Of a stretch of 64,000 nucleotides of DNA, positions 1 through 64,000 are shown in pieces. Below the pieces are notes generated by a model. The model had not been told where the DNA came from. It was given only the letters and a program-made list of their open reading frames with translations, and did not search any database. The stretch's first letter is position 1. The number at the start of each line of letters is the position of its first letter. The stretch comes from Eledone cirrhosa. Its lineage: Eukaryota. The stretch covers positions 170,686,001 to 170,750,000 of the forward strand of contig OZ024740.1 of NCBI GenBank assembly GCA_964016885.1, in the 5' to 3' direction. A program made the translations under genes and the position numbers.

Positions 1-255
1 TTTTAACAAATTTTTGCTCAACAAAATAATTTGGAGATAATTATAAAGAATTAGTATATCTACCAACATATATATACAGATGCATACCTATGTGTCCACG
101 CATCGCCTGGGAACTTAGCTGAGAACAGACTTCCTGATGACGAAAGGCCTTCTCCATGTGTTCCATTCGGAAACCATGTTTATTCCCTTTCAGAAACTAA
201 TTAGTTGGAGTGAAATTTTAGTAAGTTAATTTTTATAATTTTCTTATTTTACGTC

Positions 256-330
<75 letters not shown>

Positions 331-884
331 TAAATATATATATATGTGGGAGGGATGTAGAAATGTGACACATAAAGCTGAAACCGGTACACGATTAAAT
401 TCCCAGCTCTGCTTAATGGAGTTATACTATATAGTACAAGCACCCCAGGAACTCATTAATAGTCGGGCTGAAACGGTTATCAATTGCGGCCACAGACTGC
501 AGCACTCCTTCTACAGATGGTCCCCAGAACCGGAATAACATCATATCCCCACAGCTCTCTGCATCACACCTCAATTTAGTCCACCTACAATAGGTATACC
601 AATGAGCAGTGTCTAATGACACTATCGACCAGCCATTGGATTTCCACCAAGGCACCTACTGAGTTAGACTCACTCTACTAATATTTCCCCTGGCTGGGAT
701 AGGTTAAAATAAACTTAAGGATTCTACGGCCTAGGACCGTATAATTACCTTCCTTAATTTGATTATGCCCCTTTCACCGACGCCATCGTGTTTACTCTTT
801 TTCGGGTATAATGCAGGGCGATGTCAAGTTAGAGTAACAATTCTCAACGGTATCTGTATTTACTGATGTCTTCATACAAACTAT

Positions 885-929
885 TATCTCTCCGAAGAGA
901 CCATCTGGGCGAAACATGTGTAAGAGCTA
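885..929 (+). ncRNA. Decayed HHR-like motif
   Basis: CUCU-CCGAAGA-GACC-AUCU-GGGC-GAAA-CAUGUG-UA/AGAG. Core U4 is mutated to C. Confidence 0.4.
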
Positions 930-1107
930 TATAAAGAACTTGTTTTAACGGTTGTAACTCCTTCATTCATTCATTTGATTATTCCCGCTCTGCTTAAACT
1001 ATACGCTAAATATTAACTTGCTCTAATATTTAACTCTGCTAACCCAAACATTGAGCACACTACGCTTCCTCCTCTCTGCTTCCTCTTCTCTTACGATACT
1101 TATACCC

Positions 1108-1197
<90 letters not shown>

Positions 1198-1467
1198 TAT
1201 AAAGAGTCGGGAACAACGGCTGAGCTCAGCCGTCGGTGTCCTGACTCTTTATAATATATACAACCATATTCTACTATACCAAGTAAGGAGTACTGTCTTG
1301 AGTAATGTTCTAACCAGTTTCAAACTTAATCCATCCATAATGTGTTCACAACATCAATGGTCCAGAAAAGACAGCTGATGAGCAGGAATTGACCTTGTGT
1401 TTGTGTTTCTCTTAAGTTTTCTAAATAATATTTATTAGTAACTACACAGAGCTGTTCTCACTTTTTG

Positions 1468-1548
<81 letters not shown>

Positions 1549-1614
1549 CCAAGGGCGGTGCCCCAGCATGGCCTCAGCCGGATGGCTGAAACAGGTAAAA
1601 GAGTAAAAGAGTAA

Positions 1615-1735
<121 letters not shown>

Positions 1736-2029
1736 AATATATACAAATATATTAAACAGGTTATTTATCACTGATGTTCTGAAAATCTCAATAAATGATA
1801 GCTCAAAGAATGATATGCTTATATAGAATAACTTTAACAAAGTTAGCTATGTATGTATATATATATATATAAATATATATATATATGTGTGTGTGAGTGT
1901 GTGTGTGTGTGTGTGCGTGCGCGCGCGCGCGTGTGTGTGTATGTAAAATCTAAACAGAAATAACAACACAATCCGTACAGTATATGGAAGGGATATATTA
2001 GGTTAATGCTTGATATAGTAGGAAGAGGG

Positions 2030-2065
2030 TCTTAAAGTTTCGAACGCTAGTCCTTCATCAGAAGA
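2030..2065 (-). ncRNA. Penelope pLTR-type minimal HHR (GGAC-UAGC-GUCC stem II family)
   Basis: UCUU-CUGAUGA-A-GGAC-UAGC-GUUC-GAAA-CUUU-AAGA, inside a dispersed repeat at about 1940-2095. Confidence 0.6.
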
Positions 2066-2209
2066 AAGAATGAGAAATAAGTTAGATTGAGGGGACATAT
2101 ATATATATAAGAAGAGCTTAAGTTTAAAACAACAAAAACTTCTCAAATTCTGCCACCATGTAGTAATCCGTTATGGAGGATTTGGTTTCACTTTATTCTT
2201 CATGCTTTG

Positions 2210-2260
<51 letters not shown>

Positions 2261-2271
<11 letters not shown>

Positions 2272-4430
2272 AATATAGACATAGAATATTCGAAAATATT
2301 CTGTATGTTTATAATAAACATTTTGAAGACCTAATCGCTATAGAATAGAATACGTCACGTATTACAATTAGATTCTCGATAAAAGCAAGGGAAGTAATCT
2401 ACGCGTTTCATTCTTATTAGAAATCTTCAGGACTACATATCCAGTGCTTTTATCGAGAATGACACAGCTAGAGACTTATAGAATACTTAGCTGTGTACAT
2501 GAACTGGTTTGAAAGAGCGGTTGCCGGTCCGGCAGAAATTAGAAATTGGAATAAATGCTCTGAAATAGCGATATATATGTGAATATAGACATAGAATATT
2601 CGAAAATATTCTGTATGTTTATAATAAACATTTTGAAGACCTAATCGCTATAGAATAGAATACGTCACGTATTACAATTAGATTCTCGATAAAAGCAAGG
2701 GAAGTAATCTACGCGTTTCATTCTTATTAGAAATCTTCAGGACTACATATCCAGTGCTTTTATCGAGAATGACACAGCTAGAGACTTATAGAATACTTAG
2801 CTGTGTACATGAACTGGTTTGAAAGAGCGGTTGCCGGTCCGGCAGAAATTAGAAATTGGAATAAATGCTCTGAAATAGCGATATATATGTGAATATAGAC
2901 ATAGAATATTCGAAAATATTCTGTATGTTTATAATAAACATTTTGAAGACCTAATCGCTATAGAATAGAATACGTCACGTATTACAATTAGATTCTCGAT
3001 AAAAGCAAGGGAAGTAATCTACGCGTTTCATTCTTATTAGAAATCTTCAGGACTACATATCCAGTGCTTTTATCGAGAATGACACAGCTAGAGACTTATA
3101 GAATACTTAGCTGTGTACATGAACTGGTTTGAAAGAGCGGTTGCCGGTCCGGCAGAAATTAGAAATTGGAATAAATGCTCTGAAATAGCGATATATATGT
3201 GAATATAGACATAGAATATTCGAAAATATTCTGTATGTTTATAATAAACATTTTGAAGACCTAATCGCTATAGAATAGAATACGTCACGTATTACAATTA
3301 GATTCTCGATAAAAGCAAGGGAAGTAATCTACGCGTTTCATTCTTATTAGAAATCTTCAGGACTACATATCCAGTGCTTTTATCGAGAATGACACAGCTA
3401 GAGACTTATAGAATACTTAGCTGTGTACATGAACTGGTTTGAAAGAGCGGTTGCCGGTCCGGCAGAAATTAGAAATTGGAATAAATGCTCTGAAATAGCG
3501 ATATATATGTGAATATAGACATAGAATATTCGAAAATATTCTGTATGTTTATAATAAACATTTTGAAGACCTAATCGCTATAGAATAGAATACGTCACGT
3601 ATTACAATTAGATTCTCGATAAAAGCAAGGGAAGTAATCTACGCGTTTCATTCTTATTAGAAATCTTCAGGACTACATATCCAGTGCTTTTATCGAGAAT
3701 GACACAGCTAGAGACTTATAGAATACTTAGCTGTGTACATGAACTGGTTTGAAAGAGCGGTTGCCGGTCCGGCAGAAATTAGAAATTGGAATAAATGCTC
3801 TGAAATAGCGATATATATGTGAATATAGACATAGAATATTCGAAAATATTCTGTATGTTTATAATAAACATTTTGAAGACCTAATCGCTATAGAATAGAA
3901 TACGTCACGTATTACAATTAGATTCTCGATAAAAGCAAGGGAAGTAATCTACGCGTTTCATTCTTATTAGAAATCTTCAGGACTACATATCCAGTGCTTT
4001 TATCGAGAATGACACAGCTAGAGACTTATAGAATACTTAGCTGTGTACATGAACTGGTTTGAAAGAGCGGTTGCCGGTCCGGCAGAAATTAGAAATTGGA
4101 ATAAATGCTCTGAAATAGCGATATATATGTGAATATAGACATAGAATATTCGAAAATATTCTGTATGTTTATAATAAACATTTTGAAGACCTAATCGCTA
4201 TAGAATAGAATACGTCACGTATTACAATTAGATTCTCGATAAAAGCAAGGGAAGTAATCTACGCGTTTCATTCTTATTAGAAATCTTCAGGACTACATAT
4301 CCAGTGCTTTTATCGAGAATGACACAGCTAGAGACTTATAGAATACTTAGCTGTGTACATGAACTGGTTTGAAAGAGCGGTTGCCGGTCCGGCAGAAATT
4401 AGAAATTGGAATAAATGCTCTGAAATAGCG
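2261..4430 (-). mobile_element. Tandem array of 7 x 310-bp units, each with a minimal type I hammerhead ribozyme (non-LTR retrozyme-like)
   Basis: The unit start GAATATAGACATAG recurs at 2271, 2581, 2891, 3201, 3511, 3821 and 4131. Copies look identical by eye. Flanked by (TA)n, with one HHR motif per unit on the minus strand. Confidence 0.85.
2394..2436 (-). ncRNA. Minimal type I hammerhead ribozyme (first of 7 copies, every 310 bp)
   Basis: Minus strand reads GUAGUC-CUGAAGA-U-UUCU-AAUA-AGAA-U-GAAA-CGCG-UA/GAUUAC. This gives a 6-bp stem I, a complete core, a 4-bp stem II, a palindromic ACGCGU in place of stem III and a GUA cleavage triplet. Stem I is extended by a 16-bp inverted repeat (2372-2387 / 2445-2460). 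Confidence 0.88.
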
Positions 4431-4469
4431 ATATATATGTGAATATATGTGAATATATGTGAATATATG

Positions 4470-4513
<44 letters not shown>

Positions 4514-6680
4514 ATTTGAGAAGTTTTTGTTGTTTTAAACTTAAGCTCTTCTTCGGTAAGATAGAAGAGGGGGGAAGGAATAGAAAAATTACGCACGAGG
4601 CGAGAAAGCGTTTTGGCTAGTCACGCCAAATTAATTGTGATTAATTTCTGTGAACTGAAAACGCTTGGATCCGTCGTTTGTTTACCTTGTTGAATACATA
4701 TCTTACCATACAGTACTGCTTGAATACATAGGAAAAATATATGTTTTTTATTGCTAATATGTAACTACAAGCTGCCATGTGGGACATGTGTCAGTTATCA
4801 TAGCTTCGGGTCGACCCATGACTTTAATTGAAATTGGGTAGACGAAAATTGTTTGGGAGCTTATCAGATGAATTACTATATATGTGCAGCAAAGAGTCAT
4901 ACTTATCATGTTGAATCTCCTTGAGAATTCCATTAAGGCTACATATGTCTGTGTACTTCCTAGCCAATTATATGTTAATCTTTTGACCATCATGTCTCGT
5001 TATTTGAACAACAGTAATACTCATCGACGAAACCAACGGAGGCCCATTGCTTCCAAATATCGTGAGATCAAATAATTCAGAAATGCCATCTGCAAAAGTA
5101 TGGTAGTTCTAAGTTATATTCAATATATGAATCAAACTTGAGGCTTGGACCGAATGTTTTCAACAGGGTGATCTTCACTATGGATACTACGGCTACGGTG
5201 GGGTAGAGGTACAGTGTGACGGATTGTGTCTAACACCCAATTAGGCTAAATCAGAATTTGGTCCTAGAATGTAAGAGGCGGAAGAAACCTTACAAAGCAT
5301 CCCGATCGACATTCTAACGATTCCAACACTACACGGGGAAGATGAATGCAAAATGTAAAGATGTCCACTGCAAGAATTGAAATAAGAACGCAAAAGCCGA
5401 TATAAATGACGTTAGGCATTTCGTTTGACACTCTAACACTTCTACCAATGTACTGCCTCGTAAAGTCGGTGACAATATAACAAAGAGTTATTTTATTATA
5501 TTACTCCCACCGAGGTTGGCTTTGCCTTTCATCCTTACTGGGATCAATAAAATAACGCATCAGTAATGCACTGGGTCGACTTTATCGACTTTCTCCTCCA
5601 CAAAAATGTCTGGCCTTGTGCCTAAACAATTATTTTACTCTTTTAATTGGAGCACCGCCATGATTAAGTTGAAGACATTGATCTCAGTTTTTCTATTTAT
5701 CAAATCTAGTATTTATGTTTTTAATATATGTTTTATCGAACCGCTAAGTTTCAGTACATAAATACAGACACATACACATACGTAGACAAAAATACGGACA
5801 CACTCTCACACATACACACAAACACACACAAATGTAGGCACATAAAAGGGCACGCACGCACATATTCACACATACATATATACACATATATATATATATT
5901 AAGAAAGAGTGATTGAAGTTCAACAACTAATCGTAATCCTAGAGTCGAGCTAAATGTAACAGATTAAAGCTCTGAGGTGGCCATTTGCTAAACATATGCT
6001 ACGCTTGATTAAGAATAACATATGTTGAACAGGAAATTCGATCTCTCATACTTAATATAAACATTCTGCATATTACGCCAATAATATACAGGTGTCTGTA
6101 TTAATCCCCACTTTTAATACTGAATATCAAATTCACGCAAAAGCATTGGATACTAAAATAGGTATCACTATTATTCAACCGATGACTCTAGTTAAAGACT
6201 TTTGTCTAAGATGCCGAACAACGAGATGGGACCCAGAACCATGATGACCCTGCTAACTCCTTAACTACACATCCATTCCGGCGCCTATTATGTTTATTTA
6301 TTAATTCTATATATTTCCGTTTTTCTCATAATGTTAGACACATCAGTCTCTCCATTTTATAGAACTGAATTCTCACTTAGCGACAACTTTCTCACGGATG
6401 GGTATAATCGGCTGTATCGATTTCAGTACCTGATAGATATTTTAAAAATCCCTAGAGGAATGAAAGTACAAGTCAGCACCGTTGGGAATTGGTCTCAACA
6501 GATGGAGTGAGGAGACTGCATAGTGTAAAACATACAACTCGTTTTATTCATTCTACTGTAAATGCTTCCATATGTTAGAAAAAATATTTTTGTTTCATTT
6601 ATATTTCCTAAATTCTCTATTGTAAGGAGCCAAATTCATTATTATATGAAGCTATATACGTAGATTGGCATAACTAAACA

Positions 6681-6774
<94 letters not shown>

Positions 6775-6911
6775 TGGATGGATGGATGTAGATTGATACA
6801 CATGCATAGATTAACAATAGCATACGTATAGCGATACACAGTAATATACAAGCGAGTATATATACTGTCATAGAGAATCACAAACATGCATACCTGTATA
6901 TGTATGTATGC

Positions 6912-6970
<59 letters not shown>

Positions 6971-6977
6971 ATGCATG

Positions 6978-7020
<43 letters not shown>

Positions 7021-7075
7021 TACCTTGTTTAAATCTTAACCATTTAACATGTCAGGGTATGTCATGTATCATTTT

Positions 7076-7141
7076 ATTTTATCTGATGAGGACGTACTAT
7101 TGAACTTGATTCAAGTACCTCTGAAATATGTATAATAAAAT
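7076..7141 (+). ncRNA. Type I hammerhead ribozyme with long stem II
   Basis: AUUUUAU-CUGAUGA-GGACGUACU...AGUACCUCU-GAAA-UAUGUA-UA/AUAAAAU. A decayed look-alike lies on the minus strand at about 21125-21177. Confidence 0.65.
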
Positions 7142-7282
7142 TTAATTGGTCACAAGAACATCTATTTTATTAATATTTGAATTTAATATTAATAACTCTG
7201 GAAAATATCTTATTGTAGAGTGCTTCCAATCTACTGTAAAACTCATTCTTTGATGTACTCATTGAATCTTGTTTAACTCTTT

Positions 7283-7421
<139 letters not shown>

Positions 7422-7447
7422 ATGTATGTATATATATATGTATATCT

Positions 7448-7478
<31 letters not shown>

Positions 7479-7479
7479 A

Positions 7480-7741
7480 ACTGAAAAAATGAAACGAAAT
7501 TTCATTTCCCACTCTTAGTACGGCTGTTACTTAAATATAAGTATGTATACGTACATACATATATGTATACAGACGTACAGTAGTATGTATATATATATAT
7601 ACATACATGCACACATATATATATGTACGTATGGATTCACCGAACATTTATTATAATGCTCGGTGTGTTTGTAAACAAACATCCCGTATTAAGCCGTAGT
7701 GTCCAGCAACCATGGTTGCTCGTTTGTTCAACACTGACACT

Positions 7742-7745
<4 letters not shown>
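7480..7745. repeat. Diverged partial copy of the 50-51 kb retrozyme-like unit, lacking the HHR
   Basis: Matches AATGAAACGAAATTTCATTTC.CACTCTTAGTACGG...CCGAACATTTATTATAATG...GTTCAACACTGACAC and stops a few bases before the HHR. Confidence 0.75.
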
Positions 7746-7789
<44 letters not shown>

Positions 7790-7964
7790 AAACGATCGAC
7801 TTTCGTCAAATCGGACCGAGGAAACAATGTTTCCGTTGGTCTTTCCAGTTGCTAGTAGTATCTATCGGTCGCAACTCCAGGTAGAAGGAGCAACGTGAAA
7901 TAAAGTGTCTTGCTCAAGGACATAACGCACCGCCCGGTCCAGGAATCGAACTCACAACCTCAAT

Positions 7965-7966
<2 letters not shown>
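7790..7966 (-). mobile_element. tRNA-derived SINE, family 2 (5'-truncated)
   Basis: Reverse-complement match to 20015-20195. Confidence 0.8.
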
Positions 7967-8182
<216 letters not shown>

Positions 8183-8285
8183 ATAATAATAAATTTGAAG
8201 ACTAAAATCCAAAGAGGGCTCGATAAGGATAAATATATATCAAATATATAAGAACCGTAGAGCAAAAGTTTAATCTGTTATTATA

Positions 8286-8332
<47 letters not shown>

Positions 8333-8649
8333 TTTAGGTTTCTTGGTTCACCACTGGATAGAACTGGTCATTCCGTATGGTCAACTCCGATGTAATGTTA
8401 GGGAGAGCACTCGACGTAATGCAGCTCACCCTTCTTCGTTTGTGTAGTTGGTGGTGCGAGTACGGAGTAAATTATTATAAAATAACAGGAGGCTGGACTG
8501 GTGTAATTCCTTGAAAGGTTTATTATACTATGAACGTAGTATATGAATCCGGTGACATCATCAGATATTCCAAATTTAACAAAGGAATATAATCCATGGG
8601 CTGAAAAAAGGCAGAGACAAGAAGGCGGCCACACATTTAGCAATTTCTA

Positions 8650-8840
8650 TGCATATAAATTTATCCCGGGTTCAATGGGGATAACAAGAGAAAGTAAGGT
8701 ACTTAATGCATAGCAGAGTATAAATATTTAAGATAAAAATGTCTTCTACGGGACTAGAACTGTTTCATTCGGGAGAACTCATCAGCGCTTCCTGATGATT
8801 TCTTCCGAATGAAACAGTTCTAATCCTATAGAAGCCATTT
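8650..8840. mobile_element. Fold-back mini-element with two back-to-back HHR cores
   Basis: Inverted arms at about 8737-8785 and 8792-8840, each reading CTGATGA-(T/G)TTC-T(C/T)CC-GAAT-GAAACAGTTC outward. Homologous to 15265-15470. Confidence 0.65.
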
Positions 8841-9071
8841 ATATATATGTATATATATATATGTGCATGCAATCACGTATACATACATATTGGTGCACCT
8901 ACATTATATATAAATAGATGCATGGACACATACACAGACACGAGCAGGAATATATAGTCACAAAGAATCACAAGCATGCATATGCATATATGTAAATATA
9001 TATCCATACATGTATACATACACATATCTGTACCTTATATATAACTAGAGATGTGCACCCCCTCTGCATTG

Positions 9072-9182
<111 letters not shown>

Positions 9183-9324
9183 CGAAGGAGTTGTGGTAAG
9201 GAACCAGAGTAGTAGAGTGGGTATAGGAGAAAGTATAAGCCGTTTTGACGGCTATTTCTGGACTATTTAGTCCAGAAATAGCCGTCGAAACGACTTGAGC
9301 TCTGCCGTCGTGGTCATACTTTCT

Positions 9325-9358
<34 letters not shown>

Positions 9359-9419
9359 GATGACAACGTAAACATACATGACACAGACATGGGTACTCAG
9401 ATGCAGGCAGATATGTAAA

Positions 9420-10460
9420 CATTCTACCACCACCTAGTCCGCCACCACCACCACCACCACCTGTATCTCTCCCCCACAGCACCATCTCCTCTACCAACAA
9501 CTCTAACACCACTGCCATAACTCTCACCACAACTACAACCACCATCTTCACCAACACTACTACCATCGCTTGCACTACCATTATCAGCATCACCTGCAGC
9601 TACCATCATCTGCCCCACCATCAATGCCACCACAACCACCACATACTGCCACCACCACTATTGCTGCAATCGCTTTTACTAACATGACCACATCTACCAC
9701 CACCTGCTTGCCACATTTTTATCAGCAACACCACCACCACCACTACCATCACATGTACCATCAATATCACTAGTACCACATACACCAGCACATATTACCA
9801 CAAATACTACTACTAGCTAGAGCACCACTATACTCATCTTTACCCCTACCACCTCTATGTTTGTATCAACATTGCCCCCAATACTACCATCACCTCTACC
9901 ACTACTACCACAACAACTACAACCATCTGCAACACCAATCCCAGCACCACTACCATCACCACCTCTAATACCACCTGCATCCCGGATACTACACTACCAC
10001 CAGCACAGTGTCTACTAACACTGACTGTCACTATTGCCATAACCACTACTACCACTTAGGCTACTGCTACCACTGCTATCATCTACCTCATCCCTGTCTC
10101 AATCTCAATTCCCCTTACCAGATCTCTATCACATTTGCAGTTCTAGCTATATCTCCGCTATTGCTAAAACTACCAACCACAACTACCCCACCACCAACAC
10201 CACTAACACCACCAACCCTCCCACTGCTACCCCAAGATCCATTAGCTACCATACTCTCATAAACAACTCTAACACCATCACCACCCCCATAGGATCCATT
10301 ACAACCATCACTACCTTCACCATCTCGTCATCTTTTAAACACCACCAATCGCATTACCATCACCACTATCTCCAAACCCCTCATCATCACTTCTACTATT
10401 ATCACCTATATCTCTATCACCAACACCTTCAGCTTCATCTCCACCACCAGTCAATAACAA
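9420..10460. repeat. Degenerate (CAC/CAT/TAC)n low-complexity tract
   Basis: About 1 kb of C/A-rich cryptic trinucleotide repeat. Confidence 0.85.
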
Positions 10461-11369
10461 GTACCGTACAATAATGAATCGCCCAGCCTCTACTTCACTA
10501 TTGAAATCAAGCATTATTACTCTAATCACACACGCAGTTATACACACGCATACACAGATAGAGAACATGTCATCCAAGTAAAAGCCGGCAGTCTAATTGA
10601 TACAGCAAATCACCTCTGTTGAGATACATCCCCCCATGTTACTTTTATCGCTACTATAACGGTCTCTGTACTCCTGAACCTGCTCACTATAGACAGTCTC
10701 CATTGCACTGGAGCAGTAGATTAGCAGAATTGTTTGTGCGTCAGACAAATTCCTTGTGGTATTTGTTCTGGTTCTTTGCATTCTGAGTTCAAGTCACCGT
10801 GAGGTTAAGTTTGGCTTTCTTCCGTCCGAGATCAATAAATGAAGTTCCAGTAAAATCCTCTTCCTCTCATTCTCTCCCACACTTTCTGAATTGACTGATC
10901 TCTGTCTAACTATTGTCCTTCAAATGATGATAAGGATAATGTCAGTCTATCTTAAGTGCCGGTAAAATATGTGGTTTTACCTAAGTGTTAACAACCTCTT
11001 ATGAAAATAAAAACATTAGTTTACTACGGAAACTGTCCAGGGTATCCAAAAGAAACTTTGGAGCCTAGATACATATATAGCAAGTTAAGTTACACGGGAC
11101 GTACTAAGGACTTCAATTCGATTAAGATTGTTGAGAACTCTCACAATATATATATATATTAATTCTGCTGTTACCGTATTAAGTTATGTAACTGAAATTA
11201 ATGAAATACTTGACAATAAAATAGTCAAAAGTTATCACTAGGTATGTCACACTGTTCAAAACTAACCCCTGTCCCTCAGCCTGTTCTATACAAACACTAA
11301 TCGAATCACTAATGGTTCATAAAGCAAAACTATCAATTTTGACGTTAGTTGTTAATTTGGGCTTTCACA

Positions 11370-11710
11370 TTTTTTTCACGCAGGATTAGCTGATTTTTAG
11401 GGTATGTCGGTTAAAAATGTGTCTATATTAATGGTCTATGGAGTCAATAAGGGCTAAGAATATTTTGCCTATGTTGGTTTTAATATTGAACGAGATGGAG
11501 GGGAGAATCATATTATTGGTTTCTGTCTATTTGTCTTCCTAGTGTTAGTTGGCTCTTGTTTAGGGAAGTAAGATACTTTTTCTGAAAAGCTACTGTTAGA
11601 TAGAGTGGTGTTATGGCTTTATTTGAAGAAAGTTTAGAGATTCTCTTAGATGTTCTTAATCTTTTATTTTTAAAGATGCAGGTGCGGACTTGTTCATTAA
11701 ATGGAAAATC
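11370..11710 (-). pseudogene. Penelope-like element RT-linker fragment (degenerate)
   Basis: Minus-strand translation pieces SKRISKLSSNK, PII*FSPP, NIKTNIGKIFLALID and HIFNRHTLKIS*SC resemble the PLE linker consensus WFNPP..NVKTNIG..FL.LID...IFNR.T.K.SYSC. Confidence 0.65.
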
Positions 11711-12036
11711 CTAGAAAAAACAAGTCCTTACCTGAACAATAAGAATATATATATATATATTGTGCAACAATGAATGACGAAATAACTTAAGATGGTTGCA
11801 TACTCGAAAATATTGCTAATATGAGGGACGACTTTTTCAGCCGATTCCCCACGTGCTGGAATACTTCCTACATATTTGGAATAACTGTGGATAACATCTA
11901 GACAGCCACAATCAACAAACTTGCTACTCCGAGCTTATTCCCATACCTCATTATAAAACTCTCCCTTCTATAATATCTTTCTAACACCCCAGAAAAGAAA
12001 AAATAGAGCACCTCTTCTTCGAAATATAAATATATG

Positions 12037-12069
<33 letters not shown>

Positions 12070-12092
12070 GTATATATATATATACATATATG

Positions 12093-12236
<144 letters not shown>

Positions 12237-12269
12237 CCTATATCTCTCTCTATATATATGTATATATTC

Positions 12270-13181
12270 TAGGGCGGGTAAAATTCCCGAGATCCATAGA
12301 CGAGTTCTCTCCAGCGGTCTCTGTCCCTCATTATTCTGCCATGTCCTGCGTCTCCAACAGACCAGTGTCTGTCCTTAGGGCATCAACATTACCTTGGTCT
12401 CCCAATTCCAACGTTAACCTTGGTCTCCCTCTTCTAGTGTGTCCATGTAGGGGCTCCCACAGGAGCACCGAGTACAATGTCAACTCTGGATGTCGGTGAG
12501 CATGTCCAGCTAACCTCAGTCTCCTCTGTGTCACTTTTGAGCTAACATTTGGGAGGCTCCCATACAGCTCTGAGTTTTTCATCCTCAGTGTATACTGATT
12601 AATGTTCAGCGCCATCCTCAGCAGTCTCGTGTAGCACCCATCCACCATCTGAGTGAGTTTCTTGGTCAGTGTTCAAGTCTCAGACCTCTACAGCAGCACA
12701 GACTCCACTACAGCAATGAAGAGGCGGATTTTCAGGTCTTTACGAAGGTCCGACTTCCACACCGATCTCAAGCTGTGGCACGCCGCCCAGGCTTTGCTCT
12801 TCCTATCAACCACATCATCTTCTGTATTCCCAATCTTTACTCCCAAATACAGGAAGTCCTCAACCAATTCTAGCGGCTTCCGCTCTACATTAGAGATCCC
12901 CTCTGGCTTCTCAACATTCTCTACGAGATATTTTGTTTTAGTTTCATTTATTCTCAGCCCCACACTCATCGACACAGTCTCAACTTCCTGCATCAAATCC
13001 TCTGCCTCCGTCACTGTATTTGTCACCAAAACTATGTCGTCGGTAAATTCAGCATCCGATACCTTTTTCGCCTTAACTCTCCTGCTCTGAGCCGGTGTTT
13101 CAGTAAAGCCAGAGTCCTGGTGTTTCTCCAGTGCAAGGCGCATACAATAGTCCACTACGATGATAAAAAGGTAGGGAGCCA
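12270..13181 (-). mobile_element. 5'-truncated RTE-like LINE (RT C-terminal half)
   Basis: [15 protein letters not shown], decayed FADD (EFTDD), [15 protein letters not shown] and RRLRLAGH...LLWEP..G...RGRP; frameshifted. Confidence 0.8.
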
Positions 13182-13296
13182 ATGTATATACATATATATA
13201 CATACATATATATACAATGTATATACATATATATACATACATATATATACAATGTATATACATATATATACATACATATATATACAATGTATATAC

Positions 13297-13333
<37 letters not shown>

Positions 13334-13352
13334 CAATGTATATACATATATA

Positions 13353-13365
<13 letters not shown>
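13181..13365. repeat. 35-bp AT-rich minisatellite
   Basis: AATGTATATACATATATATACATACATATATATAC repeated about 5 times. Confidence 0.85.
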
Positions 13366-13383
<18 letters not shown>

Positions 13384-13384
13384 T

Positions 13385-14242
13385 TCTGTATATATATAAA
13401 ATTAAGTATGTGTGTGTGTGTGTCTTTGTATTACCTATTGGGGCCTACATCTTACGACCGATTTTCATGAAACTTTACAGGTTCATAGATTAGTCATCGG
13501 GGAGTGTTTTCAATATATCAGCGTATGGTTTTTTTTATTCCGGGGTCATTCTGCAGATAAAAATCGATAGAGATGGTCACCTTTTTTAGGCATTAAAAAA
13601 TAAGATTTTTGGCTCTAGCTCCCACATTTTGCCACCGATTTCGTTAAAATTTTAAAGCACATTTATCATTGCACATCCTGTAATGGCTTTATATTATGTA
13701 TTCGTTGTTTAGGGACGGCGTGGCAGCCGCTTAAATATTAAAAAATACCACTTTTAGACTCAAATTTCCACTTTTTCGGCTCTAGCTCCCACATTAATCA
13801 ACCTACTTTGTTCAAATTTTACACTACGCTAGATCTCATTATTTCACGTCTTAAAGTTGCTTTATATTTTGGATTTTTTATTCAGGAACGGCGTGGCAGC
13901 CGCTTAAATATTCGAAAATACCTCCTTTTCGCTTTAATTTCCGCCTTTTCGGCTCTAGCTCCCACATTTTTCAACCGATTTCGTTCAAATTTGAAACTTC
14001 GGCTGCACCTCACACATAAATCAATTTATTTGGTTCAACTTTTATACTACGATAGAACCTATCATTATACATCTTATAGATAGTCAAAGGCAAAACGATG
14101 GCCACCGACGTCGTCTGAGCTTTTAGTTGTGTATTTGAGAATTCATCGGTTTCCAATCAAGTAGCCGTCACTAAGACCAATACCTTTTCATCATAGCAGA
14201 TATTATTTTACCTACCCAGGCAACGCTGGGTACTGCTGCTAG
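13385..14242 (+). mobile_element. Non-autonomous Helitron
   Basis: 5' TCTGTATATATATAAA; 3' hairpin TACCCAG-GCAACG-CTGGGTA (14213-14232) followed by CTAG|T; internal subrepeats GGCTCTAGCTCCCACAT and ACGGCGTGGCAGCCGCTTAAATATT. Confidence 0.8.
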
Positions 14243-14968
14243 TATATATATATATATATTAGGTTAGAACTTCGAAGAAGGATCTCTTTTTTTTTCCTTT
14301 TCTGGAGTATTAGAAAGATATTATAGAAGGGAAGGTTTTATTGTTGTTCCAATAATAATTCTTCCTCAAATTAAACCATGGTAGGGAGATGTATATATAA
14401 GTGAAGTTAAATAGAAAAATGTTTTCGTTAATCTTGTTTATACTCCCATTATGAATTTTTTTCCATTTGCTGCCAGCACAATTGTGACGCGTGTTGTTAA
14501 AATGTTTACAGTTTCTATAATTTTTTTCAAATATCCCAAACTATACTTACACATACAGTCTCCTATCCTTTCTTAACTCTGGTGTATTCACAGACACAAG
14601 AATGTACATATAGTAATATTTATCTGGTTTCGCTCGTTTTCATTTGCATGCGTTGGAGCAACATCACCAGACCTTCTAAGGTTCAAACGGAAAGAATTCT
14701 AATAGTAGTGTTTCGAAAGAGTCTTGATGTGAAATCTTATGTTAAAACAGATATTGTTATATTATTTTAGGGTTAAACCGCCAATAAATTGTTGTCAGCA
14801 TAACCTTTCCAAAGTATAACATTTTATATACTTATATATATCGTCCGAAACGTTAAGACCCTCTTCCTGCTATATCAAGCGTTAAACTCATATATCCCTT
14901 CCATATACTGTACCAATTGTTGTTGTTATTTCTATTTACCTTTTACACATACACACACACAAAAAAAA

Positions 14969-15050
<82 letters not shown>

Positions 15051-15264
15051 AATTTTAGTACAGCATCAACGAAGCTTTTGGCTGCGGCCAAGCTAACGAA
15101 TGCAGATTCGGAATGCGGCTTAGCACTCGATGGAGAATATTACTCTAGAGTTATAACTATACGTTTAGACAGCTTTGCAAATCAAATATAGCGACCGACA
15201 GTCTGGCCGCATTGCCATAGCAACAAAAAAAAACTGAACTCAGGAAAAGAATATATATATATAG

Positions 15265-15470
15265 AAAAGTATATAAAAGTTCATCCCGGGTTCAATCGAG
15301 GGTAACCACAGTAAGTAAAGTACTCAATACATAGCAGAGTATAAATATTTAATATAGAAATCACTTCTACAGGACTAGAACTGTTTCATTCGGGAGAAAT
15401 CATAGGAAGCTTCCTGATGATTTCTCCAGAATGAAACAGTTCTAGTCCTGTAGAAGCCATTTCTATATTA
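15265..15470. mobile_element. Fold-back mini-element with back-to-back HHR cores (second copy)
   Basis: Palindrome centred on GGAAGCTTCC (about 15405-15414) with arms of about 55 bp. The left extension matches 8650-8735. Confidence 0.65.
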
Positions 15471-15495
15471 TATATATAAATATATATATATACAT

Positions 15496-15955
<460 letters not shown>

Positions 15956-16249
15956 AAGGATTTTCTGCCCTACGGTTAAGCTATTACAGTCTTTATAGCA
16001 CATGAGGAGATAAATGTATGCATTAAGTTTGGTTTAAATCTGTCTCCTCGAGGGTATGTTTGAAGTTCGATTGACATGTAGAAGTACCTATCCGGAACGG
16101 AACTATATCATGAGAACATGGAAGAAAAAGGGATAAGAGGCCCGGCCAAATTTGATCCATGTTTTCAAACAGATACACGGTGAGATTGAGGTTGTGAATG
16201 AAAGAGTTGTATATATAAATTAATATTTCTGATATCTTTGTTGGCTGTT

Positions 16250-17041
16250 ATCATTGGTCATGATCTATAAGCTAAGTACCTTGTAATGTTTTATAGACGA
16301 GGCAATGCGTTAATAAAGTATAGTCGCCAGTCCCGAGACATTGTCTATTTAAATTAGCTTCACTATCGTTTACTAAGTGTCAAAATTAAATAAATCATAC
16401 TGTTGATATGGAATGTGTGTGTTTATTTTACTGAGAGAAGGTTGTATGGGTGTTGTGTATTTGTTAAGTGGGTTTAGTTTAGTGGAATGGTTCTGGGTTA
16501 AATTAATATTTGGATTAGTTAAATGGATGTTGCTGGCTTGCTGTTCAAGCCTTTGGTTGCTTATGTAATTTGGTGGGCTATTGCGAAGGACGATATATGT
16601 TGGTGATGTTGTTATACCTATCACTATATAAACCTTATTAAATAGTGATGGTTTTGGCAATGTATGGGCAGTAGCGTTTTGTAATGAGGTGCTACTTTTA
16701 TCATGTGCTTAGTTGTGTATGTATATCTTCATTGTTGTGGGGTATAACTTTTGATGTTTTACTATGTGGTATCAGTCCTGTATATGGCCTGACTTGTATA
16801 TTAATATTTGGGAGATATTTCGGTATCAGTACATTAATCTTAATGTGTGATTTATTTTATGGAAATTTTGTAGGCAGTGTTCGATGTATATTTTCTCATT
16901 TGCTTTCGAAATAGTAAAAGCTCTGCCGTCAGGCAGACAATCCTTATATCTACTTTTCATAAGTATAAAGTAACAAGTTGGTCTTAGACAGACGTCAACA
17001 TGAATGGACCTGTTATTTTCATCTAAAGACATGTTTTCCAA
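16250..17041 (-). pseudogene. Possible degenerate Penelope-like RT C-terminal/linker fragment
   Basis: IHVDVCLRPT...KDCLPDGRAFTI weakly resembles the PLE motif TDVY.KPT...SLPYSQ.LRI. It abuts the HHR-bearing pLTR-like repeat. Confidence 0.35.
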
Positions 17042-17085
17042 TTCCGCCCCGCTCGTTCCTTGAATCTATCTTATTTTTCATTCTT

Positions 17086-17121
17086 TCTTCTGAGGAAAGA
17101 CTAGCGTCCGAAACGTTAAGA
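17086..17121 (+). ncRNA. Penelope pLTR-type minimal HHR (same family)
   Basis: UCUU-CUGAGGA-AAGAC-UAGC-GUCC-GAAA-CGUU-AAGA, in a repeat at 17045-17203. A copy at 14842-14945 is truncated within the motif. Confidence 0.6.
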
Positions 17122-17201
17122 CCCTCTTCCTGCTATTTCAAGCGTTAACCTAATATATTCCTTCCATATATTGTACCGATTGTGTTGTTATTTCTGTTTA
17201 T

Positions 17202-17272
<71 letters not shown>

Positions 17273-19054
17273 CACATTTCTCATTATTGTAAACATAAAC
17301 GCTTATACGTATATATATATATATATATATAAATATATATATATAAATATGCATGCGTAAGTGTATACATACATAAACACACATGCATAGATGCATACAT
17401 ACATACACACATATACATACATACATGCATACATGCAAACAAATAAACACTATTTCCTCAGTGTTAAGGAGGATTGTGATGATAACTTTGAAAGTTTAGT
17501 TATCAAACTACGTTTGAAATTGAACTGTTTCGTTCCTCCTCCCCTCTTAAATCAAAACCCCGACCCATCATCTATATACTGAATTCCGCCGGTTGTGTTA
17601 AACACACAATAGTATCATTTATATTTATAGCTATCCAAATACTTTCAATATAACAATATAAATAGCATAAATAACTGAACGGAGTGTATATAATAAATTG
17701 TAATTGTGTATCATTTGTTTCTGTCCTCTCTATATTCCTGTTGGAGACCACTAAGTACGTCTCTTCCTCGCCTATTTTCTGTTATTTTACCATTTCATAC
17801 ATCTCTCACTCTGTCTCAGTCTATGTCACTACCTTTCTCTCCCTTCTATTTTCCTCTCACCTTATTACATCTCATCGATCTCTACACTTTCTTTTCCATT
17901 GATGTGTTTCCTCCCACCCAGTCTCCCTTCACAGTATTACCTCCTTCCTCTTTTCAATATGCAACTATTTGCGTCTCAACTATTATTTGTGACCCATCAT
18001 TCACACTCTCTCTAACTACTGTACTTGTCACCAATGTAAAAAAAATCATATTCTAGATTAATTTATTATACTTCATCATTGCTCCAACTTCGTTACATTT
18101 TCTACATACTTCCAACCGTACGTTATTTAATTGTAGCTAATTCAAAGTATCATATATTTGTTGCTTAGTGAATGTTATTATTTTTATTATTTTGTGTTTC
18201 TTGTTTCTTTACTCAACTGAAACTTTGATGGAGAAAACTTATTAAAAGGTACCCGGGTCTCTTTGAAACATTTCATTTTCCCCACCTTAGCTTCCATCAA
18301 ACTTGCCTTTTATGAGGAGTCTAGAAATATATTACCTAGTGTATAACTTGGTTTATTTTCCTATGGTATGGTGTAATGTCAGGGAATATTTGGCTGCTAT
18401 TTCTAACTAATCGAGCGAACACGTCGAAGCTCCCTACATCGGCTCGAACGTAGAATAGTCGTATTGTTTCTTACTATTTCTCTTTAATTGTCTATCCTAT
18501 AAAATAGATACAATTTTGTTTCTATAATTTAAATATGATTCCATTAAATAATTTACCTCGTTTCAATTATTTGCTATTTTTATTTTATTGAGCTTTTATC
18601 ATTTTTACTTTTAAGTGATTCTATTTATTTATTTGCTTGTTTGGTGGGTATTTTTTCTCTGACTTTTGAAGCTTATTGATTAGAATAAATTATCGACCTC
18701 TCTTGTCGACAGACACCATTTGCAAACACGTGATCTTTACATTGCGTTCTCTTTCCAAGTTAAAATGTTTCTAAAAGCCCGGATGTAGATTGCGCCATTG
18801 TTTGCTATTTATATATTTTTTTTCTTTTTCCCATTTATTTATTTATTTAAATAAAGCATGTCTGCTGGTATATTGACATATAAAATAATGTACCTGATAT
18901 GGAAAACATGAAGAAAACCCAAGTGCATATATGTAGCAGGTCATATATGTAGAAAAGACACAAAACTGCGTACAACGAGTATACTTTGTAATGATTATTG
19001 CAAAATGAAATTGGGTTTGTGTTGTTCAAAACGAATTCACTGCAATTCAAATTA

Positions 19055-19275
19055 TGGTGGTGATAATGTTGGTGATGATCATCATCATCATCTGTATGAT
19101 GATGTTCATGACGAAGAAGATAAATGGGAAGGGGTGAACGACGATGACGACGACAACAACGATGATGTTAATGATGATGATGATGCTGCTGCTGATGATG
19201 ATGATGATGATGTTGATGATGATGTTGATGATGATGACGACGACGATCATGATGATGATGGAGATGATGATGGAG
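19055..19275. repeat. (GAT)n-type microsatellite
   Basis: Imperfect GAT/GAC repeats. Confidence 0.9.
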
Positions 19276-19339
19276 TGGGGAAGAAGTTTACATCTGATTA
19301 CATTGAACAACTGCTCAACTGTCAGTTTATTTCATAGAG

Positions 19340-19496
19340 CCCCCGAGTAGAGCCCTTTTACGTCCTGAGTTCAAATCCCGCCGAGGTTAACTTTGCCTTT
19401 TATCCTTACGGGGGTCGATAAAATAAAGCACCAGTTACACACTTTCTCCCGCCCCCCAAATTGTTGGTCTTGTGCCTATAGTAGAAATCATTATTG
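19340..19496 (+). mobile_element. tRNA-derived SINE, family 1
   Basis: B box GAGTTCAAATCC, central GCCTTTTATCCTTACGGGGGTCGATAAAAT and tail AGAAATCATTATT. Confidence 0.85.
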
Positions 19497-19985
19497 CTGT
19501 TGTTGCTGTTGTTGCTGTTGTTGTTGTTGTTGTCATGTCGGTGGATTGCTAGAGCGTCGGACAACTTGCTTTGTGGTATATAATTACGGCCATATACGTT
19601 CAGAGTTCAAATTTCACCGAAGTCAACGTTGCCTCCCCTCCTTACGAGACCTTCAAATTACCCACCTTGTCACATACATTAACAAATATTATAAAAATAA
19701 TAAATTAACACATAATAAATAAATCCTTATTTTACAATTAATTCCGGTAAATGTCGTGCAATTGGTAAGTTGTGGAAACATATAATTCACCATATTTTTT
19801 TTTTAGATACTCAACGTTCTGAGGTCAAATCCTGTAGAGAGGGTCTTTAATTTCTATTCTTCAGAGTTTCAGAAAATAAAACACCAGGGAGGTCCTAATG
19901 TCGGTATTTAATTGATTGCAACCACTTTCTCAGAATATGTAGTCTTTTTGTCTATATTAAACATCAATTTTATATTAATGTGAAC

Positions 19986-20195
19986 GCGTGTGGCTGAGTG
20001 GTAAGAGAATTAGATTCACAATCGTGAGGTTGTGAGTTCGATTCTCGGACCCGGTGAGGCGTTATGTCCTTGAGTAAGGCATTTTATTTCACGTTGCACC
20101 TACCTGGAGTTGCGACCGATAGATAGTATTAGCGATTGGAAAGACCAACGGAAACATTGTTTCCTCGGTCCGATTTGACGAAAGGTGATCGTTTC
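19986..20195 (+). mobile_element. tRNA-derived SINE, family 2 (CORE-like)
   Basis: A box TGGCTGAGTGG, B box GAGTTCGATTC, then TGTCCTTGAGTAAGGCATTTTA. Reverse copy at 7790-7966. Confidence 0.8.
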
Positions 20196-20512
20196 TCTTT
20201 ATATTAATAAGTAGAAGAGAGGTGGTTAATGATAATTTCATATATAATATTAAATTAATGATAATTATTAGTTAATTAAACAATAATGGTAATTAATGTT
20301 ATTTTGTTCTTCCTTTTGATTAGTTCTGGGCTAAAACCTCCAGGTACTAATTATAGTTCCTATCGAATGTGTGATAGATTTTTTTTAACAACCGCACCCA
20401 GATAAACGGTAGGAATGAGCACTGCCAAATATATTGTTCAGAATTGACCCGTGTGACAAATATAAATGATTATTGGTATCTAGGAATTATAAACAATGTA
20501 TATATATATACA

Positions 20513-20566
<54 letters not shown>

Positions 20567-20627
20567 GCATGTATGCATGTATGTATGAATGTATATATAA
20601 ATATATATATAATACATGCATATATAC

Positions 20628-20717
<90 letters not shown>

Positions 20718-20820
20718 GTTGTAATCTGAGTTTTTCGAATATTAATAACAAGAATAAAGTGTTCATTCTACTGACATGGCTATAAAATTGAGGCTTGTTT
20801 GCATAATTGCAAACGAATAG

Positions 20821-21008
20821 AGGCTTGGCAATATCGCTAGAGGGTCGGACGCCATGCTTTGCAGCATAGAGTTACGGCACTTGCCATTCTGAGTTCAAAT
20901 CCCGCTGAGATTAACTTTGCCTTTCATCCTTACGGGGTCGCTAAAATAAAGTATCAGTAATACACTGGGGTAATTGTTGGCCTTGTGCCAAAAGTAGAAA
21001 CAATTATT
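20821..21008 (+). mobile_element. tRNA-derived SINE, family 1
   Basis: A and B boxes plus the family consensus body and tail. Confidence 0.88.
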
Positions 21009-21233
21009 AATATTCGAAAAACTCAGATTACATTTATTGTATTCAGCCATGTAGAGCGAAACTTTCTTTTTTATTATAATATTGTTGATAGTAATAAATG
21101 GAAAATATCACTGTAGTATCATATTAATTTTATTATACGTATTATACCAAATTAAGGTATGCTTTCATCAGATAAAAGACCCAAAACTACCAATAAATTA
21201 TTGTCAGCATAACCTCCCCAAAGTTTTATATAA

Positions 21234-22076
<843 letters not shown>

Positions 22077-22293
22077 TATATAACCTTACGTCAAAACAGG
22101 AATATTTTCCATTCCTTCTTGTTTGTTCTTGTATGTTCCTGTATGCAATCTTCAAGCAAGAAGTCACCGTTTTTGTAACGTATTTGTACCATGTCATTTA
22201 TTTTCATTGAGCCCGTAAGCCCGTAGATGTCATGAAATTATTTGAGACTTCCCATTTCGGAGAAAATGCTAAATTTTACTGTAAAGAAGTTCA

Positions 22294-25200
22294 TTATTCA
22301 TTTATTTGAGGGCACCCTTGACGGAGAGTGTTGAAATGGTTCCGAGAGGTGGCCATTAACCTTGACCACCGAGCGTGTGCCGCTGTGCACTGCAGCGATC
22401 CAGCTTCTGAAGACAGGGCCGAAGCCAGCTGCTTTGAGGACAAACTCCAGATACCGATGGTCGACCCTATCGAATGCTTTCGATTGATCAGTGCCCCACC
22501 GAAATTGATCAGTGCCCCACCGAAGCCAGGTTTACACCCGACCCTCTCTATGATGTATCGCATGAGGTGGATATTGTTGTGTATGAACCTGGCCGGGATT
22601 GTACAAGTTTGCACCTCGCCAACCAAATCCTCGACGACAAGCGCCCTTCTCTTTGCTAACACCTTGGCCAAAATCTTAAACTCTGTGTTGAGCAGAGTTA
22701 TGGGCCTGAAGTTGTCTAATGTATCCCTCTTGTTCTCGTCTTTACTTATCAGCGTCACCACTCCCCTGCTCACAGAACTGGGAATACTCCCATTCTGCTG
22801 CCAGTTGCCGTAGAGTGCTTCGAGCAGATCGCAGAACAAGTCTGGCATATTTACGTAAACTCGTAGGGCAGGCCATCCAAACCTGGTGACTTGCGCCTCA
22901 TGCAGCCGACAAGGGCGTCCTGAATTTCGGCTGAAGTAATCGGCCTTTCGCAGCGCTCAGCGTCGACGGTCGAGATGCGCGGCAAGCCGTGAAGGTAGGG
23001 ACTGAAATCCGCTACTCTCTCTGACTCGCCACTCTCCCCGAACAACCGAGAAAAGTGCTGGCGAAAGGCCTCACACATCCGCTTGGAATCGCTTATCTCG
23101 TGTCCGTCTCGGTCCGCCAAAGACCGAATTGTGGTTTTATTATCATGCTGCGCCTCTGTTATGCGGGCCCATCGAACAGCTTTGGTTCCCTCGTTTCTCA
23201 ACACACGGGCCTTAGCTCTGACAATGCAGCCTTCGTGTTTCGCATTGAAGAAATGGTCTGCCATTCTCACCGCTAGCATGTCAGTTGCAATGCCACTACA
23301 AATAGCCTCGTCTAACTTATCTACCAGCTCCCCTCCTTTCTATTTTTCTCTAACGCTAGTTTTTTGCTGAACTCTATCGAAGTTACACTAATCTCTCTTT
23401 TGAGAGCCCCCACCCCACTCCCACACCACCATCTGCTGTTGATGATCCCCCCTGTCAACTTTTGCTTAACTAAATTATTGACTCGGTCCCTGTAAGCCTT
23501 ACGTGCCGGAAATGACATGTTCAGCTTCCAGTAACCCGGTCCCAACCTACGCGTTTTATCTAGGTCGACTAAACAGATCACAAATTTGTGATCTGAATAG
23601 GCGACCGTTTTAAAAATTAGGCAGCCTACACTATTTCTATCTATTTTCCTAATAAAGATCCTGTCTATATACGATCTAGATGACCCTATGCGGTTGGTCC
23701 ACGCCCACACTGGCGCATTAGGGAAATCCTGTCGATACCTGTCAGACAGTTGGAACTGGCGGATTAGGTGTTTGAGGCTTTTGCACCCCCCGCTCCTATC
23801 AGCTACTCCCACACAATCCCAGTGTGCGTCTAAGATGCCGTTCCTGTCCACGGCTAATAGTAGAGGGCGAGACGTGCCCAGAGAGGTTTCCAGGCGCCTA
23901 AAGAAGTCCGGTCGTACGGCCCCAGTAGGGGCATAAACGGCCAGCAGTCTAAAGGCACCACCTTCGCTACTGCTCACATCCAGGACCACCAACTTACCGT
24001 CCGGGTCCCGGAAGATCGACCTTACCTCGAGATCCAGACCTTTCCTAAACAGCATTGCCACCCCACATCCCATTCCCGGCCTGCTAACATATGGGAAGAT
24101 CTGATAGTCGTCGAAAATGGGGGCTAGTGCTCGCGTGTCGAAAATCCTGGTCTCGCTGGCGGCAATCACATCCATTTCCAGAGACCTGAGGTCGTTGAGC
24201 AGGCGACCCTGCTTCCAGGGTGACCCCAGGCCGCGAACATTCAAACTTCCTACTCTTAATATAGCCATGCTGGCAAGCTAAAAGAGAGAGGGAGGGTTTA
24301 CTTACCTCCCGAGGTCTTGTGAAGGTCGGGTGGTTCGAACTCCATGGTTGGTGGGGTTTCTTTTGGGAACCCCTTTAAAAGTCTTGATGTGGGTTTCACA
24401 TTCGGGGTTCCCACGTCTTGAAGAAAGCTCTCTCGAATTTCTTTGTAGGAATTGAGCGACATTCGCACCAGAAGCAAATCTTCTGGCACACAAAATGTGT
24501 TCAGTTCAAAGATCTCCCCCTCTTTTTGGATGTCCTCGCTTCGTGCTAAGAGGGCCATCAATTTATCGTTGGCCTTTCTGAGAAGCACGAAGTTTTTAAT
24601 GTTTTGTTGGTGTGGTTTTATTTGTTTTCGTTTTGGTGACTGTGGTGGTGATGGTTTTGGTGGTGTTGTTTCGGGTATGTCTGTGTTTGTTGTAGGTGTG
24701 GTATCTGTTGTAGGTGTGGTATCTGTTGTAGGTGTGGTATCTGTTGTAGGTGTGGTATCTGTTGTAGGTGGTTTGCGTTTCGGGGGTGGTGTTGTTGATG
24801 TTGGTGTTGATGTTATTGGGGAAGTGTTTGCGTTAGTGGTGTCTGTATTTTTTGTCGTGTATGTTTTTGTGTTTTGTTGGGGCTTTTTTTTTGGTGAGTT
24901 TTCTCTTTTGTGTTTTGGCACTTTTGGGTTTTCCTTCATCTTCACTGCTGGAAGACAAAGGGTCTGTAGCTGTGAGTGTATCTGTGTCTGTGTGTGCATT
25001 TATTGTTTTGTCTATGTGTATAATTGGAGGGGTAGAGGAGTGGGAGAGCTTTCTTCGTTTTCCCCTTGGGTCAGTTTCGGTGCTGGGGGTGGTCCGACTG
25101 TTTTTGATGTTGGTGGGGTTACCCGTGTCATTGTTGGTGTTGTTTTTGGTGGTGGTGGTGGTGGTGGTGGTGGTGGTGCAGCTTTCCGTGCTGACACTGG

Positions 25201-26512
25201 TGTTGGCAACAAAGGAGGTTTGCGACCCCCTGCGTTTTTGAGCTGAGGGCAGAAGGCTTGCAGATGCGTTGCTTCTCCGCAGACGAAGCAGTGCGGCCTT
25301 CTACCCTCAGCCATTAACTGCATTGTTGTCCCGCCCTGCAGTCGGGCAAAATCCGGTATGTTGTTGATGTCCTCTGGTTTCATTTGGAGAGAAATCTCCA
25401 TATCCATTCCGGACCAGTCTTCTCTCTCTGTCCTTTTGATATTCAGGAGGGTAGTGTCTGTCCCCTCCTCGATTACGCATCCCAGAAACCACCATACGTT
25501 CATTCCTGGTGGGATCTTGGGAATGCAGACCTTTACTGCCCTTTTGCCCATGTAGGACGGGTGCATAATAATGCGTTCCGTTCTGCAGGGGGTCACCGAG
25601 TGCTTAATAGCAAGGGCCTCGGTTTTGAACAGTACCGAGATGGTACCAAACTGCTTTATACTCTATGTCACTTCCGATCCACTGCAAAGCAGCCTCGACC
25701 ACTGCTTGGCTGGCAAGTTCCACTTTGCGTGTCTGCACTAAAATGCATCGAAAGTACACCGTCCTCCTTTGCATGGCCCCTATTGCTCCGTCCGGGATGG
25801 ACAGGTTTGGCCAGGACTTCTCCCGTTTAATTAACCTCCACGCCTGAGCCAACTGTTCGTCTTTATCGCTAATATCATCATTCAATAAGCGCTTTGTTTT
25901 CGCTGCTGCCGCTGCAAAGGGGGTGCCTCAGTTGCTCTTGTTGTTGGTGTTGTCGTTCTTGCTGTTGTTGTTGTTGTTATTGTTTTGTTTGTTGTTTCTG
26001 TTGCCACCGCCATTCGTGTTTACATTCAGGCTGTCGGTGTTATTGTCGTTGTTGTTCTGAGTTGTTGTTGTGGTGGTGGTGGTGGCGGTGATGTCGTTTT
26101 GAGATGATACTGCTACTATCACAGTATGGAGCGGTTGTGATGGTAACCTTTGTGTTTTGCCTTCACATTCAGTGGAATGGTCGACAGGCATATCTGTAGT
26201 AGTAGTTGTTGTGGTGAGATCTACAGTGGCTGCTTTTGAACTTTTGACCTGAAGGTTGCTTACCGTTTCAAGGTCGAAAATTTCCATAATTTGTTTTGGT
26301 GGGGAAGCGATTTTTTCGAAGTTTTTTAAAATAAATCTGAATATTCGGGCTTAAATCCCGAATATTGAGAGGTCTCCCTACCTTGGAACCAAGGTGGGTA
26401 CCTTATGCTTCGTTAACGACAAGAAAATACAAAAAAATGATACTTTAAAACAGCTTAAAGTTACGAAGCTTTTCCCCCGCTTACTTGTACGTCTTCATAC
26501 ATGTACGTCAAA
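22294..26512 (-). mobile_element. Tx1/L1-group LINE #1 (3'-deleted, frameshifted)
   Basis: ORF1 pieces at 26287-24298 with CCHC knuckle CFVCGEATHLQAFC. ORF2 from 24268 has APE (GSLNVRGL, SDHK, GPGYWKLN), KSPGLDGLPYE and RT up to RQGCP, where it stops. Confidence 0.92.
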
Positions 26513-26519
26513 ATAATAA

Positions 26520-26977
26520 TAATCTTGACCGGGGGAATGTGATAAGAGAACTTGATCAAGAGGAAACTTACAAATATCTAGGTGTTTGTGAAGGACACGG
26601 AATCAAGCACTCGACAACGTGGGAAAGGATAAGGAAGGAATGTTACCGCAGAGTAAGAGCAATCTTAAGAACGGAATTGAATGCAAGGAATAGGATCGAT
26701 GCCATAAACAGGCTTGCCATACCAGTAGTAACTTACAGTTACAATGTCATCAACTGGTCAAGCACAGAGATCCGTAGGCTCGATACAAAAATTAGAAAAT
26801 TCTTAACCATGCACAGAATGCATCACCCTAAGGCAGATACAGACAGAATATATCTCCCTAGGAAAGACGGAGGACGTGGATTAATGCAGTTAGACATTGC
26901 GTTGATATTGTAGTGGCTTGATATTCATTTCAACAAACCTTCCAGTTAAATAACATCAATGACTGAGACTCAAAGAA
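26520..26977 (+). mobile_element. Dong/R4 family A internal fragment fused to a family B 3' terminus
   Basis: 26521-26905 matches 36902-37285. 26910-26977 matches the family B 3' ends at 36102-36170 and 39942-40012. Confidence 0.85.
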
Positions 26978-26989
26978 CAATAATAATAA

Positions 26990-28310
26990 TATTTTAGTGG
27001 GAGCAATGGAATTTGGAATTGATAAATGTGTCATTGTTAAAATAGTCAGAGGAAATAAGCTCAGCTCATAAGATATTGAATAACTCAGCAATGACGTTAT
27101 TCGGTTTTTGGAAGACGGAGATGTTTTCAAATACATCACAGTGACACGATACTTAGCAAGTAATTTAAGACAAAAATTAGAAAAATATTTCAAAAGACTC
27201 AAAGTCATTCTTGGATCGCAGTTTAATACTGGGAAAATGATAATAGCAATGAACTCCATACCTGGGTATCTAATAAGATATGGTGCTGGAATCATTGATT
27301 GGACTGTTGGTGAACTAAAGAACATAGATAGAAAAATAAGATAGATATTAAATATGTATAGAAACTTGCACTCCCTGGACGACTCTACGTGAAAAGAGCA
27401 GAAGGCGGAAAAGAACTGATCAACAGTAAGGAAATAATGTCAGTTGAGAAAGAAAGCGTATGCGAGTACCGAGAAAGAAATCTAAAGAAAAGTTGTTAAG
27501 ATAGGTGGTAAAGGGAGGGATCTGCTATGGGAAGGATGATTCAAAGAAAAAAAAATTCGAAATAGTCACAGAATGGATTATCAGATTTGAAGCAAAATCG
27601 TTGCAATAAGCCTATGAAAAGAACACAAGAGATGTCAGAAATGATAAAGTCATATGAACATGATTACGAAGAGGATATCCAAAGAAGGAAACTGAGGATT
27701 TTATTATAGCAGCTCAAAATCGAGTGATAAAAATCAATGTATTCACTTCAGAAATATGTATAATGTGAGGGGAAAATGAACTAGACAACTAACCATATTG
27801 GCCTAGAATGCTCACAACTAGCTCAGAATGGATACAAAAATTGAAGATATGATAAAGTGACAGCAGTAATACATTGACGACTGTGTAAAGAGTTTGGTTT
27901 TAATTGTAGTGGAAAATGATATGACCACTTGGTGATAAAAGAAATGAAAATGTTGGAAAATGATGAAGTCAAAGTTCTATGGGATATTACAATACAAATG
28001 GAAACAAAGATTGATCACAACAAACTAGATATAGTGTTGATATTCAAGAAAGAAAAGAGTGCTTTATTGTAGAGGTAGCCTGCTCTTTTGACACGAGAAT
28101 AAATGATAAAGAAAAATAGAAGAAAAACTACGATAATGATAATTTTGAAAGTATGGAAGGGTGAAGTAAATATGGTAATACTTACACTGACAATTATAGG
28201 AGAACTAGGATGTGTAAAACACAATCTTACAAAAAGAAATTGCCGGAAATTCAATTTGACCTTAGTATAGAGCCTGTGTAAAAAGTATGCCTACATAGAG
28301 CACTGCTAAG
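26990..28310 (+). mobile_element. Older, degenerate Dong/R4-clade LINE fragment
   Basis: MEFGIDKC, IRYGAGIIDWT..ELKNIDRK and VKVLWDITIQ motifs with many stops. Confidence 0.8.
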
Positions 28311-28314
28311 ATAA

Positions 28315-28795
28315 TGATTTCTAGTATAGGCACAAGGCCTGTAATTCGGGGGGGGGGGGGGGTAAGTCGATTAAATCGATCCCAGTATGTTACTGGTGCT
28401 TTATTTTATCGACGCCGTAAGGATAAAAGGCAAAGTTAACCTCGGCAGGATTTGAACTCAGACCGTAAAGGGACGTAACTCTATGCTGCAAAGCATGGTG
28501 TCCGACCCTCTACTAATACTGCAAATCCATCACCCTTACCACTGTTAAGGTAATACCACCTAGAAAAGAAGAAAGCAATTTTTATTACTTTAAGCTCCGG
28601 GATGGAGCCTGATAGTGAAGGAGAAAGTCGATGAAATCGACCCCAGTGTATTACTGGTGTTGTATTTACCGACCCCGTAAGGATGAAAAGCAAAGCTAAC
28701 CTCGACGGGATTTGAACGCAGAACGAAAAGGGCCGTAACTCTATGTCATGAAATATGGCGTCCGACGCTCTATTGATTCTGCCAATCCACCGCCC

Positions 28796-28797
<2 letters not shown>
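28315..28797 (-). mobile_element. Two family 1 SINEs (about 28315-28535 and 28610-28797)
   Basis: Reverse-complement consensus. The 5' end of the right copy abuts (AAT)n. Confidence 0.85.
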
Positions 28798-28843
<46 letters not shown>

Positions 28844-28985
28844 CTTTCTTTATTAACCACAAGGGTTTACATAAAGTAGACATTAAGGACAGTACATGAC
28901 AATACAGGACGGTACATATGGGCATTTCTGCGTGTAAAAAACAAAAACAGAGGATGTAACAAAAAAATAACAAAAAAAAAAAATA

Positions 28986-29023
<38 letters not shown>

Positions 29024-29272
29024 TTTCTTTATTAACCACAAGGGTTTACATAAAGTAGACATTAAGGACAGTGCAGGACAATACAGGACGGTACAAATGG
29101 GCATTTTTGCGTGTAAAAAACAAAAACAGAGGATGTAACAAGAAAATAACAATGAAAATTTCCCCAATAGGGGGGAGACTACGGAGGGACATTTGTGGAG
29201 AAAGCCCAGTAAAAGGCCACAATGACCCTGACCACCAAGGCAAGTACCCTCTCCCAGTTTTCCACCTTTAAT

Positions 29273-32200
29273 TTACAGATATATACTCAGAGTAGGCCCA
29301 TTCACTCGGGCCATTCTTGCTTCTCTCACCCATCTTTCAACAAAATGCTGGGAAGAGAGCACTTCCCTCTCTACTCTGATTTTCGTTTTCAAATGAAATT
29401 TGAAAAAGTCAATCAGAGCATCACCGAAGAGGTAAGTGCTCGTCTTCAGCCCTTTCAAACGTGTCCACCATACTATCTCTTTCGCCATGGCCACCAGACA
29501 GATAAAAACTGCCTGCCCTTCCCGGCTAAAGGAGGAGGGCGGGGCAATCCTCACGATGGACTAAGATGATAGCCGGATCCGTCCTAAACGCGACAGCAGG
29601 TGTTCGACATAAACCCACAAATCAGCAATTTTCGGACACTGGACGAGGGCCTGCAGGACGGTTTCGTCGCCCTGCGCGCATCTCGGACATGCCCGGCTGA
29701 CGTCACCTCCATGTCTGTAGAGTTTATCCCGAACTGGCAAGGCTCCTCGGTAGCACTGCGAGGCCAGAGATTTCTGGAAGTTGTCCATAGGCCCTGGCCC
29801 GAAAGTTCTTCCGAAGAGATTGGCTAGTTGATTTTCGTCGACGCCTAGAGTTTCTCCAAGTACGTCGTCGCTCTTCCCCTCCACTAATCCTCTATAGAAC
29901 GCCGAGGTGGAGTTTCCACCGATCACATTGCCCAATTGGTCGAGGGCTGTGAGCGCCTGAAGACATTCCAGTCTCCAGGCGCTCCCTCTCGGTCTTCGCT
30001 TGACTCAGGACTGCAGCTCCGTCAAGGAAACGAGCTGGGGAAAGACGTGTCTAGCAAACGGCGACCACACCTGATCACCGTCGAGGAAGAGGTGGAGATG
30101 TCGTAGCCTGAGCGCGTGCCTGCGCATCATCAGCCACGGCATGCCCAGCCCTCCACGTAGCGGGTGTTGACAACAGATGGACCGCCTGACCATCGGAGCG
30201 CGTCCCTTCCACAAAAAGCGAAAGAGCAAACGCTCCAGCGCAGTCAGGCGAGGCTTAGGACAAGGTACGACGGTCAGGCGGTAGCAGATGACAGACGCGA
30301 TGTACGCGTTAGCCACCTCCGCTCGACCTTTCAGGGATAGCTTCCTCTCCGCCCATTTCTGGGTGAGAGAAGCCACCCTGCTCGTCACCTCGTCCCAGTT
30401 TTTGTCCGTCTGGAGGTCCGGACCGAACCAGACCCCTAGCAATTTAACCGGTCCGTCCGTCCAGCGTCCGACGCGCTGTTGGACGGCATGGACCTGCCTC
30501 TCCAGGTGCCGAGCTGCAGGCCCACTGACTTTTCCTGGTTGATCATTGCTCCTGTCACCGCTTCGTATTCTCTTAGTGTAGTGCCGAACGCCTCGATGTG
30601 TTTGGCGTTTGACACCACTACGGTGACATCGTCGGCATATGCTGACACGGATCTTCCGCATCCTAGTTCGCGCTGGATGCCCCTCAACGTCTCCAGTTTG
30701 TGCAGTAATGGCTCGAGAGTCAATACGTACAGGAGGGACGAGAGGGGACATCCTTGGCGGACCGAGCGCATGATGTTGAACGGTTCCGACAGGTGACCGT
30801 TCACTCTCACCACAGAGCAGATGTCGCTGTGCATGGCAGCGATCCAGCCTCTGAAGACGGGCCCAAAGCCAGCCGCCCTCAGGACTGCCGCTAGGTAACG
30901 ATGGTCGACCCTATCGAAAGCTTTCGACTGATCTAAATTGATCAAGGACCCACCCGTGCCAGGTTCCCTAGCTACCCTCTCTACGATGTATCGCATGAGG
31001 TGGAGGTTGTCGTGGATGGATCTGTCGGGAATGGCGCATGTCTGCGCCTCTCCCACCAGACCACCAACGACAAGCGCCAACCTCTTTGCTAGAACCTTGG
31101 CCAAAATCTTGAACTCTGTGTTTAGCAGAGTTATGGACCGGAAATTATCTATGTTATCCCCCTTGTTCGGATCCTTTCTCAGCAGTGCCACCGCTCCTCG
31201 GCTCACAGAACTGGGAATTCTCCCGTTCTGTTGCCAGTTGCAGTAGACGTCCGCCAAGAGGCCTCCGAACAAGTCTGGCATCTGTACGTAAAGTTCATAG
31301 GGCAGACCATCCAAACCAGGCGATTTTCCCCTTGTGCAGCCAGTCATTGCCTCCCTTACTTCAGCGGCTGTTATCGGCTTTTCGCAACACTTTGCCTCAG
31401 TGGCCGAGAGCCGCGGCAGTCCGTCGAGGTAGACACTAAAGTCCATCCCTCGACCCGGCCCACCGCTGCCCCCGAACAGCTGAGCGAAGTGTCGCTGAAA
31501 AGCTTCACACATTTGCCCGGGATCGAGTAGCATGCGCCCGTCGTGGTCCACCAAAGACCGGATCGTGGCTTTGTTGCCACGACGCGCCTCCGCCACTCGG
31601 GCCCATTGAACGGCTTTCGTCCCCTCGTGTCTGAGAGCACGCACCCTTGCTCTGACAACGCAGCCTTCATGCTTTGCATTGAAGAATTGGTCAAGGGCCA
31701 ATTTCGCCGCAAGCACGTCGGTCGCAATGCCTTTGCTAAGCGCCTCGTCTAATTTTCTAACTAGTTCTCCCTCTGCTCTATTTTTCTCTATTGCTAAAGC
31801 CTTACTAAACCTAATCGATTCTATTCTAATCGCTCTTTTCAGAGCAAACCACCACTTGTTGTTGACGATGGCCCCTGTCAACGCCTGCTTAACTAGTTCG
31901 CTAATCCGGTCTCTGTAGGCCTTGCGCGTTGGTAAGGACGCGTTTAGCTTCCAGTAGCCGGGTCCTCGTCTATGAAGCCTATCTAAGTCAAGCACACAGA
32001 TCACGAATTTGTGGTCCGTGTAGCTGACTATCTTGAATTGTGGACAGCCTATGCTAGTCCTATCTATTTCCCTACAAAATACTCTATCTAGATATGATCT
32101 GGATGACCCTATGCGATTTGTCCAAGTCCACATTGGTACATTCGGGAAATCCAATCGGTACCTGTCAGACAGTTCAAAACGCCTGAGCAGGTTGGTGAGG

Positions 32201-32690
32201 CTCTTGCACCCTCCACCCCTATCCGCTAATCCCACACAGTCCCAGCGTGCATCTAAGATCCCGTTCCAGTCGCCCACTAACACTAAAGAGCGGGACGTTC
32301 CAAGAAAGGTCTCCAGACGCCGGAAGAAATCAGGCCGCCCTGCTCCTGTCGGGCATAGACGGCCACTAGCCTGAAAGCTTGCCCGTCTCCGCTGGTCACG
32401 TCCAGCACCACCAACTTACCCTCTGGGTCCAGGAAGGTGGCCCGTATGGCGAGATCCAAACCTCTCCGAAAAAGCATGGCAACTCCTCCCCCCGATCCCG
32501 GACGGCTGGGAGATGCGTACACATCGTAGCCGCCGAAGATCGGTGCGAAGGCCCGTGCTTCGGAGATTCTGGTGTCGCTGATGGCCACTACCTCTATGTT
32601 TAGTGACCTGAGGTCGTTGAGCAGGTGACCCTGCTTCCATGACGACCCCAAGCCACGCGCATTTATGCTGCCTATTCTGAGTGAGGTCAT
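29273..32690 (-). pseudogene. ORF2 (APE endonuclease + reverse transcriptase + Cys-rich domain) of Tx1 #2
   Basis: ORF-track segments 32283-32690, 30436-32283, 30005-30751, 29561-29935 and 29273-29554 are collinear and split by frameshifts/stops. Confidence 0.9.
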
Positions 32691-32719
32691 GTTTAAAATA
32701 GAGTGGAAAAGATGGGAAA

Positions 32720-34834
32720 GACCACTTACCGTACTTTTGGTAGAGGAGGGATGGTTTTTACATCCCTTTTCACTTGATCGTCTGGTGAAGGGACCGTTGA
32801 ATCGTCCCTTCGGCTGGTCATCGGCTCTTCTATGAGTATGTCCGAATATACTCTTCGGTTGATAGTTCCTCCTAGGTCTCTTTAATCACCAACTGCGTTG
32901 GGGAATTTCGTTTTAATGTTTGTGTATTGTTTCTGTGCTATTTTTAGCAGTCTTATGTTAGTTGGCGTTTTGATTGGTGCTGGTATTATGTAGTCGTGTT
33001 GTGAAATGTCTGTGTGTTCAATTATGTAAGTCATTAGTTTCTTGTTGTGTGTATTTATTGCTGTGCAATTGTTTTTCTGGGGGTGGGGTGTGGTTCTGCT
33101 ATTTTCTTGTTTTTGCTGGGTGTGTGTGTTTTGTTGTTGTGTTTGCGATGTTGGTGCTTGTGGTGGTGGTGTTGAAGGTGTTGTTGTTGTTGGCGGTGGG
33201 GTTGTCGCCGGTGGTAATGGTGGTGCTAGTGTGGGTGGTGATGGTGTTGGTGGTGTTGCTGCTGTGAGTCTCTTTGCAGTAGACTTTACCCTTTTTTCAT
33301 TTCTTTCCTCCCTTTTCAAAGGCGACGATGCGCTGCTCCTGCGTTTGTGCCTTCTTACGACCTTTTGCCATCCCTCTCCCACCTCACACTCCATGTCTGA
33401 TTCTGTGAGGTCGGGGAGGGGTACCAGCTCCACTCTTTCACTTGTTGCTGTTGGTGATGTTTGCACTGGAGTCTCTGTTGCAGCTGCATTTGGTATTGCT
33501 GTTGTTGTTGTTGTTAATACTTCCACTGCTGCTGCTGTTTTTGATTTCCGTGGCGTGGGTATGGGTGCCACGGACCTATCGTTCCTGGTTGCCGCTTGTC
33601 CTGTTGCTGGTAGCCGTGGAGCCGGTTTCGGAAGGAGGGGGGTTTTCTCCTTTCTCAGGGTCTTCTCGTTGCAGAAGGCCCTGAGGTGAGTCTTCGATCC
33701 ACAGCGAAAGCATTTCGGGCGTTTGCCCTCAACACTTATGGGCAGTTGAGTGCCGTTATCGAAGTCTATCACATCCGGGATAGCTTCGATGCACTCCTGG
33801 TTGGTTTGGATTAACATCTCAATGGAGGTGCCGACCCAATCTTCTCTTACTTTTTTCTGTACTTGCAGTACAGTTGTTTTGTCCTCGATTCCGACGAGGA
33901 CAGACGCGGCCAGCCAAGAAGGGACCATCCCAGGGGGGAGGGGGGACGTGGGTCAGTTTGACCCTCACAATTTTTTCCCGCAGTAGGAGGGCACCAACAC
34001 CATTTCCTCGCTCCTTAGGGTCACTACGGATTGAGCCTTTGCCTCCTGGGGTGTGGCAAAAAGTACGTCTACGGTGGCATATTTCTTGCCTCGGGTGATG
34101 TGTGTTTTCCGCTGCCACACAGACCCCAAGGCTTTTTGTATTTGAGCCTCTGTGGCTCTTTCCACCCTACGGGATTTTGTACTTACTGTACGGTACGTGA
34201 CCGTACAGTGCTGTTGGGTTTCGAAAAATGTTTCCGTTGCCTTGCAGATTGCTCGGTGTCCAGTTTTTATCATCATCTTCGCTTCCTCTAATTCCTCATT
34301 TGTTATGAGGATTGTTTCCAGGTTCTCCGCGATACCTGCAAACGAGATTGGTTTTTCTTTGCTGCTGTTGTTGTTGTCGTCAGAGCTGCTGGTACTTTTG
34401 TTGTTGCTGCAGGTACTACGCCTACTGCCGCCGCCGCTGTTGCTGTGGTTGTTGTTGTTGTTGCTGCTGCTAATGCTGTTGTTGTTTATGCTGCTGCTGA
34501 TGCTGTTGCGGCTGCTACTGTTGTTTTCATTGTCACTGTTGCTGTTGTTATTACGGCTGCTACTGCTATTATTCCTGACGTCAGACGAATGAAATGGGTT
34601 TTCATATTTCCCGCACACCTGTTTCGTCGCTGTCGTCGTCGTCGTGGAGAAACCTTGCACGCTTTGCACGAGACTTTTCTTTTCTGTCGCCGCTTGCGAA
34701 AGAGAAGGGAGGGAGAGAGACACATTTAAAGAAGGGAGGGAGAGAGACAATCTTCTCTCTGCTGTAGTGACGATTGAGGAAGAAGAAGACGGAATGAGTG
34801 GGAGTGACCTATGAAAATTATTTTTCGTAGCCAT
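32720..34834 (-). pseudogene. ORF1 (gag-like, CCHC knuckle) of Tx1 #2
   Basis: Segments 33965-34870 and 32882-33928 are homologous to ORF1 of #1 and #3, with an Asn/Ser-rich N-terminus. Confidence 0.85.
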
Positions 34835-35075
34835 GTTGTTTTTTTTTTGTTTAAAATAAATATTGGGCACAAAACCCCAATAAGGAGTTATTTAACCCCG
34901 AAGAGCCAAATAACGGGCAGAAAGACCCCTCTCACGAGGAGGAGGGTGTTTTTGTCTATAAGTTGGTAAAAGTTTTAAACAATTTACAATTGTTTTAGCG
35001 TTCAAAATTTACAATACCTTACAGAGCCGAGCCTCCGTCAACCATAGCATTCAATGATAATAATAATAATAATAA

Positions 35076-36170
35076 TAGGAAGCTATTGACTATCTACAAT
35101 AAGACTAGGAAGCTATTGACTATCTACAACATGTTCCACAAGAGGAGTGATGTCGATAGACTCTACTTAAGGAGATCTGAAGGTGGAAGAGGTCTTATCA
35201 GCATAGAGGACTGTGTTCAGATGGAGAAAAACAGCCTACACAAATACGTGACTGATAGTAAGAAGCCAATGCTCAGAATTGTACTGAAGGAGAGGACAAT
35301 AGACCAGGGGATGTCCAAGGAGAAAATAACAACAAAGAGAAAGAGCAACCTTCATGAAAAATCCCTTAATAGTACCTTCTTTGAGAAAACTGAATTTAGA
35401 GATCCACAGACATGGAACTGGTTGAAAAGAGGAGACCTTAAAAAGGCTACAGAAGGAATGTTAATGGCTGCGCAGGAGCAGGCCCTCAAAACGAAGTGGT
35501 TGAAACACCACATTTACAAGGAGGAGGCTGGCCCACTGTGCAGGATCTGTGGAGAGAGAGAGGAGACTGTGGCTCACATTGTATCCGAGACTCACTATAA
35601 GGGCTGGAGACATGATGTGATGGGCAGGGTGATCCACTGGCACCTATGCAAAGTAAACAATTTACCACATTCTGAGAAGTGGTATGAGCATAAGCCAGAG
35701 GGGATGATAGAAAACGATCAGGTGAAGGTGCTGTGGGATTTTAGGATACAGACGGACAAGAAACTGGAACACAATAGACCTGACCTGGTGGTTTTGGACA
35801 AAGAAAAAAGATCGTGCCTGATTGTGGATGTAACCTGACCATTCGACACGAGAGTGCAAGAGAAGGAGAGGGAGAAAATTAACCGATACCAGGACTTAAA
35901 GTGGGAGGTAAAAAGGATTTGGAACTGCCATGAAGTCAAAGTGATCCCGATTGTCATAGGCGCACTAGGGACTATCTCAAAATGTTTCCAGGGATGGTTA
36001 AAGAAAATTGGCCCCTTCACGCTTTTTTGAACACTTCAAAAGGCATGCTTGGTGGGAACAGCAAGAACCCTCCGATACGTCCTGAATATCTGAGGCTGCA
36101 GGTAGTGGCTTGATATTCATTTCAACAAACTTTCCAGTTAACTAACATCAATGACTGAGACTCAAAGAGT
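35076..36170 (+). mobile_element. Dong/R4-clade LINE family B, 3' fragment
   Basis: Near-identical to 39035-40010, with CRICGEREETVAH, RHD and RPD motifs; (AAT)n flanks. Confidence 0.92.
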
Positions 36171-36220
36171 AATAACAAATATAATAACAATAATAATAAT
36201 AATAACAATAATAATAATAC

Positions 36221-38436
36221 AGACCGATAACTTGCTTGACCACAATGTATAAAATTTTAACATTAGTCCTAACTTAATATACATATGACCACCTGATAAC
36301 AAATGACCTATTTCCCATTGAGCAGAAAGGGTGTAAACGAGGCTCATATGGCTGTAAGGATCAGCTTTTGGTTAACAAAATGATACTGGAAGATTGTCAT
36401 AATAGACACAAAAATCTACCAATTGCTTGGATAGATTATAAAAATGCATTCGATAGTTTGCCACACAGTTGGGTTGAAAAATGTTTAGAGATTTTCAAAA
36501 TATCCCCCGTTGTCAGGAGATTTTTGTCATTCAGTATGAAGACATGGAAAACGACACTCCTTTTGAATAGTGAAACAAAATCACTGGAAGCTGGAGAAGT
36601 TAATATTAATTGTGGAATTTTTCAGGGTGACTCTTTATCACCGCTTTTATTCTGCATCGCACTTATACCATTAAGTAAAATGCTCAATGAAACAAAACAT
36701 GGATATAAAGTCTATGACAAAACCATTAATCACTTGTTCTACATGGATGACCTGAAACTATTTGCAAAAAATGATGAACAATTGCAAGGGCTATTATCCA
36801 CTGTGGAGCAGTTCAGTGATGACATTAAAATGGAGTTTGGACTACATAAATGCGCCAAAGCAACGTTCACCAGAGGAAAGCTGCTGAAGAGTTCAGACAT
36901 TAATCTTGATCGGGGGAATGTGATAAGAGAACTTGATCAAGAAAAAACTTACAAATATCTAGGTGTTTGTGAAGGAGACGGAATCAAGCACTCGACAATG
37001 AGGGAAAGGATAAGGAAGGAATGTTACTGCAGAGTAAGAGCAATCTTAAGAAAGGAATTGAATGCAAGGAATAGGATCGATGCCATAAACACGCTTGCCA
37101 TACCAGTAGTAACCTACAGTTACAATGTCATCAACTGGTCAAGCACAGAGATCCGTAGGCTCGATAGAAAGTTTCGAAAATTCTTAACCATGCACAGAAT
37201 GCATCACCCTAAGGCAGATATAGATAGAATATATCTCCCTAGGAAAGAAGGAGGACGTGGGTTAATCCAGTTAGATATTGCGTTGAAAACTGCAACAATT
37301 GGATTATCTACATATCTAAGGGAATCACATGATTGGATGATCAAACTCGTTTTGAAACACGAAAGCATCAAAAGATCATACTCCATTACAAAAGATGCAC
37401 AAAGATACAGTAATGGACTACACATTCCAGAAGACCCATTTACTGCTGAAATGGAAAACACAGAAAAAACAAAGCAGGTAAAAGTAACTGCAAAGAAAGA
37501 ACTACTACAGAAACTGGCTAAGAAATGGCAAGAAAAGCCACTGTATGGAAAATACCCAGAACGAGCTAACAACCCTGATGTTGACAAAACTTTAACCCAT
37601 CAGTGGTTGGCATCCTCTGGACTGAAATCGGAGACTGAAGGACTGATTATATCAGCACAAGATCAGTGTCTGCCAACAAAAAATTACCAAGCCAACATAA
37701 TAAAAAGTGGATGCAGCCCATTATGCCGTGTATGCAAAAAACAACCAGAGACCATTGACCATATAATTTCAATGTGCAGTCCTATAGCTCCAACCGAATA
37801 CCTAAACATGCATGACAGAGCTGCACAATACATACATTGGATAATGTGTAAGCATTTTGACCTGCACCATCAAAAGAATTGGTGGGAGCATCAACCACCT
37901 CCCATACTTGAAAAATATCACATCTCAATCTTGTGGAACTTTAGCATCCAAACAGACCGAAAAATAGATGCAAATAGACCTGATATAATATTGAAGGACT
38001 TTAAAAAGAGGGTATGCCTGCTAATTGATATGTCCGTTCCAATAGACAAGAATGTATCTATAAAAACATTTGAAAAAATTGAGCAAGTATAAGGATCTGG
38101 AGATAGAAATTGGAAAAATGTGGTAATTGAGAACTAAAACAATACCAGTGGTTGTAGGCGCTCTGGGAATGATACCTAAGGGGTCTAATGATTACTTATC
38201 GCAAATCCCAGGAAACCCGCGTATAGGAGAAATACAAAAGATAGTACTAATGGGAACAGCCCATATACTAAGGAAGATTCTGTCAATATAAGTACATCAC
38301 AAGTCTAAACACTAAAGATGCATGTGTGAGTATGTATGTTCTTTCTTGAACATGGCGGACCTCGTTGTCTCTTGAGATCACTGGTTGTGACTTGGTGATA
38401 ACTCGTATGAACATAAAGCAAGATAAATGCAACTGT
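36221..38436 (+). mobile_element. Dong/R4-clade LINE family A, 5'-truncated (RT + restriction-like endonuclease)
   Basis: [32 protein letters not shown] zinc knuckle and RPD..ID nuclease motif. Ends in (TAA)n and starts after (AAT)n. Confidence 0.92.
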
Positions 38437-38448
38437 AATAATAATAAT

Positions 38449-40012
38449 CAGCTGGAGAATGCTTGGGAGGCGTGAAGATCAAGAGAGGTATCTTCCAGGG
38501 AGATAGTCTGTTGTTTGTCCTTGCCCTGATGCCCCTGACCATTATACTGCGAAAAGTGAGAGCAGGAAACAAGTTGGGAAAGGGAGAGCTTACCATCAAT
38601 CACCTCCTCTTCATGGACGATCTTAAGCTCTTCGGGAAGAGTGAGAAGGAGTTGGATGTGCTTGTTGACACTGTCCGTATTTTCAGCAATGATATATGTA
38701 TGCAATTTGGTATTAGTAAGTGTGGAGTCCTTGTGATGAAGAGGGGTAGATTGAGCAGAAGCAACGGAATCCAGGTACCAACGGGTGAGATGATAAAGGA
38801 AATTGACACTGAAGAAGGATACAATTATTTGGGCGTTCTGGAGGCTGATGACATCAAGAACAAAAAATGAAGGAATTGATAAGATCTGAATACATTCGGA
38901 GAGTAAGGAGCGTATTAAAGTCACATCTGAACAGTAGGAATGCCATAAGTGCAATAAATCCCGAGCTGTGTCTATTATTAGGTACAGTGCGGGAATTCTG
39001 AGATGGAATGTTGCTGAACAAAAAGAAATGGATAGGAAGACTAGGAAGCTATTGACTATCTACAACATGTTCCTCAAAAGGAGTGATGTCGATAGACTCT
39101 ACTTAAGGAGATCTGAAGGTGGAAGAGGTCTTATCAGCATAGAGGACTGTGTTCAGATGGAGAAAAACAACCTACACAAATACGTGACTGATAGTAAGAA
39201 GCCAATGTTCAGAATTGTACTAAAGGAGAGGACAATAGACCAGGGGATGTCCAAGGAGAAAATAACAACAAAGAGAAAGAGCAACCTTCATGAAAAATCC
39301 CTTAATAGTACCTTCTTTGAGAAAACTGAATTCAGAGATCCACAGACATGGAACTGGTTGAAAAGAGGATCTGTGGAGAGAGAGAGGAGACTGTGGCTCA
39401 CATTGTATCCGAGTCTAAACACATAGCCCAGGCTCACTATAAAGGCTGGAGACATGATGTGATGGGCAGGGTGATCCACTGGCACCTATGCAAAGTAAAC
39501 AATTTACCACATTCTGAGAAGTGGTATGAGCATAAGCCAGAGTAGGTGATAGAAAACGATCAGGTGAAGGTGCTGTGGGATTTTAGGATACAGACGGACA
39601 ACAAACTGGAACACAATAGACCTGACCTGGTGGTTTTGGACAAGGAAAAAAGATCGTGCCTGATTGTGGATGTGGCCTGCCCATTCGACACGAGAGTGCA
39701 AGAGAAGGAGAGGGAGAAAATTAACAGATACCAGGACTTAAAGTGGGAGGTAAAAAGGATTTGGAACTGCCATGAAGTCAAAGTGATCCCGATTGTCATA
39801 GGCGTACTAGGGACTATCTCAAAAAGTTTCCAGGGATGGTTAAAGAAAATTGGCCTCGCCACGCTTTTTGGAACGCTTCAAAAGGCATGCTTGGTGGGAA
39901 CAGCAAGAACCCTCCGATACGTCCTGAATATCTGAGGCTGCAGGTAGTTGCTTGATATTCATTTCAACAAACTTTCCAGTTAACTAACATCAATGACTGA
40001 GACTCAAAGGAC
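38449..40012 (+). mobile_element. Dong/R4-clade LINE family B, 5'-truncated
   Basis: [18 protein letters not shown] and NRPDL..VDVACPFD..EK..RY motifs, flanked by (AAT)n. Confidence 0.92.
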
Positions 40013-40057
<45 letters not shown>

Positions 40058-40059
<2 letters not shown>

Positions 40060-43000
40060 TTTCTTTATTGGCCACAAGGGCTGACATCAAGAAAAACATC
40101 ACAGACGGAACAGGAGGGTACGATGTGGGTTTTGTGCGTGTAAATATTTTTCTTATGGTGGATTGGCAGTATCGGTAGAGGGTCGGACGCCATGCTTTCC
40201 AGCATAGTTACGTCCCTTTACGATCTGAGTTCAAATCCCGCCGAGGTTGACTTTGCCTTTCATCCTTACGGGGTCGATGAAATCAAGTACCAGTAACGCA
40301 CTGGGTAATTGCTGGCCTTGTGCCTAAAGTAGAAACAATTATTTATATAAGAAAAGAAAAAAGACATAAAACATATATATATATAAACAATAAAATGAAA
40401 ATTGAAACAATGAAAAATTCCCCAATAGGGGGGAAACCTCCCAGGGTTACTCGTGGCGAAAACTACACAAAAGACCACGGCCACCCTGACTACCAGGGCA
40501 AGCGCCCTCTCTCAATTTTTCCATCTCTCAAACTACAGACATATATTCAGAGTGGTCCCGTTCACTCGGACCATTCTCGCTACATCCACCCACCTTTCAA
40601 CAAACTTGCTAGAAAGCAGCACTTGCCTCTCCACCCTTGATTTTCCTCTTCAAGTGAAACTTGCAAAAGTTAATCAGGGATTCGCCGAAGAGGAAAGTGT
40701 TTGTCTTTAATCATTTTAACCTTGTCCACCACACAATCTCTTTCGCCATGGCCACCAGGCAGATGACAACCGCCTGCCATTCCTCCTCAAAGGAAGACGG
40801 CGAGACCATCTGCACAATGGACTCAGTCGACAACCGGATCAGTCCCACACGTGACAGCAACTGTTCGACATAGCTCCACAAGTCAGCAATGCTAGGGCAC
40901 TGAACGAGTGCGTGCACAACGGTTTCGTCGCTATGCGCGCATCTCGGACAGGCTCGGCTGATGGCACTTCCGTGCCTGTAGAGCTTATCTCGAACCGGCA
41001 GCGCTCCCCTGCAGCACTGCCAGGCCAGGGATTTTTGGAAGTTATCCATAGGCCCCGGGCTGAAAGTTCTCCGGAAGAGAGCAAGCAGCTGATCTTCTTC
41101 GACGCCCAGGATCTCTCCGAGAACGTCGTCGCTCTTCCCCTCCACTAGTCCTCTATAGAACGCCGAGGTGAATGTTCCACCGATACTGGTGCCCAACTGG
41201 AAGAGGGCAGTGAGCGCCTGGAGACATTCCAGTTTCCAAGCGCTATCCCTCGGTCTTTTTTTGACCCAGGACTGCAGCTCGGTCAAGGAGACGAGCTGTG
41301 GGAAAATGTGCCTGGCGAACGGCGACCACACCCGTTCACCATCAAGGAAGCACCAGAGATGTCGCAGCCTCAGCGCATGTTTGCGCATCATCAGCCATGG
41401 CATGCCCAGTCCTCCACGCAACGGGTGTTGACAGCAGATGGATCGTCTGACCATGGGAGCGTGTCCCTTCCACAAAACGCGGAAGAGGAGGCGCTCCATT
41501 TTGGTGAGAGTTGGGCTGGAGCAAGGGACGACGGTGAGGCGGTAGCAGATGACGGATGCGATGTACGCATTCGCCACTTCCGCCCGGCCTTTAAGGGACA
41601 GCTTCCTCTCAGCCCATTTCTGGGTGAGGGAGGCCACCCTGCTCGTCACCTCGTTCCAGTTTTTCTCCATCTGGAGGTCCGGTCCGAACCAGACCCCGAG
41701 CAATTTAACCGGTCCGTCCGTCCAACGCCCCACGACGCTGTCGGACGTCATGGACTTGCCTCTCCAGGTGCCTAGCTGCAAGCCCACCGACTTTTCCTGG
41801 TTTGTCTTTGCTCCTGTCACCGTTTCGTATTCCTTGAGAGCGGTGCCGAACATCTGGACGTGTCTGGTGCTCGACACCACCACGGTGACGTCGTCAGCGT
41901 AAGCCGACTCTGATTTCCCGCATCCTAGTTCGCGTGGGACGCCCCTCATCGCCCCCAGTTTGTGCAGTAACGGCTCGAGAGCCAATACGTACAAGAGGGA
42001 CGAGAGGGGACAACCCTGGCGGACTGAGCGCATGATGCTGAACGGCTGCGACAGGTGACCGTTCACCCTCACAACTGAGCAGATGTCGCTGTAGATTGCT
42101 GCGATCCAACGCCTGAAAACGGGCCCGAAACCGGCTGCCTCGAGGACCGCCGCCAGGTACCGATGGTCGACCCTATCGAATGCTTTGGATTGATCCAAAT
42201 TGATCAGGGCCCCACCCGTGCCAGGTTCCTTAACCACCCTCTCTATGATGTATCGCATGAGGTGGAGGTTGTCGTGTATGGATCTGTCCGGGATGGCGCA
42301 TATCTGCGCCTCTCCCACCAGACCCTCGACGACAAGCGCCAACCTCGTTGCTAACACCTTGGCCAAAATCTTGAACTCATGGGCCTGAAATTATCAATAA
42401 CATCCCCCTTGTTCAGGTCTTTTCTCAGCAGTGCCACTGCTCCCCGGCTCACAAAACTGGGAATGCTCCCGTTCTGCTGCCAGTTGCAGTAGACGTCTGC
42501 CAAGAGGTCACCGAACAAGTCTGGCATAAATGCATAAAGCTCGTAGGGCAGACCATCTAAACCTGGCGATTTACCTCTTGTGCAGTTAGCCATCGCTTCC
42601 CGTATTTCACCGGTTGTTATTGGCTTTTCGCAACACTGTGCTGCGGTCGCCGAGTGCTGAGGCAGTCCGTCGAGGTATGCACTGAAGTCCATGTCCCGAT
42701 CCGGGCCGCCGCTCCCGAACAGTTCAGCAAAGTGCTGCTGAAAAGCTTCACACATCCGCTCGGGTTCGAGCATCACGCACCCGTTTTGGTCAGACAAAAA
42801 CCGAATGGTGGCTTATTGCCACGTCGCGCCTCTGCCACCCGGGCCCATTGGACGGCTTTTGTCCCCTCGTGTTTCAGAGCACGCGCTCTAGCTCTGACAA
42901 CGTAGCCTTCGTGTTTTGCGTTGAAGAATTGGTCGAGTGCCAATCTCGCCGCAAGCACGTCTGTTGCGATGCCTGTCCTAAACGCCTCTTCTAGCTTTCT

Positions 43001-46000
43001 GACTAGCTCTCCCTCTACTCTATTTTCCTCTATCACTACTCCTTTGCTAAACCTAATCGACTCTACTTTAATTGCCCTTTTCAGGGCGAACCACCACCTG
43101 TTGTTGACGTCCGCTCCCGTCAACGCCCGCTTAACTAATACGCTAATCCGGTCTCTGTAGGCCTTGCGCGCCGGGAAAGACGCGTTCAGCTTCCAGTAAC
43201 CAGGCCCTTGTCTATGAAGTCTGTCTATGTCGATCTCACAGATCACAAATTTGTGGTCTGTGTAGTCGACTATTTTAAATTGTGGACAACTTATACTAGC
43301 CTTATCTAGTTCCCTGCAGAATACCCTATCTAGATACGATCTGGATGACCCGATGCGGTTTGTCCATGTCCACATTGGCATATTCGGGTGATCCAGTTGA
43401 TACCTGTCAGACAGTTCAAAACGTCTGAGCAGGTTGGTGAGGCTCCTGCACCCTCCTCCCCTATCCACTAGCCACACACGATCCCAGCGTGCATCCAAGA
43501 TACCGTTCCAGTCGCCCACTAACACTAAAGAACGGGATGTTCCAAGAAAGGTCTCTAGACGTCTGAAGAAATCTGGCCGTCCTGCCCCCGTTGGGGCGTA
43601 GACGGCTACTAACCTGAAAGCATTGCCTTCGCTGCCGGTCACGTCCAGCACCACCGACTTACCTTCTGGGTCCAGGAAGATGGCCCGTATCGCGAGATCC
43701 AAGCCTCTCCGGAAAAGGACGGCAACCCCTCCCCCCGATCCTGGACGGCTGGGAGATGCGTATACATCGTAGCCGCCGAAGATCGGTGCGAAGGCCCGTG
43801 CCTCGGAGATTCTGGTTTCACTGATGGCCACCACATCTATGTTTAGTGACCTGAGGTCATTGAGTAGGTGACCCTGCTTCCAAGATGACCCCAGGCCACG
43901 TGCATTTATACTGCCTATTCTGAGTACAGCCATGTTGGATGAGAAACGGGGCAAATGAGAAAGGGTCACTTACCTTGTTCGTGTGGTGAAGGGACAGTAG
44001 AACCGTCCCTTTCGCTGGTCATGGGTGTTTCCAAGAGGATGTCAGTTTATATCCTCTTGGTAACCGTCCCTCTGGTACAACTGCGTTGTGGAATTTTTGT
44101 TTTAAAGGTTTCTATCGTTCTAATGAGATTTCGATGATGCTTATGTTTGTCGGGAGAGTTCTTGGTGTTGGTGGGGTGTAGTAATTTTTTTCCGTGATGT
44201 CTGTGTGCTGCTTTATATATTTTATGAGTTCTTTTTTTGCTATGTTTATGGCTGTGTACTTTTGGGGGGGAGGGGTGATTTTGTTGCCGTTTTCTTCTTG
44301 TTGCTGTTTGGTGTGTGTGTCTTGTGTTTGCGTTGTTGGTGTTTGTGGTGGTGTTGCTGCAAGTTTCCTTGCTGCCTTTACCCCTCTTTGTATGCCTTCG
44401 CTTTTGGAGGGTGAATCTAAGGGTTTTTTTCTTTTTTCTTTTTTGTGGCAGACCGTTTGCCACGTTACTCCCGCCTCAAATGCCATGTCGGATTCTGTGG
44501 CGTCTGGGAGGGGTATGTGCTCCACGCCTGTTGGTGGTGGTAGTGGAGCTCTCTTCAGCAATTTTGTTGCTGGTGTAGCTATTTCAAATCTAGCTATTGG
44601 TGTTGCCGCTATCTGATGATGCTGCTTTAGTTATCCGTGGCCTTGGTACGGGTGCTACGGACGTTGCCCTCCTACTCACCGTGGAAGGGCCTTCTTCGTT
44701 TGTTGCCTGTCCTGCTCTTGGTAGCAGCGGACCAGGTATTGGAAGGAGAGGGGCCCTCTTCGGTGTCTTCTGCGGGCAAAAGGCCCTGAAGTGACCTTTC
44801 GACCCACAGAGATAACATTTTGGCCGTCTTCCTTCTACACTTATAGGGAGTTGGAGTCCTTCCTCAAAGTCTATGATATCGGGGATAGCCTCGATACATT
44901 CCTGGTCAGTTTGTATAAGCATTTGTATGCCTATACCTGACCAGTTCTCTCTCCCTATTTTTTCTACTTGCAGCATGGTCGCCCTGTTCTCAATTCCAGC
45001 AAGGACAGACGCGGCCAGCCAAGGTATGGGCACGTCGGGTGGAACCTGTGTCACTTTGACCCTCACAATTTTCTGCCCGCAGTAGGAGGGCACCAAGACT
45101 AACTCCTCACTCTTTAGGGTTTCCAAAGAGTGAGACTTTGCTTCCTGGGGGGTGGCGAAAAGTACGTCTACTGTGGCGTACTTTCTGCCTCGGGTGATGT
45201 GGGTTTTGCGTGCCCAGACGCACCCCAAGGCCTTTGGGATTTTAGCCTCCGTGGCTCTCTCCACTCGATGTGAGATTTTGCTTACGGTGCGGTAAGTCAC
45301 CGTTCTTAGCTGCTGGTCCTTGAAAATATCGGGTGGAGATTTCAGGGAGACTCTATTTGCGCTTCTTGTCACCATGGCCCTTGCGACTGCCATCTCCTCC
45401 TCTGTGACTAACACTGTCTCGATATTTCGGGCGACACCTGCAAAAGAAGTGGTCCCTTTTTCAGCAGCACCACTATTGTTGCCGCTACTGGTCTTACTTG
45501 TGGTCGCTATTACAGGTATCGGTGTCATTGTTGTTCTTTTCGCTGGTACAGTTGTTGGTGTTGTTTTCGTTGATACTGTTGCTGCTGTTACTGTTATTGT
45601 GGCTGTTGTTATTATTGTTGTTTTTGTTGATACTGTTCCTACTATTATTGTTGTTGTGGCTGTTGTTATTGTCATTGTTATTGTCGTTCTCGACTTTACC
45701 GCTGTTATTTTTGGTGTTGTTGTTGGTGATGTTGTTGGTGTTGTTGTTGGTGTTGTTTGTGTTAGAAATATTTGTTAATTTTAAATCTGTAACAATCTTT
45801 TTTTCCTTTGTAATATTTTTGTTTATATTTACCTCCGCTGGAACGCTGTCTTGTTGACATGCTGATAAAGTTTCCCTCTCTGTGTGTTGTCTGACAGCGC
45901 TCTCTCTCTTTTTTGTGTTATCCATGTTGAAATTTTTCAAAAAATATTTTTACACAAATACGAATACGACACCCCGTAAAGGGGTGCCGTATTATTTACT

Positions 46001-46140
46001 AGTGAACCCCTGTATTAGGTGGGTCACTTCTTCTAAACTTTTATCAAATTTAAAACTTGAATAAAAGGTTTAGAACGGTTGAAAAAGAGGTAAAACTTTG
46101 AAAAAGACTGGAGGCGATAAGAAGTGAGGCTTCACCAACC
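40058..46140 (-). mobile_element. Tx1/L1-group LINE #3, full length, frameshifted, with a SINE inserted in the 3' UTR
   Basis: ORF1 has CYLCGSKGHFRAFC. ORF2 (43933 to about 40520) has APE and RT with YADD. (AAT)n lies at both ends. Confidence 0.95.
40157..40342 (+). mobile_element. Family 1 SINE inserted in the Tx1 #3 3' UTR
   Basis: A box TGGCAGTATCGG, B box GAGTTCAAATCC and tail GTAGAAACAATTATT. Confidence 0.9.
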
Positions 46141-46157
46141 AATAATAATAATAATAA

Positions 46158-46207
<50 letters not shown>

Positions 46208-46208
46208 A

Positions 46209-46815
46209 TTTGTTATTGGCCACAGGGGCTGGCATGAAGGAGACAATACAAAAGACAGGAACAATGGGGGTTTACAATAAAATCTAGTAAAAAATATACG
46301 ACATAACAATAAACAACAAAATTCATAACAATGAAGGATGACTGAGGACCCCCACCAATCCTAAACCACCTCAATCTCTATGAGCACTCTAGAAAGATGC
46401 CTCTTTCCTCTCTAAACTAGCCAGCCGACAGGCACATGGTCAGAGTAGGGTCATTCACATGGGCCATCCTTGCTACATTCTCCCATCGCTGAACAATGTA
46501 CTGGGGAGCAGTAAAACTTCAAAAAGTTGATGATAGATGGGCCGAAGAGGAAAATGTCTGTCTTCAGTCCTTTCAGCCGCGCCCACCACACATGATCTTT
46601 CACTATAACCACCAGGCAGGGGAAAATTACTTGCCCTTCACGGCCAACAGAGGCAGTGGGGCGATCTTCGCGATAGACTCGGCCAATAAACGGATCCGTC
46701 CTACATGCGATAATACCTGTTTGACATAACTCCACAAGTCGGTAACACAGGGACACTGGACGAGTGCATGCAGAGCGACGAAAAAGTTCTGTGTGCACTC
46801 GTCTGGTGTCCGTGT
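46209..46815 (-). mobile_element. Tx1/L1-group LINE #4, 3' fragment
   Basis: ORF2 C-terminal VWWARLKGLKT homology and the conserved 3' end CCCCTGTGGCCAATAA, followed by (TAG)n/(TAA)n. Confidence 0.85.
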
Positions 46816-47967
46816 ATTGATGAATTACGGAGTTGTGTCGAACAGGTATTATGTAAGATATAACAATAGTAACAAAGCTCAGTTTTTATTCAACAGAAAA
46901 TTAATATTTGCCTTTTCCTTTCTTATTACACCTACCACCACAAAATCCACCCCAATTAACAACACGAACAGCTGCTGAATGTTTCAGCAAATTTTATGTT
47001 TCCGCGTGTATGCGTGTGATTATAAGGAAGTAAACAGCGTTCCCTTTTTTCTGCCCCTTACCAATATTGTTTTCCCTGCAATACACTTATCTCTTTATTT
47101 GCTTTATTCTCCAATCTCGTAACATATTGCTCGTAAATAGCGTTCCCTTTCTTCTACATCTAAACATTACCCCTTTCTCTATGATAAATACTCTTCTCTC
47201 ACTCCCTCGCTCTCTCTCTCTCTCTTTCTCCCCCTCTCTTTCTCTCTCTCTCTCTCTCTATCTCTATCTCTCCTTTGTAACAAACGTACGGGAATAAGCA
47301 GATTTATATTATAGATATTAGCTAAACTACATTTGAACATATGTCGAGAGCATAAAATACGGATTTCTTTGAAAACACATCATCGTAGAAATCCAAGGAA
47401 TAGACAGATAACAGAGATCAGCACCGAGCTGAGTCTGTTTCACAGTGAGCCCAGATTTTATGTCATACGTATAGAATTCAATGTCAGTTTCCTTAACTAA
47501 ATTGTTGCAGTCTCATATGATCAAGTGCCTGATTGAGATATGTTCAACTTATATTATGGGTTACTTTTATTTATTTGTTTTAGAATTATATTTATATGCT
47601 AAATATGATTTCTGTATTTAATAATTTATAGTATGCAATAAGTTATGTGTTAAAATATTGTTTATTTAATTAGTTTGATTATTCTCTATTAATTGAAATT
47701 TTTTCATCGAAAGTATTTTATTAGAATTGTTTTGTTTCGTTTTGATTTTTTTATATGTTATTAGTATAACATTTGTTTCGATGTATTGAAAAGAAATAAT
47801 TTAGATCGTGAATTACAAATGCGATGCAATTATAATGAGTAATTTAATAATCGTGTATTACTAAGAAAAATTCTCTTTCTATAAATATATGTATAAACAT
47901 ATATATATATATACGTATATAATATATATAATGAAAAAATTGAACAGGGACAGAACAGAGAGGCAGT

Positions 47968-48040
<73 letters not shown>

Positions 48041-48055
48041 GTTTCTTCTCTCTTC

Positions 48056-48104
<49 letters not shown>

Positions 48105-48105
48105 G

Positions 48106-48191
<86 letters not shown>

Positions 48192-48261
48192 CTTCTGTAT
48201 TGTATTTATTTACTTTTCTTAACTCTCTGTAGCGGAGATTCATTCGGTTTCCTAGTTAGAA

Positions 48262-48532
48262 TTTAGACTACGACTTCAGCTATACCATTTACGTGGTTTT
48301 ATCTTTGCTTGCAATTGTTCTCCACGCTCCACATATGACGTATTCTCTTCGTTTTTTCCGTTCATTGCCAGACAACGTCTCTATGAACCACCTAAGAGAA
48401 CATTAGTCTACGACTTCTTTTATACCATAAACGTGGTTCTGTCTTTGCGCGTAATTGTTTTCACCGCTCCTATTAATGACGTATTATATTCGTTTTTTCC
48501 CGTTCTTTGCCAGCGAACGTTTCCACGAACCA
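48262..48532. repeat. Diverged tandem duplication of about 140 bp
   Basis: TTAG.CTACGACTTC...TATACCAT..ACGTGGTT...ATGACGTATT...TTCGTTTTTTCC occurs at about 48263 and about 48403. Confidence 0.75.
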
Positions 48533-48858
48533 AAGTATCGTCTTCCTGTCTTCCACCGGTTGCAACGTTTTTTGAAATATCCATTTCTGCGTTCACAGAT
48601 TGACTTTGTTAGTCTCAGAAGATCCCGTTAAGGGTGAAAGCAGCGATTCTTTGCTTAAACTTTAATCTGTTATTTTAATAAATATATATATATATATACT
48701 AAATATATAGGAGTAAGTAAGACCCCGGGGTCTTACTTACTCCTATTACCCACTCTACTACTCTAAGTATTGAGTACTTTGGTGCGTTATGGTCCACCTG
48801 GTTCCTTACCACTTTTCCCTCGCTTACTAAATATATATATCACTCGCTCCTCCCACTT

Positions 48859-48906
<48 letters not shown>

Positions 48907-49464
48907 ACTCACTATCTCTCCCTCTACACACACATATATATAGAATTTAACCTGATTTCTTTCTTGTGACTTGAGTTTTACCTGACGGCAATCTTCAGAC
49001 CAGAATTCTTTCTTCAGTAATGCAATTTTTTTCACATTGCTCCAGTCGATTCAGCTCGCCAAACCTAGTTGTACCCTTAATTTAAAACCTTGTCACACAC
49101 TTTGCCGTGCTGAATCACTCTGATAAATATTAAATGTTCAGCATCTTGGACATTAACTTCACGAGTAAGCTATTTCGTTGATCAATCCACGAGAACATTC
49201 GTCGTCAGAAACAACGGAGTCCCAACGCAATATACACCCACACATACACACATACTCACACACATACACACATATATATATGTGATATGTGTGTGTAAAG
49301 ATATATTGACCAGCGTCTCTTTAGCATAATGGGTAACGTGTTCATCTAGGATCGAGGACATACCGAGTTCGATTCTGCGCAGGCATCTCTGAACACTTTT
49401 CTCCGTCTAGAGGTCTGTGTATTTTAGGCAACTTTCTAAACCAATATTTAGTGATGTACTATCA

Positions 49465-49652
49465 ATAATTGTTTCTACTTTTATAATTGTTTTTTGGGGG
49501 GGGGCACAAGGCCAGCAGTTTTCCCAGTACATTACTGGTACTTTATTTTATCGACCCCGTAAGGATGAAAGGCAAAGTTAACCACGGCGGGATTTGAACT
49601 CAAACCGTAAAGGGGCGTAACCCTATGCTGCAAAGCATGGCGTCCGACTCTC
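49465..49652 (-). mobile_element. Family 1 SINE
   Basis: Reverse-complement consensus. GATGTACTATCAATAAT flanks both sides (about 49453 and 49653), consistent with a target-site duplication. Confidence 0.88.
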
Positions 49653-49825
49653 GATGTACTATCAATAATGTCATCTGCATTGGGACATACACAGTTTATA
49701 TTTCAAATTGTTGTAATACTTCTTATATATATATATGTACATATATATCCACATATATATCCATATATATATCCATATATATATCCATATATATATATAT
49801 CCGTCTCCCTCTCTCTCTATATATA

Positions 49826-49909
<84 letters not shown>

Positions 49910-49997
49910 TATATATCCTATTACCCACTCTACTACCTCAAGTATTGAGTACTTTGGTGCGTTATGGTCCACCTGGTTCCTTACCACATTTCCTTCG

Positions 49998-50030
<33 letters not shown>

Positions 50031-50249
50031 AGTATGTATGTATACGTACATACATATATGTATACAGACGTACAGTAGCATGTATATATATATATACATA
50101 CAGGCACACATATATATATGCACGTATCAGTTTACCGAACATTTATTATAATGTTCGCGTTGTTCGTTTGTAAACAAACGGACAGCCTGATTTACGCCGT
50201 ACAGTGTTCAGGTAACCACGTCACCTTTTTGTTCAACACTGACACAGGA

Positions 50250-50292
50250 ACGATGTACTAGTTTCAAGCTTGTTAGCTATCGTCAGCACCGT
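50250..50292 (-). ncRNA. Minimal type I hammerhead ribozyme (inverted copy)
   Basis: Reverse complement of 50612-50654. Confidence 0.88.
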
Positions 50293-50611
50293 ATACCTTT
50301 CTGCCAGATGGTTGAACGTTCGAAAGTATATACTTTCCTTATGAAAATTAACGGCTGAGCAGCCTAATTTGAATATCGAGTGAGTTCAGTCGGTCAGGCG
50401 CACCGAAAACGATAAATGGAATAGAATGAAACGAAATTTCATTTCTCACTCTTAGTACGGCACTTACTTAAATGTAAGTATGTATGTATACGTACATATA
50501 TATATGTATACAGACTGAACTCACTCGACATGCAAATTAGGCTGCTCAGCCGTTAATTTTCATAAGGAAAGTATATACTTTCGAACGTTCAACCATCTGG
50601 CAGAAAGGTAT

Positions 50612-50654
50612 ACGGTGCTGACGATAGCTAACAAGCTTGAAACTAGTACATCGT
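50612..50654 (+). ncRNA. Minimal type I hammerhead ribozyme
   Basis: ACGGUG-CUGACGA-U-AGCU-AACA-AGCU-U-GAAA-CUAG-UA/CAUCGU, with palindromic ACUAGU in place of stem III. Confidence 0.88.
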
Positions 50655-50802
50655 TCCTGTGTCAGTGTTGAACAAAAAGGTGACGTGGTTACCTGAACAC
50701 TGTACGGCGTAAATCAGGCTGTCCGTTTGTTTACAAACGAACAAAGTGAACATTATAATAAATGTTCGGTAAACTGATACGTGCATATATATATGTGTGC
50801 CT

Positions 50803-50890
<88 letters not shown>

Positions 50891-51123
50891 GCTACTGTAC
50901 GTCTGTATACATATATGTATGTACGTATACATACATACTTACATTTAAGTAAGTGCCGTACTAAGAGTGAGAAATGAAATTTCGTTTCATTCTATTCCAT
51001 TTATCGTTTTCGGTGCGCCTGGCCGACTGAACTCACTCGATATGCAAATTAGGCTGCTCAGCCGTTAATTTTCATAAGGAAAGTATATACTTTCGAACGT
51101 TCAACCATCTGGCAGAAAGGTAT

Positions 51124-51166
51124 ACGGTGCTGACGATAGCTAACAAGCTTGAAACTAGTACATCGT
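51124..51166 (+). ncRNA. Minimal type I hammerhead ribozyme (tandem copy)
   Basis: Same sequence as 50612-50654, 512 bp downstream. Confidence 0.88.
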
Positions 51167-51317
51167 TCCTGTGTCAGTGTTGAACAAAAAGGTGACATGG
51201 TTGCCTGAACACTGTACGGCGTAAATCAGGCTGTCCGTTTGTTTACAAACGAACAAAGCGAACATTATAATAAATGTTCGGTAAACTGATACGTGCATAT
51301 ATATATATGTGTGCCTG

Positions 51318-51380
<63 letters not shown>

Positions 51381-52289
51381 GCTACTGTACGTCTGTATAC
51401 ATATATGTATGTACGTATACATACATACTTACATTTAAGTAAGTGCCGTACTAAGAGTGAGAAATGAAATTTCGTTTCATTCTATTCCATTTATATATAT
51501 ATATATATACATGTGTATATATATTGTGCTGCTAAATATAAAAAAAAAAGATATTCTGTTCATTTGATTGTGCAGAGCAGATGATGAACTCTTTAAGAAT
51601 AAACTAGCTCAATATTGTATTTGACGTTTTCCTGTTACTGCTAACGTAATTTATAAAAGAAAGGCGCATGACAAGACCAATTTCTACCCAATTCCGCATC
51701 AAGATAATCACCTGTCCGGGGATGCCATGGATGTGAAAGTTCGCAGGCGTGCGTGTGATAAATATCAATACTATGATGGGTGTACTATAACCTTGTAATC
51801 ACAAGATTTTAGGAACATCATTCTATCTATGAAAGGGTTACTAATATTTGTACATGTGAAAAGAGAGTGAAATGGCAGAAACAAGAAAGTGACAGACAAA
51901 TAACTTGGTAATGTTTAGTTTCGGTTCTCTATATTTTAATTTCAAATCCTCCTCTAGTCGTTTACTCAGTTGCTAGTAAAAATGAATTTACTGCTTGACA
52001 CTCCAAGATCAGAGGTAGGGAACAATAGATAAACAATTGTATTGAATTCTACTTGAGGAGTTGAAATTAACAAACCGTATCTCATCCTACCGGCTCCCAT
52101 AAAATACTGGGACTGATTCATTCTTACGTCTATGAAAGTATGACCTCGTGCCAATTTAAAAGGACATTAGTCTTAAAGATCAGCTCAGTGCTGGATAAGA
52201 TGTATATTAATAGAGAGTCACATAGCTTCTGTTTACAGCTGAAGTTGATTCGACTGCTATTGTTTTCTTCTTCATTATATTACGAGATT

Positions 52290-52656
52290 TAGGGTGGTGG
52301 ACTTAGTCGTTAGAATGTCGGATACAATGCTTTATAGTATTCGTTCTGGTACTCTGCACTTTCCGTCAATCTGGGCTCGATAGTATAAAGTAGTCGTCAA
52401 GTACTGGGGTCGATATAATTGGCTTTCTTCTCCGCTCAAAATTGCTGACCTTGTGCCTAAACTAGAAACCAGCGGTGGATTGGCAGTATCGGTAGAGGGT
52501 CGGACGCCATGCTTTCACGCATAGAGTTACGGCCCTTGCCATTCTGAGTTCGAATCCCGCCGAGGTTAACTTTGCCTTTCATCCTTACGGGGTTGATAAA
52601 ATAAAGTACCAGTAATCAATTTTGAGCTGGCCTTGTGCCAAAAGTAGAAACAATTA
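52290..52656 (+). mobile_element. Old and young family 1 SINEs, head-to-tail
   Basis: A degenerate copy at about 52290-52470 is followed directly by an intact copy at 52472-52656. Confidence 0.82.
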
Positions 52657-52859
52657 TATAGAGATTATGTTTCGTCAAAAGAAATGAATATATATTTTGT
52701 GACTTAACTAGAGGGCGAAAGGTAGTACTCAACAAACACATTTTTCAGTACTTCCGTGACTGTTGGTAGGAAATTATCTTCAAACAGAAAAGGTTTCTGG
52801 GAAGATTACAACAGAGTAGACTACAACAACTACGCTGCTGTTCCTGTTGCTGTGGGCAC

Positions 52860-52870
52860 CACCGCCGCCG

Positions 52871-52911
<41 letters not shown>

Positions 52912-52975
52912 GCTGCTGCTACTGCTGCTACTGCTGCTGATACTGCTGCTAATGCTGTTGCTGTTGCTGTTGCTG

Positions 52976-53025
<50 letters not shown>

Positions 53026-53194
53026 GCTGCTACTACTACTACCACTGCTGCTGCTGCTTCTACTGCTACTACTACTACTGTTGCTGCTGTTATTACTACT
53101 ACTACTACTGCTGTTGCTACTGCTACTACTACTACTACTACCACTGCTGTTGTTACTACTATTACTACTATTACCACTGGTGTTGCTGCTGCTG

Positions 53195-53258
<64 letters not shown>

Positions 53259-53291
53259 CACTGCTGTTGCTATTGCTTCTACTACTACTAC
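52860..53291. repeat. Compound (CTA)n/(CTG)n microsatellite
   Basis: About 430 bp of trinucleotide repeat. Confidence 0.95.
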
Positions 53292-53639
53292 AAATATTAC
53301 AATATGATATATTGATAAAAATACAAAATAACACAACACAACAACAACGTCAGCAGTAGCCCTATATACAAACACAACGCATCTGGAAGTAAATTAAATG
53401 ATTATTACTTCTGTATGTATGATTGTTCAAATACTGCTTTTCTAATACATAATATATATTTACAACATATATATTTGCTATATTATTAATTTAATTTCAA
53501 AATTTACATGTTTTACATTTACAACAAATTATGATTATCACAATATGCAATTACATGCAGAAATTAATTCGAAATTAACTAAAATGACTTAATTGTGCAA
53601 TAAAACAGGTCGACCTTCATATGGATTGAGTCAAGCTTG

Positions 53640-53975
53640 AACCAACACCACTTCGCCTGCCTTCGTTCTGCCTCGCATCTAAACAGCGGCGCGTGGCTCA
53701 ATTCGGTGCCCTCCTCATCAACCGGTCCTATTCTTGATTACGAGTGCACTCGCATCAGAGAGGCTTAACACCTCGGCCACCGCGTGTGTGAGCCATATAT
53801 TGGCCTTTGTGGAGCTGTCGTCGATGAATTCAGCCTGCATCTATTATCATGCCAGCAGAGCACAGGGCGGTTCCCCCGACATGTCATTCTCAACGACATA
53901 ATAAGAAGGAGCTTTGACGCAGCCGCCTATCCGTGTCAACTGGAGCCAGTACACACCGACCGTGATGACGGCCAG
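53640..53975 (+). pseudogene. CRE-clade-like non-LTR retrotransposon fragment (zinc knuckle / REL region)
   Basis: SGAWLNSVP...VCEP..CGAVVD...HLLSC...GRFPRH..LNDIIRRS......LEP...RDDG. Confidence 0.7.
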
Positions 53976-54155
53976 CTCCGTAAGGTTACTCGAGAGAGTG
54001 CGTAGCCTGGAGATCAGTGAATTACTCCAGGTAGAGCCTCTACTTCTCTCAAACGAAAGATCAAGGCTCCAATGCTACCATATGTGGTTATAATGTCCAA
54101 GGAAAGAGTCGGTAGACATATTTTACAGGCAAACCCAACCGGCAGGAGACTCAAA

Positions 54156-54311
54156 TGCTGCTGCTGATGATGATGATGATGTTGATGATGATGATGATGA
54201 CGATGACGATGACGATGACGATGGCGAAGAAGAAGAAGAAGAAGAAGAAGAAGAAGAAGAAGAAGAAGAAGAAGAAGAAGAAGAAGAAGAAGAAGAAGAA
54301 GAAGAAGAAGA
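54156..54311. repeat. (GAT)n + (GAA)n microsatellite
   Basis: Seen directly in the sequence. Confidence 0.95.
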
Positions 54312-54487
54312 TAGTCGCATATTTATTTATATATTAGTATAACTCAATCAAGTATATATATATATATACTAAACCAATGTATAGATTTGTACCATTGCGA
54401 GAAATAAGTGTTTGAAACAACCTAATAAAATCGTAGAATAAGTAGATGATAAATAAATAACTTCACGTCATTATTCTTAGGAAGTGA

Positions 54488-54877
54488 GTGGATTGGCAGT
54501 ATCGGTAGAAGGTCTGACGCCATGCTTTGCAGTAAAGAGTTACGCCCCTTAATGGTCTGAGTTCAAATCCCGCCGAGGTTAACTTTGCCTTTCATCCTTA
54601 CGGGGTCGATAAAATAAAGTACCAGTAATACACTGAGATAATTGCTGGCCTTGTACCAAAAGTAGAAACAATTATTCTTAGGAAGTGAGTGGATTGGCAG
54701 TATTGGTAGAGGGTCGGACGCCATGCTTTCACGCATAGAGTTACGGCCCTTGCCATTCTGAGTTCAAATCCCGCCGAGGTTAACTTTGGCTTTCATCCTT
54801 ACGGGGCTCGATAAAATAAAGTACCAGTAATGCACTAGGTAATTGCTGGCCTTGTGCCAAAAGTAGAAACAATTATT
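54488..54877 (+). mobile_element. Tandem dimer of family 1 SINE
   Basis: Two copies with a 201-bp period. Confidence 0.9.
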
Positions 54878-55214
54878 CTTAGGAAGCCTATGAAATACAG
54901 ATCACAACAATAGTTAGAATTTTTAAAATGACTAAAGAAGATAAAAACATTACAATTAATGTTCAGCCAGTCATTAACCATTTGGTTTGGCTTAATTCAA
55001 ATTAACTTTGATATAATAGTTAGAGTAGTATTATTTATGAAAGGCCCTGTGCCAAAAGTAGAAACAAATATTTAACTAAAATCCTCTTGAATTGTATCTA
55101 TCACATACCAATATTTAGCTATCTATTCAAAAACATAACAAGTACTTTTGGAATTGTATCGAATAAATTTAAGGTTTTCAATGTTGTTTTTCAAATATTT
55201 CATAATTTATCTGG

Positions 55215-55258
<44 letters not shown>

Positions 55259-55261
55259 TGG

Positions 55262-55370
<109 letters not shown>

Positions 55371-56227
55371 GTATTCAGTAACTCGTTTTCTTTCCATATA
55401 CTTGAATAGTTGCATTGGTTAGTTACAGACTTGCCAATTTCTAAAACCCCAAATGGGGAGTACCATGAAAAAATGTGCCCTAAAACGGGGAGAAATGAGG
55501 CAAAATGGGAATATTTTACATAATGAAAGCTATACCCATTTTCACAAGAGAAGACATCTGTCACCCACCCCAAAGTTGGTGGGAGATCTCCCCGTCGAAC
55601 GGGAGATTTGACAGGTATATAGTTAATTATCACTAACTCCCGCTTATCTTCAGAAACAATAAACTACATGAGGAAATCTTCACAGGGGCATGCATAAGCA
55701 AGTGTTATGAAAGCCATGCAGTTGACCTGGCCGATAAAGCAAAAATGACATCTACCATATTTTTCTGTTATGTTGCCTTTTTTTATGCAAAAATAGATGA
55801 ACACGCTATTGCACATCTTTCATTATATATGCATAATGAAGCATTCTCCATTATATATGCATAATGAAGCATGGTCCCTTATATATACATAACAAATAGT
55901 GTGAATAGAAAAAAAACGACGGGGTAAGTTTGGATTCAAAATTAGTATCTTAATTATTTTCTCTGTAGATATTGACCTACAGATATTATATCTAGGTATA
56001 AATTGAATCAATGTCACCAGATCTTCTTTCCATGACGAATGTATAGCCCCTCCCCCCCCCCCCCCCCCCCGCACACACACACACCACCACCACCACCACC
56101 ACCAATACATATAGAAATGAGAAGAAATATAGATGTTCTGGTCAATCAGTGTTCATCCATTAATAAAAGATAACAACAGAAAAATATGATTTAAGGAGTA
56201 AGTTAAAAAATAGTTTCTCTTCATTAT

Positions 56228-56400
56228 TGGATTGGCAGTATCGGTAGAGCGTCATACACCAATTATGGCCCTTTGTGATCTGAGTTCAAATCCCGCCGAG
56301 GCTAACTTTGCCTTTAATCCTTACGGGGTCGTTAAGATAAAGTACCAATGATGCACTGGAGTAATTGCTGGCCTTGTGCCAAAAGTAGAAACAATTATTA
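56228..56400 (+). mobile_element. Family 1 SINE
   Basis: A and B boxes plus consensus tail. Confidence 0.88.
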
Positions 56401-56600
56401 ATTAAGGTTCAGATACAACCGATGTCAGCTTTGCCTTACACACACATACACACACACACACACATATATATATATGTGTGTGTGTGTGTGTATATATAAT
56501 AATAATAATAATAATAAATATATATGTAGTAATAAACACAGTAAATTGTGTCTAAATTTACAGGGTATTGATATGAGTTATTAACTCTGCCTTTTATTTG

Positions 56601-56732
<132 letters not shown>

Positions 56733-56813
56733 GGTAAACAGAAATAACAACACAATCGGTACAGTATATGGAAGGAATATATTAGGTTAACGCTTGAAAT
56801 AGCAGGAAGAGGG

Positions 56814-56849
56814 TCATAATGTTTCGGACGCTAGTCCTTCATCAGAAGA
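56814..56849 (-). ncRNA. Penelope pLTR-type minimal HHR (same family)
   Basis: UCUU-CUGAUGA-A-GGAC-UAGC-GUCC-GAAA-CAUU-AUGA, in a repeat at 56727-56950. Confidence 0.6.
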
Positions 56850-57520
56850 ATGAATGAGAAATAAGATAGATTGAAGGGACGGGCGAAGTGGATTTGGAAA
56901 AAAAGTCGCTAGATAAAAATAACAGGTCCATTTATGTTGACATCTCTTGGAAAACTGTTGATGCTGGCGTTTTGTGTATGATATATTTTTTTAGAAAAGT
57001 GGTTGATGTGGTACGTTTACCTGAAATGGGAAAACACCGTTTTGTATAAAGAGCTGTACTTGCGCGCATGCGTATGCGCATGTGTGTGTCTGTGTGTGTT
57101 ATTATACGTCCGTACGCTAGGAAGATATATGTGTATATGTAAGTAAAAGAGTGTGTGTGTGCTTGTAGGTACGAAGCTACGAGCAAAAGTATGTTAATAT
57201 ATGGGTGTGTGTGTTTATATACAAAGCTGTGAAGGGGAAAGTGGAGTGTGCATATTTTGTTGGTTTGTATTGGTTGTACTGTATTGGTTGTAAGGGTATA
57301 TATTTATGAACATAAGTGAGCCATAGGAATCTAGGGGTGACGGGGTATTAAAGAAATTGGGAAGAGGAGTTGAGTCCATGAGGGAAACAGGACCCAAGGC
57401 GGTAAATCAGACTCTGTTCAGTCCTGGTGCACGAGGCTTGTGATCCGTGATATACAAGGACATCCAGGACTGAGACATGTAGGGAATAGTGACCAGGAGA
57501 ACGGATATATATATATATAC

Positions 57521-57566
<46 letters not shown>

Positions 57567-57662
57567 GTTTCAGAAGATCCCGTTAAGGGTGAAAGCAGCG
57601 ATTCTTTGCTTAAACATTAATCTGTTATTTTAATAAATACATATATATATATATATATATAT

Positions 57663-57747
<85 letters not shown>

Positions 57748-57852
57748 TCTGTGTAGCTACTAAAAAACGAGTGTTTGGAAATATAAGGAAAACACAAACA
57801 AAGGACAGATCCCTTCTTCAGTTGTCTGGTGTGGGTCTCGGACGTTTCGACG

Positions 57853-57931
<79 letters not shown>

Positions 57932-58127
57932 AGATTCAGGACCCCGAAGGCTGAGCTCCGGCTGTTTCGACAGCTAGATCCGAACTCCGAACCGTCGAAA
58001 GGGCCGGAGCTCAGCCGTCGGGGTCCTGAATCCTTTCATATTACCTACTCTACTACCCCAAGTATCGAGTACTCTCCTTCGTTATGGTCCATTTGGCATC
58101 TTACGTCATCCTCTTTGTGATATATAC

Positions 58128-58162
<35 letters not shown>

Positions 58163-60832
58163 CATATATATTGGGAGAGAGAGAGAGAAACAAATACCCA
58201 TGAACGTATGTAATATAGGCTTAGGTAATTTCAAGCGAGACGGTTAATCAGTGGAAGTGCACAGCCACTCAACAGGGAGTCGGTACTATAACTTTATGTA
58301 ATGGCTAAGCAAATTAAATGAATTAAATTTTAAGTTGAAGTGACACCGCGTTCGAATTTGCCTTTCATATTTCTGAGATCGTGAAAAAGATATGTGCCAG
58401 TCAAACACTGCGTGGAATTACCTTATCCGCATACCTCGAAATGTTGGCTCTTTTGCTAATTTTAGAAAGCATTGTGATATAGATCCACATCTTTTATTAC
58501 CGATATATATATTTATATATTATTTATTAGTCAATGAAAATAATTTGAGAAGGAGAGAGTAAGAGAAATGATATTGTAGATATACAAAGAAATACTTTGA
58601 GACTTAATTATATATATCAAACTTTTATATCGGTTAGGAATGGCCATGTATCTGTACCTCTCTATGGCACATGACTAAGGAGAGTTTGTTTTTTTCTGGA
58701 AGACTCCTGTTGCTGATGAAGTAAATCATTCCTCTCTACACTCCAGATTTTGTCTACGAGAAAGCCAATGGTTAATAGAGTTTGCCATCAATTAATAACT
58801 CAGAAAATAAAGTGCTGGGATACATACTGCAGGATATTTCGGTCAATGCTTTAACGATTCAAGCTATCGACAGGAACAAAAATCAAAGGTAAACTCAGGA
58901 GAATTTAAATTCGGAAACTAAAAATCTGTAATACATACTGCAATGCATTTTGTCCAACACACTATAGATTCTGCCAATTCTTCTATAATACATTAAAAAG
59001 TGGCACATATGGTTGTATTTCAAATGTCTATTATAACTCTACTTGTTTTAGTTTGAGCCAATCTCAGACTAAATCTCTTGCACGACAGCTGTCTTTGCTT
59101 TGTAGTTGAATCAACAAAATCAAAATCAAAACTGAAATAAAATATGAAATACGTTTTTGAAACCGATAATGATTTCATGTTTTAAATTAAACATGAAATG
59201 AAGATCTGATTTCACTTTATATGTCTCGTGCTTCGATAAAAGTTTCTGAAAATCACTAAGCTGAGTCAATTCTATCATTCGGAGTGAATTCTCATATATT
59301 TCATTTCTTGGCTAGTAGAGTTAATCTGTCACCATGTTTAAGGTCCTTCGGTGCTTTTAGCTTAGTTCATTCTGCTGCACACACTACACAATCACATTAT
59401 GTTACGTATGTTAACGTGTTTACTTTACTAGAACACCTGGCATATTGCATAATTCTGACATTCAAAAGATTTCAACTTTTCTGGTTAATGCTCATGACTG
59501 GTACCCGTATGTATATAGCTATATTTAATGAAATGTTAGGCAAACCATAATCAACACCAGTTGGAGAAGGAAACGTTAATCCGCAAAACCGAATCACCAT
59601 CTCTTCTTTTTCAATTCAAATAAACTGTTAAAATGAATTATGTTATCATGTGATCTTCCATTTGAACACAATTTAGCTGCTAACAAGCCGAACAACTATG
59701 TAAAGACTCAATCAGTTTGGAGTTAAATTAAATATTATAATCATTTAGTTGGTTGACTCCACCTGTGACTATTTCGCTCCTTCCTTACCACATGCTTCTG
59801 GTACAGTTTATGTGAGCTGAATTATGTACTCTTAATGCTTGATAAAATACATTTAAAACAAAAATGAAAATGAGATGAAACAAGTTCGTAAGAAGTTAAT
59901 TTAGCGAGCTTGTCTCATCATTACTATTGATATTGCAGTGCAGGCTAACACGCTATTTTCTAAAGATTTAGTGAAATATTGATATAATCTGATTAAAATA
60001 AGAAAACAAAGTTTCATTAGCTTCAATAATTCTTAAAGATGGAGTACGAATTATAAGTTACACATTAAAGGTTTAATTGGCATAAATAATATCATCATTA
60101 TAAGGTCCGGTTAGGATATTAAAAAGAGGTGATGGCAGAAGTACATCAGAGGTCGGCATATTTGTTTATAAACTGTCGGAAGAGCTTTGGTTGGATAATT
60201 TAATCATTCCATATACAGAGTTTCCCCAAAAAATGTATACACACTTTGGTTACCTGTGCATGCAATATCTATTAGATTGCTGTTTGAGGACACCTTGTAT
60301 ATGTAAATCATAAAATTATATATATATATATATAGAAATATAAATTTAGCGAGAATCGCATTTCGGCGGGTAGAAATTGGCGAAACGTAACTTCTGTATT
60401 GTGCAGACAAGCGCTCCATGGATATGAAGAAGATACCAGAGCTATAAACATAAGTTAAAATGGTCATACAAACTGAGACGATGGTTAAGAAGCCATTAAC
60501 CACCTTAGCCAAAAAAGCGAACAAGCTCAACGGGTCAAACAAAATAAGATATGATTGAAATAGTTACCCGGACCTCGGGGAAGATGGAATACTCCGATAT
60601 TTGGGTTTCTGCAACACCTAAATCAATAATACTGCCTGCATATAAAAAATAAGCTTTTGGTATAAATATATATATATGTATGTATGTAAATATGTATATG
60701 TATAAGAAAGTGAGGTTTTTTTACAAAATGAAAAAAACGCAGGTGTCCTACATGAGTGAAAGTATAAGGAAAAAAGATGAAATCTAAAATGCAACTGGAG
60801 TCTTTTTTTTTTAATATATATATTTATTTGGT

Positions 60833-60872
60833 TACTTTACCGGTTTCGCAGTTCTTCTGCTTTTCAAAAGTA
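60833..60872 (-). ncRNA. Minimal type I hammerhead ribozyme, U3-A8 variant (same family as 15753-15790)
   Basis: UACUU-UUGAAAA-GCAG-AAGAA-CUGC-GAAA-CCGG-UA/AAGUA, within a repeat at 60705-60900 that matches 15623-15818. Confidence 0.78.
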
Positions 60873-61542
60873 GAATTGAGATGGAGGATTTGTGGTTTTT
60901 ATATATATATATGCATATATTGTCCTCGCTATGTTATTCAACGTAAGTTTTGTATTGTTTGCCTTGTAAAATACCCTAGGAGAGTGTTTGACTGCCTTTT
61001 TAGACACCGTGACCGGAAATAGACCAACATTACTTTCGGTAGGGGTTGAAACTATATACATGCCTCTTGGCTGAGTTTTTGATTGTAGAAATAAATTTCA
61101 TTCGACAAACTCGTTTTAAATTTTGTCAGGGAGAAGGGATGCACAATTTCAAATTAAGGAAGAAAATTACCTCTTATGAAAATACGATTGTGCATCCAAC
61201 TCTAACCACTAAGCCATCCTTCTGTTATTTTAAATAAATATTTAACTCTATTCCCGCATCAGCCACGGGATTTAACACCTCCATCACGGTTTTCTAAACG
61301 TAATGACCAGTTCTGTCAACTGGCAGAATATAAATGGTATATATATATATATATATATATATGAACGTTTGTATTGTATATTCAATAATATATGGTATAT
61401 ATATATATATATATGAACGTTCGTATTGTATATTCAATAATATACTGTATGTTTATCTTAAAACATGTTGAAGGCCTTTCGCTATGAATTTAAGGCAGTG
61501 ACAATAAGCACACACCTAGCTTCAGCAAAAGCAAAGGGAAAG

Positions 61543-61583
61543 AACCGACGATCGTTTCTCACTGTTTAGTGGTTATCAAGACT
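61543..61583 (-). ncRNA. Type I hammerhead ribozyme, U3-A8 core variant (copy 1)
   Basis: AGUC-UUGAUAA-CCACUAAACAGUGA-GAAA-CGAUCG-UC/GGUU. Stem I is weakened by G-U pairs. Confidence 0.68.
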
Positions 61584-61868
61584 ATATATCCCTTTGTTCT
61601 TGCTGTGAGCTGTAGAAGTTGAATTCTTATACTATACTTATTATGTTTATGAGTTCTTTGAACTCATTAACATACAGAGCGGTTGCGGGCCCAACAACAA
61701 TTAAAAATTTGTGTTGGAGCTCTGAAATACCAATATATATATGAATGTACGTATTGTATATTTAATAATATACTGTATATTTATTTTAAAACATTTTGAA
61801 GGCCTTTCGCTATGAATTTATGGTAATGACTATAGTCACACACCTAGCTTCAGCAAAAACAAAGGGAA

Positions 61869-61913
61869 ATAACCGACAATTATTTCTCACTGTTTAGTGG
61901 TTATCAAGGCTAT
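61869..61913 (-). ncRNA. Type I hammerhead ribozyme, U3-A8 core variant
   Basis: AUAGCC-UUGAUAA-C-CACU-AAAC-AGUG-A-GAAA-UAAUUG-UC/GGUUAU. The sister copy at 61543-61583 has palindromic CGAUCG in the stem III position. Confidence 0.72.
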
Positions 61914-62459
61914 ATATCCCTTTGTTCTTGCTGCGAGCTGTAGAAGCTGGATTCTTATAAAATATATGAGCAAGAAAAATATAGACTTCGGCCAGAAAGG
62001 AAAGTAGGAATTCAAGCAAAACTGTATCTTCCTTCACACAGACACACATATATATATGTGTGTGTGGGGGTACCACTAAATTTAAACGTATATAGATAGA
62101 TAGACTCAAAAATACGCCCTATGAATCTAGCCAATGTATTTAACAAATGTAAAAATATAACAATACTACAAACTAGTCACATGTGTATACAACTCATGCA
62201 TTCGCCTAAATATCATTTTTATATTTATGTTGCTAATAAATTGATCGAAATTCATTCTTAATCGCCATTTCTTTTTTACTTTGGGGAAATGGGAAAATAA
62301 ATAGTTTGATTGAATCCGTAAATAATGAAAGAAAAAATAATTTCATCGTGTCAGCAACGATTAAACTGGTCATGTAGCCCCTTATTTTAATAAAACAAAA
62401 CAAGCCGAGTTAATATAAGACTTTCATATGAAAGATATAATTATAAAGCATTATATATA

Positions 62460-62643
62460 GAATTGGCAGTATTGGTAGAGGGTCGGACGCCATGCTTTGA
62501 CGCATAGAGTTACGGCCCTTGCCATTCTGAGTTCAAATCCCGCCGAGGTTAACTTTGCCTTTCATCCTTATGGGGTCGATAAAATAAAGTACCAGTAATA
62601 CACTAGTAATTGCTGGCCTTGTGCCAAAAGTAGAAACAATTAT
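62460..62643 (+). mobile_element. Family 1 SINE
   Basis: A and B boxes plus consensus tail. Confidence 0.9.
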
Positions 62644-63349
62644 ATATATACATATATATATATATATGTGTGCGTGTGTATGTGTTAGTGTGTGCGTGTG
62701 TGTGTGTGCGTGCGTGTGTGTGTGTATACAGGTTCTATCCAGTGGTGAATCACTAAACATAGATGAATATATATATCGAAAACTTTCCTTATATTTTATA
62801 TGACTATGTTCCAGTTTTAACACTTTTTTATATTAATGATATTACATATATACTTATTAGTCTTTTATGTTTGAAACAATAAATACACGAGAACTATCGA
62901 CATTTTCATGGCCTTCCTGGTCTTATCTTCTGGTTGAAAGGATTTTAGAGGTGGTTGTAATTGCTGTTTTATTATAGACGAGAATCATGGGAACGATCTT
63001 GTGTCTGATTCTCATTCCTTATCGGCTGATTTCTGCATTTTTTTTTATTGTTGTTGATGTCAGTTTCCTTTCAACAATAAGGAAATAGTTAGTCCATTTG
63101 TTAAAGTCTTAATTTACTGCTATGATGAATTTTGGACTATATTCAGCTATTAATACAGCTTCCATGCCTAATCTAATATTTCTTTTATATTGTTTGGTTT
63201 GAATTTTGCGGTGGGTAGGAGGTTGAATTGTGAATCGATGCTATGTAATCACCTAATATTCCTATAACTATTTTTTCTTTTATCACTGTTCGCAAAAGTA
63301 AAAGTAAATAATGCGGTTAAACAATACAATATATGGAATAATGATATTT

Positions 63350-64000
63350 AATTTAGGTACATGGCCAGTCATTTTAGAAGAGGAAATTCGATTAAATCTC
63401 CAGTAAAGCTGGAGCTTTATTATTTAACTAGGGCTTAATCTTCTCGACCTAGGAAGAATGAAAGGCAAAGTAGACATTGGCAGGATTTGAACTCAGAATG
63501 TAAAGTGCTTGAACAAATATTGCAAAGCAATGCCGCTCTAACGTTTCTGACAATTCACCGTCTTCAATAATATCTAATAATTGTTTCTACTTTTGGCACA
63601 AGGCCAGCAATTACCCAGTACATTACTGGTACTTTATTTTATCGACCCCGTAAGGATGAAAGGCAAAGTTAACCTTGACGGGATTTGAACTCAGATCATA
63701 AAGGGCCGTAACTCTTTGCTGCAAAGCATGGCGTCCGACCCTCCAACGATACTGCCAATTCACCGCCCTAATAATTGTTTCTACTTTTGGCACAAGGCCA
63801 GCAATTATCCAGTACATTACTGGTACTTTATTTTGTCGACCCCATAAGGATGAAAGGCAAAGTTAACCTCGGCGGGATTTGAACTCAGACTGTAAACGAA
63901 CATAACTATTCTGGAAAGCATGGCGTCCTACTCTCTACCGATACTGCCAATTCACCGCCCTAATAATGGTTTCTTATATAGGCACAAGGCTAGCAATTTT
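63350..64000 (-). mobile_element. Head-to-tail stack of family 1 SINEs
   Basis: An old copy at about 63350-63560, young copies at 63577-63769 and 63770-63960, and another tail starting at 63961. The young copies are joined by TAATAA. Confidence 0.88.

What the first reader, a model, noticed from the sequence alone, without database searches (positions are those of the whole stretch)
2261..4430. Seven-unit 310-bp 'satellite' is a hammerhead-ribozyme array (non-LTR retrozyme candidate)
Seen: each unit carries, on the minus strand, a full HHR core (CUGAAGA...GAAA...GUA) with stems I and II and a palindromic ACGCGU instead of stem III, at the tip of a hairpin of about 90 nt. Known: metazoan minimal type I HHRs of Penelope-like elements and non-LTR retrozymes look like this, cleave as dimers through the palindrome, and produce small circular RNAs. 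Inference: transcription gives 310-nt monomers or circRNAs, and seven identical copies reflect one recent rolling reverse transcription of a circle by a Penelope RT.
Basis: partly seen in the sequence, partly recalled or inferred. Interest (0 to 1): 0.92.

Follow-up and report, generated by a model that had tools for sequence, protein, structure and literature searches.

The report
Young hammerhead retrozyme, Penelope-style insertions
The repeat is one copy of a very young, genome-wide family of small self-cleaving-RNA retroelements (retrozymes, a known class), and the shape of its many insertions suggests that a Penelope-type reverse transcriptase copies a small RNA circle round and round from both ends of a cut in TA-repeat DNA.

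Summary
Observation confirmed: 7.05 identical 310-bp units (2261-4447), each with a minus-strand type I hammerhead, palindromic helix III, predicted cut 2400/2399. It has an unnoticed U10.1-U11.1 mismatch and no Rfam hit above threshold. The motif is real: 0 of 20,000 shuffles give it, and three older sister families (63-65% identical) keep it through compensatory changes. It is not a lone satellite: 19,121 core copies and 1,030 exact end junctions genome-wide. Insertions sit in (TA)n. Most are two inverted arms with fixed outer ends at two sites about 35 nt apart (17 of 17 two-armed loci in a sample not chosen by its ends), the Penelope 'tail' signature. Each insertion repeats one haplotype in all units and both arms (116 of 116 variants), arms reach 18+ units, and truncations ignore the cut site. 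Best reading: a non-LTR retrozyme, mobilised by a Neptune-like PLE RT priming on both target strands and rolling round a circle. Intact young Neptune-like PLEs exist here, but the partner is unproven. No RNA, cleavage or read evidence was obtained. The class is known; the insertion footprints make a long-hypothesised step testable. Interest 0.62.

The parts
2261..4447 (-). One-armed retrozyme insertion: 7.05 identical 310-bp units; RNA sense is the minus strand, 3' end at the left
   Evidence: polarity from the hammerhead strand and from the fixed outer / variable inner ends at other loci
2216..2260 (.). (TA)n target tract on the left; it runs on into the unit's own (AT)4 at 2261-2268
2261..2275 (-). 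End site A (unit positions 1-15; mostly joined at position 10 or within 1-8); this insertion's outer end
2272..2315 (-). Hairpin just 5' (RNA sense) of site A; a hairpin of different sequence lies at the same place in the sister families
2319..2331 (-). Motif conserved in all four families; role unknown
2372..2460 (-). About 90-nt hairpin (16-bp outer stem) carrying the hammerhead at its tip; repeated every 310 bp
2394..2436 (-). Type I hammerhead: stem I 6 bp, core CUGAAGA, U10.1-U11.1 plus 4-bp stem II, GAAA, palindromic helix III ACGCGU, predicted cleavage between 2400 and 2399 (and every +310)
2515..2533 (-). GC-rich block 3' (RNA sense) of site B, conserved across families; candidate RT-binding element (inference from PMC11167929)
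2538..2545 (-). End site B (unit positions 278-285, mostly 285); the other outer end in two-armed insertions, about 35 nt 3' of site A; not used as an end in this window
4433..4478 (.). 10-bp unit (unit positions 8-17) reiterated about 4.6 times at the 5'-truncation junction
   Evidence: not seen at the ends of the 60 other loci
4473..4509 (.). (AT)n target tract on the right

Best explanation
A non-autonomous, non-coding retroelement of the non-LTR retrozyme class, in a very recent burst. Steps: (1) an array is transcribed on the minus strand (inferred; no promoter found). (2) Neighbouring hammerheads pair through their ACGCGU palindromes into a double hammerhead and cut slowly after GUA, releasing 310-nt monomers and some multimers (structure computed, activity inferred). 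(3) These are ligated to circles (inferred from published retrozymes). (4) A Neptune-like Penelope RT/GIY-YIG protein supplied in trans cuts (TA)n DNA on both strands and uses both 3' ends as primers on the same template, one at site A and one at site B about 35 nt away (footprints shown; enzyme inferred). (5) Each cDNA runs round the circle for 0.2 to more than 18 turns and stops at random phase; the two cDNAs are joined by microhomology, giving two inverted arrays with one haplotype (footprints shown). The window holds the less common outcome in which only the site-A arm remains, seven turns long.
For: Ribozyme: 0 of 20,000 shuffles. Across four families 63-86% identical, core, stems and palindrome covary: C3-G8 to U3-A8; stem II UUCU/AGAA, GCAU/AUGC, GUAC/GUAC, CGC/GCG; helix III palindromes of 6, 10 and 12 nt with different sequence. 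In the young family the substitutions fixed in stems I and II keep or improve pairing (A-U to G-U twice, G-U to A-U, U-U to A-U) and none hits an invariant core base. Unconstrained co-folding of two hairpins gives exactly the swapped double hammerhead, -69.9 against 2 x -31.9 kcal/mol. Mobility: 19,121 exact core copies, control 1; 1,030 exact (TA)n-site B junctions, control 0. PLE footprints: 17 of 20 loci not chosen by their ends are two-armed, all 17 with RNA 3' ends outward and one A plus one B end; 34 of 35 resolved B-anchored loci have a second arm ending at site A; sister family 2 has the same arm order in 20 of 30 loci, 0 reversed. These match the inverted 5'-truncated copy, 30-40-bp tail and (TA)n bias of PLEs (PMC8557442) and two adjacent internal RT start sites with both strands extended (PMC11167929). 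Periodic template: 22 haplotypes in 40 loci, each fixed through the array; 116 of 116 fixed variants covered in both arms are in both; 24 of 26 loci with two full arms share the major haplotype, against a chance concordance of 0.12 per locus. Inner ends ignore the cut site: 2 of 70 near it, 1.8 expected. The arms are separate copies: 32 arm-specific differences against 1 mirrored site in 41,058 in-register bases of 51 loci. Intact young RT + GIY-YIG PLEs are present, end in (TA)n and carry hammerheads with the same U-U and 6-nt palindrome design.
Against: No RNA, cleavage or circle was observed. U10.1-U11.1 and the short helix III predict low activity; only 1 of 9 predicted Xenopus retrozyme dimers cleaved in vitro (10.64898/2026.07.22.740005), and hammerhead cleavage was dispensable for insertion by an anole PLE in vitro (PMC11167929). 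Absence of fixed core changes in the young family is not significant by itself (about 1 expected among 21 variants). Several fixed variants outside the ribozyme break predicted pairs (positions 14, 21, 105, 239, 240). Some loci do not fit a pure monomer circle: L133 has a variant in the first turn of both arms only, L124 changes haplotype after four turns of one arm, and L113, L114 and L137 repeat minor variants irregularly. No autonomous PLE with nucleotide homology to the unit was found among 52 PLE loci; end similarity to two candidates was no better than shuffles (56 and 124 of 500).
Confidence: 0.62

Rival explanations
1. Same element and same PLE-type twin priming, but the template is an uncleaved linear multimer (or cleaved monomers with template jumps); the hammerhead is weak, and circles play little part in transposition.
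For: Uncleaved RNA was the main substrate for an anole PLE in vitro (PMC11167929). L133 and L124 show templates that are not uniform monomers. A linear uncut template also explains the lack of truncations at the cut site.
Against: New variants become fixed through whole arrays of up to 18+ units, in many lineages (22 haplotypes in 40 loci), while single-unit variants stay rare (about 4 per 10,000 bases). That needs a recurrent one-unit bottleneck followed by multiplication. The ribozyme is conserved with compensatory changes across four families.
Confidence: 0.2
2. One priming only (site B); the second, inverted arm is a DNA fold-back copy of the first cDNA and is closed on the other flank by AT microhomology at site A (related to the self-priming model in PMC3846280).
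For: Explains the shared haplotype, the one mirrored variant (L133) and the (AT)4 tract at site A. A few junctions are symmetric (L039, L040, L105).
Against: 32 arm-specific differences against 1 mirrored site, although many of these could be later mutations or assembly errors. The A arm is often much longer than the B arm (12.5 against 2.2 units in L120). One-armed insertions with only an A end exist (this window, L027). Both strands were extended in vitro (PMC11167929).
Confidence: 0.1
3. An ordinary satellite: a monomer was inserted and then amplified locally at the DNA level (unequal exchange or extrachromosomal DNA circles); the hammerhead is a passenger.
For: Local amplification is discussed for retrozymes in 10.64898/2026.07.22.740005. 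Irregular repeats of minor variants in long arms suggest some later exchange.
Against: Does not explain two inverted arms with fixed 3' ends at A and B, random-phase inner ends, uniform orientation or (TA)n targeting.
Confidence: 0.05
4. The seven-fold array at this locus is an assembly artefact of fewer real units.
For: Units are 100% identical and flanked by microsatellites; reads were not examined.
Against: Hundreds of arrays of differing fractional length with locus-specific haplotypes in the same assembly; unique flanks on both sides; only 2.2 kb long.
Confidence: 0.03

Closest known systems
Non-LTR retrozymes of animals (PMC7229834; 10.64898/2026.07.22.740005), especially the dimer-dependent axolotl type
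   Same: Tandem units of about 300 bp, low GC, no ORF, a type I hammerhead in every unit, short palindromic helix III, many dispersed loci, co-occurrence with PLEs.
   Different: Two inverted multi-unit arms, two fixed priming sites and (TA)n targeting are not mentioned in the parts of those papers that I read (0 hits for 'inverted' or 'microsatellite' in PMC7229834). U10.1-U11.1. No pLTR homologue found here, whereas 24 of 57 Xenopus families had a TE match. RNA not tested here.
Penelope-like elements, Neptune/Naiad type insertions (PMC8557442, PMC11167929, PMC3846280)
   Same: Inverted 5'-truncated partner copy, 30-40-nt tail at one end only, (TA)n targets, type I hammerhead upstream of the RT start sites.
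   Different: No RT or endonuclease; the whole element is one 310-nt period repeated up to 18+ times per arm.
Minimal hammerheads of PLE pLTRs (PMC4209133)
   Same: Predicted to work as dimers; U3-A8 variant seen in sister families; palindromic positions 15.2-16.2.
   Different: Helix I is 6 bp and helix II 4 bp with a 4-nt palindromic insert, i.e. the canonical metazoan design rather than the minimal one with 7-8-bp helix II.

Membership tests
Non-LTR retrozyme | Short tandem repeat of 150-450 bp, GC under 50% | tested here: met
   310 bp, 33.5% GC
Non-LTR retrozyme | Type I hammerhead in at least two consecutive units | tested here: met
   7 of 7 units
Non-LTR retrozyme | Non-coding, no LTR pair around an internal region | tested here: met
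   longest stop-free frame 59 aa; pure tandem array; PBS/PPT not searched for separately
Non-LTR retrozyme | Dispersed as many genomic copies | tested here: met
   19,121 core copies; 1,030 end junctions
Non-LTR retrozyme | Target-site duplication, when present longer than 4 bp | tested here: inconclusive
   flanks are (TA)n tracts, so a duplication cannot be delimited
Non-LTR retrozyme | Expressed as linear and circular RNA; self-cleaves | not testable with these tools
   needs RNA and bench data
Type I hammerhead ribozyme | Core C3 U4 G5 A6 N7 G8 A9, G12 A13 A14, A15.1-U16.1, H17 | tested here: met
Type I hammerhead ribozyme | Helix I about 6 bp, helix II about 4 bp, short palindromic helix III able to dimerise | tested here: met
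   definition from PMC4209133
Type I hammerhead ribozyme | Paired 10.1-11.1 | tested here: not met
   U-U here; a known natural variant and the best-tolerated mispair (PMC3088659); A-U in 8 of 40 loci, G-C in family 4
Type I hammerhead ribozyme | Covariation of stems among relatives | tested here: met
   four families
Type I hammerhead ribozyme | Score above an Rfam hammerhead gathering threshold | tested here: not met
   none; HH9 17 bits against 52, E 0.31
PLE-mobilised element | Inverted, 5'-truncated second arm with 3' ends outward | tested here: met
   17 of 17 two-armed loci; 36 of 40 B-anchored loci show a second inverted arm; the window's own copy is one-armed
PLE-mobilised element | 30-40-nt tail at one end only (two RT start sites) | tested here: met
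   A and B ends 26-45 nt apart, mode 35, always one of each
PLE-mobilised element | (TA)n target preference | tested here: met
PLE-mobilised element | Sequence homology to the pLTR of an autonomous PLE | tested here: inconclusive
   none in 52 PLE loci, a small sample of 10,596 GIY-YIG candidates
Autonomous PLE | Own RT plus GIY-YIG ORF | tested here: not met
Minimal PLE hammerhead (min-HHR) | Long helix II (7-8 bp), short helix I, little or no helix III | tested here: not met
   against PMC4209133
Classical satellite DNA | Head-to-tail arrays grown in place, without transposition-type ends | tested here: not met

The most novel reading that the evidence does not exclude
These arrays are a direct genomic record of target-primed rolling-circle reverse transcription: one (probably dimeric) Neptune RT complex primes from both ends of a cut in (TA)n at two fixed sites on a single ribozyme-made 310-nt RNA circle and rolls up to 18+ turns from each. 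The system is active now, with a young intact Neptune family in the same genome as driver. This would show that circles are the transposition intermediate of animal retrozymes, and would explain the tandem/inverted pLTR and tail structure of Penelope elements as twin priming rather than fold-back.
Probability: 0.45. Interest if true: 0.82.

Novelty: new member of a known kind. Interest (0 to 1): 0.62.

Why it matters
That retrozyme circles are copied by Penelope RTs into tandem arrays has been a hypothesis (PMC7229834, PMC4209133); a 2026 preprint adds co-occurrence and pLTR homology but says the mechanism remains open. PLE insertion itself (tandem/inverted copies, tail) is described as unresolved (PMC8557442, PMC11167929). 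A family this young, with over a thousand near-error-free insertions carrying private haplotype marks, lets each insertion be read as an experiment on template shape, priming sites and number of primings. It also offers a 310-nt RNA and intact candidate RTs for reconstitution. About 5.9 Mb (0.2%) of this genome is this one ribozyme repeat (19,121 x 310).

Tried and rejected
Rfam: nothing at gathering level, weak HH9 only. Plus-strand hammerhead: none. Pol III A/B boxes by simple consensus: none on either strand. Sequencing runs: six holders in four studies, no RNA holder listed; this is no evidence on expression. Search for the autonomous partner: 50 GIY-YIG loci and two copies of the youngest family show no nucleotide homology beyond chance; 15 loci picked by the conserved A-B motif were all further retrozymes; 30 family-3 loci were inspected for long frames without finding a PLE. 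An apparent match in register between the unit's A/B ends and those of the L171 PLE (38-nt spacing) was not significant (56 of 500 shuffles) and that family looks older. Enrichment of truncations at the ribozyme cut: none. Telomerase-like reiteration as a regular feature: the 10-bp repeat at this locus was not seen at the ends of the 60 other loci. Selection on the core within the young family alone: too few variants. The energy values of the first dimer model were invalid through a pairing slip and were redone. Earlier scan findings: none. In one search, 8 of 59 loci were skipped because an end was missing or not recognised.

Full report
OBSERVATION. The window holds an exact 310-bp tandem array from 2261 to 4447: seven units with no mismatch plus 17 nt, between a (TA)n tract on the left and a short 10-bp reiteration and (AT)n on the right. 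On the minus strand each unit has a type I hammerhead: 6-bp stem I, core CUGAAGA, stem II, GAAA, the palindrome ACGCGU, A17, and a predicted cut between 2400 and 2399, at the tip of a hairpin closed by 16 perfect pairs. My descriptor found it in 0 of 20,000 shuffles at the real stringency and 4 of 20,000 loosely.

IS THE RIBOZYME REAL? Three older sister families turned up beside fetched loci; my labels are families 2-4. They are 63-65% identical to the 310-bp unit and 72-86% to each other, and keep the same layout. Their hammerheads covary: C3-G8 in the 310 family and family 3, U3-A8 in families 2 and 4; stem II changes on both sides; helix III is a perfect or one-off palindrome in nearly all distinct motifs although its sequence and length (6-12 nt) differ. 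U3-A8 is a known natural covariant (PMC4209133, parts 1-2 of 4 read; PMC3088659, passages), and U10.1-U11.1 is a known natural variant and the best-tolerated mispair (PMC3088659, passages). Within the young family, fixed changes in stems I and II keep or improve pairing and none touches an invariant base, but 21 variants are too few for that alone to count, and several variants outside the ribozyme break predicted pairs. As a monomer helix III is unfavourable (-25.2 against -30.4 kcal/mol without it); two hairpins co-fold, unconstrained, into the swapped double hammerhead (-69.9 against 2 x -31.9). This is computation; activity is unshown, and only 1 of 9 predicted Xenopus dimers cleaved (10.64898/2026.07.22.740005, parts 1-3 of 5 read, supplements not seen).

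IT IS A MOBILE FAMILY. The own genome (3.0 Gb; an animal, whose repeat landscape I recall as octopod-like, not tested) has 19,121 exact copies of a 15-nt core word (control 1) and 1,030 exact junctions between (TA)n and one particular unit position (control 0). Units 100% identical to the window's lie on at least nine contigs. Single-unit variants occur at about 4 per 10,000 bases in 112,580 array bases, so the burst is very recent.

SHAPE OF THE INSERTIONS. Of 20 loci taken, chosen by identity and not by ends, 17 consist of two inverted arrays, 2 are one-armed and 1 runs into a gap. In all 17 the RNA 3' ends point outward, one outer end is at unit positions 1-15 (site A) and the other at 278-285 (site B), never A/A or B/B (chance about 1 in 130,000 if each end chose freely), and both abut TA repeats (short in L036). 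Of the first 40 of the 1,030 B junctions, 34 have a second arm ending at site A, 2 more have a second arm whose end was not reached, 2 ran off the fetched stretch, 1 hit a gap and 1 is one-armed. Family 2 shows the same arm order in 20 of 30 loci, 9 one-armed, 1 mixed, none reversed. A and B are typically 35 nt apart. An inverted 5'-truncated copy, a 30-40-bp tail at one end and (TA)n targets are the described marks of Penelope-like elements (PMC8557442, PMC3846280, passages), and an anole PLE in vitro cuts AT-rich DNA, extends both strands and starts at two adjacent internal sites that bound the tail (PMC11167929, parts 1-2 of 4 read). The window's copy is one of the few one-armed insertions, starting at site A.

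SHAPE OF THE TEMPLATE. The 40 loci carry 22 haplotypes, each repeated in essentially every unit. All 116 fixed variants covered in both arms are in both; 24 of 26 loci with two full arms share the major haplotype against 0.12 expected per locus, the exceptions being L124 and a single-coverage site in L128. Arms run from 0.2 to more than 18 units. Inner ends are spread round the unit; 2 of 70 fall near the ribozyme cut, 1.8 expected, so the template has no free 5' end there. Compared in register from their outer ends, the arms differ at 32 sites and mirror a minor variant at 1 (41,058 bases, 51 of 59 loci), which favours two separate cDNAs over a fold-back copy, with the caveat that later mutation and assembly error add unmirrored differences. 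New variants fixed across long arrays require a one-unit bottleneck followed by multiplication; rolling on a monomer circle is the simplest route. Against a pure monomer model: L133 (variant in the first turn of both arms), L124 (haplotype switch after four turns) and irregular repeats in L113, L114 and L137, which point to occasional multimeric templates, template switches or later exchange.

THE PARTNER. A GIY-YIG search (10,596 candidates, 150 scored) gave several RT + C-terminal GIY-YIG families; a CxxxxCxxC linker before the endonuclease fits Neptune as described in PMC8557442. They end in (TA)n with two alternative ends. One (L174/L206/L207) has dozens of copies with equal scores and open frames, in tandem and inverted pairs (two copies 99.2-99.8% identical), and a pLTR hammerhead with the same CUGAAGA, U-U and 6-nt palindrome design. 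A second (L172) is nearly as young; a third (L171) has a matching 38-nt end spacing but is older. None shows nucleotide homology to the unit beyond chance. The driver is therefore inferred as a class, not identified.

MECHANISM AND CONFIDENCE. Shown: array, motif, covariation, dispersal, end architecture, haplotype pattern. Inferred: transcription, dimeric cleavage, ligation, the circle, the enzyme. I put the retrozyme/PLE-mobilised call at about 0.9 and the full model with a circular template and twin priming at 0.62; linear multimer or jumping template 0.2; fold-back second arm 0.1; DNA-level satellite 0.05; artefact 0.03.

COMPARISON AND NOVELTY. It meets every testable feature of non-LTR retrozymes (PMC7229834: abstract, passages and Discussion read, supplements not seen, and its Supplementary Figure S9 model may bear on insertion structure; PMC7761336, passages). 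That class, its dimer-type hammerheads and the PLE hypothesis are published, so this is a new member of a known kind. I did not find the two-armed, two-site, haplotype-marked architecture described for retrozymes, nor a cephalopod example, in searches; the library lacks most subscription papers. What lifts the interest is that the family makes a long-standing hypothesis testable in genome data and at the bench. Interest 0.62.

Noticed in passing
window 2110-2149 and 4513-4552: A perfect 40-bp inverted repeat flanks the array and its TA tracts; probably an older two-armed element into whose TA tract the array inserted.
   Followed up: no
window + 15414, + 50618, + 51130, - 50286, - 61907, - 61579, - 60867, - 15786, - 56845, - 2061 (first base of core): Ten further hammerhead-like motifs of at least five other families, several with palindromic helix III or U3-A8; some in tandem or inverted pairs.
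   Followed up: partly
L207:1106-4767 (minus); also L206, L174, L172, L179, L180, L177, L183: Neptune-like PLE families have a split ORF (476 + 775 codons stop to stop in L207) with a U UUU UUA heptamer about 2,300 nt before the end of ORF2, in -1 register in the intact copies, at the same place in three families: likely a programmed frameshift. A frameshifted ORF1 is noted for PLEs in the Fig. 1 legend of PMC8557442.
   Followed up: partly
L124 (G000:C1:61292900-61298900): One arm switches haplotype after four turns to that of the other arm: possibly two RNA templates in one insertion complex.
   Followed up: partly
L101, L109, L134, L140: Two different one-base insertions fixed 2-3 nt from the predicted cut/ligation site, in stem I; may mark ligation or junction errors.
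   Followed up: no
L180:7500-7720, L189, L176, left flank of L029: Another short two-armed hammerhead family in (TA)n with the same U-U and UUCU/AGAA stem II but a full 4-bp helix III and a tail of about 68 nt.
   Followed up: no
window 22294-45774: Several broken LINE-type elements (APE endonuclease and RT domains), unrelated to the array.
   Followed up: no
   Followed up: no

Follow-up and report, generated by a model that had tools for sequence, protein, structure and literature searches.

The 64,000 nucleotides of Eledone cirrhosa DNA analyzed here (contig OZ024740.1, positions 170,686,001 to 170,750,000; hereafter the window) come from a 3.0-Gb genome rich in microsatellites, and toward one end they hold a short tandem repeat with a 328-bp period. 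An earlier note, made from the sequence alone, saw in this repeat a hammerhead ribozyme and a diverged sister of a 310-bp repeat in the same window, and read the differences between the two as selection in a family of non-coding mobile RNAs. What, then, is this locus, and on what has selection acted? Judged by its sequence, 61405-61959 holds a small non-coding repeat with a U3-A8 hammerhead motif, in a copy that is old and decayed. We consider it very probable that this 328-bp copy represents one of at least eight homologous families, likely non-LTR retrozymes moved by a Penelope-type enzyme, and that any selection was on the source lineages.

A decayed 328-bp copy and its 310-bp relative

The insertion, a member of what we call family B, lies on the minus strand at 61405..61959. 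It is 5′-truncated and single-armed, comprises approximately 1.7 units, and differs from the family majority by 41 mismatches over 555 positions. The cleavage nucleotides of its two minus-strand type I hammerhead motifs, 61875 and 61547, are 328 bp apart and delimit one full unit on that strand (61547..61874, 328 nt from cleavage site to cleavage site), which is strongly self-paired (-87.2 kcal/mol; z -7.4 as a linear and -6.6 as a circular molecule, with z -6.1 for the opposite strand). Self-pairing of the whole 328-bp unit into a stable RNA fold is expected of a non-LTR retrozyme. The two copies at the locus are 90.7% identical over 226 bp. The upstream hammerhead (61869..61919, minus strand; predicted cut after 61875) is assembled from a GGAUAU motif (61914-61919), stem I (61908-61913 with 61869-61874), a U3-A8 core (61901-61907), stem II with a C.A base (61887-61900), and GAAA with a decayed palindrome (61875-61886). 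Its stem I is perfect, its palindrome is damaged by two CpG-type changes, and it is predicted to misfold, the mutated palindrome pairing with the core. The downstream hammerhead (61541..61591, minus strand; predicted cut after 61547) has a U3-A8 core at 61573-61579 and an intact CGAUCG palindrome; its stem I carries one U.C mismatch and one extra wobble and is absent from the MFE fold. Helix I is extended distally on the minus strand in both copies (61851..61933 upstream, pairing 61918-61933 with 61851-61867; 61590-61605 with 61523-61539 downstream). The central segment (61676..61817, minus strand), the best conserved between families with 76% identity to the 310-bp unit, contains both insertion end sites, at unit positions of about 140 and 160-170. 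At the 3′ junction (61338..61444) the element stops near unit position 140 within (TA)n, and its last bases are locally duplicated (52 bp x 1.9, 61344-61444). Repeats neighboring the locus may be akin to octopus SINEs. A depth peak at 61708-61803 in run X1 was considered as a larger third family and rejected, given that its other letters fit cross-mapping from the 310-bp family.

A hammerhead descriptor matched 14 times in the 64-kb window, compared with zero or one match in each of 20 Markov-shuffled windows. Rfam gave no hammerhead model among 111 window matches at E<=1, only microsatellite noise, which we ascribe to a helix III that is very short for a monomer fold. In family B, the core boxes with a Watson-Crick 3-8 pair, GAAA and UH stand in type I order, helices I and II covary and helix I has an internal loop, as in type I hammerheads. 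The exception is the pair at 10.1-11.1, at the base of helix II, which is a nonstandard C.A in 29 of 39 copies. The earlier note did not mention this base, which is nonstandard in both units (U.U in the 310-bp unit, C.A in the 328-bp unit).

The 310-bp relative, family A, is a young array on the minus strand at 2261..4447. It has 7.1 copies of the unit, with six identical cleavage-to-cleavage units and seven identical C3-G8 hammerheads, each with U.U at the base of stem II. The two units are homologous along their whole length (global alignment score 71; shuffle mean -159, sd 15, best of 500 = -109). The homology outside the ribozyme that the earlier note had claimed is confirmed, since with the ribozyme cut away the score is still 52, against -121 for shuffles and -65 for the best of them. 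Identity to the 310-bp unit is 75% for the window's 328-bp unit, and 70% between the two family majorities. The further claim that the stems differ in sequence while still pairing stands in substance: compensatory change is found, and changes are two-sided at 4/6 stem I pairs and 2/4 stem II pairs. The stems it quoted, however, mix two damaged copies, with stem I taken from the copy at 61875 and CGAUCG from the copy at 61547. The resulting composite nonetheless equals the family majority, which was drawn from 37 ribozyme copies at 30 loci.

The 310-bp array itself lies in a TA run inside another inverted-arm element (1950-2200 and 4510-4553), which has a hammerhead-like motif at 2061 on the minus strand and relatives at 17090 and 56845. 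In a 98% variant of the 310-bp family (L093, L111), the stem I G.U wobble is shifted by two one-sided changes. Runs X4, X5, and X6, labeled as three other organisms, each contain a single 340-base contig that circularizes to the 310-bp unit (window 2270-2579), and only short pieces resembling the 328-bp family. These contigs have 3-4 differences from the 310-bp unit, all of them variants present in run X1, and three of the four are X1 majority letters. Contamination across samples by a highly abundant repeat is the most economical interpretation, although the unit may also have passed between species.

Compensatory change and the level of selection

The covariation on which the earlier note had staked its reading is present. 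In a non-circular test, pairs with a probability >0.8 from one family alone were scored on a sequence-only alignment. Under a null of independent substitutions at observed rates, which ignores templated correction between the long inverted arms, pairs taken from family A showed 9 compensatory doubles in 48 in family B where 2.1 were expected (p 0.0002), with 2 broken doubles and 7 broken singles, while the reverse comparison gave 14 in 77 where 3.5 were expected (0/5000 simulations). Among all eight families, 38/56 ordered comparisons, which are not independent of each other, reached p<0.05; the signal was weak for family N (1/7 comparisons). When 17 real copies were placed on a structure drawn from the same sequences, with families N and N2 partly out of register in stem I, 85.4% of cells were paired (41-51% in slid controls) and 13/25 named pairs changed on both sides (4-6 in slid controls). 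The 3-8 pair was U-A in 13 of these copies, C-G in 3 and other in 1. The count of further pair types in the 17 copies was no higher than in shuffles (482/500 as high). One stem II pair in a B-centered set occurred as A-U 25 times, G-C 18, G.U 8, and A.C 5 (p 1e-4).

Two-sided changes in the long stems could conceivably reflect templated copying between the inverted arms, during reverse transcription or DNA repair, in place of selection on RNA structure. In favor of such copying, the distal stems form nearly perfect inverted repeats, both strands of the 328-bp unit fold about equally well, and in one copy (L004) the inverse of the 3′ arm replaces the 5′ stem I arm. However, the 3-8 pair lies outside any DNA palindrome, yet both of its bases switch together in every family. 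Furthermore, G.U and U.U positions that templated correction would erase persist across families, and the catalytic boxes are conserved while the stems turn over. We therefore regard templated copying as a distinctly improbable source of the compensatory changes, and prefer selection on RNA structure.

The level at which selection acted is a separate matter. With 41 mismatches in 555 positions and lesions in both ribozymes, any selection probably acted on the source lineages that gave rise to the copies and not on this locus. It might be supposed that the host retains the genomic copies for some function that these have themselves, given that core positions in the B-centered set differ less than expected (27 differences vs 44.8, p 0.002). 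That set, however, mixes M and N2 copies, which inflates its non-core divergence, and family I, with 23 core differences vs 27.3 expected (p 0.23), shows no excess conservation. All 11 core bases are intact in only 35/57 spanning copies, CpG sites decay 2-3 times faster, and both ribozymes at 61405-61959 are damaged, leaving retention by the host very improbable. CpG decay, loss of core bases, and weak core conservation together place selection best on the source lineages. The earlier note's argument for selection on structure and catalysis thus keeps its first half, borne by the compensatory changes, with the selection moved to the source lineages and catalysis a presumption. RNA editing was considered as a driver of compensation and rejected for the old families, as A>G did not exceed T>C on the sense strand (193/6243 vs 160/5774 in the B-centered set, p 0.30; 74/2845 vs 71/2694 in family I).

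Eight families and the 3-8 core pair

Genome searches, in each of which the best 40 candidates were scored, gathered at least eight homologous families (six beyond A and B) with pairwise identities of 62-91%. All eight share a period of 310-328 bp and occur head to tail, circularly permuted. Their ages are graded. Taking decay as the median divergence from the family majority and counting 3-8 states per copy, family A (310 bp) has decayed by ~0% and is C3-G8 in 13/14 copies, with U.U at 10.1-11.1; N2 has decayed by 1.6% (U3-A8 in 33/33, G-C at 10.1-11.1) and N by 3.4% (C3-G8 in 34/36, U.U). The remaining five have U3-A8 and C.A: X at 5.8% (23/26 copies), M2 at 8.2% (6/7), B (328 bp) at 8.4% in a set with some M and N2 copies mixed in (37/39), M1 at 8.7% (14/15), and I at 10.9% (27/33). 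Hence the core UUGAUAA does keep a 3-8 pair in family B, as the earlier note had proposed. Its observation that GGAUAU is kept applies to families A and B, which have the motif in common, while four of the eight families (M2, X, N, N2) have it changed. The helix III palindrome, 4-11 nt long, is different in each family. First-look candidates for the B, M, N, N2, and X queries (2108-2627) overlap and are not copy numbers of B; a 16-base U3-A8 pattern with 317 exact matches, vs 9 for its control, sets a lower bound for B, M, X, and I taken together.

Other hammerhead repeats stand apart from this group. Families C, D, and E of the window have no sequence alignable with A or B outside the ribozyme, and families H and J show no homology to A or B at E<1e-4 except short ribozyme-length matches; all five were omitted from the family tree. 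Family C (window 49999-51494) is a two-armed C3-G8 hammerhead repeat with cores at 50286 on the minus strand and at 50618 and 51130 on the plus strand; its unit contains a long TA run, and a tandem array is found at G000:C4:212.92-212.96 Mb. Family D, unalignable to the 328-bp unit, has U3-A8 hammerheads at 60867 and 15786 on the minus strand, G-C at the helix II base, and inverted arms. Family H (L171-L195, L122-L124) is a dispersed repeat of ~233 bp with U3-A8 and G-C at the helix II base (1693 first-look candidates). Further hammerhead-like repeats at 8785 (minus), 8792 and 15414 (plus), and 7083 (plus) comprise an inverted pair with U.U at the helix II base and a long-helix-II motif of the Penelope minimal type.

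The 3-8 pair is thus U3-A8 in six families (B, I, M1, M2, X, N2) and C3-G8 in two (A, N). On an unrooted tree of the eight family majorities, from which both 3-8 columns were excluded, N and N2 group at 100/100 and a grouping of A with N is rejected (p-AU 0.0003). The fewest changes of the 3-8 pair on this tree are two, with or without the X majority. Because A and N do not group, at least two changes of the pair seem to have occurred among the eight families of this genome. Parsimony implies one change from U-A to C-G on the N branch, unless the root lies there. The branch leading to A is long (0.4) and the root was not inferred, so that A may represent a second return or an older state kept. 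The direction given in the earlier note, from C3-G8 to U3-A8, is not established: parsimony on the eight families requires one or more changes in the opposite direction, and an unrooted tree admits alternative polarities.

A different history would involve no true reversion. The A and N cores may have been acquired by module exchange, through template switching between co-packaged RNAs, or C3-G8 may be ancestral with U3-A8 gained three times. Stem I of family A is identical to that of M1, M2, and X despite the long branch on which A sits, and on an unrooted tree three separate gains cost only one step above the minimum. Conversely, N and N2 share 86% identity, and the stems flanking their opposite 3-8 pairs are clearly homologous, in keeping with point changes; all five older families (5.8-10.9% decay) have U3-A8. 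We consider exchange or triple gain somewhat unlikely.

The switching may be tied to the base of helix II. U.U at 10.1-11.1 occurs in 3/4 C3-G8 families and 0/8 U3-A8 families (p 0.018), a count that includes the unalignable families C, D, H, and J (J from single copies) and treats related families as independent, and the apparent coupling of U.U with C3-G8 serves only as a lead. C3-G8 with a B-type helix II start, as an intermediate, had 0 pattern matches in a narrow test. Tentatively, the 3-8 pair may have switched in both directions, one of the switches leading back from U3-A8 to C3-G8, in step with the helix II base, U.U going only with C3-G8 and fixed C.A only with U3-A8. If true, this genome would preserve, with dates, a natural record of epistasis within the active site of a ribozyme, open to being replayed in vitro.

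Insertion, mobility, and known systems

The families share an insertion anatomy. At 30 loci of family B, 27/41 arms end at unit positions 140-169 and 23/41 end in TA runs; the two end sites are ~140 and 160-170 nt past the cleavage site. Two-armed loci are head-to-head in 11/11 cases for B (30 loci), 13/13 for N (25), 15/15 for N2 (25), 9/11 for X (25), and 5/5 for I (30), and the insertion ends and arms of family A have the same anatomy. The units here are non-coding, low in GC, 310-328 bp long, and arranged head-to-tail, each with a type I hammerhead and without LTRs, as is described for non-LTR retrozymes of 170-400 bp. They also have fixed 3′ ends with a tail on one side, truncation and inverted copies at the 5′ end, and a microsatellite target, as is typical of Penelope-like elements. 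The reading of the 328-bp repeat as a likely member of a retrozyme family is supported, alongside its homology, motif anatomy, and compensatory changes.

How such copies might arise can be modeled on published proposals of transcript cleavage, ligation, and Penelope-type copying (PMC4209133; PMC7229834). In a transcript longer than one unit, one hammerhead after another would cleave, likely through dimers held by the palindromic helix III, and the unit RNA would likely be ligated into a circle. A Penelope-type reverse transcriptase and endonuclease, by analogy with known elements, may then prime at the two end sites and copy the unit into (TA)n. Only source RNAs with a working fold would have left copies, which then decayed after insertion. 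In circular-monomer folds the first stem I pair has a probability of only 0.01 for N2 and X, and stem II one of 0.15 or less for A, N, and M1. A helix III hairpin is possible only in M1, M2, and N2 and impossible in A, B, I, N, and X, whose helix III homoduplexes are predicted at -7.5 to -13.6 kcal/mol. For the family I majority (L141-L170), a 6-bp pairing is possible between the core and the stretch formed by the cleavage site and the 3′ side of helix III, and a monomer folded in this way is predicted to be in an off state. Because B arms reach at most 2.3 units, rolling-circle copying is better seen in family A.

Alternatively, the units might be terminal repeats (pLTRs) left stranded by a coding Penelope-like element, and not an independent small circular RNA. 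Penelope-like elements are described with 5′ truncation, an inverted 5′ copy, a one-sided tail of 30-40 bp, and (TA)n targets (Craig et al., 2021; PMC8557442), all paralleled by the truncated and inverted arms, the (TA)n targets, and the ~26-38 bp tail found here. Most B copies contain only 1-2 units, and in Xenopus 24/57 retrozyme families were reported to be homologous to annotated elements, 21/22 of these elements being Penelope-like (Li, Clavereau and Pollet, 2026; bioRxiv 10.64898/2026.07.22.740005). All families nonetheless have circularly permuted, head-to-tail repeats with a shared period of 310-328 bp, and family A forms long pure arrays of many units. No examined locus had the unit joined in register to a coding region in ORF listings limited to ~1.5 kb of flank. 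In those same flanks we found no autonomous partner with the terminal segment in common, and four neighboring ORF fragments gave two sub-threshold Pfam matches only. We hold the terminal-repeat origin to be unlikely and favor small retrozymes mobilized by a Penelope-type enzyme.

Much of this has precedents. Metazoan non-LTR retrozymes have been described, with axolotl Rtz331 and Rtz353 being the closest families (Cervera and de la Pena, 2020; PMC7229834). Like these, the families described here have low-GC tandem units in the 170-400 bp range, a canonical type I hammerhead, a short palindromic helix III, a self-paired unit, and sister families within one genome, and HHR_Amex2 of the same report has U.U at the helix II base, as in families A and N. 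Unlike the axolotl retrozymes, those of E. cirrhosa, which are known from sequence alone, include U3-A8, C.A at the helix II base, and eight families of graded age. We found no cephalopod and no U3-A8 retrozyme in that report, although its supplements may differ. Natural U3-A8 hammerheads were reported by Perreault et al. (2011; PMC3088659), who also assert earlier in vitro activity for this pair. They also occur in Cercyon elements of Schistosoma mansoni, with ~1,300 hits in Schistosoma (Cervera and de la Pena, 2014; PMC4209133). The compensatory core pair is the same as in E. cirrhosa, but the Schistosoma motifs are described as minimal hammerheads that belong to Penelope terminal repeats and have a long helix II, whereas those here are canonical-sized and show both 3-8 states among alignable sister families. 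U.U at 10.1-11.1 is a published tolerated variant (PMC3088659; PMC7229834). C10.1-A11.1 was not found in the literature searched, which was mostly open-access, and the supplementary motif tables of the 2011, 2014, 2020, and 2026 papers may list such variants; nor, supplements aside, did that literature yield retrozymes of octopus or other cephalopods.

Retrozymes have been proposed as non-autonomous Penelope-like elements in the 2026 preprint cited above, which argues from co-occurrence and a tree in Xenopus, while the present case is made from insertion anatomy; the preprint also reports that 8/9 predicted retrozyme dimers were uncleaved in vitro. In the pDo500 satellite of Dolichopoda crickets, compensatory stem changes were taken as selection on the hammerhead (Martinsen et al., 2010; PMC2837043). 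The core of pDo500 is described as nearly constant across 198 sequences, while in E. cirrhosa the 3-8 pair switches, and unlike the satellite the copies here are dispersed and decaying. Non-LTR retrozymes, their Penelope link, natural U3-A8, and compensatory hammerhead changes are therefore already known; repeated 3-8 switching among alignable families of one genome appears to be the new detail. Modest as a discovery, the locus has value as material for asking which core combinations evolution accepts. Eight alignable families spanning ~0-11% decay, both 3-8 states, three 10.1-11.1 states, and palindromes of 4-11 nt allow one to ask how a two-step 3-8 change crosses a presumably impaired intermediate, and the shared end sites provide a defined substrate with which the Penelope-type enzyme presumed to move these RNAs could be sought. 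The last unit bases are reiterated at insertion ends both at 4433-4478 (10 bp x 4.6) and at 61344-61444 (52 bp x 1.9), and such short reiterations may reflect re-priming at the TA target.
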